Source: Myxococcota bacterium (GTDB taxonomy: Bacteria > Myxococcota_A > Bradymonadia > UBA7976 > UBA1532). Taken from it: DNA of 64,000 nt. Below, one piece after another: positions 1 through 64,000 of this stretch. Made by a program: the position numbers and the translations under genes. Location of the stretch: positions 52,493 through 116,492 of the forward strand of contig JAYZEG010000010.1 in NCBI GenBank assembly GCA_036337435.1, given 5' to 3'. Every line of letters starts with the position of its first letter. Position 1 is the first letter of the stretch. Under the pieces are notes generated by a model. That model saw only the letters and a program-made list of their open reading frames with translations. It was not told the origin of the DNA and ran no database searches.

Positions 1-1
1 A

Positions 2-1741
2 TCAATTATCAGCCCATTCAATACGGCGGGCGGCTGATACAATATCTGAAGGCAAAGCCGACCGATAGGCCTGGTCGAAGGCATCGGCCAATTGACCGGC
101 AGTCGAAAACCGGTCTACGGGATCGGGTGCCATGGCGATGCTCAGAAAATCGCTGATCTGCCCATCTAAATCCGGGGCTACGACCTGAGGGCGAGTTGGC
201 CTTTGATACGCTGCTGCCGCAACGGCATTAAAGCCAGACCCCTGGAAGGGCGGTGCGCCAGTCAAGCAGCGGTAGAGAACCGCACCCAGTGCATACAAAT
301 CTGTACGGTGATCTAGCTCGTGTCCTCGAGCCTGCTCAGGTGCCATATATCGGGGCGTTCCAACCACACAGCCGGCATGTGTCAATGTCTCGGCACCGGT
401 CGTCCACTTTGAAACACCAAAATCGAGTACCTTCCAAACATTTCGAGTACTGCTTTCTCGGTGCGCGAAAAGATTATGGGGTTTAATGTCCCGGTGGATA
501 ACGCCTTGTTCGTGTGCGGCCGTGAGCCCGCGGCAGATGTGATGTACGAGACGGTGACATGCCCGAACGGATAAGCGTCCGCGGCGCCTCAGAATCGCGG
601 CCAAGTCATGTCCGTCGAGACGCTCCATTGCGATATATAACGTTCCATCAGTGTCTTGACCAAATTCATACACTTGCGTCACATGTGGCGACCGGATCTG
701 GCGGGCAATTTGTGCCTCGCGCTTGAATCGAGACACGATGGCTTCATTCTGAGTGTCTGACGTGTTCAGAATTTTAAGTGCTGACCGTTTTCCGCTCTTT
801 TGCTCAACCGCGTCGTACACTTCACCAGATGCACCCCGCCCGAGTAAGGGACCTAGGCGGTAATCTGAAATTGACTGGCCTGTCAGGCGACCAGACAAGC
901 CCTCATCCCCGAAAATTCTTTCCAACTCAGCTTGGGCTTCTTCGAGCTGAACTTTTTTTAAATTGATGTCCATAACGGCACTTGCAACCGAGCCCATAGC
1001 ATTTTCAACCGCGTCCCGTGACCAAGTGGCCTGGGCAAAAGTGACGAGCAGAACCATGGGAACCATCAGGGTCATAAAGAGCATAGCCGATGCCCCCGCG
1101 TTGTTCCCGGTGAAAACGCCGATATCCTGGATTCGCCCTGTCAAGACACCAAGGAACAAAGCGAGGGTTAAAATAATGGCTGCAGAGCAAATGAGTACGG
1201 CGCCTCTTCGGTCAGCACCTTGCCCAAAAAAGCTGATACCGAGAGTGATGGCGAGCGCAGTTGGCGAATATGGCCCCAAATAAATAAGCGCGTTTACACA
1301 AGCAACGACACCCACGATTCCGAAAATCCGAAACACGTTGCGATCGTATTTTTTGGGATTCTTGGCAACCCTCCAAACACCCAGACCTGTCAGTGCGAAA
1401 ACGAAGAGGGTCGACGCAAAAATCAAGCTGTGTCCGCTGTGACCGGAATCTAAAAACGGCAGCCAAGCGAGTGTAACCAGACAAATCACACTGAATATGA
1501 GTCCGATATTGCTTGCACGGATCGCTTCAGCTTCATGCAAACTGAGCTGTATATGTGAAACGGTCACCGCTGATTCAGGGCGTCGATCAAGATTTGAATG
1601 ATCAACAGAAATTGGATTGGAGGGTGCGCGCTGGCCTGTTTGTATGGTGACGTCTTGTTCAATATGCCGAACCGCCCGGTCGGTCAGATTCTGAATTGAC
1701 TCGATTGGAAAACGAGCGTCGGGTTTTCTGGGCTCAGACAT
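2..1741 (-). CDS. Membrane-anchored Hanks-type Ser/Thr protein kinase (N-terminal multi-TM region, coiled coil, C-terminal kinase domain)
   Basis: Kinase motifs LGRGASGEVY, ALK, HRDIKPHN, DFG, GTPRYMAPE, DLYALG; about six hydrophobic segments upstream; ATG at 1741, stop at 2-4. Confidence 0.95.
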   Translation of the reverse strand: MSEPRKPDARFPIESIQNLTDRAVRHIEQDVTIQTGQRAPSNPISVDHSNLDRRPESAVTVSHIQLSLHEAEAIRASNIGLIFSVICLVTLAWLPFLDSGHSGHSLIFASTLFVFALTGLGVWRVAKNPKKYDRNVFRIFGIVGVVACVNALIYLGPYSPTALAITLGISFFGQGADRRGAVLICSAAIILTLALFLGVLTGRIQDIGVFTGNNAGASAMLFMTLMVPMVLLVTFAQATWSRDAVENAMGSVASAVMDINLKKVQLEEAQAELERIFGDEGLSGRLTGQSISDYRLGPLLGRGASGEVYDAVEQKSGKRSALKILNTSDTQNEAIVSRFKREAQIARQIRSPHVTQVYEFGQDTDGTLYIAMERLDGHDLAAILRRRGRLSVRACHRLVHHICRGLTAAHEQGVIHRDIKPHNLFAHRESSTRNVWKVLDFGVSKWTTGAETLTHAGCVVGTPRYMAPEQARGHELDHRTDLYALGAVLYRCLTGAPPFQGSGFNAVAAAAYQRPTRPQVVAPDLDGQISDFLSIAMAPDPVDRFSTAGQLADAFDQAYRSALPSDIVSAARRIEWADN

Positions 1742-2017
1742 CAACTGCGTCCAACATGGCTAGGTCTCGATTAGTCTAGCATGATCTTATCGTCTGCACC
1801 CATGTTCATTGGACATCCGACTCTATTCTAAACGGATAGCATCATCGGAATGTCACAGGTCAAACGTAGATGACTGACCGACGGGCTGACGCCTCAATTA
1901 TAACGCCCGATGAGGGCAATTAATGACTCGGTCTTTTGACCCCACTTGTGTGACCTACTGTCCACATTTATCGGTTCATGACGGCAAGGTTCACCTGAGC
2001 TTGGCCTCCCCGTAAAC

Positions 2018-2034
2018 TTGGCATGCGGCTTGCT
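2018..2034 (+). promoter_or_regulatory. Sigma-54 (-24/-12) promoter upstream of the hairpin array
   Basis: TTGGCATGCGGCTTGCT has GG-N10-GC spacing and is close to consensus TGGCAC-N5-TTGC; no credible + strand CDS follows; predicted start near 2045. Confidence 0.8.
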
Positions 2035-2152
2035 ATCTCATGGACGCAGGAAAGCAACTTGGGTCCAGAAGGAGGACCACCACGAGGGTCGATGCCGTGA
2101 CACGTACGTCAACGCATCGGACAAGAAATTCAGTCTCGGCCTACAAGCTATA

Positions 2153-2211
2153 GAGGTAGCGGGCATCACGTCCCCCATCCCCCCCAGTGGATGCTCGCTA
2201 CCCTCATTTTT
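2153..2211 (+). repeat. C-loop hairpin copy 1
   Basis: GGTAGCGGGCATC, loop ACGTCCCCCATCCCCCCCAGTG, GATGCTCGCTACC, then CTCATTTTT. Confidence 0.9.
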
Positions 2212-2275
2212 ACCAGGGTGCGTGACAGTCTGGTTGCTAAATGAGGGTGCTCAATAAGCGAGTCAGACAGGCTAA

Positions 2276-2335
2276 AGGTAGCGGGCATCACGCCCCCGTC
2301 CCCCCAACAGGATGCTCGCTACCTCTCATTTTTTT
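2276..2335 (+). repeat. C-loop hairpin copy 2
   Basis: GGTAGCGGGCATC, loop ACGCCCCCGTCCCCCCAACAG, GATGCTCGCTACC, then TCTCATTTTTTT. Confidence 0.9.
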
Positions 2336-2391
2336 CGGTAGGCAAGCCGTAAACCCATACGCGTTGCGGTTCTTGACATGACCTAAACTCT

Positions 2392-2444
2392 AGGCAGCGG
2401 GTATCCGTCTCCCCTCCGTCCCCCAAACAGGATACTCGCTGCCT
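2392..2444 (+). repeat. C-loop hairpin copy 3 (diverged, covarying)
   Basis: GGCAGCGGGTATC, loop CGTCTCCCCTCCGTCCCCCAAACAG, GATACTCGCTGCC. Confidence 0.9.
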
Positions 2445-2504
2445 CGCCTCACTTAAAACAAAGCAGCTACCAGGGACCAGACGGGTTGGTCAATACCCCC
2501 GAAA

Positions 2505-3686
2505 TTAAGAGAATAGCGACGACGAAAATGGGGGGATCAGCTTCATGGCAGTTGCCACAATGTACGCAGTCCAGAAAATGTACAAACTGCCGAGGAACCA
2601 GCCTCTTCCCTTACCAACGCTGACAGTTCGAGTCCCATCATCGGCGGTGCCTCGAGGCCCAGTCAGAAAGGTCAACAAGATAATGACGGTTGCGCCAACC
2701 AAGATAATTCGAAGGTCTTGAACTGCCGCCCCGCTTCCAGCTGTACCGCCCGTCAATGCGATCTCACTGCCGTTGTAGAGGCAGTAGGCCAGCAGGGGTA
2801 ATCCCAAGGCAACACAGATGTCGAAAATATTACTCCCAACAGCATTAGACACCGCATCGTCGTAATCTCCCTTCATCGCGTCTTTGTAGGAGATGACGGT
2901 ATCTGGAACGCTGGTTGCCGCAGCCCCCAGGATGACAGCAGTGAAGTATGCTGGTACACCGAGTGCGTCAGCGGAATGGATTACGGCCTCGGCTAAGAAA
3001 TAGCATGCACCGCCGATGGTTGCCGTGGCGCAAATCAGAACGACCCATGCGGAGCCTTTGGTAAACTCGTTGCCGCCATAAATCAGATTATTGTAATCGA
3101 AGGTAAGCAGATTGGCGACAAAGCCCTTATGCTCGTCCTCCTCATCATCATCATCATCGTCGTCGTCATCATCTCCCCCGCCCATGCCACGAAGGAGAAC
3201 GCCAAAGTAGACGACATAAATACCGATCAAAGCTGCACCCATCCACCAAGCCAATGCGGTGTTGCCGAGAAATACGATGAGTGCGACCTCAGCTAGGATG
3301 AAGAAGAATCCGTCTCGCAGAAGCGTACTCTGCCCCAAACTAACGCTGTTAATTACCTCGCCATTTACGCCTTTCGTGGTCACGGCAATAATGCAGACGG
3401 CTGGTATGACAGCTGCATTGAACACGGCACTGCCCGCGCATGTTGCGATACCAGCGGAGAAGCCATCGGTGTCGTGATAGAGAAAGAGCAGAAATAAGGT
3501 GGTGAACAATTCCGGTAGAGAACTTGCGATCGCTTCGATGGTCGCGCCTCGAATACCGGGCTTCATCTTATAGACTTTCTTCCCCAAATGGTCTGAAGCC
3601 CCCTCAAACGAATCGCAGGCGAACTTAATGACATACATCGCGGCACAAACCAGCCCTAAAGACTGCATGAGTTTCGTTACGTCCAA
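2505..3686 (-). CDS. Sodium/calcium exchanger (CaCA family, YrbG-like)
   Basis: Alpha repeats ASSLPEL...GSAVFN and ATSVPDT...GSNIFD; about 10 TM segments; central poly-Asp loop; RBS AAGGAG. Confidence 0.9.
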   Translation of the reverse strand: MDVTKLMQSLGLVCAAMYVIKFACDSFEGASDHLGKKVYKMKPGIRGATIEAIASSLPELFTTLFLLFLYHDTDGFSAGIATCAGSAVFNAAVIPAVCIIAVTTKGVNGEVINSVSLGQSTLLRDGFFFILAEVALIVFLGNTALAWWMGAALIGIYVVYFGVLLRGMGGGDDDDDDDDDDEEDEHKGFVANLLTFDYNNLIYGGNEFTKGSAWVVLICATATIGGACYFLAEAVIHSADALGVPAYFTAVILGAAATSVPDTVISYKDAMKGDYDDAVSNAVGSNIFDICVALGLPLLAYCLYNGSEIALTGGTAGSGAAVQDLRIILVGATVIILLTFLTGPRGTADDGTRTVSVGKGRGWFLGSLYIFWTAYIVATAMKLIPPFSSSLFS

Positions 3687-3853
3687 TTTATGCTTCTCCT
3701 TGAAATGAACGGAGGTATAGGCGAATCAAAAGTCATCTAGCCGGTCAACGCAATCTGAGTCGACCGGCTAAATCATGGCCCGTTAAATACCCGTCTGACA
3801 ACCCGATGCCGTATCGTGTTTGACGGCACGGCACCGGAGTCGTTTCCTCGGAC

Positions 3854-5632
3854 CTAATCGTCCAAGTTGTATTGGAAGAAATTATCCCATTTCTCGTCCA
3901 TGGCGCGAAGTGCTTCGTCCATTGGAACCGCCCAATATTGACCATTTTTGTGGGCCACGATGGGGAGAAACTTCCTCATACTATCCTGTTCTTCAGACGG
4001 CTTCGGTAGATTGTCCGCACCAGCATCGGCCGCGACGAGTTCCAAAGCACCGTCGACATCAAAATCGACCTCGAGGTCGTTGAAATTATCTTTGAGGAAA
4101 ACTTCGACAGCTTCGTCTAGATCTTCCGATGACATGGTTTTAGTCGGTTGCCCATTGGCACCGATAACAGCTTGGTTTTTGACAAGTAACAGATATGAGA
4201 GGAACGCTTCTTTAAATTCTTGTTCTTCAACCGAGTCGACCAAGAACTGCATCACGCCCATGTTACTGTCGAGATTTCGCTCGTAGAGGTCTTGCGCAAT
4301 CTTAGCGATGTATTTGACCCGTGTGCGTAAGAATCCAGTTACAGTCTTCAATAAGACCGCGACCATGATACCAATAAATGCGAGAAAACCACCGCCGCTG
4401 CCATCGTCTGAGCCGCCGGTTGCTTTGACAATACCTGTGATTAACGTCGCCAGAACAACGAGGCTTAACACCGTTTTGTCGAAAGGCCGCATCTTGAGTT
4501 TCTTCTCTGGGAAGACGACCTCAAGGTCAGCCATTGGAATGTTCTTGAAAATCTTGATGGAAATGGGCTTGACCGCCGGTTCCTCAGGCTTCTTGAACAT
4601 CTTATTGACCATGCCGCCCAAGAGCGGATTGGTTCGAAGTGCCCTAAATGGGTCTTTTGCCTTCAAGCGAAACAAACAAATGACACGCTCGAAAGCTGGT
4701 TCCTGCAGCGTTGTTTTGCCAACAAATGAACCCCAGTTGGTCAGCTGGTTCTCTAGATTCATTCGCCGCAACCAGCGGGGTAGAAATGCGACATCAATGT
4801 CTTTTCGTTCAGGTGCTTTATACTCTTCTTCAACAGCACCCAATTGCTCCTGCAGTTTCTTCGAGAAAGAGGCCACCAATCGAATCGCTAACTTGACGAC
4901 CCGCTCGACCAAGAGGTTCACCTTGCTTAAAAGAAAAGCACCCTCTACGCGTTCAGGTGTCTTACCCCGTGTAAAGATGAGCATTTGGTCTTTGGTATCT
5001 TCAGGCTGGTCGATCCACTCATTGAATGAACCTGCATCCGATGGAATACAGTCGGCCAACTGGGCTTTACCTTCAGCTGTTTCGGACCACGCCGAAAAAT
5101 CTCTAATGAGCTCGGGATCATGGCCTGTCCAGTTTGCATCAACCGGCATATCGAATACGAAGGTCGACGCATCGGCTAAGTCGTATTCTGGCTGGGTCAA
5201 TGGATTGAAGTTGCCGCGTTCCATCAACTTCATGAAATTGGACAGAAAACGGCGTTCCCGGTGCTGGATTTCTTCTTCGGACAGGGCAACGGCGACCGTC
5301 TCATCATCATCGTCGTCATCGTCTTCCACGACATCAGGAGAGAAAAATTCGTAATCTTCTTTGAGCTGGTTAAGCGTTTCGTGGAAATGAAAATGATAAA
5401 TCCCATCGAGCAATTCGACAAAGTGCTTAAATTTCTCGACCTCGTCCTCCGAGCGCGCGTAGTCGCCCTTAAAAGCGGCTACAACCTTGGCTTTGCTAAT
5501 CGGGATATACATTTCATGAGGGATCTCGACCCACTCACGATCTTCGCCAACCCCGCTGGGCGGCTCCTCTCCGCGCCAATAGGTCTCTCCCCATTTCTCC
5601 GGCTTAATCCAGACGTTTGCTTCATCACTCAC
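3854..5632 (-). CDS. DUF3754 / TMEM143-family membrane protein
   Basis: Signature IKIFKNIPMADLEVVFPEKK, two TM helices, then EEQEFKEAFLSY; GTG at 5632 follows GGGAGGAG. Confidence 0.8.
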   Translation of the reverse strand: MSDEANVWIKPEKWGETYWRGEEPPSGVGEDREWVEIPHEMYIPISKAKVVAAFKGDYARSEDEVEKFKHFVELLDGIYHFHFHETLNQLKEDYEFFSPDVVEDDDDDDDETVAVALSEEEIQHRERRFLSNFMKLMERGNFNPLTQPEYDLADASTFVFDMPVDANWTGHDPELIRDFSAWSETAEGKAQLADCIPSDAGSFNEWIDQPEDTKDQMLIFTRGKTPERVEGAFLLSKVNLLVERVVKLAIRLVASFSKKLQEQLGAVEEEYKAPERKDIDVAFLPRWLRRMNLENQLTNWGSFVGKTTLQEPAFERVICLFRLKAKDPFRALRTNPLLGGMVNKMFKKPEEPAVKPISIKIFKNIPMADLEVVFPEKKLKMRPFDKTVLSLVVLATLITGIVKATGGSDDGSGGGFLAFIGIMVAVLLKTVTGFLRTRVKYIAKIAQDLYERNLDSNMGVMQFLVDSVEEQEFKEAFLSYLLLVKNQAVIGANGQPTKTMSSEDLDEAVEVFLKDNFNDLEVDFDVDGALELVAADAGADNLPKPSEEQDSMRKFLPIVAHKNGQYWAVPMDEALRAMDEKWDNFFQYNLDD

Positions 5633-5986
5633 GTCAAAAAACTCCTCCCAACACATCAGCCTTTGCCGACGGTCGATCCAATGGTTTTGTTGTCATCATG
5701 AAAGGCGGGCCACAGTGAATTATATATCAAAAACAATCTAGGCTGGGACCCATTCCCCATCCGTTACTGGGCGCAGTCTAAGTCGTTCCATGCCCATTTG
5801 CCAAGTAAATAGAAATAACAGAATCTGGCCCGTTGAAAGATCCGTAAAAAGACAAATGTTGTTCCGTATGCAGCGGCATCAATGTGCCGATTTTATGGGC
5901 TTTTAGAGAGATTAAGACGGAAAATCCTAATGCAAATCTCGGCAATGCGTTCGAAAAACCCGGTTTATTATACCCATTAAAGACTC

Positions 5987-6015
5987 TTGAATAGCCCATT
6001 GTTCACCTGTACTGT
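5987..6015 (+). promoter_or_regulatory. Possible sigma-70-type promoter for the 6039 gene
   Basis: TTGAAT-N17-TACTGT, 23 nt before the ATG and its GGAGG RBS. Confidence 0.4.
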
Positions 6016-6038
6016 CCAGATACTTTGGAGGAAATATT

Positions 6039-6464
6039 ATGGTATCTAGAAAGCTTAAATTTACAGCACAACAAGTGGCGTGGCGGGCTGCATTTGCCCT
6101 GATTATCACGCTGATCACGTTCAACCCGATCAAGTCATTCTTTGGTTCATTGGCCGATACGGTTTGGAGCCCAATGCCCTGGGGAACGATTCTATTCGCG
6201 CTCATTTTGGTCGCAGGGTGGGCATTCATACTGATAAATGCAAAACAACTCCTCGGCAAATGGGGCTTTATTGCAATTTTGGTCATTTTTGGAACTTTCG
6301 TCGCGATGCTGGTTTCGAAGGGGATGGTCTCAAGTGGCAAGGGGGCTGCCTGGATCGGGACTTTGGGCCTGTGGTTGCTGGCAACGATATCACTGACAGG
6401 CGGATATATTTTCCGCTATTTGACCGGGCGCCTTCATGTCGAAGATGGAGATATGGACGCTTAG
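6039..6464 (+). CDS. Small 4-TM membrane protein (DUF6524-like)
   Basis: Four hydrophobic helices, TFNP motif, acidic C-terminus LTGRLHVEDGD; GGAGG RBS; terminator follows. Confidence 0.75.
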   Translation: MVSRKLKFTAQQVAWRAAFALIITLITFNPIKSFFGSLADTVWSPMPWGTILFALILVAGWAFILINAKQLLGKWGFIAILVIFGTFVAMLVSKGMVSSGKGAAWIGTLGLWLLATISLTGGYIFRYLTGRLHVEDGDMDA

Positions 6465-6484
6465 GCTCAGAAAATTATTTTGAG

Positions 6485-6515
6485 AAAGCCGGGCGTTGTG
6501 ACGTCCGGCTTTTTT
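6485..6515 (+). terminator. Rho-independent terminator
   Basis: AAAGCCGGGCGT-TGTG-ACGTCCGGCTTT, with the stem running into a T6 tract. Confidence 0.85.
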
Positions 6516-6828
6516 ATTGACCCAAAACCGGCAACAGAACTTTGCTCAGGGTGATAGACCCCAACGGAGCCAAACTCAACGACTCGCACTCAGGGCGGCT
6601 TTGAACCACATAGACAAACGAGAGGTGGTCTAAAGTCAATCTCCACTGCCTGAGGTCTGAATCGTTTGTTGACCGGCTTACCGAGCCAGGTCAGGCTAAA
6701 AATGCGATGACGTCTAACAAGATATTTGATTCTCACGCCGCCTCATGTCGTACTTCGGTTTGTCTAGACTTGATTAATCAAAGACATACTTAATTTAAAA
6801 TCGACCGGTCCCCGGTTGGAGCAGACGA

Positions 6829-9276
6829 ATGAAACGATACGTACTCTTCCTTTTGACAACCGCCCTCATCACCGGGTGCATCGAATCACGGACATCCTCG
6901 GTCGACCCTGGAGAGAGTGCCGACTCGGCGACAACGGATACAGGTGGAGACGGTCAAGACGGCGCATCCAATATGCCCGTTGATGCGAGTGTGGACGCCG
7001 TGCCAACAAATGGCTGCGAGATAGAGGCCGATTGCCCTGCCGGGTCTGATTGCGTAGACGGACAGTGTACGGACCCTGAATGTCTAGATGACGACCAATG
7101 CACAGCCTTCGTTCAGGGCTGTGTCGAAGGCGCTTGTCGGGACAGATGCGTTGGACCCGGCACGTGTTTTAGGGGGGGACAATGTCAAGATGGCTTCTGC
7201 CTTCCGCCTGAATGCGAGTCGGACGCCGCATGTGATGAGAACCGATTTTGCCGCGATGGACGTTGCGTCGATATCGCCAGCTGTGAGGCCGATTCGGAAT
7301 GTGGTCCCGATGAGCGTTGCGTCGAGAATTTATGTGAGGCTCTTCCTGACTGTGTTGGCGACAGAGAATGTGCCGAGAATGCCATTTGTGAAAGCGGTCG
7401 TTGTCGCCCTCAGAGCGCATGTTCGTCAGACAATGACTGTGAGGGGGACGAGGATTGCGTAGGCGGCCGTTGCGTTCCGACGGTCTGCCGGGGCGCCAGC
7501 GATTGCGCCCCGGACCAAGCGTGCTGGGACGGCCGTTGCGTGGACAACACGATCCTCGAAATTGAAACCATTGCGATTACCAACTACCCGCGTGTCATCA
7601 GGGTTAATGCAGCTCCCTCGGCCTTGAATGCCGTCGCGCTCGACATACGCGGCGATGTGGTTCCAATCGCAGCAGAACGATTTTCATGGCGCTCGAACGA
7701 TGAGGCCGTGCTTTCGTTCAATGACCGGGGTCTGCTCCGTCCAGTCCAAGTTGGCACAGCTGAGGTGGTCGCCTCGTTCACTCTTAACTCTGGTGATGTC
7801 GTCGACAGTCCGCCTGTATCTATTCGAGTGATTCCGAGCCGAATGGACGAAGTCCAACCGGATCAGATGACCCTCCGCATTGTGGATGCCGACGACGGGC
7901 GCTCGGTAGGTGGGTCCGTGATTGTCTACGGTGATCAAGAGGTGACGGTGGATGAGACGGGTGTCGCAATACTTGACGTCATCGAAGACGTCATCCCGAT
8001 GCACGTGTTCTCTAACGATCATGATTATTTCACCGTGGTCGCGACACTTGAGAGTGATTCGTACGTGATTCCTTTACGCCGTCGAAGCTCTAATTCACGC
8101 ATCGCCGGTATGTCCGGAGCTGTAGACTTCAGCGATATTCAAACCGAGGGAGGCGTCGATATCAGTCTTTCGGGGCCTTCCGTAGGTCAGCGGATGTCTG
8201 ACCTGTCGTTCAATAGCTTGCTCGGCCCCACTTTCAATGTCGCCATCAATGCGGGACCCGCCAGTTTCGACATCCCAATCCCAAGTGGTGTGACGTTAGC
8301 CGCCGATGTACCGATCATCGGTCGAATCGAAGCCAAAAGTGATTTCTACGGAACGACAGAGCCAGGCATCCGACTGGCCTGGTCACTGGCTGGTCGAATA
8401 GATATTGGCCGACTCACTCAACTGGCACAAGGAGGTGACGGAGGTGCTGTGGGACAAGTCCTCGCGGCGATTCTTCCGTATTTTGAGACGTTTCAGCATG
8501 GACTGAGGGTCGGAGAGCGATTGGTCGCACTCCCCCAAGTCCCCGACGAAAATGATCTCGATGGTGATGGTGACGTCAATGAACTTAGACCGGATTATGA
8601 CCGATTCCCCGTGCTCAATATCCGGCCAAACCAGGCTCAAGACCTGCGGTTGACCATCGATGTCAGTAACATATTTGTCCCTGAAGACCTATTGATCGTC
8701 TTTTCTGGTGTCACACTGCCAGGCATTGGTTTTGTGCCGTTGGGTGTGACGGCGGCGGACGAACCGGGGGAATACCCGGCCCGGATGGCCGCACCGTATG
8801 GTGGTCTGGAAGTGGGTATCCCGACATTTGTTGGCTTGTCTGCTCGTTTCGGCGATGGCCAGACCTTACCTGAGTCTCTGACAATTCATGTCCAGCGCAG
8901 TGACGATTTGAGGATTCCCAATCAGGTGGCCTTTGCGGCAGCACCCGTAACACGCCCTGAGATTGCAGAATGGAACAGCGTCATGCGCTCATTCGACGGT
9001 GCAGGTTCAGACGCATCGGATGCACACCGACTCGTACTCTTCGGTCCGGACGGTCGATGGGATGTTTACTTTGGTCCAAACGCCGATACTCAAATTAACC
9101 TGCCCTTTCCACCCGACGGGTACGATGACCTCGCCGCTGGCCCGGAACGACGCTTCGAGGCTCTCCAGTTCTCTGAAGACGTCCAACAAACGCTCAGTGA
9201 ACTGTTCCGATTCGAAGGCAGAGGCATCAGTCAACTCGACGATCTACTGAGAACGATTGGCAAGCGGACACTCTAA
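6829..9276 (+). CDS. Large surface lipoprotein: Cys-rich CxxDxxCxxxxxCxxGxC repeats, Ig-like (Big_2-type) domain, uncharacterised C-terminal region
   Basis: Lipobox ITGC; about eight short Cys repeats; WRSNDEAV...GTAEVVA Ig-like motif. Confidence 0.85.
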   Translation: MKRYVLFLLTTALITGCIESRTSSVDPGESADSATTDTGGDGQDGASNMPVDASVDAVPTNGCEIEADCPAGSDCVDGQCTDPECLDDDQCTAFVQGCVEGACRDRCVGPGTCFRGGQCQDGFCLPPECESDAACDENRFCRDGRCVDIASCEADSECGPDERCVENLCEALPDCVGDRECAENAICESGRCRPQSACSSDNDCEGDEDCVGGRCVPTVCRGASDCAPDQACWDGRCVDNTILEIETIAITNYPRVIRVNAAPSALNAVALDIRGDVVPIAAERFSWRSNDEAVLSFNDRGLLRPVQVGTAEVVASFTLNSGDVVDSPPVSIRVIPSRMDEVQPDQMTLRIVDADDGRSVGGSVIVYGDQEVTVDETGVAILDVIEDVIPMHVFSNDHDYFTVVATLESDSYVIPLRRRSSNSRIAGMSGAVDFSDIQTEGGVDISLSGPSVGQRMSDLSFNSLLGPTFNVAINAGPASFDIPIPSGVTLAADVPIIGRIEAKSDFYGTTEPGIRLAWSLAGRIDIGRLTQLAQGGDGGAVGQVLAAILPYFETFQHGLRVGERLVALPQVPDENDLDGDGDVNELRPDYDRFPVLNIRPNQAQDLRLTIDVSNIFVPEDLLIVFSGVTLPGIGFVPLGVTAADEPGEYPARMAAPYGGLEVGIPTFVGLSARFGDGQTLPESLTIHVQRSDDLRIPNQVAFAAAPVTRPEIAEWNSVMRSFDGAGSDASDAHRLVLFGPDGRWDVYFGPNADTQINLPFPPDGYDDLAAGPERRFEALQFSEDVQQTLSELFRFEGRGISQLDDLLRTIGKRTL

Positions 9277-9346
9277 CGCAGCTGCGCAGTCCCGTGCGTC
9301 ATCAAACCGCAAATCGGCGTTCTTCTGCTCGGGTTCTTGATTTAAG

Positions 9347-10243
9347 TCAACTCAGTTTCTGGTCGGCCATCCGCAATGCTGTTGCAGCATTCGCCAGGGA
9401 GGCTACGGCCTCTGGCCAATGTTCGTCGACAAGGGCAGACCATGCACGACTTACGTTTCTTTCACCCGCTGAGAACGGACCGAAAGCCTCGGCAAAAGCG
9501 GCTAAACCGATTTCAGCTTGCAGTCTGTATCTTGCGTCCACGATGGGCTGAAAATGAGAGAGCGCAAGACGCTCAATCTCTTGCCTGATCTCGTCAGCAC
9601 AGGCGATTGTTGGCGATTGATTCTCCTTGACCCGCTCGGCTAAGCCGCCGACTTGTTCGGCTACCTCGGTTACCATTACGCGGACATTGACTGCGCTGAT
9701 CGAACCCGAACCGGACTCGGTGCCCGATCCAGTTAATTCTGCTTTTTTAACACGTCGGGCGATCAGCGCGCCGATTACGATGAAAAATAATCCAGCACCG
9801 AAGCCCGCACCACTGTCTGTGACCCAAGAGGCCAATCTAAGGTTCGGTCCTGGTTTTTCTAGAAAAGCGATTTTAGTTTTCTGTGCTAAGGCCGACCGCC
9901 TTGCATCTAGCCAACTGCGGCGGAGGGCATCTAATTTGGCATCACTGTGTCGCTTGAGAGATGCGACGTATTCGTCATGCTGAGCGATCAATGCAGTTAA
10001 ATAAGCGGATTGGGACGTGTAGTCCTTGGTGAGTGGGTCGGCAGGTATTTTATGGCTGGACGCATCTTTTCCCTCTGCGTTTTTAAGTGCCACCTCATAT
10101 TTTGATTTGAGCGTGGACAACTCGTAACTCAGAAGTTGACCCTGTTCTTTTTTCATCTCATACATCGGCTGACTCAATTGAGCCCCGAATGCGGCACATA
10201 AACCAACGCCGATAGCGAAAAGACCTGTCCCTAAATGCTTCAT
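9347..10243 (-). CDS. Hypothetical membrane protein directly downstream of the OPT transporter
   Basis: N-terminal hydrophobic segment, a second TM, helical C-terminal domain; AGGAG RBS overlaps the OPT stop codon. Confidence 0.8.
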   Translation of the reverse strand: MKHLGTGLFAIGVGLCAAFGAQLSQPMYEMKKEQGQLLSYELSTLKSKYEVALKNAEGKDASSHKIPADPLTKDYTSQSAYLTALIAQHDEYVASLKRHSDAKLDALRRSWLDARRSALAQKTKIAFLEKPGPNLRLASWVTDSGAGFGAGLFFIVIGALIARRVKKAELTGSGTESGSGSISAVNVRVMVTEVAEQVGGLAERVKENQSPTIACADEIRQEIERLALSHFQPIVDARYRLQAEIGLAAFAEAFGPFSAGERNVSRAWSALVDEHWPEAVASLANAATALRMADQKLS

Positions 10244-10252
10244 CAAGAACTC

Positions 10253-12013
10253 CTAAGCAGCCGTGAGGCCCATGATCATGGCGGCAACGAGATTGGTCAC
10301 GGCCTCTCCGATAATAAATCCAGCAGCGATGGGGACGAGCGTAGAGCCAATCCATTCTTGGCCTTTTGTCCGGGTGAGGTAAATGGAGCCCAAGCAGCCG
10401 ATGCCGTAGGTAAGCGTAATTGAAAACGGCAGATACATCGCAAGTCCGATCAAAACCCCCAGACCGGGTACAGGGAAAAGGCCGAGGCCTAAACCGATGG
10501 CAGCACCACCCAAATATTTATCCAAGGGAGCAGCGCCTTCACCAAGACTCTTGATCACCTGCGCAAGTGCGTCCCCTTGAGGTGCACTGAGCTCCGGATT
10601 GATGTCGGAACCGAAGCCGACACTGTTCCAGAGAAAAAATAACACGCCGACGGCCACCGGAACACCAAGCCAACCTACCGCAAATTGAGCCAGCTGCTGT
10701 TTTCGAGGTTGGGCCCCGACCAAATGTCCGGCTTTCAAATCGCCCATCATGTCGGCACATTGCCCAATACCGACACAAACCGCGACACCGAGAATAATGG
10801 CCGAGACGGCATTGCCTCCGGACATAAAGAACATCAAGGTGACACCGATGAGTGACATGCCCGAGAGAGGGGATATATCGGTCATGCCCGTGGCCTGAGC
10901 AACGATTAAACCCGCGAGGGCGAGCCAAATTGTCCCGACAACGGCAATACCGATTCCCTGACCGACAGTGATATCGGGACTCGATGTCATCGCGGCAAAA
11001 TAGAGGATAACAACCGACCCAATCATGCCCGCATAAAGAACACGACTGCTGAGTTCTTCACTTCCCCCCTGACCCCCTGCTTTTGCGGCCTGTGACAAAC
11101 TCTTGATGGCACTCTTCAATGCAGGAAAACTGGCCACCACACCTGCAAATGCACCGCCAATGAGCACGCCGATGCCCAGTGGTCGAAGCATCTCACCGTA
11201 TAAAACTTGATTGCTCCACGCCTCATGCCCAGCCCAATCTGGGGCGGTGAGGGCGGCTTGACTTGGAACCCAGCCGAGTCCGATGGCAATGGGACTGATA
11301 AGCCACCACGCGAGAACGCCACCGAAGACAAAAGGCAGGCCACCAGAACCAGATAGAAGGCCAGCTCCGAGGCTTGCAAAACTCACATACACGACCAACG
11401 GGATTGACATAGGAAGCCCAAGTGGCCCCCCGATATCGATTTCATCAGGTAGCATTTTCACGTTGCATAGAATATGAATCGTGGTCGCCAGAACAACGCC
11501 AATGGCCAGCATTTTTGCTTGGTGAATGCCCGCACCAGGCGACTTCAGTAACGTACCTACAGCAACGCCACTTGGAAATTTGAGACGCTCGAATTCAATC
11601 ATTTGTTTCCGCAGCGGAATAATCACCGCCACACCCAGAAAGGAACCGCCTATCGCTGCAAGAATGGCGGGCAGAGCCTCGACGGAAATACGTGTATCGG
11701 TCGCACTGAGTAAGAACAAAGCTGGCAGAGTGAACACGATGCCCGCAGACGCAGTATTAACCCCAGATGCGACGGTCTGATTGATGTTGTTCTCAATAAT
11801 GGTCCCTTTTTTTAGGACACCGCGAAGTAACCCAAACCCGAGAATCGCCGCAACCGTCGAGCCCCCCATCGTAAACCCGAGTTTGAGACCGATATAGACG
11901 AATGCACAGGTCATCACAACGCCGATCAAAGCACCAACCAGTAGAGCCTCGATGGTAAACTCGCGATAGGGCTCTCGGTCGAGAGATAGTTTACGGCTTG
12001 TAGAATCTGACAT
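10253..12013 (-). CDS. OPT/YSL-family oligopeptide transporter
   Basis: REFTIEA, YIGLKLG, ENNINQTVASG, IPLRKQMI...LKFPSG, DLKAGHLVGA, APQG motifs; ATG at 12013 after AAAGGA. Confidence 0.92.
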   Translation of the reverse strand: MSDSTSRKLSLDREPYREFTIEALLVGALIGVVMTCAFVYIGLKLGFTMGGSTVAAILGFGLLRGVLKKGTIIENNINQTVASGVNTASAGIVFTLPALFLLSATDTRISVEALPAILAAIGGSFLGVAVIIPLRKQMIEFERLKFPSGVAVGTLLKSPGAGIHQAKMLAIGVVLATTIHILCNVKMLPDEIDIGGPLGLPMSIPLVVYVSFASLGAGLLSGSGGLPFVFGGVLAWWLISPIAIGLGWVPSQAALTAPDWAGHEAWSNQVLYGEMLRPLGIGVLIGGAFAGVVASFPALKSAIKSLSQAAKAGGQGGSEELSSRVLYAGMIGSVVILYFAAMTSSPDITVGQGIGIAVVGTIWLALAGLIVAQATGMTDISPLSGMSLIGVTLMFFMSGGNAVSAIILGVAVCVGIGQCADMMGDLKAGHLVGAQPRKQQLAQFAVGWLGVPVAVGVLFFLWNSVGFGSDINPELSAPQGDALAQVIKSLGEGAAPLDKYLGGAAIGLGLGLFPVPGLGVLIGLAMYLPFSITLTYGIGCLGSIYLTRTKGQEWIGSTLVPIAAGFIIGEAVTNLVAAMIMGLTAA

Positions 12014-12506
12014 GCGTAAAGTGTCCTTTGGAACTGGCAAAATGGATTGATTGGGCTTAGCCGATAGAGAATTGAAACGCAATGACCGACTCCACCAAAA
12101 CGTGCCAACATGAATGGATTGAGTGTTCAAGAGCCGAGACCCAATCTGACTGGCGGATACAGGTCGGCGAGCATGATGATAAACCAGCCCGTCCATCAAC
12201 CCTCGGGTTCATCTAGTGGCCTCTTGCACAGAAATCTACAACTCCGTAACGTGTAGCCTAGACGAGAATGTTCGGCCGGTAAGGTGCATCCTTGGTGAAT
12301 CGGCTGGACGGACCAAATCACGAGATGGGCGAACGCTCTGCAGATGACATTTGTAGACGAAAAACTCGATAGCTGAGTCGAGAAAGTAAGGATTGAGTGA
12401 GGGTGGCAAACTGCTCGTTCGACCCGACTTGGCACATCTCTGTCAATGACATCAGGGAGTATTCGATGGCGTTGAATCAGCGTAGACAGCGGCTTGGGAT
12501 AGATGC

Positions 12507-12908
12507 ATGGTTACACCACACGACATAAACGAAATGCTGAAAGAGATTTGGCCAGATACACCTGTTTTATGCGAAGAGGTCGAGGCGACTCAGGCACTGG
12601 CAGTTTGGCCTGTTTCCAAAGCCGAATTGCGCCCAGGCGGCACCATTTCAGGCCCGACCATTTTCGGGTGTGCCGATTCTGCATTTTGGTTTCTCATTAA
12701 TGGGGTCCTGGGTCACATTGACCCGACCGCGGTGACTCAAGAACTGTCCATTCGCTTCCTACGCCCTGCCCGCGGGCCTCGACTCTATGGACGGGCTAAA
12801 CTTGAACGGCGCGGCCGAACTTCGGTCGTAGCAACCGTCTATGTCTGGGTCGATGATGAATCAAAGCCGTGCGCAATTGCTCAGGGCACCTATCAGCTCC
12901 GCTCTTGA
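12507..12908 (+). CDS. PaaI-family (hotdog) thioesterase
   Basis: LRPGGTISGP...AD, AVTQELSIRFLRPA. Confidence 0.88.
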   Translation: MVTPHDINEMLKEIWPDTPVLCEEVEATQALAVWPVSKAELRPGGTISGPTIFGCADSAFWFLINGVLGHIDPTAVTQELSIRFLRPARGPRLYGRAKLERRGRTSVVATVYVWVDDESKPCAIAQGTYQLRS

Positions 12909-13050
12909 ATAATCGAACTTGAGACGCTACATGGTGCTCGAAAGAACCAGCGCACGTCTGATGTTCTCCTCGGCGGCACAGAAGACTGTTTCGCTGCGCA
13001 TAACGGTCAGCGTGAGACAGCTTGAGACCATGTTCGATGATGGGTAAACC

Positions 13051-13668
13051 ATGAAACAAAAGCATTTTATCGACAGTCATAAAGGCGCGACGCCCATCGC
13101 CATCTTGGTTTTGATGTCCATCTATGACAATTGGCAGAACACAACAGCTTGGGTCTATTTCGCAACCCACGGTACCTACGGAATCCTGTGGGTTCTTAAA
13201 AGCAAGACTTTTGGCGATCGACAATGGGAAAGTCCATGTGGCCTTCCATACGGACTGTTTATTTGGGCGGGCCTGACATTGTACTGGATCGCGCCTTGGT
13301 TGATCATCGCGGGCAATATTGAAGCACCGGCCTGGTGGCTTGGCAGTGCCACCATGATTTATGTAATCGGTGTGTTTTATCACTTCGTGTCAGACATGCA
13401 AAAACACGTGACCCTGTCCCTTAAAAAAGGGCTTATCACAGACGGGCTCTGGTCTCGCAGTCGAAACCCGAACTACTTCGGTGAGCTTCTCATCTATGCG
13501 GGCTTTAGCAGTCTGGCCATGCATTGGATTCCCATGGCCGTCCTGTGCTTATTCGTCGGCGTAATTTGGATTCCCAACATGATCAAAAAAGACCGCTCAC
13601 TGTCCCGATATCCTGATTTTGAATCCTACAAAAAACGCTCGGGCTGGATGTTTCCTAAATTTTTCTGA
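13051..13668 (+). CDS. DUF1295 / steroid 5-alpha-reductase-like membrane protein
   Basis: DMQK...LITDGLWSRSRNPNYFGE motif; multiple TMs. Confidence 0.85.
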   Translation: MKQKHFIDSHKGATPIAILVLMSIYDNWQNTTAWVYFATHGTYGILWVLKSKTFGDRQWESPCGLPYGLFIWAGLTLYWIAPWLIIAGNIEAPAWWLGSATMIYVIGVFYHFVSDMQKHVTLSLKKGLITDGLWSRSRNPNYFGELLIYAGFSSLAMHWIPMAVLCLFVGVIWIPNMIKKDRSLSRYPDFESYKKRSGWMFPKFF

Positions 13669-13676
13669 GACCGGTC

Positions 13677-14306
13677 TCAGAAAGGCCGCTGCCAAAGACT
13701 GGCCAGCCAAGGTTGCTGCTCGACGGGCAGGCCAGCCGGCCTGAGATAATGACTAAGATACATGAACCCGACAGATTCTAGGCTCGCTCTCCAATGGTCC
13801 AAATCGTAGTAAGCACCGTATCTATCTCCGTTCCAACCCTCGACATTTTGTCCACGCGGATTCGAACTGAAAAGCACACCTCCAGGCTTTAAAGCAGCCA
13901 ACAATTCACCCATGACCCTGCCTAATTCCTGGCTCGGAATGTGGAACAAGCTTGCGTTTGCAAAAATCCCATCAAAGGACGCAGGGGGTAGATCCAGTGC
14001 CACGAAATCTTGGTGCAGTACCGAACAGCCGCTGAGGCTCCGCGCCATGTCACAGAAGCGGACTGCCCCATCTAACCCAACAGCCTCGTGACCCAGCGCA
14101 GAGAAGGTCAAAAGATCTCGACCCGGCCCGCATCCAAAGTCCAGTATTCGGAGGGGGCTGACATCGCCGAGACGACTCAGCAATGCGTTTATGTTTTGTG
14201 AAACGTCGTGATCTTTTGTTCCAATCCAAAAGTCTTCGGCGTTCGAATTGTAGTGGCCACACGTTGACTGAGTGATGTCAAGTAATGCCTGTTCGTCAAG
14301 AGTCAT
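13677..14306 (-). CDS. Class I SAM-dependent methyltransferase
   Basis: ILDFGCGPGRD, FDGIFANASLFH. Confidence 0.92.
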   Translation of the reverse strand: MTLDEQALLDITQSTCGHYNSNAEDFWIGTKDHDVSQNINALLSRLGDVSPLRILDFGCGPGRDLLTFSALGHEAVGLDGAVRFCDMARSLSGCSVLHQDFVALDLPPASFDGIFANASLFHIPSQELGRVMGELLAALKPGGVLFSSNPRGQNVEGWNGDRYGAYYDLDHWRASLESVGFMYLSHYLRPAGLPVEQQPWLASLWQRPF

Positions 14307-14327
14307 GGCAAAACATTAAGCCATCCT

Positions 14328-15794
14328 TTAGTTGGAATCATCTACAGATAAAGGCCCCAAATAGTCACCCTGTGCATCATACAAGAAAATCGGGAGCCCA
14401 AAGGTTTTCAACCCATCCAATATTTTCGCCTTGTCACCGGCAACAATGATTTGAAACTGCTCGGCAACTGCGTGTTTCTGAGCAGCGTCGCGCGCCATAC
14501 TCAGGGAGACTTGAGCCACCTTCTTCATGCGACTATGATACCAGTCGAGTCCTCGTTTCTTAGCGACCAGACCACCTAATTCGCCAGCCACATTTCCCAT
14601 CCGTTCGAACCGTCCGGGAATCCCCTTGATCATACTGCTCTTCGCGCTCTCGACTTCATCCGCGGTGATTGGCTTATCGCCAGAAACCAGTCTGATTTCT
14701 TTGAGAATTTCATCAATGCTTGCTTTCGTTGTCTCACCTTTCACCTTGGCATAGATCAAATAGGCACCATCATCCAAAAGCCTCATGAACGCCCCTCGAG
14801 CACCGTAGGTATAGCCTTTGTCTTCTCTCAGGTTCATGTTGACCCGCGCCGTGAATGCACCGGCAAAAGCTTTGTTGAAGACCTCGCTCTGAAAATAGTC
14901 GGGTGCTTTGGCACCCTCTGCCTGTCTAATGGCGATGACCATAGACTGCGATGAGCCAGGAAAATCGACGAGCCGAATCCCCACATTTGAAGGCTTCGTG
15001 GATGGCTCAATGGGACTCTCAACTTGGCGACCGGTCCATTGTCCGAGATTGTTCTCTAAGGCGGCTTCCAGTGCTGTCCTCTCGCAATCACCGACGACCA
15101 CTACGGTTGCACCGTTGGGTTTAATGAGTTTTTCATATTGGAGTTGGACGTCCTTCCGAGTGACCTGTGCAAGTGTTTTGCGGACGCCATTGGGTGAATA
15201 GGCACCGTAGCCTGACCCGTTCATCACCCGCCTCGCAACAACGAAGGCAACCGATGATGGATTAGATTCACTCGTCAGGGCCCGAGCATCTCGTTGCGCC
15301 TTGACACGATTGAAGTCGGTCTCAGCGAACCCAGGCTTGGTTAAAATCTTAGCCAAGAGCGATAAAGACGCGTCAAGTTTATCGGCCAGCAAAGACATCG
15401 AAAGGGTTGCCGAGTCGATATCCACCCTGACACTGTAGTCTGTGGCGAGTTGAGAAAATGCGTCTGATAACTCGAGAGCACTCAGGCCATCCGCGCCCTC
15501 ATCCAGCAGGTCGACCATTAAGGCCGTTGTGCCAGCGCGGCCACCAGGGTCTGTCGCCGATCCCTTCGGAAAAACCAACTGTATTGCGAGGAGCGGTGCT
15601 TGGGTTTGCCTGACGAACCAAACATTGAGTCCATTGCTGAGAGTCCATGTCTCGATCTCGGGCTGACTCCAAGGTGAGGCTGCCGCCGGCCCGGGCAGTT
15701 TAGAGCGGTCAGGCCCGCCTTGTTTTTGGACCTGACCACCGCCACAGCCTATGGCGAACATGAGGACCGTAAAAAAAGATATCGCCCACTTCAT
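14328..15794 (-). CDS. M16 (pitrilysin-family) peptidase, non-catalytic subunit, lipoprotein
   Basis: LSNGL, RVNMNLREDKGYTYG; no HxxEH; lipobox AIGC; ATGA overlap with the upstream stop. Confidence 0.9.
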   Translation of the reverse strand: MKWAISFFTVLMFAIGCGGGQVQKQGGPDRSKLPGPAAASPWSQPEIETWTLSNGLNVWFVRQTQAPLLAIQLVFPKGSATDPGGRAGTTALMVDLLDEGADGLSALELSDAFSQLATDYSVRVDIDSATLSMSLLADKLDASLSLLAKILTKPGFAETDFNRVKAQRDARALTSESNPSSVAFVVARRVMNGSGYGAYSPNGVRKTLAQVTRKDVQLQYEKLIKPNGATVVVVGDCERTALEAALENNLGQWTGRQVESPIEPSTKPSNVGIRLVDFPGSSQSMVIAIRQAEGAKAPDYFQSEVFNKAFAGAFTARVNMNLREDKGYTYGARGAFMRLLDDGAYLIYAKVKGETTKASIDEILKEIRLVSGDKPITADEVESAKSSMIKGIPGRFERMGNVAGELGGLVAKKRGLDWYHSRMKKVAQVSLSMARDAAQKHAVAEQFQIIVAGDKAKILDGLKTFGLPIFLYDAQGDYLGPLSVDDSN

Positions 15795-17200
15795 TTGGCC
15801 CCTCCTGTTGGCGCAGTCTTGGCTGGTTCCTCGACGGGCAACACATCGATTCGTAAATGCGGCTTTTGCAACCACAGGTTGGCCGCCTCAAATACCGTAT
15901 CTGCGGTGAGTTCAGTGTACCGAGCCAAATCGGTTCCAAGATAATCGGCCCGCCCCTTGATATGGTGGTATGTACTTAAAAGCTGGGCTCGTGACAGCAC
16001 GCTCTCGACCCGTCCGTAAAAGGACTTCTTGTACGCATTGATGGCCTTAGCCATTTCCTCAACGCTCGGTTTGGTTGCGAGGGCGTCACCAAGTGCTTTT
16101 TTTAATGCCCCTTTGAGATCCTCAATTGACGTCCCAGGCGCAGCGACTGCCTGCACGACAAAGAAACTGCCCAAGGCCATGGAGACCTGATACGCATTCA
16201 CTCGCGTCGCGATCTTTTGGTCAAAAACCAGTGGCTTGTACAAGCGGCTTGTCTTGCCAGCACTCAAAACCGAGGCCAAAATATCCATCTCTGAATCGCC
16301 CTTTGCGTACAAAGCCGGCGTATGCCAAGCCATGACGATCATGGGCAGTTTGACTTCATCCCTGTCTACGATGTGTTTGTTGGTCGCCAATGATGCGGGA
16401 GAATGTTTTGGCCACGGTGTACGCTTGCCCCTCGGCAAGTGACCGAAATATCGGCGAACCAAGGCTTTGGCCTGCTCCATTTCGAAATCACCCGCGATGG
16501 TCACGATGGCGTTGGTTGCTGAATAATGCTGCTTGAAAAACGATTTTACGTCGTCCAAGCTCGCTGCCGTCAGGTCCGCATGAGAGCCAATGGTCGGATG
16601 CCCATAGGGGTGTTTTTTTGGGTACAGCTGCTCATAGAGGTGTAACCAGACTCGGCCGTAGGGACGGTCTTCATAGGATTGTCGACGCTCATTTTTGACG
16701 ACATCTCTCTGGTTATCCAATTTCTTCATAGTCAACGCAGGCAGCAAATTTTCCATCCGATCGGATTCTAACCAGAGGGCGAGTTCCAGATACTCTTTCG
16801 GGACTCTTTCATAGTAATTGGTTCGGTCTACACTGGTCGTTCCATTAATGGCTGCGCCGATGGGTTGTAAGGGCTTGAAGTATTCATCGTTGTAATTCTG
16901 AGAACCCTGGAACATCAGATGTTCAAATAAATGCGCAAACCCACTTCGGCCGACTTTCTCATGAGCAGACCCCACCATGTACCGCACCTCAACAGCGACG
17001 ACAGGAAGCCGAGTATCTCGGCTGAGAAGTACGGTCAAACCATTATCTAGAACCCATGTTTCAACGTCCACCGTGGGTGGATTGGCCGTCTTGGATTGGG
17101 TGTTTGAAGGCACCTGCTCTGCCGTAGGTGTCCCGACATCGGCCTGACTTTGGAATGGCACAACGAAAGCAAGAGCGATAAAAACATGCAGCCGACTCAA
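15791..17200 (-). CDS. M16 zinc peptidase, catalytic subunit
   Basis: GFAHLFEHLMFQGS (HxxEH), NGTT..DRTNY, VVKNERR; signal peptide. Confidence 0.93.
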   Translation of the reverse strand: MSRLHVFIALAFVVPFQSQADVGTPTAEQVPSNTQSKTANPPTVDVETWVLDNGLTVLLSRDTRLPVVAVEVRYMVGSAHEKVGRSGFAHLFEHLMFQGSQNYNDEYFKPLQPIGAAINGTTSVDRTNYYERVPKEYLELALWLESDRMENLLPALTMKKLDNQRDVVKNERRQSYEDRPYGRVWLHLYEQLYPKKHPYGHPTIGSHADLTAASLDDVKSFFKQHYSATNAIVTIAGDFEMEQAKALVRRYFGHLPRGKRTPWPKHSPASLATNKHIVDRDEVKLPMIVMAWHTPALYAKGDSEMDILASVLSAGKTSRLYKPLVFDQKIATRVNAYQVSMALGSFFVVQAVAAPGTSIEDLKGALKKALGDALATKPSVEEMAKAINAYKKSFYGRVESVLSRAQLLSTYHHIKGRADYLGTDLARYTELTADTVFEAANLWLQKPHLRIDVLPVEEPAKTAPTGGAK

Positions 17201-17426
17201 AGCGTCTCCTTTGTATGAATTGGGTAAATGGCTGTTAGCCTAGTCCGCCAAAATCGTCAATCGATGTCAACATCAGCAGTTGTGGCTACAGAGCCGCCAG
17301 CGGGTTGATGATGTAGCCCGCCGAAAAGATGCAAGCGATGACCAACTGGATGTCTTTCTTTTGTTTTAAAAGCGCCGTTTCGCGCACGCGATGTCCACCA
17401 TCTTGTCAACCGGGCAAATAATGCCA

Positions 17427-18500
17427 TCAGTCACCACGAATCCAAGGATCGCTCCAATCCATTCGGTCAACGATGCTGATGTCACTCAGTGCGAGAAGAA
17501 AAGCCTCGAGATCATCCAGTTCGGAGTCGGTCAAATGAAGCGGGCGTATGCGGGGATCTTTATACGGGTTCGTCCGGCCGTCTCCCACGAAGGGTCCGGA
17601 CGTAATCAGTCGACCCCCCGCATTGTAATGCTCGAGAACGTCTCGCAGGGTGGCACCGGTTCCGTCGTGATAGTAGGGCTTTGTGAGCGCAAGATGCCGA
17701 AGTGTCGGTACCCGAAAGCGGCCGATATCTGAAGGCTGCCCCGTCAGCTCATAAAGTCCTTGTCGAGAGCTCGGGTAAGTCCCGGTCTCCAGAGAATATA
17801 GACCGGTATTGAACCAGCCATGCCGACCATCCATGGGCTGGTCAAAATCGGCACCACCGTGGCAGCTGGAACAAAGGGTCCGACGTGAATAAAAGAGTGC
17901 CTCTCCACGCTTTACGACCTCATCGATGGCTGTTTCATCGCCGGCTAGAAAACGATCGTAGGGGGCATCGTAAGTCGTGAGAGACGAGACAAACGCCGCG
18001 ATTGATAGGGCCAACAAGTCGAGGTCCAAGGCTGTGGCACCAGCGGCCACCAGTAACTGTTGGTATCGATGATCACCATTGAGCTCATCGAGCATGTCGT
18101 CGATTGATTCGGCGGCCCCCATTTCGATGGGCTCGGTCCCCAACAAGGGCACCAAAAGTTGCTGAGCCAGCGAAACAGGACTTGGGTCGACCCAACTGAG
18201 CGTTCTACGTTCGCTCACGTTGAGTAAGGTCAATGTGTTTCGCGGGTGTATGGCACCCGTTGTCCCGACAGCACGAACAAAACCATCCGTGAATCCTTTG
18301 GCCTGTTCGTGACAGATGCCGCAAGAGCGGTCATTGTTGAAGGACAAGCGACGCTCGTAGAACAGATGGCGTCCGAGCTCCACGAGGGGCGAAGATGTCT
18401 GGTCTCTGGCCTGTTCAGCTTGGGTGTGACATCCGGAGGACAATGAATAGAGCAGCAGAGCGCCCAAGCCAATTGCTGAGTTTATCTTCAGCATGGTCAT
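17427..18500 (-). CDS. MbnH-like di-heme enzyme (bCCP/MauG superfamily), paralogue 2
   Basis: CGICH and CSSCH heme motifs, FTDG, FNTGLY, GRFRVPTLR, PYYHDG, HYNAGGR; lipoprotein-like signal. Confidence 0.88.
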   Translation of the reverse strand: MTMLKINSAIGLGALLLYSLSSGCHTQAEQARDQTSSPLVELGRHLFYERRLSFNNDRSCGICHEQAKGFTDGFVRAVGTTGAIHPRNTLTLLNVSERRTLSWVDPSPVSLAQQLLVPLLGTEPIEMGAAESIDDMLDELNGDHRYQQLLVAAGATALDLDLLALSIAAFVSSLTTYDAPYDRFLAGDETAIDEVVKRGEALFYSRRTLCSSCHGGADFDQPMDGRHGWFNTGLYSLETGTYPSSRQGLYELTGQPSDIGRFRVPTLRHLALTKPYYHDGTGATLRDVLEHYNAGGRLITSGPFVGDGRTNPYKDPRIRPLHLTDSELDDLEAFLLALSDISIVDRMDWSDPWIRGD

Positions 18501-18519
18501 CTGCGAGACACCGACAAGG

Positions 18520-19119
18520 TTAGTCTAATTTCATAAATGAGAGGTGTACGGGCTCATTGGCGTCGCCGGTAATTCGGACAGTGAATGAACCCCAGGCATG
18601 ATAGAGATGGCGGTGGTCTATGAGCCCTGAGTCGTCGCAAGCACCATTCCAACTCACGCTTTGAACCGGCTCGATATCGCAATTTTCATCCAGAATCACG
18701 AGCGACTCTTGATACCTCAACGAAGTGGCGATCGTGATGGACCACTCGGGAATCTCTAGGGTGAAATAGCCAACGCCAGCGTCGGGCAAACGGACAGATA
18801 ACGCTGTATCCTGGCGTGGAGTAACCACGACTTGGCCCGCAGAATTCGCATCTGCGACGGCGATAATCTCCGTCGGAACAGTGCCTAAAAGAGAGCAGGC
18901 AGCCTGGGCCAGCGCATCGTCGGGGCCAACTGGCAGTTGAGGTCGTCCCAGAGGCTGCCCCTCCTCCACTGGCTCGGACACACCAACCTCTGTTGCAGAC
19001 CCACCAGAGATACAATCATCTCGCTGCCCCCCCGTATTTCGAGAGGACGAGTCGTGGCCGCATGCAATCAGACTGGTGCAGAGAATCGGCAGAGCAAAAA
19101 ACGTACGCAGTGTTGTCAT
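18520..19119 (-). CDS. Hypothetical lipoprotein co-oriented upstream of the MbnH paralogue
   Basis: Lipobox LIAC; His/Trp cluster DHRHLYHAW; 19-nt gap to the next gene. Confidence 0.8.
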   Translation of the reverse strand: MTTLRTFFALPILCTSLIACGHDSSSRNTGGQRDDCISGGSATEVGVSEPVEEGQPLGRPQLPVGPDDALAQAACSLLGTVPTEIIAVADANSAGQVVVTPRQDTALSVRLPDAGVGYFTLEIPEWSITIATSLRYQESLVILDENCDIEPVQSVSWNGACDDSGLIDHRHLYHAWGSFTVRITGDANEPVHLSFMKLD

Positions 19120-19228
19120 GCGGGGACCACTTTCAATTGAATTGACTTATTTCGGAGCGAAGGGGGTCTTTGGATACCTTGCACACGTTTGTCCCCGTCA
19201 GTTACACTTAACATAGATGCATGTCGCT

Positions 19229-19256
19229 CTGACAAGGTTGAAAGCAACTTTATCAG
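19229..19256. promoter_or_regulatory. Imperfect palindrome, candidate operator in the divergent region
   Basis: CTGACAAGGTTG-AAAG-CAACTTTATCAG, 10 of 12 arm positions complementary, midway between the divergent starts. Confidence 0.45.
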
Positions 19257-19361
19257 GCTAGACATTATCTTCTTGTAGCCGAGATCAGTTGGCGAGGGTG
19301 TTTGAGGTGCCGTAATTTGGCTCACCGGGACAGAAGCTGCGACCGAAGCGTGAGGAAAAAA

Positions 19362-20216
19362 ATGACCGTGCAACATTCAGGTCGACGTCGTCATCCGGGC
19401 TCTTTTCTGAACCGAGTCATTGGGTGTGTGGCTGTGATTGCGTCCTGCTTCGTATTCGGCTGTGGCTCGCCAGATGCCAGTACAGAAGAACGCGTAGCAG
19501 TCGAAATCGCATTCTCTGTGAACGCGGGCGGTGCACCATTTCAATGCGGTCAAGCCGTAGCTGACCTGGGCACGGAACGGACAACAGTCGCGATGACAGA
19601 CATGCGTTTCTATGTCCATGACATCGCTTTCATTGACGAAGATGGTCGCGCCCAACCAATCAGACTGAACGACGACGGCATTTGGCAGAAAGACGGCGTT
19701 GCACTACTCGACTTCGAAGATGGGTGTGCGAACGGAACAACGCAAATGAATAGCCGAATCAGGGGCACGACCACAGACGGCCCGTATACCGGCCTACGCT
19801 TTCGTATCGGTATCCCAAACCAGCTCAACTCACCACAAACGGTTCTGGAGAACCGGGGCAGTCCACTCAATCAGGCGTCTTTATTCTGGTCGTGGCGTTC
19901 CGGCTACAAGTTCATGCGAATCGATGCAGACAGCAATGCATTTCGGTTTCACCTCGGGTCTGTTGGATGTGATGACGACTTCAATTGCCAATTTGAGAAT
20001 ATTCCAACGATCTTGCTCAGTGACTTTACTTGGCAAACTCAAACCGTGACCTTGGATCTCGACGACCTACTCGAGGGAACAAACCTGAGTGAAAACACGA
20101 CGGGTACGGCGCCGGGCTGCATGGGCGACCCAGACGATCCAGAATGCAGCTCGATTTTCGCACGTCTGGGACTCAGCTCAACCGAGGCTACGGCCTTTTC
20201 TGTACGGGATAATTAG
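19362..20216 (+). CDS. mbnP: MbnP-family copper-binding protein (metallo-mystery pair four-Cys protein)
   Basis: DMRFYVHD, WQ..GVALLDFEDGC, GLRFRIGIP, WxW motif FWSWRSGYKF, FHLGSVGC, GCM...DPEC; lipobox FGC; directly upstream of MbnH. Confidence 0.88.
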   Translation: MTVQHSGRRRHPGSFLNRVIGCVAVIASCFVFGCGSPDASTEERVAVEIAFSVNAGGAPFQCGQAVADLGTERTTVAMTDMRFYVHDIAFIDEDGRAQPIRLNDDGIWQKDGVALLDFEDGCANGTTQMNSRIRGTTTDGPYTGLRFRIGIPNQLNSPQTVLENRGSPLNQASLFWSWRSGYKFMRIDADSNAFRFHLGSVGCDDDFNCQFENIPTILLSDFTWQTQTVTLDLDDLLEGTNLSENTTGTAPGCMGDPDDPECSSIFARLGLSSTEATAFSVRDN

Positions 20217-20227
20217 GTCATTTAAGA

Positions 20228-21418
20228 ATGGGAAATCAGACCGAACGGAACACAAATGCGACAAGCGGGTTTATCCTGCGCTGGTTGCTCATGGTCTGCT
20301 CATTTCCAGCTATGGTGAGTTGTGGCGATAGTGGTATCGATGCGTCCGAGACCCCGTTTACGCTTCAAATCCCGGAGCATTTCCCAACCGCTCCAGTCCC
20401 TGAAGACAACCTGCCCACTGCAGCGAAATTAGAGCTGGGACGCTTCCTTTTCTACGATCCCCTTCTCTCGTTTAACGAGTCGTATTCATGCGCGACATGC
20501 CATCAGCAAGCACTTGCCTTTACAGACGGCCGACCGGTTGCAGTGGGCGCATCGGACCAAAGCCACAGTGTCGGATCGATGTCGCTGGCCAATGTCGGCT
20601 ATGCTGCGACCCTTGGATGGGGCAATCCAACTTTGACATCCTTAGAGGCTCAAGCTCTGGTCCCCATGTTTAACGAAGACCCCGTCGAATTGGGACTCAG
20701 CGCACTCACCGAGCAAGACCTCTTGGATAGACTACAGGCTGAAGACCGCTATCAACGGTTATTTCCGGCTGCTTTTCCGGCAGATGACGAACCGTTTACG
20801 GTGGGCAATATCGCCAAGGCCATCGCCACCTTCGAGCGCACTATAATCAGTGCCAATTCCCCCTACGACCGCTACATGAAAGGGGATCGAAGTGCCCTGG
20901 ATGCGTCAGCGATTCGAGGCATGAACCTCTTTTTTTCAGAACGCTTGGAATGCTTTCATTGTCACGGAGGCTTTGCAATGAGTGATTCCGTGAAAAGCCC
21001 CGACTTCCCGTTTACCGAACGGCCGTTTCACAATAATGGCATGTACAATCTCGGCGGGTCTGGCCAATACCCCAGCAATCAGGGTGTCTATGAGCTCACT
21101 CGTGAACGGCAAGACTTAGGCCGATTCAAAGCACCAACGTTACGTAATATCGCTGTGACAGCCCCTTACTTACACGATGGTTCAATCTCGACTCTCGACG
21201 AATTGATTGATTTGTATGCCGCCGGGGGCCGCCAAATCAGCGATGGACCCCATGCCGGAGACGGAACAGCGCATCCAAATAAGAGTGTTTTTATCGTCGG
21301 CTTTATTCTCAATGATAACGAGAAGCAGGACTTGATGGCGTTCTTGAATTCGCTGACGGATGAGGAATTCCTGAAAAACCCTGAGTTGAGCGACCCATAC
21401 AAGGACACGACAGATTGA
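20228..21418 (+). CDS. mbnH: MbnH-family di-heme enzyme
   Basis: CATCH and CFHCH, AFTDG, LANVGY...WGNP, FHNNGMY, GRFKAPTLRN, PYLHDGS, YAAGGR. Confidence 0.9.
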   Translation: MGNQTERNTNATSGFILRWLLMVCSFPAMVSCGDSGIDASETPFTLQIPEHFPTAPVPEDNLPTAAKLELGRFLFYDPLLSFNESYSCATCHQQALAFTDGRPVAVGASDQSHSVGSMSLANVGYAATLGWGNPTLTSLEAQALVPMFNEDPVELGLSALTEQDLLDRLQAEDRYQRLFPAAFPADDEPFTVGNIAKAIATFERTIISANSPYDRYMKGDRSALDASAIRGMNLFFSERLECFHCHGGFAMSDSVKSPDFPFTERPFHNNGMYNLGGSGQYPSNQGVYELTRERQDLGRFKAPTLRNIAVTAPYLHDGSISTLDELIDLYAAGGRQISDGPHAGDGTAHPNKSVFIVGFILNDNEKQDLMAFLNSLTDEEFLKNPELSDPYKDTTD

Positions 21419-21657
21419 AATATCCCGTCCTTCTGGTCGTGCTTGTCGTCAGCACACTGTCCTGTCGAAATCAAATCGGTCACCCATGCAAAGAAAAAGG
21501 CGACTGTGCACTGGGGCTTTATTGCGACCTGGAACGGGAAATCTGCGATGATCGAGGCAAACTGCTCAAAAAAAAGGCCGAGAAAATCTACGTGTACCCA
21601 ATTCCTCCAAAAACGGCCCCCGCACACCCCAAGGGGATGCCGATTCAGGTGCGATAA
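21415..21657 (+). CDS. Small Cys-rich lipoprotein
   Basis: Lipobox TLSC; CxxxxDCxxGLxC motif; TTG start overlaps the mbnH stop by 4 nt. Confidence 0.65.
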   Translation: MKYPVLLVVLVVSTLSCRNQIGHPCKEKGDCALGLYCDLEREICDDRGKLLKKKAEKIYVYPIPPKTAPAHPKGMPIQVR

Positions 21658-21746
21658 ATGAGTACCAATTTGGCTGAATGGAGAGTCCTCGCGTAACTAA
21701 GTGCAGATGCTCAAACTCTCTCTAACGGAGAAAAGGGAGGGTATGT

Positions 21747-22532
21747 ATGTCAAAATTATTGCTGATGGTCTTTGTCTTTACGGCGGTTGGAGCGCAGGCC
21801 CATAAACCGAGCTTCTCGAACGGTGAATTTAAATCCTTTGACACCGCGTGGCCTATCCAGAACATGGCGACCTCAATCGTTCTCTACCACGACGTGACCT
21901 GTGAATCAGACCAACTTTGGCTCGAATTCAGCTCCGTTGGTGAAGAGGAACTATTCGTTCAGTTAGGTGTTCCCGTGATAGAGCGGCTGACGGACTATCG
22001 CCCGTCTATCGCCATCCTTGCCGCCGGTCTCCCCCCCATAAACGATACCGTCCCTTTTGAAATCCCCGATGGACTCGGTGGCATCGTCTACCATTCGAGC
22101 CAAATCGAAGCACCGACTGACTTCTACGAGCCGTTTTCACAAACTGAATCGTGGATTCTCTTGGAGACGACAAAAATCATAGAGCAAGCCGGAACGGGTT
22201 ATGTTGTCGCCTGGGTTCCAGAAAACACCACGGGAAAACTCTGGGTCGCCATCGGAACGGTTGAAGATTTCAGTGACGTTGAGCCGACCGACTTTTCATC
22301 TTGGCTCGAGCAAACCCAAGAATACCATGAGACGGGGCCCTACTCCGATACGCAGCAGTCAGAAGTGTCCTGCCAGCCTGTGGATGAGATGAACCCTGTA
22401 TCGGCCGCGTCAGCGGGCTGCGCGACAGCGCACGGCCACCCGCAGCAAAGTTCATTCGTCATGTTGGCCGTGCTTGGACTGATCATGCTCCGCGGTCGAC
22501 AAAAGCACCTTCATCGTCGGCAGCGAATTTGA
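21747..22532 (+). CDS. Secreted protein with MYXO-CTERM-like C-terminal anchor
   Basis: Signal peptide ending AQA|H; C-terminal SAGC, linker, TM and basic tail; RBS GGGAGG. Confidence 0.82.
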   Translation: MSKLLLMVFVFTAVGAQAHKPSFSNGEFKSFDTAWPIQNMATSIVLYHDVTCESDQLWLEFSSVGEEELFVQLGVPVIERLTDYRPSIAILAAGLPPINDTVPFEIPDGLGGIVYHSSQIEAPTDFYEPFSQTESWILLETTKIIEQAGTGYVVAWVPENTTGKLWVAIGTVEDFSDVEPTDFSSWLEQTQEYHETGPYSDTQQSEVSCQPVDEMNPVSAASAGCATAHGHPQQSSFVMLAVLGLIMLRGRQKHLHRRQRI

Positions 22533-22565
22533 GTCGTCAGGCTAGACTGAACGCTGGCGATATAC

Positions 22566-24161
22566 CTACCCAAGCACGCTGAAGTCGGCGAAGAGCGCGT
22601 AGATCGCTAAGACACAAACAATGAGGATCGTGCCCACCTTGGACGCATGCGGCCAAGGCGTAATGTCAACGTCACCGCTGTGCACATGCACCCACGACTC
22701 AGCGCGCGGTCGAATGGATGTGATCGCCATCATGAGCACAATTAAGAGCCCAAACACAGCACCGAGAAAGTGAAACTCATGCATACTTGCCACAAGACCA
22801 GAGAAAGCCGGGACAAAGTACCCGAGGGCGATCAAGATAAAGCCCAAGACGAGAGCGACTTTAGCAGCGATAGCTGGGACACGTCGATTCAAAATCCCCA
22901 AAAGGACGACTGAGAAAATGGGGATGAAGTACATGCCATTCATTTTCTGGAGGTAACCAAAAATACTATCCTGGCCGGCGAGTAGCGGTGCCACGCTCAT
23001 TGCGATCAAAGCAACGACCCAGCCAAAGCGTTTGCTCACAACAACAACTCGGTCATCGCTTGCATCTCGATTAATCAATTTCTTGTAGATGCCTAAGCTG
23101 AACAAGGTGGAGACACTGTTGAGAGCCGAGTTGAAGGAACTCAAGATGGCGCCCACCATGACGGCAGCAAAAAAACCAACGAGGGGTTTTGGCAGTGCAT
23201 TGCGGACCAAATGGCCGTATGCATCATCGGCTTTTATAGAGTCGCCATAAAGGTGGAATGCGATCAGACCAGGCAGAACAAGAATCAATGGACCCAGTAG
23301 TTTCAGCCCACCCGCCATCAAAACACCTTTTTGGCCTTCGGCCAGATTGCTCGCACCGAATGTTCGTTGAATGATTTGCTGGTTTGTACACCAATAGAAG
23401 AGATTCAATAGCAATACGCCGGTAAACAAAGTGGAGAATGGCACCGATTGAGATGGCCCACCGATGGAGTTCATTTTCTCCGGGTTGGCCTCCTGCATCA
23501 GAGCCAGTGCTTTGAAAACACCCTCATCACTGATGAGATTTAGTCCGAAGATCGTGATCATGATGCCACCGACCAACAAGCCAAACCCATTTATGGTGTC
23601 AGACACAGCGACTGTTCTCAGACCACCGTATATGGCATACACAGAGCCGATTAAGCCGACCAGCCAAACAGTAAACCAAAGCTGTCCAGAATCGGTCCCA
23701 ATCCCCGTCAACGACTGTAATTCGAGCATGCCATTCAGGCCTTTAGCACCCGTGTATAAGATGATGGGCAAAAGCAGACCGGCATAGGCGATCACGAAGA
23801 TGAAAGTGGTAATGATTCGAGTTTGCTCATCAAATCGAACTTCGAGGAACTGAGGAACCGTCGTAATCCCACTCTTCAAAAAACGCGGCAGGAAGAAGAG
23901 AGCCATCAAAACCAAAGCCACGACAGCGACGACTTCCCACGCCATGACGGAAAAGCCATCCCTAAAAGCGGCTCCATTCAGACCAACCAATTGCTCAGTA
24001 GATAGGTTGGTGAGCATTAACGAGCCAGCAATAAATCCGGCTGTGAGCGTTCGACCACCTAGAAAATAACCAGTAGAGCTACCGTGGTCATCATTTTTTG
24101 TCATGACAAATGTAATGACTGCCACGAGACCTGTGAAAAAGATAAAGGTACCTAGAACCAT
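22566..24161 (-). CDS. Sodium:solute symporter (SSS family, YidK-like)
   Basis: [41 protein letters not shown]. Confidence 0.93.
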
Positions 24162-24414
24162 GTTCCTAATCCTTGGATATGCTCGATTTTTGCGACACCC
24201 GCAACGCGAATTGTGGTGATTTTGAGCGGCACCATACCACCAGAAAATCGCTCGTCAACGCCTTTACTGAAATCCACAACGCTGCCGACGGGCAATGGAG
24301 GAATCTGGGCCAAAAAAATAAGCTTCAAGGCTTCTTAGCTTGACCTAGGGACCCAAGCTGTAAACAGTGTGATCCATCACATATTTGACCGACACTTCTC
24401 CCGGGAGACTCTGA

Positions 24415-26583
24415 ATGAAAATCTGGATCGTAACCTGCTTGACTGGACTCATCTACATGGGCTGCGGCCAGGGTGCATCTAGCACCAACCAAGATAACGC
24501 AGATGAAAAAAAGGCCAATCTACCGAGCCGTGTTCAAATTGAACGAACGCTATCAGATAATGGCACTATCGGCCTGGCGGGCTTCGACTCACCTCATCTC
24601 ATTCTCCAAAACCTGATAAGCATTGTGGGTGAGATCAAAGCAAAGGCTGAAAAGACGTCCCCGAACGATGTGCTCGATGCCATAACAAAGATCTCGAGTG
24701 CGGAAGAACGGACCAAGTTCATCGGCTTTGACCCGGCGACGGAAGCCGGTTGGAAATCCATCGGGATTGATCCTGGGCTGGGCCTGTATGTTGTCGGTGA
24801 GAAGACCCTTTTTCAACCGAGAAACCCGTTCATGTTTGGATTCGGATTAGAAAGCCGTGAAAAGTTCCTTAAATTCCTTCATTCGAAAGGGAAACAGACC
24901 CAATTCGTTAAGGGAGAGAACGGTGTTGATACAGTCGTAGCAAACCAAAGGGTCATGGGGCTGCTCGGTCAGCGAGGTGCCTACACCTACTTGCTGCCGC
25001 TCTCGAAAAACACCAAGAATTTGGAGCAGCTCAAAGTTTCATTCAGCAACTTCGTAAAGTCTCCGTCTAAGGATTCAGCTGGCTCGAAAATCCCAGGTCA
25101 AAGCGGGGCAGCGCAGTTCATCGGACTGATAAATTTCGACCCTCTTTTTGACATCATTAAAGAGACCGGACAAGGGCCACAAGCCGACATTGAATTTTAC
25201 AAACAGACGCTCAAGACCTTTGGCATCCGAAACGGCTCCGGGGTGATGGCGGCCCACCTCAAGGTCAAAAAAACAGGCCTAGAGGCCTTACAAAAAGTAT
25301 TCGGGTCATCGACAAAAATGACCGCTGCAAAATTCTACGGAACGAGCGACTGGGCGTTAGTGCGGCTGTCTGTAAACTGGTCGGAATTCTTTCAAGGCGT
25401 ATCCGAACTAATGCCCCCGTCCATGGCCCAACAGCGCATGGTAGTCACCATGGCGCAGACGGCCATCGCAACAAGCATGGGGTTTAGCCAAGAGACGTTC
25501 AGAGAGGCTTTATCTGGGCATATCATGTTCGGTGTGGATCTCGCATCTGTCAAGAGCGACCAGCCTGAGGTTTTATTTTCTGAGACGCGGGCGGTCATCG
25601 CTTTGGAGACCAAAAACGCCAAGGCAGCGAAAGTGTTCACCGATACGGTGATGGCAAAACTGGCGACCCATCCAGACCCCCGATTGATACCCAAAGCCCA
25701 GAGCTTCGGGGACTATGATGGCTACCATTGGCCAGCTGCTCCAGGACGTCCGGCGTTGGCACTTGCCGAGGGTGCCATTCTCATCGGTCCAAATGCGGAC
25801 AGCGTCAAGCAAGCACTTGAGCGGTCCAAAAAAAACAACTTTGCAAGTACCCAATCCGGAGTCTCAATTCAGGCTGATGGCATCATTTTCGGATACCACG
25901 TGTCCTATCATGATGTTCTGAAGATGATTGTTAGAGTCGCGCGCTCGTCAAAAAACCAAAATCAAACCGACCGAGAGGGTATCGCGGCGTTAGCGAAGAT
26001 GGTGAATCAATCAAAAACGTCGGAACCAATCGAGATGTCTTTGAAACTCGACGATGGAATCAAATTTGAGCACGAAGGGGAATTGATCGGGATGAAGTTC
26101 ATATCGGGCATCATTTCAGCCATTGCCATCCCTGCTTTCACAGAACTCCAAAAGAAATCGAAGAGCACCGAAGCAAAGGTGAACCTCCAGCGCTTATCTA
26201 TGGCGCAACGTACGTACTACGAGGCCGACATCGCTGATGCCAGCGGTAAGTTACTGCCACAACAATTTGCAGGCCCATCCAAACTGGTGCCCGGTAACCC
26301 GACCAAGTTCATGTGTAAAGACGGGAAGCCCATCCAGTTCAAGCCGACTCCGGAAACATTTGCGGCTCCTGTTTGGCAGGCGTTGAACTTCGCGATAGAA
26401 GACCCGTTTCGATATGCGTATCAGGTCGAGGTTGACGGAACGGGCACACTGTCCAGATTCACGGTGCGCGCCGTGGGCGATCTCGACTGTGATGGACAAT
26501 TGTCTACCTTTGAACGGTTTGGCAGTATCCAAAAAGGGGGTGCTGTTTCTGTTGGGCGGTCCTCGAAAAATGAGCTCGAATAG
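24415..26583 (+). CDS. Lipoprotein with C-terminal pilin-like domain
   Basis: Lipobox YMGC; last ~165 aa read GIISAIAIPAF...KSKSTEAKVNL...YAY...FTVRAVGDLDCDG..STF, typical of deltaproteobacterial type IV pilin bodies. Confidence 0.8.
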   Translation: MKIWIVTCLTGLIYMGCGQGASSTNQDNADEKKANLPSRVQIERTLSDNGTIGLAGFDSPHLILQNLISIVGEIKAKAEKTSPNDVLDAITKISSAEERTKFIGFDPATEAGWKSIGIDPGLGLYVVGEKTLFQPRNPFMFGFGLESREKFLKFLHSKGKQTQFVKGENGVDTVVANQRVMGLLGQRGAYTYLLPLSKNTKNLEQLKVSFSNFVKSPSKDSAGSKIPGQSGAAQFIGLINFDPLFDIIKETGQGPQADIEFYKQTLKTFGIRNGSGVMAAHLKVKKTGLEALQKVFGSSTKMTAAKFYGTSDWALVRLSVNWSEFFQGVSELMPPSMAQQRMVVTMAQTAIATSMGFSQETFREALSGHIMFGVDLASVKSDQPEVLFSETRAVIALETKNAKAAKVFTDTVMAKLATHPDPRLIPKAQSFGDYDGYHWPAAPGRPALALAEGAILIGPNADSVKQALERSKKNNFASTQSGVSIQADGIIFGYHVSYHDVLKMIVRVARSSKNQNQTDREGIAALAKMVNQSKTSEPIEMSLKLDDGIKFEHEGELIGMKFISGIISAIAIPAFTELQKKSKSTEAKVNLQRLSMAQRTYYEADIADASGKLLPQQFAGPSKLVPGNPTKFMCKDGKPIQFKPTPETFAAPVWQALNFAIEDPFRYAYQVEVDGTGTLSRFTVRAVGDLDCDGQLSTFERFGSIQKGGAVSVGRSSKNELE

Positions 26584-26734
26584 GGGTTGACCACCCACGT
26601 TTTCTCACTGCCGGTGAGTGCTGTTCCCTAAGCCAGTAAGGCTCATAATTCTTGCGATTCTCTTGCGCTCTGGTGCGTTCTCATCCAAGCTCAACCAAAT
26701 AAATCGCTCAAATCCTTAAAACCTGGGGGGGATC

Positions 26735-27433
26735 ATGCCACTTTCTAAGAAGCTTGCCGCGGAATTTTTTGGCACATTTTGGCTCGTGTTTGGCGGGTGC
26801 GGAAGTGCAGTACTCGCAGCCGGATATCCAACTCTCGGAATCGGGTTTGTTGGTGTGTCATTGGCATTCGGCCTGACGGTATTGACCATGGCCTATGCCG
26901 TCGGTCACATTTCAGGCGGGCATTTTAATCCTGCGGTGACCGTCGGTTTATGGGCTGGGGGCCGCCATCCGGCAAAGGAGATTATCCCCTATTGGATCTC
27001 ACAGGTCGTTGGTGCCGTTGCAGCCGCAGCCGTCCTATATGTGATCGCAAGTGGCAAAGCGGGCTTCGATCTCGCAGGTGGTTTTGCATCAAATGGATAC
27101 GGCGAACATTCACCCGACAAATATTCGATGACCGCTGCGCTCATCGCAGAAATTGTTCTCACGATGTTTTTCGTCTTGATCATCTTAGGGTCGACAGACA
27201 GTCGGGCACCTGCGGGCTTCGCACCTATCGCCATTGGTCTCGGTCTGACATTAATCCATCTCATCAGCATTCCTGTCACCAACACATCAGTCAATCCGGC
27301 GCGAAGTACGGGTCCTGCTCTCTTCGTTGGTGATTGGGCCACGTCCCAACTCTGGCTTTTCTGGGTCGCCCCCTTGGTTGGCGCCGCCATTGGTGGGATT
27401 CTCTACAAAGGCTTGTTCGATAAGGCTGAATGA
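26735..27433 (+). CDS. aqpZ: Aquaporin Z
   Basis: [18 protein letters not shown], two NPA boxes (HFNPA, SVNPARS), [10 protein letters not shown]. Confidence 0.97.
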
Positions 27434-27463
27434 GCCACTAAAGCGTTGTAGCTCATCACTGAT

Positions 27464-27769
27464 TCACTCGACTCGATCGACAACGATACCCCGGTCTTCG
27501 AGGAACCGTTTTGCTTTCGAACACAGCGGCGCATCTGCGATAAGCAAATGACCTTGGAGCGTTCGCCCTACATGAGACGATGCAACGCTAAGGACTTCAA
27601 CAAATGCCTCTGCATCCTTTCTGAGAACCCGAGACTTTCTCTTGATTAAGCGGACACAATTGTCGCCGTATACGTACAGCCCACCTCGACCCTTCAAGCC
27701 AATGTCTTTGAGTTCTAAGTTTGGGTGCTCACCATCGAGGATTATCTGACGTTGTTCTGTTGTAATCAT
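27464..27769 (-). CDS. Hypothetical protein
   Basis: 101-aa ORF with normal composition, ATG start, convergent on aqpZ, candidate sigma-54 promoter upstream. Confidence 0.6.
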   Translation of the reverse strand: MITTEQRQIILDGEHPNLELKDIGLKGRGGLYVYGDNCVRLIKRKSRVLRKDAEAFVEVLSVASSHVGRTLQGHLLIADAPLCSKAKRFLEDRGIVVDRVE

Positions 27770-27837
27770 GGTCTACCCTATTTTGAACATCGGAGATGGT
27801 TTTTCACCAACCATACGGCAAGTTATGATGCATCCCA

Positions 27838-27853
27838 AGCAACATTGGCACCA
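27838..27853 (-). promoter_or_regulatory. Possible sigma-54 promoter
   Basis: Minus strand TGGTGCCAATGTTGCT (GG-N10-GC), about 70 nt upstream of 27769. Confidence 0.45.
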
Positions 27854-27984
27854 CATCAATGGTTGGCTGTCTTCAAAACCTGATGGGCACAATTGGGCTC
27901 AGCGTGGAAGAAATAAATAAAAGTTTAGACCGATTCTAACCGTCAGACGTTTATCTGACCGACGCCACAAGCTGGGGGGACCTT

Positions 27985-28749
27985 ATGAATCAAGCGCGGG
28001 CTAGAATTACATTAATTTCACTTTTTTTCGGAGCATGGTTTGGCGGATGCCAAATGCCAAATGCCTCGGACCGACTCAGCTGGGACAGAATCCATAGTGA
28101 TATCAACCAAGACCCTATCCTTACTCATGATGGGATCGATGATGTTCTGAGCAAACTCGACACAAGAAGACTGAGTGAACTTCCCGATGAATATCGACGG
28201 ACTGCCAAATTAGACCAAATAGCTCGGTCCCATTATCGCCATCGCACGTTCTATGTTGTTCGACCGAGCGATCGGCAAAAGTTCGTCGTCGGCCATTTTC
28301 GGATCAGAGATTTTCTGCCTGAAACCAGTGCCGCTGATGCCCATGGTGATGAACAAAGCCCCCATTTTGACTGGCCCGTAGATGCTGAAGAGACCTACCT
28401 TCTCATCGATTCCAATTTGCTTCATCGGCTCTTAGATCTGATCCTAGAACTCAAGAAGCAAGGACACGACCATGAGGCGATGACCATCTACTACGGCTAT
28501 AGGCCACCTGCTCATAACCACAGCATTAATGGAGCAAAGAAAAGCCAGCATTTATTCGGAAAAGCAGTGGATATGTGGGCTGGCGACATCAACCGTGATG
28601 GAGAAACAGACATGGACGACAAAATGATCATCCTCAATATTCTCGAAAGAAAAATTTTCCGTGGGACGGGTGGTGTCGGACGTTATTTGGACGACCCGAG
28701 AGCCATTCATTTCGACACCCGACGGAAAAAAGGGCGATGGGACAAGTAA
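27985..28749 (+). CDS. Peptidase M15A / D-Ala-D-Ala carboxypeptidase-family lipoprotein
   Basis: GYRPPAHN...SQHLFGKAVD...GGVGRY...IHFDTR zinc motifs; lipobox FGGC. Confidence 0.85.
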   Translation: MNQARARITLISLFFGAWFGGCQMPNASDRLSWDRIHSDINQDPILTHDGIDDVLSKLDTRRLSELPDEYRRTAKLDQIARSHYRHRTFYVVRPSDRQKFVVGHFRIRDFLPETSAADAHGDEQSPHFDWPVDAEETYLLIDSNLLHRLLDLILELKKQGHDHEAMTIYYGYRPPAHNHSINGAKKSQHLFGKAVDMWAGDINRDGETDMDDKMIILNILERKIFRGTGGVGRYLDDPRAIHFDTRRKKGRWDK

Positions 28750-28919
28750 ATCTCTACACGCTGTCCCGACCCATTAATTGACCATCCGAGGTGTTCTGAG
28801 AACATCTCATTGAAATCACCAACAGGGGGCACGTAAATCATTGTACTCAAGGCACGATTGCCTCAACGAGTAAAATTCCATCAAGCTTTTCTTTGGCTCG
28901 TGTACCATGGACCAGGGGG

Positions 28920-29270
28920 GTACATGGGGGGTCAACTGGCCGGTCGGGTCAACACAATTTGCCTACACATCATTGGATGGCTGCTGCTCGTTTCCGGGTG
29001 CGGGGACATCAAAGACCAGCCACGGGCCCCGTCCAGCGACGCAGGAACTCTTGATTACAGTATGGCTGACACATCGCTTGATGTCTCATATACCCCCAAT
29101 TGATTCGACCATTGACCTGACCGGCCTCGATGCCGTGACGGCCGAGGACATGACCGCACTCATTGATGGACCCATTTGAGACAGTATCGAAATCAACTTG
29201 GATTCAACGGCCCCTGACGATGCAAGACGGCCCCCCGATGCGCTCGATTCAGCGACACTTGGGACCTAGG
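28920..29270 (+). pseudogene. Probable decayed lipoprotein gene
   Basis: Lipobox LLLVSGC and an Asp/Ser/Thr-rich linker, continuing in a shifted frame (IDSTIDLTGLDAVTAEDM...) through in-frame stops. Confidence 0.45.
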
Positions 29271-29671
29271 TGTCGTACTGACACCCGGAATCATCCACAA
29301 TGAGCTGCGCCGGGTCGCTGGCATAAGCGGGACTGCTCTCGATACTCAATTCGCCATCTCAGCAGACCATCAAGCACTTCTCTTACGCGCGTGAGTTAAC
29401 TCAATGCCTCGGTCTCATCGATTTAACCAAGCAAATCCAAACGTTCAGATTGTGATGCAATTAAACCGAGAGCAATCGGCACGAGGAACAGACCGCAACG
29501 ACACGCCGGTCGTGACTGCGCAGCTGTCTAGACGAGCAACAACAGACTGTTTCTCGAGCTGACACGTTGGCGAAATTAAGTCCCTGCACAACAATCAACT
29601 CAATTTCGCCCACCCAAGGGGAACCCACAAGATATGAACGCTCTGCGAAAACTCCAGCGAGACGGCTCGGC

Positions 29672-30232
29672 CTACTGACTTGCGTAACACGTTGGAGAAA
29701 TTGCCTTGCAGGACTCAAATTCGACCCGGTCTTCAGATGTGCAAATCGCTTGCGCATCGGCGGTAATGACCAGTTTAAACAGGTCGTCCTGACATCTGAT
29801 AATCTCTGCGGTGGTCGCCGTACATCCACGGTCTCTCAAAATCTTGAAGTTGTGAATACACCCAGCAAACTGACATGCTGGAGAGGCGTCGTGGTGGTCT
29901 AAATCACACGCTTCCCCTGTATCCATATTCGTCGAATCGACAACGAGGTCTGCCTTATCCAAGCACTCTTCAACGGACGCTAAGCAGTCGTCCATGACAG
30001 GGGCAGAGTCGGCTGCCGCGTAGCAGTTACTGCGCATGCTGAAGATATACTGTGGCAATACGCGGGTCTCACAAATGGCATTGATTTCGCCATCGGTCAG
30101 TGATTGAACAACCACCTCTTTATCATATCGTTCGTACTCATCATCGACGGTATCAATATCCCGTTCATCGCCACATGCAACGAGGGTGATTGTGATTACG
30201 AGTAGTGTAATTAGTTTCGTAAATGAGCTCAT
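29672..30232 (-). CDS. Cys-rich acidic lipoprotein
   Basis: Lipobox LVAC; 12 further Cys; sigma-54 promoter 40 nt upstream. Confidence 0.8.
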   Translation of the reverse strand: MSSFTKLITLLVITITLVACGDERDIDTVDDEYERYDKEVVVQSLTDGEINAICETRVLPQYIFSMRSNCYAAADSAPVMDDCLASVEECLDKADLVVDSTNMDTGEACDLDHHDASPACQFAGCIHNFKILRDRGCTATTAEIIRCQDDLFKLVITADAQAICTSEDRVEFESCKAISPTCYASQ

Positions 30233-30271
30233 GTGACATCATCCTGTGTTTTTAGATTCGGTTGGGTACAG

Positions 30272-30288
30272 AGCACGGGCCATGCCAA
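30272..30288 (-). promoter_or_regulatory. Sigma-54 promoter
   Basis: Minus strand TTGGCATGGCCCGTGCT (GG-N10-GC); palindrome TGTGAA-N6-TTCACA at 30364-30381 is a candidate enhancer. Confidence 0.7.
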
Positions 30289-31078
30289 AATTCGGAAAAT
30301 TATGGCTGTCGCCTCAACCTGGGCTTTGACTAAGGTCTTATGGCGGCTGTCTTGTTGACCGAATGTGAATCTCAGTTCACAAGCGGTGCGCGGAAACTGT
30401 AAACGGATCTTAACAATGCGCTCGCCAAGTGGAGCACAACCTCACGAATGGGTCAGAGACGAGACCGGATTGACCACCGTCTGCGCGTCTAAGAAATCGT
30501 CCCTTTTGTGCTGACACTCGGCATCATCTAAAACCAGCTCTGCAAAATAGATTGCGCCAATTGGACCGCTCTTGATTCTCGATTCACCATCTCAACAGAC
30601 GTTCGAGCACCTGAGCATTGAGCCCAAGGTTCCCTCGGTTTAAAACCGCGGCTGAGTTCGCCCATTGAAAAATCAGAACACGATCGACGTAAACGATATT
30701 TGGATAACGATGATGAAATTCAAAAAGGTCTGTCAGCGTGAGTGTGTACAAACCGGGCTAGCCACTAAAGACAGGGTCACCCTAAAAAGATGCATTGGTT
30801 CCACAGCTGAATCAGATGAGGCGTTTCTAAGATGAACCCTTGGTCAATCCAGGGTCCAAGACTGAGAATATATCCACAAGCGACATTCATATTCGACTCC
30901 CTCGCTTACACGCTGACTCAGTAAAAATCAGTACCGAGCTATTGTTTGGGTGCGATGGAGCGATTTTGTTCCAGCCCATAGCGAAATTAGTGATCTCATG
31001 AGCTTTTCCATCCAGATTTGCCATTGTATGCGGCGACAAACTACGGTGAGCAAGCCATAAGCCAGACCATGACGGACC

Positions 31079-31909
31079 TCATTCCTCAAGTCGCGCTCGA
31101 ACATACTCGCGAGTTGGGTCATGACCGGTGTCGACCTCGAGAACGGCGATATTTAATGAATTCAATGTCTCCAGATGAGACGGTGATAGCTGCTCGCCGA
31201 GCTCTGCCTTCACTTTGTCGGAAAGAGTGCCGAATGCGGCCATATAAGTCGTGTCTTCGCCGGGTACTTTTTCAGTGAAGATGCGCTTAAACAGCTTTTT
31301 AGCGGGTTGTTTTTCACCCGCGCGAATGTCGTCTACCAAATCATCAATCAGGCTTCCTCCATCGGAGCGCTGTCTTTTGAGGAGAGCAAGTGCCTCTTCT
31401 TTACCCGCATTGAAAACGTCATTGGCTGCATTAGCCTCCGCGTCGGTCAGGGCTAACTTTTCAATTAACTTGTCCATGGGTGCTTTCCATTGGCCGGCCC
31501 AATTTAGTTCAGATTTCTTCCGCTTTAATTGCTTTATCTTCTCTTCGACAGTCTGCTCAACACGCTTGACCAACTCATCGGAAAGTGCGGCGGACCGCCC
31601 GTCAGCGGATGGCAGCAGGTCTCTTCTATCCGATGGGTTATCCAACGGACGACCACCTTCATTTTTAAGTAATTTAATCCGTCGTTCGAGTCCGTTTAAG
31701 CGGCGATCAATTTGCCCATTCATTTGGTCGAGCTGTCGATTAAGCAGTCGAACTTCGGCTTCTAAATCGGCCAGACGTTGTGGGTCTATTTCTGCTGATG
31801 GTTGAGTTGGCTGTTGTTTTTCTGTCCTTGGTTTCTCACGGACCATCCAATAGACGAGCCCACCGGAAATCAAGGCGACTAAAGCCAGCTTGCTAAAATG
31901 AATCCACAC
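31079..31909 (-). CDS. Hypothetical membrane-anchored coiled-coil protein
   Basis: N-terminal TM, heptad region LADLEAEVRLLNRQLDQM; RBS AGGAG. Confidence 0.78.
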   Translation of the reverse strand: MWIHFSKLALVALISGGLVYWMVREKPRTEKQQPTQPSAEIDPQRLADLEAEVRLLNRQLDQMNGQIDRRLNGLERRIKLLKNEGGRPLDNPSDRRDLLPSADGRSAALSDELVKRVEQTVEEKIKQLKRKKSELNWAGQWKAPMDKLIEKLALTDAEANAANDVFNAGKEEALALLKRQRSDGGSLIDDLVDDIRAGEKQPAKKLFKRIFTEKVPGEDTTYMAAFGTLSDKVKAELGEQLSPSHLETLNSLNIAVLEVDTGHDPTREYVRARLEE

Positions 31910-32074
31910 GATGGGGCTCTCCTGAGTGTTCGTAGACTGGTTAAAAAACGGTTCAGTGTTCGGATTGACTCACGCGATCAAAACTTAAGACCCATCGGTG
32001 TAACAGCAGCATGCCATCCCCCAATTTCCCTCGATTTCGCAGTCGTTCAACTCGAGGTTGGGCTTTTTGTTACC

Positions 32075-33799
32075 CTAAGGCTGAATGCGCTCAATCAAGG
32101 GTTGTTCCACAGTCAGGAGCATATCATTGGTTGGCGCACAACCCGCCGCACATCCTTGGATTTGCGCTCTGCACTCATTGTATCGGTCCAATAACTGCTC
32201 GAGGTTTTGCCCAGGACCACCACCATTGCCCCCGCCACAGTCTTCCGGACAGGAACTGCGATGCCGCTCGAGGGCATCGCACAGACCATCTCCACACCAA
32301 TCAAATCCATCCGGGCGATTTACACAATCTCTGGGGCAGAGCCTCGGATTATTTTGTTCCACGGGGTCGCAGACGCCATCGCCACATGGATGTGGTCCTG
32401 GGTCCCGACCCCCGCCGGCATCTCCGTTCTCGTCTACGCCCGCCGCCATACAGGCAACCAGGTTCTGTTCGCACCGAACACTGCATTGGTCCACGATTCC
32501 GAGACAACTGACCGTCCAGTCCATGTCCTGTAAAGCTTCGGAATGCCCCCGACCTACATCAGGAAAACTGAGCAGAGTTGCATGGTGTCCCTCACGGACC
32601 AGGCGCGTGTACATGGGTCGAGCCGTTGGGAAAAGAGAGTCGTCTTCATAAGCCATGACACAAACTCGACGCGCCGGGTCCGTCGAGACCGGATAAGCCG
32701 GGAAGTACTGACACTCATCACATGGTGCGACCCGTCTGCAATCTTGACCGTGTTCCAGAAAAGCAGACCGACGACAAGCACCCTCCATCTGTGGGAGTGG
32801 GTCGGTCTCCCCAGCTACAAAAAGACCTGACCCACCTTGCCATACGCCGGCAATTTCATCGGAAAAACAGATCCCAGCGTAGGCTGCAAACATAGAGTTC
32901 TGGCTAAATCCACCGGTGAACACCCGTGTCCTATCAACAATGCCCTGGTCTGCTAGGCGACCGATTGTGTCGAGAATGCCTCGCAGATACGGGATGTCTT
33001 TTGAGTCTTCATCAGCGCATGGTGTCGGATTTTGGTCGTTGCTGACACCGTCATTTCCAAAGGTCCAGTTGCCATCTGTCGACGACGCACACACAGCGAC
33101 GAATCCATACCGATTGGCCGCGTCAATGAGTCCGCTTCGAGATGTGCACCCACCTTGAGCCAGTTGATTTCTGGCATAGCAATTCATCTTAATGTAGACC
33201 GGCATCGGCTCATTGCGATCTGGGGTATAAATCGTAAAGCAGCGCGACTGGCCGTCGACGGTCCATTGATAAGTTGTAAAACCAGCCTCGTTGCTGCAGG
33301 GGCATGCACCCATTTGTCCGCCCACACAGGCTTGCGGCCCATCGGGATCGGGTTGTTCAACAGGGCCACCGGCACCACCAACGCCACCTGCACCACCGCC
33401 ACCTGCGCCCCCTGCGCCACCAACGCCACCAACGCCACCGGCACCACCTGCGCCACCTGCACCACCAACGCCACCTGCGCCCCCTTCGGCTCCGGCACCA
33501 CCTGCACCACCAACGCCACCTACGCCCCCGGCCGCTCCGGCACCACCAACGCCACCTGCGCCACCTCCGGCTCCGGCACCACCAACACCACCCGCGCCTC
33601 CGGCACCGCCTTCAGCACCGGCACCACCAACGCCACCTTCGACTCCGGCCCCCCCGACACCACCGGCGCCAGAGGTCGAGTCGGCTTCCGTGCTTGCGTC
33701 TGCCTCACTATTGTTCCCACCTGAATCCGATTCAGAGCACGCAAAGAGAACGATGAGGACAAAACAACCAAGTAGTTGGTGAATCGAACGGTATGTCAT
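32075..33799 (-). CDS. Lipoprotein: Gly-rich linker, PHB-depolymerase/LpqC-like alpha/beta hydrolase, two CGDGxCD repeats
   Basis: Lipobox LFAC; (GGAG)n; ANRYGFVAV, DIPYL, VDRTRVFTGGFSQN; C-terminal CGDGVCD...CPRDC twice. Confidence 0.82.
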   Translation of the reverse strand: MTYRSIHQLLGCFVLIVLFACSESDSGGNNSEADASTEADSTSGAGGVGGAGVEGGVGGAGAEGGAGGAGGVGGAGAGGGAGGVGGAGAAGGVGGVGGAGGAGAEGGAGGVGGAGGAGGAGGVGGVGGAGGAGGGGAGGVGGAGGPVEQPDPDGPQACVGGQMGACPCSNEAGFTTYQWTVDGQSRCFTIYTPDRNEPMPVYIKMNCYARNQLAQGGCTSRSGLIDAANRYGFVAVCASSTDGNWTFGNDGVSNDQNPTPCADEDSKDIPYLRGILDTIGRLADQGIVDRTRVFTGGFSQNSMFAAYAGICFSDEIAGVWQGGSGLFVAGETDPLPQMEGACRRSAFLEHGQDCRRVAPCDECQYFPAYPVSTDPARRVCVMAYEDDSLFPTARPMYTRLVREGHHATLLSFPDVGRGHSEALQDMDWTVSCLGIVDQCSVRCEQNLVACMAAGVDENGDAGGGRDPGPHPCGDGVCDPVEQNNPRLCPRDCVNRPDGFDWCGDGLCDALERHRSSCPEDCGGGNGGGPGQNLEQLLDRYNECRAQIQGCAAGCAPTNDMLLTVEQPLIERIQP

Positions 33800-33983
33800 G
33801 TGAACGCTCCTGCTGATTTATAGAATGAAGGCCCTGAAGAGACCGGAACGCAGGGGGTGAGTACCCAGGACGCACTCTGCAAAAAGCCGTGTATTGAAAG
33901 TGACGCGCTCTCACTCAGCACGCCAAATTGGATGGCGGGACCGACTTAGTCCCATCCATCGAATACAAAGGCACTCTCTTTAG

Positions 33984-36530
33984 TTAGTCATCGTCTTGAC
34001 ACAGTTGATTTAAACCGCTGTTTGGCGGAATACAAACAGACTCGACGCGGCCATCGGAGATATTACAGCAGATAAAGCCGTCCGGACAAGACAGGTCTCG
34101 GCAGGGCATTAAACAAATGTCACCAACAACACGGGCCAGGTTCGCGCAGGATTCACCGTTTTCGCCTTGAGCACAGTCATCATTATCGTTGCAAAATGGA
34201 GCATTTCGCCGATTGCTAGGCCACGCACTGATCTCCCGTTCTGACCCAGCGAGAACTTCGATGCATTCGCCACGACTGCAGCGGAAGCCTTCATCACAAT
34301 TGATTGCCTCACACAACCCTTCGTCCCGAGTGCGATCAATTTCTTCACAGACATCGATTGCATTTTCGTTTGGAATACAGGCATCAATCGTTTGTCCGTC
34401 ACGCTCAAAACCCTCGCGACAAAAGTACCCTGCCGGACACGCCCCTGCATCACAGTTGGGCGCGCAAAATCGACTCCCAAAGTTGTCGTTGTAGCGAACG
34501 CAAACATCACCCTCACTGCAATCGGACTCATCGTCGCACGCCCGACAATTGCCTTCGCTGCATTGACCTGTATCCGGCATACAGAGTTCGCCAAAGTCGC
34601 AGTCTATATCAGCACAGAGGTCAACGCATTGGTTGTCACGACAAACCTCGGTTTCAGCGCAATCAGCACATGGTGCCGACACGCACCCGTCACATTCACA
34701 GATGAGCTGACGGTTCTGAAAACCACATCGCGTGTCGTTGACTCGGTCGATGCGCTGGACGGAACAATCTTCCGGATTAAACTGAAAAACATCCCAAATG
34801 GGTCTGTTGACGATACCGCGGCCAAGTGCGTCCTCTGGCCCCATAGGCTTCGGTCCGAACAGCACGGGGTCATTGTCACCACAAACAAATGAAACCGTGG
34901 CCGTTGCCTCACCTGAGAAAAGGAGAACACCCACTGTGTACAAACCAGCGTCTGGAGACGCCATGCGAAGGATTTCCTCTGATGCACCGGGCCCACCCCG
35001 CGCATCACGGTTGAGCCCAGGCGTGCACCAATCAGGTGATAGATTGCCCGGTGCGCAGTCCCATTGGGGGTCCGTATAGCCACTGGCCCGTGGATGCAAT
35101 AGATGCAGATCCAAATCAATCTGCTCATCGGACCGCCATTGCAATGTAATGCGGACTCTGTCGGCCACCTCATCACAGGCATCGCCGACGCCGTCTTGGT
35201 CCGCATCCAGCTGATTTGCGTTAGCGATGTCTAAGCAATTGTCACAGACATCACCGACGCCGTCCTCGTCAACGTCATCATCTTGGTTATTCTCGACGAA
35301 GGGGCAGTTGTCTTCATCGTTTGCAACGCCGTCACCATCAAAATCATCTGCCTCGCAGGCATCACCGATGCCATCTCCGTCGTCATCCGCTTGATTGAAA
35401 TTAGCCTCAGCGGGGCAATTGTCGCACGCATCGCCACGGCCATCATCGTCGGTGTCGGTCTGCACTAAATTAAACCGGTCTGGACAATTATCATCGGCAT
35501 CGGCAATGGTATCGCCGTCTCGATCAGCGATCTCACAAGCATCCCCCTGACCATCATTATCGGCATCGGCTTGATTGCCATTGGCTACCTCGGGACAATT
35601 GTCGCACCGATCACCAACGCCATCATCATCGGTGTCCTCTTGTCCTGGGTTTGCTCGATCAGGACAGTTGTCTATGCTGTCGAAAACGTCATCGTCGTCA
35701 CTGTCTACACATGCATCACCGCGACCATCGCCATCAGCATCGGCCTGACCTGGGTTTTCGAGTCCAGGGCAATTATCGCATCGGTCACCGACTCCATCGC
35801 CGTCTTCATCACGCTGACTGTTATTGGCGACGAACGGACAGTTGTCTTCGGCATTGACAATGCCATCCATGTCCTCGTCTCCATCAGCATCAAGGTCACA
35901 TGCATCTCCAGCACCATCGCCATCACTGTCCTCTTGGTCGGGATTGGCAACATCGGGACAATTATCGTCATCGTCTGCAATGCCGTCATCATCGCCATCG
36001 GTGATCATAGCTCCACCAACACCGCCTGCACCGCCTGCACCGCCTGCACCACCTCCAGCACCTGCACCGCCTGCACCGCCTTCAGCACCTGCGCCGCCTG
36101 CACCGCCTTCAGCACCTGCGCCGCCTGCACCGCCTTCAGCCCCTGCGCCGCCTGCGCCGCCTTCGGCACCTGCGCCGCCTCCACCACCTGCACCACCTGC
36201 ACCACCTGCACCGCCTGTGCCGCCTGTGCCGATCTCTGAACACTCGGCGTTCCACCGACACGCGCCAGTCGAATCTTCGACGCACTCAACGGATGGCCCA
36301 GAGCCGTCTGGACAGCTCGCAAAGTCAGGCATTTCGCCACAGTCCTCGGGCTGGCAAGTAGACGCGGCACCATCCTGATCGCCGCCCGAACCGGCTGCGC
36401 CGTCGATTTCAGAACCGATGGGGCCTCCATCGCCGGAGTCGCTGTCCGCACTATTGTCTTCGATGCACCCCACCATGGCCACGCTTAAAATGATTGTGAA
36501 AGCCAATGGTCCAAATCTTAAATACTTCAC
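33984..36530 (-). CDS. Lipoprotein with Gly-rich linker, thrombospondin type-3 repeats and Cys-rich C-terminus
   Basis: Lipobox MVGC; nine DNCx..N..Q.D.D.DG.GD.C units; LQW...DLDLHL domain; GTG at 36530 after AGGAGG. Confidence 0.9.
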   Translation of the reverse strand: MKYLRFGPLAFTIILSVAMVGCIEDNSADSDSGDGGPIGSEIDGAAGSGGDQDGAASTCQPEDCGEMPDFASCPDGSGPSVECVEDSTGACRWNAECSEIGTGGTGGAGGAGGAGGGGGAGAEGGAGGAGAEGGAGGAGAEGGAGGAGAEGGAGGAGAGGGAGGAGGAGGVGGAMITDGDDDGIADDDDNCPDVANPDQEDSDGDGAGDACDLDADGDEDMDGIVNAEDNCPFVANNSQRDEDGDGVGDRCDNCPGLENPGQADADGDGRGDACVDSDDDDVFDSIDNCPDRANPGQEDTDDDGVGDRCDNCPEVANGNQADADNDGQGDACEIADRDGDTIADADDNCPDRFNLVQTDTDDDGRGDACDNCPAEANFNQADDDGDGIGDACEADDFDGDGVANDEDNCPFVENNQDDDVDEDGVGDVCDNCLDIANANQLDADQDGVGDACDEVADRVRITLQWRSDEQIDLDLHLLHPRASGYTDPQWDCAPGNLSPDWCTPGLNRDARGGPGASEEILRMASPDAGLYTVGVLLFSGEATATVSFVCGDNDPVLFGPKPMGPEDALGRGIVNRPIWDVFQFNPEDCSVQRIDRVNDTRCGFQNRQLICECDGCVSAPCADCAETEVCRDNQCVDLCADIDCDFGELCMPDTGQCSEGNCRACDDESDCSEGDVCVRYNDNFGSRFCAPNCDAGACPAGYFCREGFERDGQTIDACIPNENAIDVCEEIDRTRDEGLCEAINCDEGFRCSRGECIEVLAGSEREISAWPSNRRNAPFCNDNDDCAQGENGESCANLARVVGDICLMPCRDLSCPDGFICCNISDGRVESVCIPPNSGLNQLCQDDD
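36012..36230 (-). repeat. Intragenic Gly/Ala repeat including a 27-bp unit (GGAGAEGGA)
   Basis: Tandem gcaccgccttcagcacctgcgccgcct-like units. Confidence 0.8.
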
Positions 36531-36953
36531 TGGTCTAAGCCTCCTGAGCGCTGGTATTGCTGTCTTCACGGCCACTTCGTATCCGTCCAAGCTATCCACC
36601 GCCAAATCTGAATGACTCGCAGAGCGACGCACCCGTGTCCCTCCATACACCGTGAGTCTACAGGATGAGTGCGGACCGTCGCTAATTAAATCATCATATT
36701 GAATCGACTTGACGAAGAATCATGGGCCGACGAATCAACGCCTCGATAAAGTTTGCTCGGCTCGAAGCCGAGGTGCCGTCTGGTCGCGCACATCAAAAGC
36801 CACACAAAACCTGCCAAACGGTGATGACTTCTGAGGTTTACCTTTTGGAGTCTGTTGGGCAGTAGACGTCGAGAAGAGCGGAAACAAAGGCATAAAAACG
36901 ATCTTCCCAGAGCCAGCATTCGATTGCATCGAAAATGGAGATAAACACAAATC

Positions 36954-38762
36954 CTAATCGATGAACTCAAAAGTCGGAATAACAATGCCTGTGGTGATCT
37001 GATTGAAGGGTAGATAAAAGGTGAGCTGCCCATCTGCGTATGTGTAGTTAAAGTTGACCTGACCAGAGTCTGGGCAATCGACAACGATAGGCATAGAGAC
37101 TGTGTCAGCTGCGAGTTCTCCGAGTTCGCCTGCGAGGCTAAACCCGACCGCCTGAGTGGCACCACCACCACCCTCGAAGACGGCATTAATGGTGCCGGAG
37201 ACGTCGACAGCGAATCGTCCCGAATCGGTAATCTCCATAACGCCATAGGCGGTCAACTGGGTTTGCTCAAGGTCTAGAATGGCAAGACCGATATCGGCTG
37301 AATCGAAGGCCAATATATAATCAACCAGGCGCCAGCGTCCGGTCGGAAACTCGCCCCCCTGTGCCTCTGGTGGGCTTCTATCCGTCGGTGTACCAATGAC
37401 TTCGATGGCCGCGTCGACGACATCGGTCGGTGCACATTGGCCAACGTCGTAGCCTGTCAAAGGCTCACTTTGATTGCATCGCCGCTCGGCCGGTGGTGGT
37501 GTGACAAACAGAAAATTGTAACACATTTCATCTTGCGTGTAGGGTCCAAACTTGCGGCTTTCAGCAAAGGTATTTTCGAATACGCATTCAGTAACGACTT
37601 TGTCTCCAGGCTCAAGTTGTAGCCCTTGTCCGTCGTAGAAAAGCTGGCTATCAAAGTCCCAGCCCGTAAGAGTAATGAGGTCTTCCTCGGTGCCATCAGC
37701 TCGTTGAATTGTCGACTTAAGACTGATCCCCAACTCGTGCATATGGGGTAAGGTTGCAATGATAGTCATAGGCTCAGTGACATGACACTGTCCCCCTACA
37801 GCCGTCCTGGTCAGTGGCGGTAGACTAAATCCCTCGGGTCCAATGGTCAGCATATCGATGGTTGGCCCGTCGGGGGGTGAATGAAAGATTCTCACACCGC
37901 TCTGATCGGCCACATCATCATAGCCGGCGGTATTGTTGTAATGAATTTCCAGGAGGTACCGCCGACTAGAGTCCGTCACCAAGCCGCCATCGACAAATTG
38001 AACAGGTTGTTGGCCCGGTGCCCAAGCGTAGATCGCAGCACTGAGATTGGTGCCGCAGTCTGTCTCCAGGCCATCACCGGGGCCCTCGGGCACCTCGTAT
38101 AAAACGATATGGTGAATGACGCGAGTATCATCAATCACTGGTTCAATCCGGCGAATGTAGCGTTCTCCGCCGGCCGGACCACTGAAAGAAAAGCATGTGT
38201 ATTGATCGCGGACGGCTGCTGGGATGTGTCCGTTATCTGCGCGAAATTCCATCAAGGCAGCCTCATCGAGAGGGTCGTCTGCCGGCTCGAAGATGGGTCG
38301 AGAAACATCGAATCCACCCGGATTCGGACCGGGCATTGGTCTCCCCGTATTATCACCACATGTCGCCCAGTCTAAGACGGCCAATGCCTCATCGGATGGC
38401 ACGTTTGGTTGGCCAGCGGGCGGCATGTCGCCGGCCCTCATGCGTTCGACCAATTTGTCGATGGGACGAGACCCGATATCTCCGTCCATCAAGCTGTCAT
38501 AGTCGAACAAACTGTATGGAGCACCGAAAGCAGGTGTATTGCCGTGACAGAGGCCACAGTACGTCTCGATGGTAGGCTTCACAGCCGTCCACTCCGACAC
38601 GTCGGGCACACAGGTCGGCGCGACCATCGCGGAATCCATTGGCTCTCCAATGGAACCGTCAGTGGTGGCCGCCATAGATGAGACATGCGGCGTACTCTGG
38701 CAACCGGCAAAGACGGACATGACGAGAGCTAGCAAGGTCAATAACAACGCGCAATGTTTCAC
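36954..38762 (-). CDS. Lipoprotein: cytochrome c domain fused to copper type II (PHM/DBH-like) monooxygenase
   Basis: Lipobox FAGC; CGLCH...MPP; Cu ligands HHIVLY, EIHY, PHMH, DEMC; GTG at 38762 after GGGAG. Confidence 0.88.
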   Translation of the reverse strand: MKHCALLLTLLALVMSVFAGCQSTPHVSSMAATTDGSIGEPMDSAMVAPTCVPDVSEWTAVKPTIETYCGLCHGNTPAFGAPYSLFDYDSLMDGDIGSRPIDKLVERMRAGDMPPAGQPNVPSDEALAVLDWATCGDNTGRPMPGPNPGGFDVSRPIFEPADDPLDEAALMEFRADNGHIPAAVRDQYTCFSFSGPAGGERYIRRIEPVIDDTRVIHHIVLYEVPEGPGDGLETDCGTNLSAAIYAWAPGQQPVQFVDGGLVTDSSRRYLLEIHYNNTAGYDDVADQSGVRIFHSPPDGPTIDMLTIGPEGFSLPPLTRTAVGGQCHVTEPMTIIATLPHMHELGISLKSTIQRADGTEEDLITLTGWDFDSQLFYDGQGLQLEPGDKVVTECVFENTFAESRKFGPYTQDEMCYNFLFVTPPPAERRCNQSEPLTGYDVGQCAPTDVVDAAIEVIGTPTDRSPPEAQGGEFPTGRWRLVDYILAFDSADIGLAILDLEQTQLTAYGVMEITDSGRFAVDVSGTINAVFEGGGGATQAVGFSLAGELGELAADTVSMPIVVDCPDSGQVNFNYTYADGQLTFYLPFNQITTGIVIPTFEFID

Positions 38763-39020
38763 GAAATACTCCCTTTCGATTTCGGACCAGCGTCGCACGG
38801 CGGTGCCGTAAAAATCGCACATAATTCCATTAGCCATTTGAGAGCCCCAGTTCACAGGCTAGTGAATGGTATCGATGATGTAAAAATTGAATCGGCGTTT
38901 CGCAGACCAAGAGACTCGTCGGAGGCTACCAAGAACCATGCTCATGCCATCGAGGGATCGAGTCAAAACTCACAAGGAAAGACAGACAAAAGCCGTGCAT
39001 CCCTGGAATTTCGACGGTGT

Positions 39021-40073
39021 CTACTTGCTTTTGGGTAGACGCGCCTGATGATAGGCTCGGTGTTTCACACGCGTATCTCGCTTCGAGACCATTTGCCATA
39101 AGCTCGTGGTATTAGAGTCTGTCAACCAGGTCCGCAAGTTTTTGAAATCCTGGTACATGTAAGCATAATGTAATGTGCCCCGAGTCTTACAATTTGCACA
39201 GGTTTTTGGCTTTGATTCCGAGCCTTCCCTGTCGATGCTCTCCAGCCACGGTCTGGTTCTCAACACGAGCGAACGCTCGCTGACTGGGAAGCGCAACATG
39301 TTATCCCGATAGGCCTGCGGAAGACGATGAAAGTATTGCTCACAATTAGAGACGTAAATGACACCCAAATACCGATTAAAGCGTTTGAGTGCATCACCGA
39401 TTTGGCGCATGGTTTTTTGAGCAGTTAAATCACCTCTTACCCTGAACACTCGCCCGGTCCTAAAGAGTTTCACGATATATTGATACTGGTCGATAGAGGT
39501 CAAATAGCTCGCCACTCGCTTCGTCTTGTGAAGGCGAACGAGGCGCTTGAGTTTACCAAGAGTTGCAACTCTTGCCATTCTGTATGCAGCCAATGCCGCT
39601 TGCTGTTTTTGCGTCGTCGAAATGTGTTGCTTGATCAGCGCTTCAACGGTCTTCACATTGCTGCGAGACCAAAATTTGACGAAAGCTGCAGGGTCAGCAG
39701 AGTGTTCGAATGCCAAACGATATACGGCATGTAAATCCACGATGACTTGGTCGAAATCGAGAAGAAAGACCACGTCGGATTGAGCCCAAGGAATAAACTC
39801 ATAATTTTGGTTGGTGCCGACTCCAATATAAGCGCCACCAATCCCATTGATGGGCTCCCTCAATAGATGGTGATCTTTCTCATCGCTCACCACATAATGA
39901 GAGTTTCTCGTTAAGGATTTCGGACGTGGATCATGCTCGACCGCTTGATAAGCCGCTCGCTCATCGTCACCCAGCGCAGCCAACTCAACGGGCCCCTTTA
40001 CCTGGGCAAAACAGGGACTGAGAAACCCAAAGATGAGCCATAGGGCGCACATATTTACTTCGTTCCTGAACAT
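39021..40073 (-). CDS. Secreted hypothetical protein (possible Rossmann/methyltransferase-like fold)
   Basis: Signal peptide; GAYIGVGTNQNY...LLDFD, VRGDL, IYVSN pattern. Confidence 0.75.
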   Translation of the reverse strand: MFRNEVNMCALWLIFGFLSPCFAQVKGPVELAALGDDERAAYQAVEHDPRPKSLTRNSHYVVSDEKDHHLLREPINGIGGAYIGVGTNQNYEFIPWAQSDVVFLLDFDQVIVDLHAVYRLAFEHSADPAAFVKFWSRSNVKTVEALIKQHISTTQKQQAALAAYRMARVATLGKLKRLVRLHKTKRVASYLTSIDQYQYIVKLFRTGRVFRVRGDLTAQKTMRQIGDALKRFNRYLGVIYVSNCEQYFHRLPQAYRDNMLRFPVSERSLVLRTRPWLESIDREGSESKPKTCANCKTRGTLHYAYMYQDFKNLRTWLTDSNTTSLWQMVSKRDTRVKHRAYHQARLPKSK

Positions 40074-40397
40074 GGAGAATAGATTCCTTAAATTGACTGG
40101 GCTAAACAGTACGCGTCTGACGGGACTTTCATCAAGATTTTTAGCTGTCGTAGATCCCTATCCACCCCGGTTAAGGCGGCACATATATCTGAATCAACGA
40201 TGCTCATCATGACTTGAGTAAACCGGGTTAGGAGGCTGTTGTTGATCAGTTGAATAGAATGTAAAAACAGACCCACCATGTCCTGAGATGAGGGGATATG
40301 ACAATAGTAAATGAGTCAAAAACCGCTATGGATCCCCTTGAGATCCACACCCAAATGGGGCATACAGATCGGCAGATAACTAACTTTCGGTAGATTT

Positions 40398-41246
40398 ATG
40401 AAAACCATCAAGAACCTACTCAAGCTCTGCTTGGTATTCGGTGTCCTTGCACTGACTTACGGCTGCGAAGACGACTCGTCTTCGAGCCCATCCAATGAAC
40501 AGAATAACGACATGGGGCCTACGATAGATGTGGGCGTCGATCCTGATGCGACGCCTGAGGGGGATGCGCAAGCCGCAGATGCTGACTCGGGAGTCACGGT
40601 TGACAGCATGGCAAGTCACACGGATGCCAGCCAAGTGAACACCGATATGGCCATGGCTGATGCTGAGACAGCTGGACCCATTGGCTCGCAAATCACTGTT
40701 CGTAATACACCCGAGATGTGCGAACGTGTTGCGCTGCTCGCACCCAGTCTACCCGCCGAATCAGGTCATTATGTCGCCAGCGTATTTACTCCGCCCGTCT
40801 ACCCATTTGCTATTGAAGCCATCGAATATTCCTTGGTCACAAACGATGATGTGGCTACATGCGATGGTTCATTGGCTCATCAAGTATTGCTTTTCGCTCT
40901 CGACGCCGACTCACCTATGCCAGCCACACCGTCTGCAACAGGTCTGGGGTACCGACCGTATAACGTTCCGGATGCACCGAATTCACAAGCTGGCCGCCGA
41001 GTCTCAATCACCGTACCGATTCCACTGATTTTGACCGAAGGTCAACGCGCGGCCGTGGCGATTCAGTTCGCCACGCAAGACGATCAGCACATCTGTGTTG
41101 CGACCTGTGAGGTCGACGATGCAGCACGTGGAATCGACTGGTGGTCCAATGCTGAGTCCTCGCCGTTTCGTTGGCAGGACCTGGTCGCCGATTTCGGTCT
41201 CACCGGGCAGGTCATGACTCAAATCATCGGAACAGAAGTTCAATGA
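40398..41246 (+). CDS. Hypothetical lipoprotein
   Basis: Lipobox TYGC; acidic linker followed by a beta-rich domain. Confidence 0.82.
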   Translation: MKTIKNLLKLCLVFGVLALTYGCEDDSSSSPSNEQNNDMGPTIDVGVDPDATPEGDAQAADADSGVTVDSMASHTDASQVNTDMAMADAETAGPIGSQITVRNTPEMCERVALLAPSLPAESGHYVASVFTPPVYPFAIEAIEYSLVTNDDVATCDGSLAHQVLLFALDADSPMPATPSATGLGYRPYNVPDAPNSQAGRRVSITVPIPLILTEGQRAAVAIQFATQDDQHICVATCEVDDAARGIDWWSNAESSPFRWQDLVADFGLTGQVMTQIIGTEVQ

Positions 41247-41251
41247 GCCGA

Positions 41252-41277
41252 GTGCTGAGCGCAGGTGCTGAGCGCAG
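41252..41277. repeat. 13-bp perfect tandem duplication between convergent genes
   Basis: GTGCTGAGCGCAG twice. Confidence 0.8.
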
Positions 41278-41299
41278 TACTCAGTCCAGATTTCATCGG

Positions 41300-42040
41300 T
41301 CAGTCCGACTCATTTGAATCGATTTTTCTGGCTGATTCGATTCGACCTGTCCATGGCACTGTGGTCTTTGACATCGTCTTGGATCGAAGCGCGGACTGGG
41401 TTGAGACAGCAAATTCGATACCCGCATCTTCTGCGATAAAGTTAAGACGTTTCATGCAGATTGTTCCGAGGACTCCTGCGATGAAACCAGCAAGATGAGC
41501 CATGTGGCTGACATGAGGCTGGAGCCCCGTAAAAATCGATAGGATATCGATCCCTAGGTACAGGGTCGCAACAATCCATGCATAAACCCGCACTGTGCCA
41601 GCTCGCACATAGGCAATCATGAAAATCATGTAGCCAAAGCGAAGCTTGCCCTTGGGGAATAAGACGAGATAGCCACCCATGAGCCCATAGACCATGCCTG
41701 AGGCACCGACTTCAAATCCTTGTTTGATCAGCAATTGGCCCGCATAACTACCGACGACCCCACAGAACACCATAACAAAAAGATAAGCCCATCTTCGGTA
41801 GAAGCACTCAAGGGCACTGCCAAAGAGCAGAATTCCAATTAAATTACCAATGAGATGTTGGACATTGCCATGTGCAAAATTAGACGTGATGGCCTTGAGG
41901 AACGATGGGTCATGATATTTGAATCCGAGAGACGTCTGATCGATGGCTCCATAGATGATGATACAAGCCAAGGCGATAAACCACGTCAAATAGGGCCGTT
42001 CATAAAATTCCTGGTCTTGACCCAGGGGTACAATATACAT
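41300..42040 (-). CDS. Rhomboid intramembrane serine protease
   Basis: FAHG..HLIGN, GASG, AHLAG. Confidence 0.92.
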   Translation of the reverse strand: MYIVPLGQDQEFYERPYLTWFIALACIIIYGAIDQTSLGFKYHDPSFLKAITSNFAHGNVQHLIGNLIGILLFGSALECFYRRWAYLFVMVFCGVVGSYAGQLLIKQGFEVGASGMVYGLMGGYLVLFPKGKLRFGYMIFMIAYVRAGTVRVYAWIVATLYLGIDILSIFTGLQPHVSHMAHLAGFIAGVLGTICMKRLNFIAEDAGIEFAVSTQSALRSKTMSKTTVPWTGRIESARKIDSNESD

Positions 42041-42123
42041 GCCGTCGTCCTACAACCTAGATAACCCAAAAAGAAAGCACTCACAGACAAATCAATCTTT
42101 GACGCACCGAGTAAATCGCACCA

Positions 42124-43362
42124 TCAGCGCGTCATCGCACCGTAGACCATTTGAGGGAGCTCGAATCGAAATTTCGGCCCACCCCATGGAAACATCTGAG
42201 TCCAGCCTATAAAAGCAGTGTTTGATGAACGGTCAATCCAAAAAAATGTGTTGGCAATCCCAGACCAACCCGCTTCCCCAACGGTGCCCAGCCGTCGATG
42301 TCCAGAAATTTTCCTCAGAATCGCAAACCCGAATCCCATTCCGTATCCTGGCGAAACGCTTAATTTTGGAGATAAGTGGTCTGTGAACATGAAATCGACA
42401 GTTCGTGGCGAGAGCAGGCGAATCCCGTTTAATTGGCCCCCATTGAGCAGCATCTGCAAAAACTTGAGATAGTCATCTACGGTGGAGACCAAGCCCCCAC
42501 CCCCCATCGCCATCTTTGGCCGAGCCAAAAACCCGTTCGTCAAGCCAGGTTCAGCCGGGGCCAGAGTGCCGTTTTTCTGCCGAACATAAAGCATCATCAA
42601 TCGATCATGATCCGCCTTTGGAACATAAAATCCTGTGTCGACCATCCCCAATGGCTTAAAGATGTGCTTGGTCATGTAGTCATCGAGCGAAAGCCCCGAC
42701 ACCAACTCGATTATTCGACCCAAAACATCTGTCGACACACCGTATGAGTATTGAGACCCAGGCTGACACTTAAGGGGAAGCTTGGCCACGGTGGACACAA
42801 ATTGGGCACTGTTTCGCTTGCCATCAAAGAGCGTTGCTTTGTTGTAGATTTGATCGACAGGGTGTTTGGTAAATGGGTATGTGAAACACGCTGTGTGCAG
42901 AAATAAGTCGCGGATTGTGATTGATTTTCGTGCGGCTGTAAATTGGGGATTTTCGGCTGTACCTCCAACAAAAACTTGAGTCTGCTTGAACTCGGGGATA
43001 AAGGTCTCAATGGGGTCGAATAGCTGAAAATGTCCCTGCTCGTAGAGCATCATTGCCGCCACGGCTGTCACCGCCTTTGTCATTGAATAAATGCGGAAAA
43101 TTGCATTTCTGGACAGCGGTTTACTCGACTCGCGATCCTGATAACCATGGGTGGATAAATGAACGATCTGACCGTCTCGAATCACAGCCGTGCTGAGGCC
43201 ATTGAGACGCCCCGAATCAACATGCGCCTGCATGCGTGCTTTCAACTGTTGCAGCCGCTCATGAGAAAAGCCAAGCGATGCAGGATCACCGGTCTTTAAT
43301 GGACCGGCCGAGGGCGAGCAGGGCGCAAGGAGAAAGACGGTAAAGGCCAGCCATGAGCGCAT
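42124..43362 (-). CDS. Serine hydrolase, beta-lactamase class C / EstB-like
   Basis: FRIYSMTK (SxxK), LFLHTA, YSYG, GGGGLVST, WSG; signal peptide; ATG at 43362 after GGAG. Confidence 0.92.
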   Translation of the reverse strand: MRSWLAFTVFLLAPCSPSAGPLKTGDPASLGFSHERLQQLKARMQAHVDSGRLNGLSTAVIRDGQIVHLSTHGYQDRESSKPLSRNAIFRIYSMTKAVTAVAAMMLYEQGHFQLFDPIETFIPEFKQTQVFVGGTAENPQFTAARKSITIRDLFLHTACFTYPFTKHPVDQIYNKATLFDGKRNSAQFVSTVAKLPLKCQPGSQYSYGVSTDVLGRIIELVSGLSLDDYMTKHIFKPLGMVDTGFYVPKADHDRLMMLYVRQKNGTLAPAEPGLTNGFLARPKMAMGGGGLVSTVDDYLKFLQMLLNGGQLNGIRLLSPRTVDFMFTDHLSPKLSVSPGYGMGFGFAILRKISGHRRLGTVGEAGWSGIANTFFWIDRSSNTAFIGWTQMFPWGGPKFRFELPQMVYGAMTR

Positions 43363-43560
43363 CGTATTTATCTCCAGATCAACAGTGTCCAAGAACAGCG
43401 ACCTTTAGTTTCAATGGGCGTGTACTGCTGTCCCACGCTTGAGTCTATCAAGACCTGGAACCGGAAACAGACAAATCGGTCAACAGTGACTTTGACTCTA
43501 CGACAAATGACGTTTTCGCGGTACGCTTTGGGAGCACGAAACATCGAAGCCGGATCCACG

Positions 43561-44103
43561 ATGCACATCGACCTAAGAATCGCCAGTCAAGGCGACCTAT
43601 CTAAACCGACCGTAGACCACCTGGCTGAGCTTGTGAATTCGGTTTATCTGATCGCGGAGGAGGGTCTATGGATCCCGGTGGCAGAGGGCTTCCCAGGGCG
43701 CACATCTGCCGCCGAACTGGAATCAATGTGGACGTCTGAGCGACTGGTTCTGGCTTGGTTTGAAACGCAGGTGATCGGGTGCGTGCACGTCAACCGGCTG
43801 AACGCGGAGCGTGCTGAATTCGGCATGTTGGTGACAGCCCCCAAGCACCGTGGAAAAGGGCTCGGGCTGCGGTTGATTCAATTCGCGGAAAACTGGGCTA
43901 GACGCCAGGGATGCCAGACGATGCAATTGGAGCTGCTGACACCGCAGGATTGGGTACACCCAGTCAAGCAAGCTCTTCATGAGTGGTATGGCCGCCTCGG
44001 CTATCGACCTGTCAAGATTGTGCCCGTCAAAGAGATGTTTCCCCACCTCGTGTCGAGTCTTGCGACACCCTGCAATTTTACAATTTACGAGAAAAATATA
44101 TGA
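43561..44103 (+). CDS. GNAT-family N-acetyltransferase
   Basis: EFGML...HRGKGLG, LELL, WYGRLGY. Confidence 0.88.
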   Translation: MHIDLRIASQGDLSKPTVDHLAELVNSVYLIAEEGLWIPVAEGFPGRTSAAELESMWTSERLVLAWFETQVIGCVHVNRLNAERAEFGMLVTAPKHRGKGLGLRLIQFAENWARRQGCQTMQLELLTPQDWVHPVKQALHEWYGRLGYRPVKIVPVKEMFPHLVSSLATPCNFTIYEKNI

Positions 44104-44197
44104 ATTCCGCTCTCAGGCATCAGAATGAACACGGACCGTTCTATCAGGAACCCCAAGTGGACATCATGATTTTGGCGATACGAAAAGGAGGTGAGGG

Positions 44198-45103
44198 TTG
44201 GCCATCGACGCACTAAGAACCCCCGATGAGTCTTTTAACGAACTCCCCGACTGGCCTTACGAGCCCAAGTATCTCGAAGGGGTTTTCGGGCAGGGCGATT
44301 TACGACTTCACTACATTGATGAAGGCCCCGTAGACGCGGAAGTTTTCCTGTGTCTACACGGTGCACCGACCTGGTCTTACCTCTATCGAAAAATGATTCC
44401 GGTCTTTTTGGAAGCAGGGAAGCGTGTCATCGCCTTGGACTGGCTTGGATTTGGGCGTTCAGACAAACCGGTTGACCAAGCCGTCTACACCTTCAGTTTT
44501 CACAGGGACACACTGACTCATTTCATCGATAGGATGAAACTTGAGCGCTGCGTGCTCGTTTGTCAGGACTGGGGTGGGCTTCTCGGTTTGACCCTGCCGG
44601 TCACGCATCCAAACCTACTTTCAGGATTGGTGGTCATGAATACGACAATTGCCACCGGCCATTCCCTCGGCCCTGGCTTTGAAGGCTGGAAGACATTTAT
44701 CAGAAAATCGCCAGATCTGGATGTGGCCCGCCTCATGCAGAAGTCCGTTGACGGACTCAGTCTGCAAGAAGCACAAGCCTACTCAGCCCCATTTCCAGAC
44801 ACGTCTTACAAAACAGGCCTGCGGGCTTTCCCGACCATCGTTCCTACGGCCCCCGATATGGATGGCGCCCAATACGCTGAGCCAGCACTCGCCTACTGGT
44901 CGGAACAATGGGACGGTTGGAGTTTCATGGGGATTGGCTTGAAAGACCCGATTTTCGGACTCGGATCGATGAAGAAATTACACCAAAAAATTAAGTTATG
45001 CCCGCCTCCAATGGCCATTGAAGTGGCGGGCCACTTTACCCAAGAACACGGCGAAGACCTTGCACGTGCGGCACTGCTACACCAGGGGTATCACGGCCAA
45101 TAA
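44198..45103 (+). CDS. Haloalkane dehalogenase (alpha/beta hydrolase, DhlA-like)
   Basis: LRTPD..F..LP, LHGAPTWSYLYRKMI, QDWGG, AGHFTQE; RBS AAGGAGG. Confidence 0.92.
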   Translation: MAIDALRTPDESFNELPDWPYEPKYLEGVFGQGDLRLHYIDEGPVDAEVFLCLHGAPTWSYLYRKMIPVFLEAGKRVIALDWLGFGRSDKPVDQAVYTFSFHRDTLTHFIDRMKLERCVLVCQDWGGLLGLTLPVTHPNLLSGLVVMNTTIATGHSLGPGFEGWKTFIRKSPDLDVARLMQKSVDGLSLQEAQAYSAPFPDTSYKTGLRAFPTIVPTAPDMDGAQYAEPALAYWSEQWDGWSFMGIGLKDPIFGLGSMKKLHQKIKLCPPPMAIEVAGHFTQEHGEDLARAALLHQGYHGQ

Positions 45104-45213
45104 AAGACCCGTTTCGGAACAAAACTAATGACTGCCTAGGCGATACAGGGCGGGTGTTGATAGCTTGAAAATCCGACTCGTAGATAACCTGATATCATCG
45201 CCTATCCGTTCTA

Positions 45214-46146
45214 TCAGGGAGCAAGTAATAATGGGCTGCACAACAAGCCAAAACCATCGATCCCATCGCCTGCACGGATGACAACACCAGCCGCGGTCTG
45301 CCCATTGGGGCAAGAGACCAAGGGGACCGCGTTACCCCCATTACCGCCCACGGGCGGCAAGGGCAGATTTCCGATGGCGCGCACGCTGTCGCCGTTCAAA
45401 CTCAAAGCGCCACAGTGCACGATCAGCTGGTCGATTAAACGACCCGCCCGACCTGAGAAACCAACCACCGCTGAACCAGCCTGACAGGTGACTCCAAAAT
45501 TCCCCCCACCCCCGAACGCACCACGCAGCGGTAGGTCAGCACCAGCCATGGTGTCGATGGATACTGGATTGCCAGGTTCAATGCTGACCACACCGCAAAG
45601 TCCACGTAAGCGGCCAATATACTGGGCACCATTCCGAATTTCACCAGCGATGCCGATTAATGCTTGTCCATCGGGGCAGACATCATCGAAACGCTGTCCA
45701 CCGTTCGGATTTCCGCGCACGATGGTCTCCAGGGGCGGCACTGCATTTGATACGGACGTCCCCTGAGGCACGTTCATATCCAGCGGTACAACATCAGCGG
45801 CTGACGCATCCAAAGCTTGGTTCCCTTGCGGCTGAGCCATATCACCCAAGGTTTGGTCTACGTCCAGCTGAGCCATATCGCCCATGGCTTGATCACTCTC
45901 AAAAGCCTGGTCCGACTCTGCATCAGTGCCGCGTGGCCCATCAATGTCCGTTTCGTCACGTATGCCCGAATCACCCAATTCCGTGTCGAAATCTGCACTT
46001 GAGTCCAAGTCGGTCTCAATATCCATCTCAACAAGGTTAAAATCTCGTGGTGAAACATCGGCCATAGGGCTTATACGGGGCGCGTCACTCACGCAACCAA
46101 GGGCAGTAAAAAGTACAATCGTCAGCCATGAAACACGTATTGACAT
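45214..46146 (-). CDS. Lipoprotein with C-terminal three-repeat beta-prism (jacalin-like) domain
   Basis: Lipobox ALGC; three repeats GG...C....G..GRAG..ID...C. Confidence 0.78.
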   Translation of the reverse strand: MSIRVSWLTIVLFTALGCVSDAPRISPMADVSPRDFNLVEMDIETDLDSSADFDTELGDSGIRDETDIDGPRGTDAESDQAFESDQAMGDMAQLDVDQTLGDMAQPQGNQALDASAADVVPLDMNVPQGTSVSNAVPPLETIVRGNPNGGQRFDDVCPDGQALIGIAGEIRNGAQYIGRLRGLCGVVSIEPGNPVSIDTMAGADLPLRGAFGGGGNFGVTCQAGSAVVGFSGRAGRLIDQLIVHCGALSLNGDSVRAIGNLPLPPVGGNGGNAVPLVSCPNGQTAAGVVIRAGDGIDGFGLLCSPLLLAP

Positions 46147-46446
46147 CACCAAAACCTCCCGGAGACTTTTGCATCTTCACACAACTGAAATGCCAGATGT
46201 AGCCCTGTCCGGATGCACTGCATCTAAGTCGGCGTGTCAAACGGTGCTGGCGGTCATTTCAGGATGGCTGGTCTGCCGGGTGTGGCCAAACGCTCCTGCG
46301 GCCTAACAGTCAGGCGCAAGCACGTGGTCGCCAACGTGATTGGTGACGACCGTCCCGCGGAGACGACTCAAGCGCGAGCCCCGAATCACGACGCACATGC
46401 GCTCACCCTGGACCATTTAGTGCCGTCGGTTACGTGAGAAAATGTC

Positions 46447-47337
46447 TTAGAGAACCCCAACAGCATCGAGGTGAGCCAGCAAGAGGTCAACGGTGCCCCA
46501 GGACAAACGAACCTCAGCGTCTACGACAGCGCGCGGGAACTTTCGATAATTTTGACCGTCCCTCCATGCCTTTAGTCGAATCCCCTGGTACATGAAAGCG
46601 GTCATGGTGCCCTGGCTGGTGAAACGATCAACCCAATCGCCGAAGAAAAAGCCATTGAGCAGGTCGCTCACATCGGTCTTATAGTCGCGCTCAATGTCGA
46701 TGATAAGCTGGTCAAAGACTTGGAGAAGGATATCTCCAAAAACGACGAAATCCTCTCGCTGCTCAGGCAAACTATCAATGAGATAGAGAGTTTTAGGCAA
46801 ATCCACCATCAAATGGACAGCGATGGCAACACCCAATGTTCTGCCACGTCCGACATCGCAGTTCTGCGCGATGGTGTAATACCGAGTCCATTGGCCAGTC
46901 ACATCCGTGCCGGTTAGATGGCCATGGAGATTAGCCAGATATCGCCGTGCAAATTCCGTAATGAGAGACCGCGCCCAAGTCGGATATTCGTAGTCTCCAT
47001 TGTCAACGGACTCAACGGCTCGATTTGTAATTAAGCGATAGACGGTTGCGAATAGACCTCTCGGGTCGCCTGCCTCTCGAAAGAGCTTGGCAATGCCATT
47101 TACCCGCACTTGAGCATCGTACTCGTCTACCAGAGTATTTGGATTACTCAGTTCGATCAGCCGGTCCGCATCCAAGGCCGTGAGAGTTCCATTGCACGGA
47201 ATTCCTCGCGATTGCGGCTGTTGCTCGGCAATCGATTTCTGCGCATCGATGTTGTCTTGCGGTAATTGCAGCTTTTGAGCGCATCCGAAAATGACCGACG
47301 CGCTGAGTATGGCGATGACTCTCTTATTGAACGACAT
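46447..47337 (-). CDS. DUF5995-family lipoprotein
   Basis: RGLFATVYRLIT, FARRYL, GVAIAVHLMVDLP; lipobox IFGC. Confidence 0.75.
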   Translation of the reverse strand: MSFNKRVIAILSASVIFGCAQKLQLPQDNIDAQKSIAEQQPQSRGIPCNGTLTALDADRLIELSNPNTLVDEYDAQVRVNGIAKLFREAGDPRGLFATVYRLITNRAVESVDNGDYEYPTWARSLITEFARRYLANLHGHLTGTDVTGQWTRYYTIAQNCDVGRGRTLGVAIAVHLMVDLPKTLYLIDSLPEQREDFVVFGDILLQVFDQLIIDIERDYKTDVSDLLNGFFFGDWVDRFTSQGTMTAFMYQGIRLKAWRDGQNYRKFPRAVVDAEVRLSWGTVDLLLAHLDAVGVL

Positions 47338-47495
47338 GTCCAAATCCCCCCATGGTGCCCAATGTCACTTTTAACCAAGACAGCGACAGATTTGAGTGCA
47401 CACGCACTCGGAGGCAATCCAACGATAAACCCTAAAAAAACAGCGCAGTCGGCCTGAACAAACATTGACCTCACGACGCGAATGATTCCCTTAGT

Positions 47496-47512
47496 AGCAA
47501 AGGATATGCCAA
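47496..47512 (-). promoter_or_regulatory. Sigma-54 promoter
   Basis: Minus strand TTGGCATATCCTTTGCT; AT-rich tract upstream; inverted repeat ACCCGA-N7-TCGGGT at 47612-47630. Confidence 0.75.
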
Positions 47513-47705
47513 AAACTACCGACCGTGAGATAAATGTCTAAATAATTGATTTAATTAAGACAAAAACCGCGAGAAACATGTTTTTGATGTCCAATATAGT
47601 GGGGCCTACCGACCCGAAAAAATATCGGGTGGGGACAAGAGAAGCCTGTTTGTTGCATCGATCGGTCGCCAGATGCTATCGCCAAAGAATGGCCGTCATG
47701 GTTCG

Positions 47706-49136
47706 CTAGTTGGGTCGGCTCAAACGGCAATAGTCAGGGAAGATGTCAGGGAGACCGTCCACATATGGAGATGATTGTACGTCCAGGTTATGATCGGTAA
47801 AAAAACGCCAGATCGCCCGATTTAGCCCCTGATCCCAAACATGACCCTGGCCATGGTCGCATGCAATGACCAGATGGTCTCGACGCTCAAGGTCATCGAT
47901 CAAATTCTTGGCAAAGACATCAAAATTTTGTTCTACGGCCCAGTCCATCGGGCCACCCCAAGAGGCCATTATGGGTAAGCGGCGTTCGGTGGTAGGCGGG
48001 TAATTGATGATCAGACCACCGGACATCGGCGCGCTGGCGGCAATGACCGTTGAGCGCATTAATCCAAGGTAGCTCGCGTAGAGTCCACCCGCGCTCATTC
48101 CGGTTACGAATATGCGGTTTGGATCCACGCCAAGCTGGCTCTCGAGGCAAGTTCGGCTGTCATCAAACCAAGCCAAATCGAGATTGTCCCTCAACGTAAA
48201 TTGCTCCCATTCAACAGGTAAATCCGTCGAACTGGGAACGATTAAAATAAACCCGAATTCGTCGACCAGCTCGAGCAATCCGCTGTAGAGAGCCAAGCCT
48301 TCATGACTGCCCCCAAGCCCATGAAAAAGGTAGATAACGGGCCACATTTCAGCTGGGTTATGTTGTTCCGGTAGGTGCACTTCGAAGGTTCGGGCCTCGC
48401 CACAAGACACAAACCCCTCAATCAAACCCTCATCCAGTGGTGGACAGTCAGCGGCGGCCAGCCTCGGACAAGGCTCCTCTTGTAATGCCTCACAGTAGGC
48501 AGGTGCTATGGCTGCGCGGCCGTCCCAGGGCTCTAGGGCAAATGAACTGTCGACAAGTTCAGTATCGATGGTCAGAAGCGAACCTCTGATCCGACCACAG
48601 GCGAACTCGGACGAAACGATGCGACCTTCGAAAACCAAATTGAGCCGCACGTCGCTTCCCGTCGGACTAAATTCGGCTGGCATCACTGTATCACCAGAAT
48701 TCGCGAGGAATGTGCCCAAGCTTGTGACTTCGATGGGCCCTAATTCTGCGATGGGCTCACTCACTCGTTCGCCGTCCGTTGCTCTGACATTAAACTGCTC
48801 AAAAATCATACGCCCGTCCGTCTCTGAGACCACAAGTTCAACTTGGAACGGCACCTCAAAATTGCCTAGCTCAGCGAGGGAAATGCCCATGGAGTACAAG
48901 CCGCTCTCAACACTGGGCACGCGTTCCGTTGTAATCACCGCATCGGTCTCTGGAGGTCGATACGCATCTGGTGGCTGCCCGCTATCGACTGAACTGACTG
49001 TTCCATCTAAATCCAAACCGTCGTCTATCATGGAGTCCAGGCCCATATCAGACCTAGAGACTGGGTCTTTTTGTTGGCTTTCAGAACATCCCAACACCGT
49101 GCACAGCGCGATGACTGTTGTTAACCGCATCCCCAT
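47706..49136 (-). CDS. Lipoprotein with C-terminal PHB-depolymerase-like esterase
   Basis: Lipobox VLGC; FHGLGG, VDPNRIFVTGMSAGG, HGQGHVW. Confidence 0.87.
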   Translation of the reverse strand: MGMRLTTVIALCTVLGCSESQQKDPVSRSDMGLDSMIDDGLDLDGTVSSVDSGQPPDAYRPPETDAVITTERVPSVESGLYSMGISLAELGNFEVPFQVELVVSETDGRMIFEQFNVRATDGERVSEPIAELGPIEVTSLGTFLANSGDTVMPAEFSPTGSDVRLNLVFEGRIVSSEFACGRIRGSLLTIDTELVDSSFALEPWDGRAAIAPAYCEALQEEPCPRLAAADCPPLDEGLIEGFVSCGEARTFEVHLPEQHNPAEMWPVIYLFHGLGGSHEGLALYSGLLELVDEFGFILIVPSSTDLPVEWEQFTLRDNLDLAWFDDSRTCLESQLGVDPNRIFVTGMSAGGLYASYLGLMRSTVIAASAPMSGGLIINYPPTTERRLPIMASWGGPMDWAVEQNFDVFAKNLIDDLERRDHLVIACDHGQGHVWDQGLNRAIWRFFTDHNLDVQSSPYVDGLPDIFPDYCRLSRPN

Positions 49137-49336
49137 GAATCCGCCCCATCATTAATTCACCCAACCCTATGAGAGTAGGGATCTTTGGGCTGGGTCGCAA
49201 AGTTGCTTTGATTTAAATGCCTGGCGGCGTCTGAGACCTCGGACTCAATGACACATCAAATGCGGGCAGTGAGCATCATGGAAGTAGACGTTCATTGATT
49301 ATGTTTCGTGGGTCAAATCAAGATGCCTCATGCCAC

Positions 49337-50287
49337 TCAATGGAGGGTGGCATCGTGACAATCACCGCCGTCGAGGGTGACCTCTAGTTTGGGCGGCATT
49401 TGGCAAACGTCCACGTATTTATGGAGGAGCTGAACGGTCTTTAGCATGTGTGTGATGAAGATATCAGCAAGACGACCACGCTCGCCATTTACGTTGTAGT
49501 AGCCGTAAATAAAGTCGCGCACGTTTGAGTCATACATGCCGCATCGAATGGTCGATTTCACACTGGCCAGAACAAGTGCTGGAATGATATCGACAGCCCC
49601 TCTTGACCGGGCCATTCCTAAATAGGGAACACGCGGCTCAGTTCTCGAGTACACCGTGGCACGAGCGCATAAACCCCGAGCTGTATCATCTAGAGCCAGG
49701 CGTCGGGCTTGGACCGACGCGACTTGCAACGCTTTGAAGAAATCTGTCGCGTACTGCCCCCAGGGCCGAATCTTGCCGTCCATTAAATCTCGAAGCTTAC
49801 CCGGATTCAGAATGGTAATGGGTGAGACCATATTCAAAAAGCGGATGTAGTCATTGCCAGTGATGGAGTAAAAATCGCTGGTTTCGCTTCTATAAGCCAC
49901 TCGATTCAAGGATTCCGTCAGGTGGTCTGCTTGCTCTAGTGGCTCGTCATTTGCCTCGGCCCAATCCCAGTCGGCCCCGTTACCGAGAGCCATATCGAGG
50001 ACGTTTTCGAAATCCTCAATGGTGTTATTGAAAACAGCCGTGGAGCCGATATATACGATCAAGGCACCGATGGCCCAAACCGTGACAGAGATCGCCGGCA
50101 GTGCGATAACATCCGCCTTCATTCGCATCATCTGGTCAGACGCCCTGGGCTCGGGTGGCCCGCTGGTATCATCGAGGAATCCACTGAGCTCTGGACTCGT
50201 AATTTCGATCGGTGGATCACTGCAGCCCATAGGACAAATCACCAGCAACAGTGCCAAGACAAACGCCAGGCTCTGATGAAAAATCAT
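49337..50287 (-). CDS. Hypothetical lipoprotein with internal hydrophobic helix
   Basis: Signal ending PMGC; second hydrophobic segment VIALPAISVTVWAIGALIVYIG. Confidence 0.72.
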   Translation of the reverse strand: MIFHQSLAFVLALLLVICPMGCSDPPIEITSPELSGFLDDTSGPPEPRASDQMMRMKADVIALPAISVTVWAIGALIVYIGSTAVFNNTIEDFENVLDMALGNGADWDWAEANDEPLEQADHLTESLNRVAYRSETSDFYSITGNDYIRFLNMVSPITILNPGKLRDLMDGKIRPWGQYATDFFKALQVASVQARRLALDDTARGLCARATVYSRTEPRVPYLGMARSRGAVDIIPALVLASVKSTIRCGMYDSNVRDFIYGYYNVNGERGRLADIFITHMLKTVQLLHKYVDVCQMPPKLEVTLDGGDCHDATLH

Positions 50288-50635
50288 GGTGTAGCGCGGG
50301 CGTTGTTGCACAAAAAGCACCTTTCAAACATCACTGAAGCGGCTCGACGCGGACCCTGATTATAGCTCTTTTTAGACGAAAAAATGAAGCTAAAAGGCAC
50401 AGCAGGCAGCGAACGGTTGTCCCGTTTCAGCCAAAACAGCGGCAAATACTGTTCAAATTGCCAAACCCAACTGAAGGTTGATGGGATGCATTAGCCCAAC
50501 GCAATTTCCTCGTTTAACAGCCTATGAGTTGACCGAAAGGCCATCATTCTGCAGTGCAGACCGAGTACCGAGAATTCATCTGGCAATGGATTGGTTGACC
50601 GCCTTCGGACAAGATCAGATCCGCGTCCAGCAAGA

Positions 50636-51514
50636 TTAATCACACCCAAAAATCTGAGTGTCATCCGCTGGCGCGTTGGGGCGCAGTTGACCATCGACAA
50701 TTTGAAGGTATTGACCCTGACGATTGGCCGAACCACTCGCGGTCTCAGGGTAGAGACAACTGTAGTCGATATCACCGAGTCCCTGAGGCGCGGTGTCGGC
50801 CAGGTAGCTCATACCACGGGGTCCCATGAAGGATGACTGGGCGATCATAAACCGACCATCTTCAGACCAGGCCCGAGCCATCAGCATATTCACATCTTCC
50901 ACCCTTGGGAGAGCAATCGCTGGCGCAAGTTGCTGCAGAGTCTGAGCATCGAGAAAGGTCAGTTGACCATCACGGCCCTGGCAGGTCACACTCATCTCTA
51001 GTTTGGCCAAGACGGTTCCGTCTGGACTGGGGATGACCGTCAGTACATCACCCGTCGTCGTCGCCGACCGGCCCCCATCGCAAGAAATCATGCTGAGGTA
51101 CTGTCGTTGGCCAAGGGAAGTAACCTCGCCGTCTAAGGTCACCTTGTAGGCTGTATAATTCGCGGATTCATTAGCCCCCTCATCGAGGTCAGGTAATTTC
51201 TCTTTCCGATGAATGATGGCGTAGTCTTGCAAGCTGCTTAAATAAAGAGAATGAGTCCATCCGGGCGCCCTGGGCAAGATGACCCGCGGCAACACGTCGT
51301 CACTGATTCTAGGAAAGTAGTAAATAACCGTCTCCATATTGCGCTTTCGCATATGAGTCGGCGTGTCATTACCCTCGTAGAACTGGTATACGCCCAGTGC
51401 CGCCGAACCATCATCGGACCAAATCCCTTGGCTGTCCCAATTCTCCATCTCGTTCCAGCCACAGCCGACAAGACAGAAAAGTGTAACGAGCGGCGTCATG
51501 AGTTTAAGCACCAT
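50636..51514 (-). CDS. Hypothetical lipoprotein (beta-propeller-like)
   Basis: Lipobox LVGC; WSDDG, PSPDG and WSEDG blade-like motifs; RBS GGAG. Confidence 0.8.
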   Translation of the reverse strand: MVLKLMTPLVTLFCLVGCGWNEMENWDSQGIWSDDGSAALGVYQFYEGNDTPTHMRKRNMETVIYYFPRISDDVLPRVILPRAPGWTHSLYLSSLQDYAIIHRKEKLPDLDEGANESANYTAYKVTLDGEVTSLGQRQYLSMISCDGGRSATTTGDVLTVIPSPDGTVLAKLEMSVTCQGRDGQLTFLDAQTLQQLAPAIALPRVEDVNMLMARAWSEDGRFMIAQSSFMGPRGMSYLADTAPQGLGDIDYSCLYPETASGSANRQGQYLQIVDGQLRPNAPADDTQIFGCD

Positions 51515-51739
51515 CGTTTGTCTCCAAATAGACCGCTAACAATCATCCAAATTGCACGGCCAGTGTTACCGGATCCACGGTCACTGATCATAGCAAAATC
51601 AGAGCAGCTCCACGATTCGAGCCAAAATTAGGCTTTGATCGGTCCATTTTCAAATCGTGGACATGGCCTCTCGATGTCCGTTAGGGTGACACAAGGTTTT
51701 CACCTTTAGACACGGGATATAAATCTGGGAGGATTTGAG

Positions 51740-53488
51740 ATGAGATGGACCCCAATACTCGCGCTGACATCACTGATGCTCAGCAGCCACGTCGCATTGG
51801 CTTGCGGCGGGATGTTTTGTGATGCGACCACCCCGGTCAATCAGGCAGCAGAGCGCATTCTCTTTGCCGAAACCGACGACGGGCTAGAAATGCACGTGCG
51901 GATTACATACGCGGGCCCACCCACCGAGTTTGGCTGGTTATTGCCCGTGCCCCGAGACGTCCAGTATGAATTGGGTAGCGAAGCACTTTTCAACCAACTC
52001 GATAATCAATATGCACCTATTTTTAACCTGATTACCGAATTTATCGGAGATTGTGATTTTCCGGCGGCTGCGAATGACAGCGGTTTCGCCGAAGGTGGTG
52101 CTGGTGGCGCTGGCGGCGGAGGAGGCGGCATTCAAGTGCTCGCGAGGGAGCCGGTCGGTCCCTACGACCTCGCCGTCTTGCTGCCATCGACAGTCGATGA
52201 TTTACGAACATGGCTCGAGTCAAATGAGTACCAAATTCCAGATCAAATCGATGAGAAGTTGACCCCGTACATCGAAATGGATGCGGCGTTTATCGCCTTG
52301 AAGCTCCTTCCATCAAGTGGGGAAGGTGACATCCAACCTTTAAGCATGCGTTTTGCGGGCGATATTCCGTCCATTCCAATCATACCCACCTCGGTTGCCG
52401 CTGATCCCGATATGGGGATGCTTGTCCATTTACTCGGTCGAAGCCGCGCTGTGCCCACGAACTATCGACATGTTGAGATCAATGAAGCCGCACTGGACTG
52501 GTTTAATTCCGGCTCGAATTACGCCGATGTCGTCAGCCAGGCCATCGATGAAGCGGGCGGGCAGGCTTTTACCACTGACTTCGCTGGACAAGTCCGAGAC
52601 CGGCAACCCTTGTTCATCGCTGATTTGAATCGTCTTGAGAGTATCGATGAACTCAATTTCTCGCTCTTGTCCGATGAGGACTATCGAACCGGTTTGAGAG
52701 CCTTCGTCACACTCCCAGAGAATATTACCTTCGACGAGTTTTCAAATTGCATTTTCTGCTATGACGATCAAATTAATGCCGGAGAAATCGCAATTGATTT
52801 AGATGGTTATCGGCAGGCGATTCGCGATGAAATCAATCCTCGGCGAAGCGCGATCAATGCCCTTTTTGCAAGAAACCCTTACCTGACTCGTTTATACAGC
52901 ACCATGAGTGCTGATGAGATGACCGTCGATCCCGCCTTTGGCTTTAATGCCGATCTTGAGGATGTCGATAATCTAAGGACACCCACACAATATATTCGCT
53001 GCGAGGAGGGCGGGTTTGGGGACCAAGCGACCGTCATTCGCGGTCCGTCGGGCGTGACATTCACAAGTAACCAAAGTCTCATTCGCCGTATGGACGGTGA
53101 GACGGTTCGCGGTATGGACGTACCGGGCGCACGACTTATTGAACAATACCGCCCGGCCGGCCAACCCACGCTGCTCGAAGACAAACGAGAACAAATCGCA
53201 GAGGTCGCGATTCCTGGTCAAGGCACCGGTGGCACTGGCGGTGCAGCGGGTGCCGGTGGCGCAGGCGGTGGTGCGGGATTTGTTGGTCTAAACGGAAATG
53301 GATGGGACGGAATTGGCGCATCATCGGATGGTGGAAACGACTCGGGCGGTTGCGCATGCGATGTCGGCCAACAACAGTCCACCAGCGGCTTATTTCTAGT
53401 CGGGCTAATGATGTTCGGCATGCTCCGGCGACGTCGCGGGCATTCAAAGTCAGCCCGGCCCGAAGGGGATGTGACCGTCAAGCGGTAG
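51740..53488 (+). CDS. DUF2330-domain protein with MYXO-CTERM-like tail
   Basis: ACGGMFC...VNQAAERILF, FGWLLPVP, VGPYD, YLTRLYSTMS; C-terminal GGCAC, TM, RRRR. Confidence 0.88.
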   Translation: MRWTPILALTSLMLSSHVALACGGMFCDATTPVNQAAERILFAETDDGLEMHVRITYAGPPTEFGWLLPVPRDVQYELGSEALFNQLDNQYAPIFNLITEFIGDCDFPAAANDSGFAEGGAGGAGGGGGGIQVLAREPVGPYDLAVLLPSTVDDLRTWLESNEYQIPDQIDEKLTPYIEMDAAFIALKLLPSSGEGDIQPLSMRFAGDIPSIPIIPTSVAADPDMGMLVHLLGRSRAVPTNYRHVEINEAALDWFNSGSNYADVVSQAIDEAGGQAFTTDFAGQVRDRQPLFIADLNRLESIDELNFSLLSDEDYRTGLRAFVTLPENITFDEFSNCIFCYDDQINAGEIAIDLDGYRQAIRDEINPRRSAINALFARNPYLTRLYSTMSADEMTVDPAFGFNADLEDVDNLRTPTQYIRCEEGGFGDQATVIRGPSGVTFTSNQSLIRRMDGETVRGMDVPGARLIEQYRPAGQPTLLEDKREQIAEVAIPGQGTGGTGGAAGAGGAGGGAGFVGLNGNGWDGIGASSDGGNDSGGCACDVGQQQSTSGLFLVGLMMFGMLRRRRGHSKSARPEGDVTVKR

Positions 53489-55104
53489 GCGGCCCGATTG
53501 TCGATTCCAAAGCTGTCGACAAACAAATAGATGGTCTCGTTAGCCTCCAGTTCAAATTCAATCCGGCTAAAACGTCCGAGTTCGAAAATATCATCGTTAC
53601 ATGCGATCTCGACTTGGGCACCACCGACGCCGCATTGCCGCCTGGCCCATATGATCGTATCCCCCCTCTCGCCACTGGTCTCAAAACGATACAACCGTCT
53701 CTGAGGTGCAGTGAAACTAAACAAATCATTGAAGCCGGTCGACCCTGGACACGTTCCCACACCATGACGTTCTAGGGGCGGTTCCCGACGGGACAAATCG
53801 CCTTGATAGAGCCAGCTTTCATCTTGTTGCACAAATGCGTTTAGGTCGATGACGGACCAGCCCGCCGGACAATTTGAACCAGCGGGATGACATGCTGGTT
53901 CAGGGTTTTGCAGCGGATCACGAATGAAACACTCTGTACCTGGTGGACAAACGGAGCGTGCCCCAACCCGATCACATTGGTCTCCAACGTCCAGCATCCT
54001 CGGTCTATCGACCGGTATTCTAAGGAGATTGGACCGTCCACCCAACTGGTCATAGACTGCGACGTCCAGAGAGTCGACATCCCCCAATCGGTCAAATGGT
54101 ACATCGGATGGAAACTCAGCTATTCCAGTAAATTGAGACGGACCATCGGGCTCGTCGATCAGCTCAAACGCCAACCCCAATTGGATCAGATCACGGCGCC
54201 CTCGAACCGGAATCGTTTGGTGAGCTCCGTCATAAAATCGATAGATCAAACCGGTAAGCGGCACATTGCCGATGCGCCCCTGTAGGTCGACGCGAGTGGA
54301 CGCCGTATTGGGGTTCATCCAAGCGGCCGCCGAATCGAGTCGAGGTGGCTGCTGACGAAAAGCCCGAAGGGTGTAACCACCGGTTGTGGGAAATTGCCCG
54401 GAGCGAATACCGTCGACAAAAATATACACTGTCTGCTGGGCCGGTAGGTGAAGGCTCACAACGGCTTGAGGCTCACGCCTTGCATCGCAGGCAAGCTCGG
54501 TCTCTGGTAGGTCGCAGCTTGTTCTCACGTAGAGCACCGCGAATCCCAGCTGTGCGAAGGTCGCGCCATTCAATTGAACGGCATAATGACCGGCGATGGG
54601 TGCTGTGAACGAGTAGATGTGCTGGCCCGAGCCCCCGCCACATGATCCCTCCGTTCGGCTGGGCACATCATCGGTGGACCCGCTTGCCAACCAAACTCCG
54701 TCGTCAGCGGCTTCCAAGGGTCTCACACCCCATGCTTGTGGACACATGCGACCGTCGACTCGTTCGGGCATAGGCTCGGCATCAAGGTCCGCCTGCCCTT
54801 GATCGTTGGACACCGGGTTCAGCGCCATATCCTGGACGACCCCAATGTCTCGCGGCTCACTCTCTGAGTCGGCCGAGACCATGACGGCATCGACCGACTG
54901 TGTTGACCCGTCCCCCGAGTCGGGGTCGGCTGCAAAAGCGTCAAAAGCATCCAGACGGGCATCGTGCCCTGTGGTCATGAGGTCTGCCAGCAAGCCCACA
55001 TCGATCGCACTGTCGGTCTCGCCCTGGAGACTCACCTGAGGTCCCACATTTTGACTACACGACGCGACGGAGAGACATAGAATGATAAAACTCATTTTGG
55101 TCAT
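53218..55104 (-). CDS. Lipoprotein with two PPC-like beta-sandwich domains
   Basis: Lipobox VASC; two GSC/GTC...FTAP...ACD/ACNDD...YxFVD domains; last ~80 aa are antisense to the DUF2330 gene. Confidence 0.8.
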   Translation of the reverse strand: MTKMSFIILCLSVASCSQNVGPQVSLQGETDSAIDVGLLADLMTTGHDARLDAFDAFAADPDSGDGSTQSVDAVMVSADSESEPRDIGVVQDMALNPVSNDQGQADLDAEPMPERVDGRMCPQAWGVRPLEAADDGVWLASGSTDDVPSRTEGSCGGGSGQHIYSFTAPIAGHYAVQLNGATFAQLGFAVLYVRTSCDLPETELACDARREPQAVVSLHLPAQQTVYIFVDGIRSGQFPTTGGYTLRAFRQQPPRLDSAAAWMNPNTASTRVDLQGRIGNVPLTGLIYRFYDGAHQTIPVRGRRDLIQLGLAFELIDEPDGPSQFTGIAEFPSDVPFDRLGDVDSLDVAVYDQLGGRSNLLRIPVDRPRMLDVGDQCDRVGARSVCPPGTECFIRDPLQNPEPACHPAGSNCPAGWSVIDLNAFVQQDESWLYQGDLSRREPPLERHGVGTCPGSTGFNDLFSFTAPQRRLYRFETSGERGDTIIWARRQCGVGGAQVEIACNDDIFELGRFSRIEFELEANETIYLFVDSFGIDNRAAYRLTVTSPSGRADFECPRRRRSMPNIISPTRNKPLVDCCWPTSHAQPPESFPPSDDAPIPSHPFPFRPTNPAPPPAPPAPAAPPVPPVP

Positions 55105-55331
55105 GAATGGCACCAATCCGATGGGAAGCGAAGGCTCCATTTACTATACGCAAATGACTGAATTGGGCCAAAATTGAAACGGGAACGAGATAAAAAGCCA
55201 GGCCTAAAAGATGAGAAGCGGACCCATGAGATCGATCCCCTAGCCGATCGGAGCACGTCATATAGCTGACCGAGCCATCCCAGTGATGCAGGCGTTAGCT
55301 AGGTCAGTAAATGGACACTGTAGGTCACAGA

Positions 55332-56876
55332 CTAGCTGTCCGAATCATAGGTGATTCGGTAGGTCGTACACGCGTCGACGTTGGGCGCGGACACTCGAAC
55401 AACCACTCGAATGTCGTCTGGCCGTGCGGCGCGGTCATTGACGACTTGTTCGAATGAGGCCTCGCCACCGACCACGTCAAAACACTGCTCATTTGAACCA
55501 CAGGTCTCGTCCAAGTCTGGCTCACCGGCGGTTGGTAGGATGGAATCTTGGCTGAGTAGCCGAACACAGAAAGTCCACTCTTGGTTCGGGTCTGCCTCTG
55601 ACAAATTAACTCGGACAGTCATATCATTCCCGAGACTGAGGCGATTTCGCTCATTGACAACGAAGGTATAGTAGTCTTCATCATCGCCACCGGCAATTTG
55701 GCCCACAATACTCTGCGGCTCTGCTTCATCCTCCTGAATGGTCCCCAGTGGCGATGCGTTTCGGCATTCGCCATTGGACCGGTCTTGTTCCCATTGATCG
55801 GGCGCAATGTCTTCGTCTACGACCTCATCACAATCGTTATCGCGTCCATCGCACAACTCGGCAACAGGGTCGGCGTCTTCATCCACCGTGCCATCGCAGT
55901 CATTATCCAGGTTGTCACACGTCTCGTCGCTCGGTTCAACACCACCAACACAGGCACGCACACCGTTTTCACAGCTGAGCTGACCGACCATGCAGGCACC
56001 CACATCGTTGGAACAGGGGGCATCTAATTCAATGTCATCGACCCGTCCGTTACAGTCGTCATCAAGCCCATTACAATCCTCAGCGACGCTTCCCGGTATG
56101 GTTACAGGCATGCCTTCGCCATTCAGACAATCACCCCAATTCCCGGCATCGTCACAGGTCTGCGTTCCACGGGAGCATATGCCCACATCTGCTGAGCAAG
56201 GCTTAGTCTGGCCTGCCGCACACCCACAGCCCTCGTCGACAACCGAGTCGCAATCGTCGTCCAAGTCATTACCGCATTCCTCTTCAAGCGCACCCGCGGC
56301 ATTACATTCACCGAAAGAACCATCGACGCAAACTTCGGTCCCCACTGCGCAGTCGAGCTGACATTCGCGAAAGACATTTTCATCGGTACGACCATCGCAA
56401 TCATTGTCCTGGCCGTCACATGACTCCGCACTGCCCATGGGTGCATCGCAGCCCCCCCAGTCGCCATTGGTGCATGTCTCAACGCCGTCGCCGCAATCGC
56501 TCGAACACGCCCGTGTTAAAGTCTCGTCGGCACGACCATCACAGTCATTGTCCGCTCCATCGCAGAATTCATCGACAACGGGGGGTGCGTCGCAGCCAGC
56601 CCACTGACCATTTTGGCAGACCTCGTTGCCCATACCACAGGGCGTGCTACAAGGCCGTGCGCCCAGGCCTTCATCAACCAAACCGTCCTGATCATCATCA
56701 GCACCGTTGCAATCTTCTGCCGTGGCCGAACCACCGCCAGCGCCAGCACCACCACCGGCACCTCCAACACCGGCAGAACCGCCCGACCCACCGGCTGCAA
56801 TCGCAGCTGGCTCTTCGTCCCCGCCACAGCCAAATGCCAGTCCCAAAATCACCAATAATAGGATTCGTGTCCGCAT
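55332..56876 (-). CDS. Lipoprotein with MopE-type putative metal-binding repeats (E.C.G.DNDCDG..DE)
   Basis: Lipobox AFGC; Gly linker; seven repeats; C-terminal DEDYY beta domain. Confidence 0.88.
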   Translation of the reverse strand: MRTRILLLVILGLAFGCGGDEEPAAIAAGGSGGSAGVGGAGGGAGAGGGSATAEDCNGADDDQDGLVDEGLGARPCSTPCGMGNEVCQNGQWAGCDAPPVVDEFCDGADNDCDGRADETLTRACSSDCGDGVETCTNGDWGGCDAPMGSAESCDGQDNDCDGRTDENVFRECQLDCAVGTEVCVDGSFGECNAAGALEEECGNDLDDDCDSVVDEGCGCAAGQTKPCSADVGICSRGTQTCDDAGNWGDCLNGEGMPVTIPGSVAEDCNGLDDDCNGRVDDIELDAPCSNDVGACMVGQLSCENGVRACVGGVEPSDETCDNLDNDCDGTVDEDADPVAELCDGRDNDCDEVVDEDIAPDQWEQDRSNGECRNASPLGTIQEDEAEPQSIVGQIAGGDDEDYYTFVVNERNRLSLGNDMTVRVNLSEADPNQEWTFCVRLLSQDSILPTAGEPDLDETCGSNEQCFDVVGGEASFEQVVNDRAARPDDIRVVVRVSAPNVDACTTYRITYDSDS

Positions 56877-57146
56877 ATCTCACTCCCTGGTTGATGCCGA
56901 CTATATTGAACGGGTCAGCAAAGATGCACAACGAAATCCTCATCTAATGCCAATCGCGCTCGATTGGAAGAGTTTAAATCATCTTAGAGACAACATGACA
57001 CGCCCATCACCCCGTTTGAGATCGTGAAGGCAACGGCCGCGACGGAGTAACCATGCCAAGGAGTCCGGTCGGTTTAGGCTGCCCTCAAACTGAGTACGTG
57101 TCGAACAAAGGTTGGCGACTCCTGGGATTCACTCTATTGTTGGCCA

Positions 57147-57707
57147 ATGGGTATTCTCATCCCAAAACTATCGCGCCAGGTGGTCGTCAAGACCAAACTC
57201 GATGAGGCGACTGTGGTCGAGCGAATCGATTCGAATACGGAATGGCTTTCTCAACCACCTGCTCTAGTGAGACGTCGACTGCCCTATAAAGCCATCTGGT
57301 TACTGGAACTCGATGCACCGACAACAACGCGACCCCTCTACGGCTTTAGGTCTACGGAGAGCATCTATTTATACCGGGCTCCCGATCACGTTAAGTCTGC
57401 ATTTCAGCCCAATGCGGCGGTCTCATTTAAGACTTTTAATGGAGAGTGTGAGCTGCACTTAAACCTCATTCCATTCAAGCAAGCGGTCACCGTAGCACGA
57501 CTGACCAGTGGCACAGGTCTGTGTCTGGCCATGGTTGGACTCGCCCTGATCCCCAAGATGGGGATGATGGCCATTGGATTTACCGCCATTGCTCTCGCCA
57601 TTATTTTTCTGAATCGAATCTTTGCGAGTCTTTTTTTCAACGGAGAAGTCGACAACCTGGAAGAATGCATAAAGACGGTGGTCAGTAGGATTCCACCCAA
57701 AGGCTAG
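57147..57707 (+). CDS. Hypothetical membrane protein
   Basis: 186 aa with two C-terminal TM helices. Confidence 0.65.
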   Translation: MGILIPKLSRQVVVKTKLDEATVVERIDSNTEWLSQPPALVRRRLPYKAIWLLELDAPTTTRPLYGFRSTESIYLYRAPDHVKSAFQPNAAVSFKTFNGECELHLNLIPFKQAVTVARLTSGTGLCLAMVGLALIPKMGMMAIGFTAIALAIIFLNRIFASLFFNGEVDNLEECIKTVVSRIPPKG

Positions 57708-57904
57708 ATGCGAATCGATGCTAGGAAAGGAATGCTGTCTCGGCCGTCCAGGCACAATCAACCGAGTTGGTTATGCGGCGTCACATCTCTAGTCAGTGAC
57801 GGCCAAGACGGACTATCAGTACTCGTACTTTAGGGGAGATAGGGAAGGAACCGAGGGTGTCGGAGAGCGTTCGATAGACCCATCGCCGACACCCAATCGA
57901 TCAT

Positions 57905-60172
57905 TTATTCGCCCGCGTCTTCGGCTGGCTCTTCCTCGGCTGGCTCTTCCTCGGCTGGCTCTTCCTCAGATGGCTCTTCCTCAGATGGCTCTTCCTCGGC
58001 TGGCTCTTCTTCAGATGGCTCTTCCTCGGCTGGTGCCGGTGGCAAGATCACACTGTCGATGAGGTGGATGACACCGTTTTTAGCGAAGATGTCTGTTGCG
58101 ATGACTTCTGCGCCACCAACGACAACCTTGCCGTCAACCAATTCCAGGCTGATGGTCCCGCCGATGGTATCAACTGTGCTCATGCCACCCTCGATGGCTG
58201 CGACTACAGCGGCTGCTGGTAGACCGGCTTCGACGACGTGGTAGCTGAGAACGGAATCGCGAAGCGCTGGGTCAGCTGCAACCATCTCCAGGAGGCCCAT
58301 GTCGAGAGCTTCGAATGCGGCGTCGACCGGCAAGAAGACCGTCATTGGGCCTTCGGCACCGAGGATGCTTTGAACAGACTCAGACTCTGTCACCAATCCA
58401 ACAACTTGAGTCACATTGGACTCTTCAGCTGCAGCTGATGCTGCCGCCGCTTCGAGGATTGTCGGAAGGCCATTATTGCATGCATTTGCTGTGGCTTCAT
58501 TCGCTGAGATAGCGAAAGTGAGCGTTTCGTTACATGTGGTGTGTTGGCACACGACATCAAGAAGTGCAGGCTGAGCTTCACAAGTCTCCTTGCAGAGGGC
58601 CATGGATGCTGTCTCACTGGAGGTCATTTCCCACTCTGAAGCACCGTCCAAGCCTGGGCAGAGTGCAAGTCCACAAGCAACAAAGAAGTTACATGCCTCA
58701 GTGCAGTTGGTCTCTGTCTCACCGTCAACACAGGCTGGGGCCGCAATGGGCTCCTCAGGCTCACCAAACAGTGGGCTTGGCGTATCGATGCAGGTCACGA
58801 CGATGCCAGTGACAGCGTTTGCACGTACGGGTGTGGTGTAGCCAGAACCGAAGGCCCAGCTTGTTGCATTGGTGACACAAAGTGCGCCTTCTTTAACGAC
58901 GTTGACTGTATAGGTGCCTGCATCAACATTGAAGAATGCAGCCAGGCCAGAACGAGATGTAGCGTTCAAGCTTGGGTCGAGGAGAGCACCATTATTGTAG
59001 GCCGGAGCAATCTCTGAGCCTTCAATGCTAATGGCATAGCCATCGAGCAATTGGTTGTTCTCGTTTCGGACTGAGACAACAATGTGCCCCTTCTCGTCAT
59101 CGACGGTCACGCCTGCTGTTGCTGCAGCGAGAATGACGTCCTCTGCAGGTGACAACCAACCACCCCATGTCAGGTCAGCCGTCAATGTCTGGAATGTTCC
59201 GATGACCGTCAAGAAACCCTCTTTAGTGGCTTCAACGAGGTATTGAGTATCACCTGCAAGGGTGTGCTCAACGGTTCCGTCTTCGGCCGTTGTTGCGCAG
59301 TTTGAGTCAGCGTATGTGCCGTCCTCGTTAAGACCCGAGTATGCGCAAATTTCTGCACCAGCGACTGGCTCTGATGCAAGCAAGTCCGTGACGGTTCCAG
59401 ACGCGGTAACGGTCTCCTCTGTTGTGCAACGGATGAAGGTAAATGTGGCAAAACCTTCGAGTGCAGGAGCGCGAAATGTCGTCGAATCAGACCCGGGCCA
59501 GCCAAAATCTGGTGTACAGGAGCGCCCGCCAGCGTCGAATGAGAGTGTGTAATCGCCTGGTTCAACGTTCGCGATGAAACCATTGCCAGCACCTGAGGTC
59601 TCAGTGATCTCCTGTGTACCGATGGCAACGCCTGGCTCTTCCGCGATGGGAACGATGTAGTTGATTGGTTCACCGGCTTGTGGACCGTCATAACTGGCTG
59701 TAACGCCAGCGAGACCGCTCAGCAGGTCGTATCCGCCGTTACCGACATAGAAAGTCAAAATACTCTTGGTATCGTCGACACCGCCTGTCGCACCAGGCGC
59801 ACTGGCGACAAGAATATCGGCGATGGCCCGTGTCACAACCGTGAACGTACGCTCTGCCGTCGTGTCTTCGGCACCTGTAACAATTGGGAATGCGATTCGC
59901 GCATTGTCCTCACCGACAAAGGTGAAAATAACCTCAGAGTTGGCAGCAACACCCTCGAGAGTGAATGAACCGTCTTCGGCGGTCGTGGTACAATTCTCTG
60001 TTCCGTGAACACAGACTGTAAACGTCGAATTTGGTGTTCCGGCAATCCACTGAACCGCTGTTCCTGAATACGCGATGGTGTCCCCGCCATCGCTGCTACT
60101 TGAGCTATCATCTCCACAGGCAGCAAATGCCAGTGAGAGGCCCAAAATGGCTATCTTTACTAAATTTTTCAC
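57905..60172 (-). CDS. Lipoprotein with carboxypeptidase-regulatory-like beta domains, fasciclin (FAS1) domain and acidic tail
   Basis: Lipobox FAAC; FAS1 motifs TVFLPVDAAF, LSYHVV, NGVIHLIDSVILP; RBS AAGGAG. Confidence 0.9.
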   Translation of the reverse strand: MKNLVKIAILGLSLAFAACGDDSSSSSDGGDTIAYSGTAVQWIAGTPNSTFTVCVHGTENCTTTAEDGSFTLEGVAANSEVIFTFVGEDNARIAFPIVTGAEDTTAERTFTVVTRAIADILVASAPGATGGVDDTKSILTFYVGNGGYDLLSGLAGVTASYDGPQAGEPINYIVPIAEEPGVAIGTQEITETSGAGNGFIANVEPGDYTLSFDAGGRSCTPDFGWPGSDSTTFRAPALEGFATFTFIRCTTEETVTASGTVTDLLASEPVAGAEICAYSGLNEDGTYADSNCATTAEDGTVEHTLAGDTQYLVEATKEGFLTVIGTFQTLTADLTWGGWLSPAEDVILAAATAGVTVDDEKGHIVVSVRNENNQLLDGYAISIEGSEIAPAYNNGALLDPSLNATSRSGLAAFFNVDAGTYTVNVVKEGALCVTNATSWAFGSGYTTPVRANAVTGIVVTCIDTPSPLFGEPEEPIAAPACVDGETETNCTEACNFFVACGLALCPGLDGASEWEMTSSETASMALCKETCEAQPALLDVVCQHTTCNETLTFAISANEATANACNNGLPTILEAAAASAAAEESNVTQVVGLVTESESVQSILGAEGPMTVFLPVDAAFEALDMGLLEMVAADPALRDSVLSYHVVEAGLPAAAVVAAIEGGMSTVDTIGGTISLELVDGKVVVGGAEVIATDIFAKNGVIHLIDSVILPPAPAEEEPSEEEPAEEEPSEEEPSEEEPAEEEPAEEEPAEDAGE
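57921..58033 (-). repeat. 15-bp tandem repeat encoding (EEEP[A/S])x7
   Basis: tcggctggctcttcc / tcagatggctcttcc units. Confidence 0.9.
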
Positions 60173-60762
60173 TTTGACTGTCTCCTTAATACAGCATCTT
60201 GTGATCGACTCAAGCCTCGCTGGCCTGAGATCTTAGAAGAGAATTTGATTGTCGAATACACATGCCATTTGACACCCACGTCAGGCTCATCAACTGCATA
60301 TGTCTTCAGAGTACCTTAAAAACCGTAGTGACTCATACATGAGTTACATGTGCGAATCAAACTAAATTATTGGACGCGTTCAGCACGCGGCGGCACCTTG
60401 TACTCAATGTCTGTCTACAGAGCAATACAAAATTCAAGTGTGACGACCGTGTCATCGAGAAATCTCTGTCGAGACCTTGGTCCGTCTGATTGAATATCGG
60501 GTCTCAGAGGCTATGAGAGACCCCGTTTGCTCTTAGGACACGGGTTCAAACACTTCTGAGGGCGAATTCAACTGGATTGGCCAAGGCCCCCAAAATGCTC
60601 GACGACGTTCACGGAAATCTCTTTGAGAAGGTCGAACTGTGTGGGACACTCAAGGTCTGGGCCTTGATTCCGTCATCTGACGTTTTGCAACGCGCCCATC
60701 AATCATTTCAGGACTGACCGAAAACTGGGTGTTCGGATGGTCCGGTGCAAGGGGGGAGACCT

Positions 60763-63700
60763 ATGAGGCACTCTGTCTATTTGGCAGCCTGCATCATGCT
60801 GTTTTTTGTCGGCTGTGATCCGGACAGCGAACAGGCAACCATAACGGCTGATAGCACGGTACAAGCTGACGTGAATCAAATTGAAAGCGACAGTTCATCG
60901 GGAGGCACTGGCGGTGACTCCGGAGCCGGCGGGGCCGGCGGACCCGATGGCGACGCTGGGGCGAGTGCCGGCGGGACGGGCGGCGCAGCCGGGGCTGGTG
61001 GTGCAGGTGGCGAAGCTGGGGCCGGTGGGGCTGGCGGTGAAGCTGGGGCCGGTGGTGCTGCCGGTGAAGCCGGGGCTGGCGGTGAAGCTGGGGCCGGTGG
61101 TGAAGCCGGGGCTGGTGGTGAAGCTGGGGCCGGTGGCGCTGCTGGTGCGGGCTCGAATGATTGCCTGGACGCCGGTGGTCTTTGTGTCGAGGGTGGTGCC
61201 TGCCCTGAAGGAACCAGGCGCATACGCTCATCTTGTGATGCGAATAACGTGGCATGCTGTATCGCGGACGACCGTCAGGAATGCCCGCCAGATGATTTGG
61301 TTTGTGGCCGTTTCTGTGCAGGAAATGAATTGCCAGAATTACCAGAAGGATGCCTACCCCCTCGATGTGATTGCGGTGCTGACCCAGACTGCCCAGCCGC
61401 AGATGCCGTTTGCTTGAGATTCTGTGCGTCTGGGGAATTGCCTCGGCTGCCCGACGGCTGTAGACCACCTCGCTGCGATTGCGGCGGAGAGCCAGAGTGT
61501 CCATCGGCGGACGCGATTTGTGGGCGCTTTTGTGCGGGTGAAGAATTACCGCCCCTTCCAGACGGATGTCGACCACCTCGGTGCGAATGTGGTGGAGACC
61601 CTGAATGCCCGGGCGATGATGCGATTTGCGAGCGATTCTGCGTCAACGGCGAGCGCCCTGAGCTCCCAGCCGGTTGCAGACCGCCGCGCTGCGACTGTGG
61701 TAATGAACCAGAGTGTCCTGGGGATGACGCCGTTTGCCAACGAATCTGCGCTGGCGACGACGTGCCCAATCTTCCAGATGGGTGTCGCCCACCGCGCTGT
61801 GACTGTGATTTAGTCGGCGAGCTGAGTGATTGCGATATTGCGGGTGGCACCTGTCGTGAAGAGGGCTGTCAGGACGGAGAACGGCGCATTCGTTCAGCCT
61901 GTGGTGAGCAGCAAGACGCGTGCTGCTTGGGTGCGGCCATAGAGTGTCCACCCGATAATTTGATTTGCGAACGATTCTGTTTAGGTGGCGAATTGCCTGC
62001 ACTACCCGATGGCTGTAGGCCACCACGCTGTGATTGCGGTGAAGAGCCTGAATGCCCAGGTGCTGATGCAATTTGCGGCCGCTTTTGCGTGAGCGGAGAA
62101 ATGCCCAGATTACCAGATGGGTGTCGAGTCCCGCGCTGCGAGTGTCAAGAAGACCCGATTTGCCCCGCTGATGATGCGATTTGTGGGCGTTTGTGCGCCG
62201 GTGCAGAACTGCCACCCCTTCCAGACGGATGTCGACCACCCCGCTGTGACTGTGGTGAAGATCCTGAGTGTCCACCGGACGATGCCGTCTGTGCGCGATT
62301 CTGCGTGGGTGGTGAAATCCCTGCGTTACCAAATGGCTGTAGGCCGCCGCGCTGTGATTGCGGAGATGACGTTGATTGTCCTGGTGCAGACGCTGTATGC
62401 GAGCGGTTTTGCGTAAATAATGAGATGCCGCCCCTACCGGACGATTGCCGTCCGCCACGTTGCGAGTGCCCTGACCAACAAGCATGCGAACAACCAAACC
62501 CTGAAGGGTGTGTCGACGATCGTACCTGTGCCGACGGCGAGCGCTGTATTCGAAATGCTGGTGAATGCCATCCCTCCAGCTGCCAGTGCGATCCGGAGAC
62601 AGGCCAATGGATCTGCACCCGGGATTGCGTCGGCCAATGCGTCGACCGACCAAACTGCCCGCCCGATGATGCCGTTTGTGGGCGTTTGTGTGCGGGTGGT
62701 GAAGTGCCACCGCTTCCAGACGGATGCGTCCCGCCACGATGTGATTGCGGTGCTGATCCAAACTGCCCGTCCGATGATGCAGTCTGTGCGCGGTTCTGCG
62801 TGAACGGGGAGTTACCGGAATTACCTGATGAGTGTCGACCACCGCGATGCGACTGCGGTGGTGATCCTAATTGCCCAAGTCCAGACATGATTTGTGAGCG
62901 GCAATGCGCCACCGGCGAAATGCCCATGCTGCCAGACGAATGCCAACCACCACGATGCGACTGTGGTGGTAATCAAGAGTGTCCTGCAGCGGACGCAATC
63001 TGTGCACGTTTCTGTGCGACCGGGGAAAGGCCACAACTGCCAGACGGTTGCCGACCGCCACGATGTGATTGCGGCGCAGACCCGCAATGTCCGCCTGACG
63101 ATGCTGTTTGTGCTCGGTTTTGCATAAACGAGGAGTTACCGGAATTACCTGATGAATGTCGCCCACCACGATGTGAATGTGACGGACCTGGAGGCTGCGA
63201 AGAACCCAATCCGCAAGGCTGTATCAACGACCGCCAATGCCAAGCAGGCGAATCGTGTATACGCCTCGACGGTGATTGTAATCCATCGGCTTGTCGATGT
63301 GATGCCGAAACCGGTGCATGGATTTGCACGAGAGATTGTGTCGGACAATGCCGACCCACTCCCATCTGTCCACCCGATGATGCCGTCTGTGCGAGGGCTT
63401 GTAACGGTGAGCGTCCTGAACTCCCCGACGGCTGCGAAGTCCCTCAGTGCGAGTGTCCTGGACCTGAGTGTCCGCCAGATGATGCTGTCTGCCTAAGACT
63501 CTGTAACGGCGACCGGCCCGAATTACCAGACGGGTGTGACCCCCCGCGGTGCAACTGTCCTCCACCGCCACCGGTCTGTCCACCCGATGATGCCGTCTGT
63601 GCGAGGGCTTGTAACGGTGAGCGTCCTGAACTCCCCGACGGCTGCGAGGTCCCTCAGTGCGAGTGTCCTGGACCTGAGTGTCCCCCCGCTGACGCAATCT

Positions 63701-64000
63701 GTGCGAGAACCTGCAACGGCGAACAGCCACAACTGCCCGAGGGCTGTGAGCGGCCACAGTGCGACTGTCAAGCGCCCGTCTGTCCACCGGATCAGGCTGG
63801 TTGTGCGAGAACCTGCAACGGCGAGCAGCCGCAACTGCCCGAGGGCTGTGAACGGCCACAGTGCGACTGTCAAGCGCCCGTCTGCCCACCGGATCAAGCT
63901 GTTTGTGCGAGAACTTGCAACGGCGAGCAGCCGCAACTGCCCGAGGGCTGTGAGCGGCCACAGTGCGACTGTCAAGCGCCCGTCTGTCCACCGGATCAGG
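60763..64000 (+). CDS. Giant Cys/Pro-rich repeat lipoprotein (3' end beyond the window; not in the ORF track)
   Basis: GGGGGGAG RBS, ATG at 60763, MRHSVYLAACIMLFFVGC lipobox, Gly-rich linker; frame translated by hand and open to 64000. Confidence 0.92.
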   Translation, partial: MRHSVYLAACIMLFFVGCDPDSEQATITADSTVQADVNQIESDSSSGGTGGDSGAGGAGGPDGDAGASAGGTGGAAGAGGAGGEAGAGGAGGEAGAGGAAGEAGAGGEAGAGGEAGAGGEAGAGGAAGAGSNDCLDAGGLCVEGGACPEGTRRIRSSCDANNVACCIADDRQECPPDDLVCGRFCAGNELPELPEGCLPPRCDCGADPDCPAADAVCLRFCASGELPRLPDGCRPPRCDCGGEPECPSADAICGRFCAGEELPPLPDGCRPPRCECGGDPECPGDDAICERFCVNGERPELPAGCRPPRCDCGNEPECPGDDAVCQRICAGDDVPNLPDGCRPPRCDCDLVGELSDCDIAGGTCREEGCQDGERRIRSACGEQQDACCLGAAIECPPDNLICERFCLGGELPALPDGCRPPRCDCGEEPECPGADAICGRFCVSGEMPRLPDGCRVPRCECQEDPICPADDAICGRLCAGAELPPLPDGCRPPRCDCGEDPECPPDDAVCARFCVGGEIPALPNGCRPPRCDCGDDVDCPGADAVCERFCVNNEMPPLPDDCRPPRCECPDQQACEQPNPEGCVDDRTCADGERCIRNAGECHPSSCQCDPETGQWICTRDCVGQCVDRPNCPPDDAVCGRLCAGGEVPPLPDGCVPPRCDCGADPNCPSDDAVCARFCVNGELPELPDECRPPRCDCGGDPNCPSPDMICERQCATGEMPMLPDECQPPRCDCGGNQECPAADAICARFCATGERPQLPDGCRPPRCDCGADPQCPPDDAVCARFCINEELPELPDECRPPRCECDGPGGCEEPNPQGCINDRQCQAGESCIRLDGDCNPSACRCDAETGAWICTRDCVGQCRPTPICPPDDAVCARACNGERPELPDGCEVPQCECPGPECPPDDAVCLRLCNGDRPELPDGCDPPRCNCPPPPPVCPPDDAVCARACNGERPELPDGCEVPQCECPGPECPPADAICARTCNGEQPQLPEGCERPQCDCQAPVCPPDQAGCARTCNGEQPQLPEGCERPQCDCQAPVCPPDQAVCARTCNGEQPQLPEGCERPQCDCQAPVCPPDQ
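61282..64000 (+). repeat. 108/102-bp coding tandem repeat (C-x6-C-x3-C-x10/11-C-x4-C-x-C), 21 full copies plus a partial
   Basis: Blocks start at 61282, 61945 and 62656 (five 108-bp units each) and 63367 (six or more units, mostly 102 bp). Confidence 0.92.

What the first reader, a model, noticed from the sequence alone, without database searches (positions are those of the whole stretch)
2018..2450. Sigma-54-driven tandem array of C-rich-loop hairpin RNAs: candidate undescribed sRNA system
Seen: the 760-bp gap between the kinase and the Ca exchanger holds a near-consensus sigma-54 promoter (TTGGCATGCGGCTTGCT, 2018-2034) with no credible CDS behind it. Three copies of a 13-bp stem follow (2155-2202, 2277-2323, 2393-2443). 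Copy 3 differs from copies 1 and 2 at four stem positions, which form two compensatory pairs (T-A to C-G, C-G to T-A). All copies keep one G-U pair that would be an A-C mismatch on the other strand. Each loop has two C-runs, and copies 1 and 2 end in U-tracts. Established: Myxococcus Pxr is a sigma-54-dependent stem-loop sRNA with, as I recall, a functionally critical C-run and tandem paralogues in some Cystobacterineae; alphaproteobacterial cuckoo/CcsR sRNAs are tandem arrays with C-rich anti-SD loops. Inference: this is a processed polycistronic regulatory sRNA, either a distant Pxr relative or a new family.
Basis: partly seen in the sequence, partly recalled or inferred. Interest (0 to 1): 0.9.

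Follow-up and report, generated by a model that had tools for sequence, protein, structure and literature searches.

The report
Sigma-54-driven C-loop small RNA array
This is a real, uncatalogued regulatory RNA gene of uncultured marine myxobacteria, in which one sigma-54 promoter drives three copies of a hairpin whose cytosine-rich loop probably pairs with guanine-rich sites on messenger RNAs.

Summary
The promoter, the three hairpins, the two compensatory pairs and the strand-specific G-U pair are all at the stated coordinates.

- **Not a dispersed repeat.** The source genome holds only these three copies.
- **Part of a wider RNA family.** It occurs in one family-level lineage of uncultured Myxococcota. 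GC-rich genera carry one or two single-hairpin units, each with its own sigma-54 promoter. They always lie between the genes for diphosphomevalonate decarboxylase and aminopeptidase P, and their loop reads CCCCUCCCUCCU.
- **Derived form in the window's genus.** One promoter, a 100-120 nt leader, and 2, 3 or at least 4 tandem hairpins.
- **Structure supported.** Across 27 units, 11 of 13 stem pairs show double changes.
- **No Rfam match,** Pxr and CcsR1 included.

The most likely mechanism is a trans-acting sRNA that pairs its C-rich loops with G-rich or Shine-Dalgarno sites. This is inferred: I confirmed no target, and expression evidence is weak.

It is a new family of a known kind. The scan noted a sigma-54 C-loop sRNA in marine myxobacteria before, on another genome (e1-5075868). 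I did not check whether it is the same family.

The parts
1926..1956 (+). Upstream activator (enhancer) site candidate, 62-92 nt upstream of the -24 element. It contains TTGACCCCACTTGTGTGACCT.
   Evidence: 30 of 31 positions are identical in the syntenic gap of same-genus G002, while the flanks diverge. A similar GTGACCCCACCCCTGTGAC lies between the activator gene and the promoter in G001. TGTGTGAC-like and TGGCACA motifs lie upstream of units in GC-rich genera. The 21-mer is unique in the source genome at up to 4 mismatches. Its function is inferred.
2018..2034 (+). Sigma-54 promoter: -24 GG at 2020-2021 and -12 GC at 2032-2033. The predicted start of transcription is near 2045.
   Evidence: The sequence is, and the rarity of the pattern. 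It is conserved at the same place in G002 (TTGGCATACAGCTTGCT) and G001 (CTGGCACAGAGATTGCT). 17 of 17 units in GC-rich relatives have TGGCAY-N5-NTG at a fixed distance, 15 of them with GC at -12. The start site is inferred from the usual sigma-54 geometry.
2045..2154 (+). Leader of about 110 nt, poorly conserved.
   Evidence: The alignment with G002 shows little identity here. Leaders of about 100-120 nt are also present in G002 and G001, but absent in GC-rich genera, where the hairpin begins about 12-14 nt after the -12 element.
2155..2202 (+). Hairpin 1: 13-bp stem, loop ACGUCCCCCAUCCCCCCCAGUG.
   Evidence: The covariance model scores 74.6 bits on + against 28.1 on -.
2197..2250 (+). Spacer stem-loop that pairs the U-tract after hairpin 1 (CCCUCAUUUU) with AAAUGAGGG.
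   Evidence: Inverted repeat I6. It folds at -27.4 kcal/mol, z -4.68, with 0 of 200 shuffles as stable. It is partly kept in G002, by eye only.
2276..2324 (+). Hairpin 2: 14-bp stem, loop ACGCCCCCGUCCCCCCAACAG, followed by UCUCAUUUUUUU.
   Evidence: The model scores 79.6 bits on + against 23.4 on -.
2392..2444 (+). Hairpin 3: 15-bp stem with two compensatory pairs, loop GUCUCCCCUCCGUCCCCCAAACA. It contains the anti-Shine-Dalgarno core CCUCC.
   Evidence: The model scores 75.9 bits on + against 21.5 on -.
2445..2540 (+). 3' region with an undefined end. No canonical terminator was found.
   Evidence: The terminator scan finds none on +. One metatranscriptome contig spans 2348-2540, but a contig shows neither strand nor an RNA end.

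Best explanation
The gap holds a gene for a non-coding regulatory RNA. A sigma-54 promoter depends on an enhancer-binding activator bound at the conserved site about 60-90 nt upstream. It drives one + strand transcript of roughly 400 nt or more: a leader, then three copies of a stable hairpin, with at least one structured spacer.

Each hairpin displays a 21-25 nt loop with two cytosine runs (core CCCCC-GU/AU-CCCCC; hairpin 3 also carries CCUCC). The hairpin is the working module. In sister genera the same module is made singly, straight from its own sigma-54 promoter, with the loop CCCCUCCCUCCU. That loop contains the CCUCCU core, which I recall as the 16S anti-Shine-Dalgarno sequence.

The loops most likely act as seeds that pair with G-rich stretches, chiefly ribosome-binding sites, of particular mRNAs. 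That would block translation or change mRNA decay when the activator's unknown signal is present. Tandem multiplication in this genus raises the number of seeds per transcript and lets loops diverge. The modules may be cut apart, as in NrsZ.

Shown: promoter, structure, strand, conservation and family.
Inferred: activator dependence, transcript ends, processing, pairing mechanism and targets.
For: Real RNA on the + strand:
- The stems keep pairing through wobble pairs that would be A-C on the other strand.
- On 27 units, 92.1% of cells pair and 11 of 13 pairs show changes on both sides. 0 of 500 shuffles reach any of the five measures, and slid controls give 30.6-63.4% paired.
- The model scores 74.6-79.6 bits on + against 21.5-28.1 on -.

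Not a repeat:
- The source genome holds 3 exact-pattern copies and no others.
- The covariance model finds only the three sites.

Promoter:
- It is conserved in G002 and G001 with varied N5 spacers.
- In 17 of 17 GC-rich units it sits at a fixed 30-32 nt from the loop motif.
- In G001 a sigma-54 activator gene with the GAFTGA motif and a Sigma54_activat domain (E 2.5e-52) lies directly upstream on the same strand.
- The source genome encodes at least 15 such activators.

The loop is the best-kept part:
- In G004 the stem sequence is entirely different, but the loop CCCCUCCCUCC stays.
- That pattern is expected of a pairing seed.

The design works this way elsewhere:
- The 6C sRNA 'binds multiple mRNA targets via C-rich loops' (PMC6486639, title and start of the abstract in a search listing).
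- Cuckoo RNAs carry CCUCCUCCC loops read as anti-Shine-Dalgarno (PMC4615179, passages).
- NrsZ is a sigma-54/NtrC-driven RNA of three repeated stem-loops with stem-loop spacers, processed into modules (PMC4253122, passages).

The organism uses Shine-Dalgarno sites: G is enriched at -14 to -8 before crudely called starts.

Weak expression hint:
- Two metatranscriptome runs each hold one contig on the array only: 2143-2305 at depth 9 and 2348-2540 at depth 5.9.
- Neither covers the flanking genes.
Against: No target was confirmed.
- Duplex energies of the three loops with 3016 translation-initiation regions are no better than with internal gene segments: 519 against 507 at -18 kcal/mol or lower.
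- The motif GGGGRYGGGG occurs at 25 places in the genome (both strands searched). Two of them are the array's own loops read on the other strand, and only one lies at a ribosome-binding site, that of uppP/bacA.
- That G-rich site is not kept in any of 5 relatives.

Two of the three loops in the window lack CCUCC, so they cannot pair with a canonical GGAGG.

Expression, strand, ends and processing are not shown. The RNA evidence is contigs from runs chosen because they hold this stretch, and DNA carry-over is possible.

No orthologue of the G001 activator was found in the source assembly, which is 87% complete. The activator for this copy is therefore unidentified.

The alignment used for covariation was fitted to the model, which favours pairing.
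Confidence: 0.6

Rival explanations
1. Protein sponge. The repeated, near-identical C-run loops are docking sites that titrate an unknown RNA-binding protein specific for cytosine runs. This would work as CsrB/RsmZ do for CsrA with repeated GGA loops, under sigma-54 control.
For: - Multiplication of one loop motif on one transcript (2, 3 and at least 4 copies in three genomes of the genus) is the hallmark of titrating RNAs. This rests on established knowledge of CsrB/RsmZ, which I recall.
- The loop core CCGUCCCCC is kept in most copies in the genus, and the core CCCUCCCUCC in the GC-rich genera.
- The whole genus has switched from one core to the other. That fits co-evolution with one partner better than with many mRNAs.
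- No mRNA target was found.
Against: - Most genera make a single hairpin per transcript, which is a poor sponge.
- I know of no bacterial global regulator that binds C-runs (recalled, not searched).
- The loop in GC-rich genera contains the CCUCCU core that I recall as the anti-Shine-Dalgarno sequence, which points to RNA pairing.
- A CsrA site is excluded. GGA occurs only at the loop/3'-arm junction, where it is paired, and it is missing in G001 copies and in G002 copy 1.
Confidence: 0.15
2. Divergent Pxr. The array is the orthologue, in this lineage, of the Myxococcus developmental sRNA Pxr.
For: - Same phylum.
- Sigma-54 promoter with an upstream enhancer site.
- In G001 it lies directly downstream of an enhancer-binding-protein gene, as pxr lies downstream of pxrR (PMC5684412, passages).
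- Tandem paralogues, each with its own sigma-54 promoter, exist in Cystobacter (PMC5568312, passages), as in G043, G021 and G010 here.
Against: - The Rfam Pxr model RF01812 (109 positions, gathering score 80 bits) gives no match at E <= 10 on the region, none at E <= 1 on L005, L013 and L015, and none at E <= 0.001 in the source genome.
- Pxr has three stem-loops, while the unit here is one hairpin.
- The G001 activator has no receiver domain that Pfam can see, whereas PxrR is described as an NtrC-like response regulator.
- Pxr is reported as restricted to Cystobacterineae (PMC5568312 passage citing Chen et al.).
- I could not fetch a genuine Pxr locus for direct comparison. The model rang in 0 of 151 genomes of the phylum sample and in no control genome.
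Confidence: 0.05
3. Cis-acting element of the neighbouring genes. It would be a set of terminators or an antisense RNA for the convergent Na/Ca exchanger gene (or, in GC-rich genera, for the pepP-mvd transcript).
For: - The exchanger gene converges on the array in G000, G002 and G001.
- One RNA contig runs from hairpin 3 into the exchanger's 3' end (2348-2540).
- In GC-rich genera the unit lies antisense in the pepP-mvd gap in 13 of 13 loci examined.
Against: - The neighbours differ between the genus and the rest of the family, while promoter and hairpin stay.
- In the source genome pepP and mvd abut without a gap and without the RNA.
- G003 has no match to either of the window's two flanking genes beside its copy.
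- A dedicated sigma-54 promoter and a conserved loop are not needed for a terminator.
- The wobble pairs fit the + strand only.
Confidence: 0.05
4. DNA-level repeat (a REP/MITE-like element or a protein-binding palindrome) with no RNA function.
For: It consists of tandem direct repeats containing inverted repeats.
Against: - There are only three copies in 4.38 Mb, all here.
- The stems show strand-specific G-U and U-G pairs and compensatory changes.
- A conserved sigma-54 promoter lies in front of the units in every genome where the 5' side is assembled: G000, G002, G001 and 17 of 17 GC-rich units.
Confidence: 0.02

Closest known systems
NrsZ of Pseudomonas aeruginosa (PMC4253122; abstract and passages read)
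   Same: - It is transcribed from a sigma-54 promoter with an enhancer-binding activator.
- The primary transcript carries three repeated stem-loops that show the same loop motif.
- The stem-loops are separated by spacers that are themselves stem-loops; compare spacer 2197-2250 here.
- The repeated loop is the functional seed.
   Different: - The NrsZ loop motif is ACAGGCAG, not C-runs.
- It belongs to gammaproteobacteria.
- It lies after ntrC and answers to nitrogen.
- Its processing and its target (rhlA) were shown experimentally. Here processing, signal and targets are unknown.
- No Rfam family matched the region. I did not check that an NrsZ model is in Rfam 15.
Cuckoo / CcsR RNAs of Alphaproteobacteria (Rfam CcsR1 RF02791; PMC4615179, passages)
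   Same: - There are 2-4 adjacent hairpins with variable stems, each showing one C/U-rich anti-Shine-Dalgarno-like loop motif.
- Copy number varies between genomes.
- The loop of the GC-rich relatives (CCCCUCCCUCCU) is nearly the cuckoo motif (CCUCCUCCC).
   Different: - The CcsR1 model does not match the hairpins. Its only hit is E 2.3, 13.7 bits against a gathering score of 65.3, on the minus strand at 2514-2598.
- Cuckoo RNAs use an RpoHI/HII promoter and are co-transcribed with a small protein gene. Here there is a sigma-54 promoter and no CDS.
- The phylum is different.
- The loops in the window are C-runs split by GU or AU, not CCUCCUCCC.
6C sRNA of Actinobacteria (PMC6486639; title and start of the abstract seen in a search listing; the lead came from earlier scan notes)
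   Same: Hairpin loops carry runs of cytosines that pair with G-rich mRNA sites without a chaperone. This is the nearest analogue for the C-run loops of the window.
   Different: - No Rfam match to the region at E <= 10.
- 6C has two hairpins in one small RNA (recalled).
- It belongs to Actinobacteria.
- It is not sigma-54 dependent, as far as I recall.
Pxr of Myxococcus / Cystobacterineae (Rfam RF01812; PMC5684412 and PMC5568312, passages)
   Same: - Myxobacterial sRNA.
- Sigma-54 promoter with an enhancer site.
- An activator gene lies directly upstream (as in G001 only).
- Tandem paralogues with their own promoters occur in some genera.
   Different: - Pxr has a three-stem-loop architecture.
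- The Pxr model gives no match.
- The activator has a different domain make-up.
- The lineage is different.

Membership tests
Pxr (Rfam RF01812) | Match to the family covariance model (gathering score 80 bits) | tested here: not met
   There is no match at E <= 10 on window 1700-2600, none at gathering score in the whole window, none at E <= 1 on L005, L013 and L015, and none at E <= 0.001 in the source genome. The genome-wide tool had no positive control: it rang in 0 of 151 phylum genomes and in 0 of 14 controls. The direct cmscan calls do not depend on that.
Pxr (Rfam RF01812) | Three stem-loops SL1-SL3 in about 100 nt, with conserved SL1/SL2 and an 8-bp SL3 core (PMC5684412) | tested here: not met
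   The repeated unit is a single 13-15 bp hairpin with a long loop.
Pxr (Rfam RF01812) | Sigma-54 promoter with an upstream enhancer-binding region | tested here: met
Pxr (Rfam RF01812) | Located directly downstream of the NtrC-like response regulator gene pxrR | tested here: inconclusive
   In G001 a sigma-54 activator gene lies directly upstream, but Pfam sees no receiver domain in it. In the window and in G002 the upstream gene is a divergent Ser/Thr kinase. In GC-rich genera it is mvd.
Cuckoo / CcsR (RF02791) | 2-4 adjacent hairpins, each with the loop motif CCUCCUCCC | tested here: not met
   The adjacent hairpins are present, but the loops read CCCCCAUCCCCCCC, CCCCCGUCCCCCC and CCCCUCCGUCCCCC. 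Relatives have CCCCUCCCUCCU. The CcsR1 model does not hit the hairpins.
Cuckoo / CcsR (RF02791) | RpoHI/HII-type promoter and co-transcription with a small upstream protein gene; alphaproteobacterial range | tested here: not met
   The promoter is of the sigma-54 type and there is no conserved ORF. The relatives are Myxococcota MAGs.
6C sRNA | Match to the Rfam 6C model; two hairpins with six or more C in each loop; Actinobacteria | tested here: not met
   No Rfam family matched the hairpins at E <= 10. The C-run loops are present. The accession and architecture are recalled or taken from earlier notes, and I did not verify that the model is in the library.
NrsZ-type modular sigma-54 sRNA | Sigma-54 promoter, three repeated stem-loops with one loop motif, stem-loop spacers | tested here: met
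   This is a resemblance of design only.
NrsZ-type modular sigma-54 sRNA | Loop motif ACAGGCAG, position after ntrC, processing into about 40-60 nt modules | tested here: not met
   The loop motif and the neighbours differ. Processing cannot be tested with contigs.
REP / dispersed repeat | Many copies scattered over the genome | tested here: not met
   There are 3 copies, all in this gap.
Sigma-54-dependent gene | GG-N10-GC promoter conserved in relatives, plus activators encoded in the genome | tested here: met
   promoter; at least 15 activator genes in the source genome. Dependence itself cannot be tested here.

The most novel reading that the evidence does not exclude
The hairpins are not pairing seeds. 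They are docking sites for a still unknown regulator that reads cytosine runs, for example a KH/S1-type protein or the C-preferring termination factor Rho. The array would then be a sigma-54-switched protein sponge: a CsrB-like layer built on a different protein, with the switch of loop motif between genera tracking that protein.
Probability: 0.12. Interest if true: 0.85.

Novelty: new member of a known kind. Interest (0 to 1): 0.5.

Why it matters
Regulatory RNAs of Myxococcota are almost unknown beyond Pxr, and this lineage has no cultured member among the records found.

The family offers a clean, dedicated circuit. One enhancer site is unique in the genome, and one sigma-54 promoter drives one RNA module. 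Its evolution can be read directly. The module appears:
- singly, with its own promoter;
- duplicated, with each copy keeping its own promoter;
- multiplied behind one promoter after a move to a new locus.

This makes it a natural case for studying how modular sRNAs like NrsZ or the cuckoo RNAs arise.

It also adds a covariance model that would annotate an otherwise empty intergenic region in many marine and freshwater MAGs. Its biological role (signal and targets) is open.

Tried and rejected
**Wrong accession.** I guessed RF01811 for Pxr. It is PtaRNA1, so one phylum search was wasted. RF01812 is Pxr.

**No positive control for Pxr.** The Pxr model over 151 genomes of the phylum sample rang nowhere, and not in the 14 control genomes. 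I therefore could not fetch a true Pxr locus for side-by-side comparison.

**Metagenome scan.** The scan with GCGGGYRT-N-CCRTCCCCC-N-CGCTRCC returned 74 loci. The model accepted three hits in two of them.
- L144 is a G002-like locus with 2 copies and is the only true member.
- L109 lies in a coding region by reading.
- The other 72 are chance.

**False model hits.** I read these as false: G012 (coding region) and G188, G198 and G121 of family f6 (plain hairpins without C-rich loops). G015b I left undecided.

**Target searches.**
- There is no enrichment at translation starts.
- uppP/bacA was the single ribosome-binding-site match of GGGGRYGGGG, but the site is absent in G002, G001, G003, G021 and G011.
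- A 42-aa ORF after another site was dropped.
- Gene calls here were crude: longest ORFs of at least 100 aa, first start codon.

**Link to mvd.** In the source genome pepP and mvd abut with no G-rich site.

**Cognate activator.**
- The G001 activator has full-length orthologues (54% identity) only in G021, G043 and G011.
- Its N-terminal 140 residues and C-terminal 75 residues find nothing convincing in the source genome.
- Its N-terminal domain has no Pfam match at E <= 1.
- It shows no similarity to the kinase next to the array.

**CsrA-sponge idea.** ACAGGAUG in copies 2 and 3 resembles the CsrA site as I recall it. However, the GGA is paired in the stem and is not conserved.

**Leader peptide.** The short ORFs in the leaders of G000 and G002 differ.

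**Sequencing runs.**
- Of 24 runs listed, 20 hold part of the stretch and 2 are RNA.
- The uncovered flanks in the RNA runs are not evidence of silence.
- Run X7, of unknown library type, holds a 346-nt contig on 2113-2457 only.

**Literature searches for an earlier description.**
- 'sigma54-dependent' / 'small RNA' / 'Myxococcota' (216 papers hold at least two terms, 12 listed, none on this RNA).
- 'Bradymonadales' + 'sRNA' (0 papers).
- 'Pxr' + 'Rfam' + 'myxobacteria' (0 papers).
- 'Pxr sRNA' + 'Rfam' (1 paper, unrelated).
Full report
**Observation.** The 760-bp gap (1745-2504) lies between a Ser/Thr kinase gene (2-1744, minus; Pkinase E 6.9e-48) and a Na/Ca exchanger gene (2505-3686, minus; Na_Ca_ex E 8.3e-30). 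It holds TTGGCATGCGGCTTGCT at 2018-2034. The strict pattern TGGCAY-N5-TTGCW occurs twice in the 64-kb window against 0.20 expected, and 20 times in the 4.38-Mb genome. Three hairpins follow, at 2155-2202, 2276-2324 and 2392-2444. They are spaced 121 and 120 nt apart.

Copy 3 differs from copies 1 and 2 by two compensatory pairs, and all three keep one G-U pair. Each hairpin is far more stable than shuffled sequence on the + strand (z -4.9, -5.2, -7.2) and less so on the minus strand (z -0.85, -3.2, -3.75).

**Not a dispersed repeat.** An exact structured pattern finds 3 copies in the source genome, all here, and none of its backwards control. A covariance model built from five hairpins (R1) finds only these three places. 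It scores 74.6-79.6 bits on + and 21.5-28.1 bits on the reverse strand of the same places.

**The same gene in the genus.**
- G002 has the same gap between the same two genes. Its promoter is conserved (TTGGCATACAGCTTGCT). A 31-nt block upstream of the promoter is identical at 30 positions. Two hairpins carry further changes that all keep pairing on the + strand: G-U to G-C or A-U, A-U to G-C, and three new U-G or G-U pairs.
- G001 has a sigma-54 activator gene of 434 aa, with a GAFTGA motif and Sigma54_activat at E 2.5e-52. It is followed on the same strand by GTGACCCCACCCCTGTGAC, the promoter CTGGCACAGAGATTGCT, a leader of about 100 nt, and at least 4 hairpins every 105-106 nt. The array runs into a contig end. 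The exchanger gene follows on the contig that appears to overlap.
- G003 has one copy at a contig edge with a different stem sequence and two + strand wobble pairs. The locus has no match to either of the window's two flanking genes.
- A metagenome scan added only one further true locus of 74 returned.

**A wider family.** A second model (R2) was run over the 113 genomes held for the class. It hit 13 of 27 other genomes of the source's family, and 3 of 43 genomes of another family. Reading those three shows plain hairpins without C-rich loops, so I count them as false. The true hits, and 14 loci from an exact-pattern scan of 185,579 species genomes, share one design:
- TGGCAY-N5-NTG(C);
- about 12-14 nt further on, a 13-16 bp hairpin (CGCCGGCCUCCNGG ... 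CCNGGAGGCCGGCG);
- the loop CCCCUCCCUCCU;
- then a run of 6-8 C.

All 14 record titles are MAGs, labelled Myxococcales, Myxococcota, Nannocystaceae, Bradymonadia or simply bacterium. The promoter element is present in 17 of 17 units at 30-32 nt from the loop motif, and 15 of those have GC at -12. G021, G043 and G010 have two units in tandem, each with its own promoter.

In 13 of 13 loci examined (of the 14; L054 was left out as a shorter copy of L015), the unit lies between a divergent diphosphomevalonate decarboxylase gene and a convergent aminopeptidase P gene. Walking that gap in five genomes the model had missed gave mixed results:
- G006 has a normal unit.
- G004 has a diverged unit with a wholly different stem, the same CCCCUCCCUCC loop and a classical U-tract terminator.
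- G018, G007 and G009 have nothing.

The model count therefore understates the spread. In the source genome pepP and mvd abut with no gap. In this genus the RNA gene sits at a different locus and has been multiplied behind one promoter.

**Structure statistics.** On 27 model-aligned units, 92.1% of 330 cells form standard pairs, against 75.1% in shuffles and 30.6-63.4% when partners are slid. 11 of 13 pairs show changes on both sides, and 46 cells carry such a change. 0 of 500 shuffles reach any measure. The alignment was fitted to the model, which favours pairing. The hand-readable examples above do not depend on it.

**Control region.** The block 1926-1956 sits where an enhancer-binding protein would bind. 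Its 21-nt core is unique in the source genome at up to 4 mismatches, which suggests a dedicated activator-RNA pair. Related motifs (TGTGTGAC, TGTGCCA/TGGCACA) precede the units of other genera.

The G001 activator has full-length orthologues (54% identity) in G021, G043 and G011 only. None was found in the 87%-complete source assembly. Its N-terminal 140 residues match no Pfam family. The signal is therefore unknown, and the activator for the window's copy is unidentified.

**Expression.** Of 24 public runs listed, 2 are metatranscriptomes. Each holds one contig on the array only: X8 at 2143-2305 (1 difference, depth 9) and X20 at 2348-2540 (2 differences, depth 5.9). Nothing covers 1200-2142 or 2541-3400, while a DNA run has five short contigs scattered from 1594 to 2754. 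Contigs show neither strand nor ends, the runs were chosen for holding this stretch, and DNA carry-over is possible. This is a hint and no more.

**Mechanism.** In the family at large the loop contains CCUCCU, which I recall as the core of the 16S anti-Shine-Dalgarno sequence. It is the most conserved part, even where the stem is replaced. That is the signature of a pairing seed aimed at G-rich ribosome-binding sites, as in cuckoo/CcsR RNAs and 6C.

In the window's genus the loops became C-runs split by GU or AU. By my reading, each array still has at least one loop with CCUCC: hairpin 3 here, copy 1 in G002, copies 2 onward in G001, and the G003 copy. The layout of repeated stem-loops with a structured spacer (2197-2250, -27.4 kcal/mol) behind a sigma-54 promoter is that of NrsZ, whose modules are cut apart and act singly.

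I could not confirm a target:
- There is no enrichment at translation starts.
- The one ribosome-binding-site match of GGGGRYGGGG, at uppP/bacA, is not conserved.

The pairing model is therefore the best-supported inference, not a result. A protein-sponge reading stays open.

**Comparison with known families.** Rfam 15 gives no match at gathering score anywhere in the window. At E <= 10 in 1700-2600 there are only two chance-level hits outside the hairpins, on the minus strand: CcsR1 at 13.7 bits and XIST A repeat at 13.2 bits. On three relatives' loci the only hit at E <= 1 is an unrelated chance-level one, a trypanosomatid snoRNA model at E 0.27 on L015, away from the hairpins.

Pxr (RF01812) shares the phylum, the sigma-54 promoter, the enhancer site, the activator neighbour (G001 only) and tandem paralogues. 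It does not share sequence, model match or architecture. I file the element as a new family of the known class of C-rich-loop sRNAs. It has an NrsZ-like modular, sigma-54-driven layout.

**Prior description.** Four literature searches found no description of it. Only the open library was searched, and the supplements of the Pxr papers were not read. Earlier notes of this scan report a sigma-54-driven C-loop sRNA in uncultured marine myxobacteria on another genome (e1-5075868). I did not test whether it is this family.

**Limits.**
- All genomes are MAGs.
- Gene calls for the target scan were crude.
- There are no raw reads, and no genuine Pxr sequence was available for comparison.
- The taxon name rests on record titles of relatives and on earlier notes.

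Noticed in passing
window 47496-47511 (minus strand): This is the only other strict sigma-54 consensus in the window (TGGCATATCCTTTGCT). I did not look at what it drives.
   Followed up: no
window 2-1744 (minus strand): The Ser/Thr kinase next to the array has a 295-residue N-terminal part with no Pfam match at E <= 0.05. In G000 and G002 the kinase gene occupies the upstream side, where G001 has the sigma-54 activator gene instead.
   Followed up: partly
L168 (G004:C72), about 355-440 nt upstream of mvd: This is a diverged family member. It has the promoter TGGCACACAGCATGC and the hairpin CCCGGUGUCUGG-CCCCUCCCUCC-ACCAGAUGCCGGG, followed by a classical U7 terminator. The stem is replaced and the loop kept.
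   Followed up: partly
L064 (G001:C110) 2805-5372: Two adjacent SPFH/Band 7 genes lie divergent from the sigma-54 activator gene that precedes the RNA array in G001.
   Followed up: no
window 2113-2457: A small public run of unknown library type (X7) holds a single 346-nt contig that covers just the three-hairpin array. It has 7 differences and 2 gaps. All 4 listed base differences and both one-base deletions lie outside the stems: five in the linkers and one in the loop of hairpin 2.
   Followed up: no
window 3854-5656 (minus strand): A 600-residue protein with a DUF3754 domain lies two genes downstream of the array.
   Followed up: no
L040 (G003:C125) 79-130: After the single G003 hairpin comes a second, apparently unpaired run, CCCCCCCCCCCUCCUCAC. 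It recalls the C-run tail of the GC-rich units.
   Followed up: no
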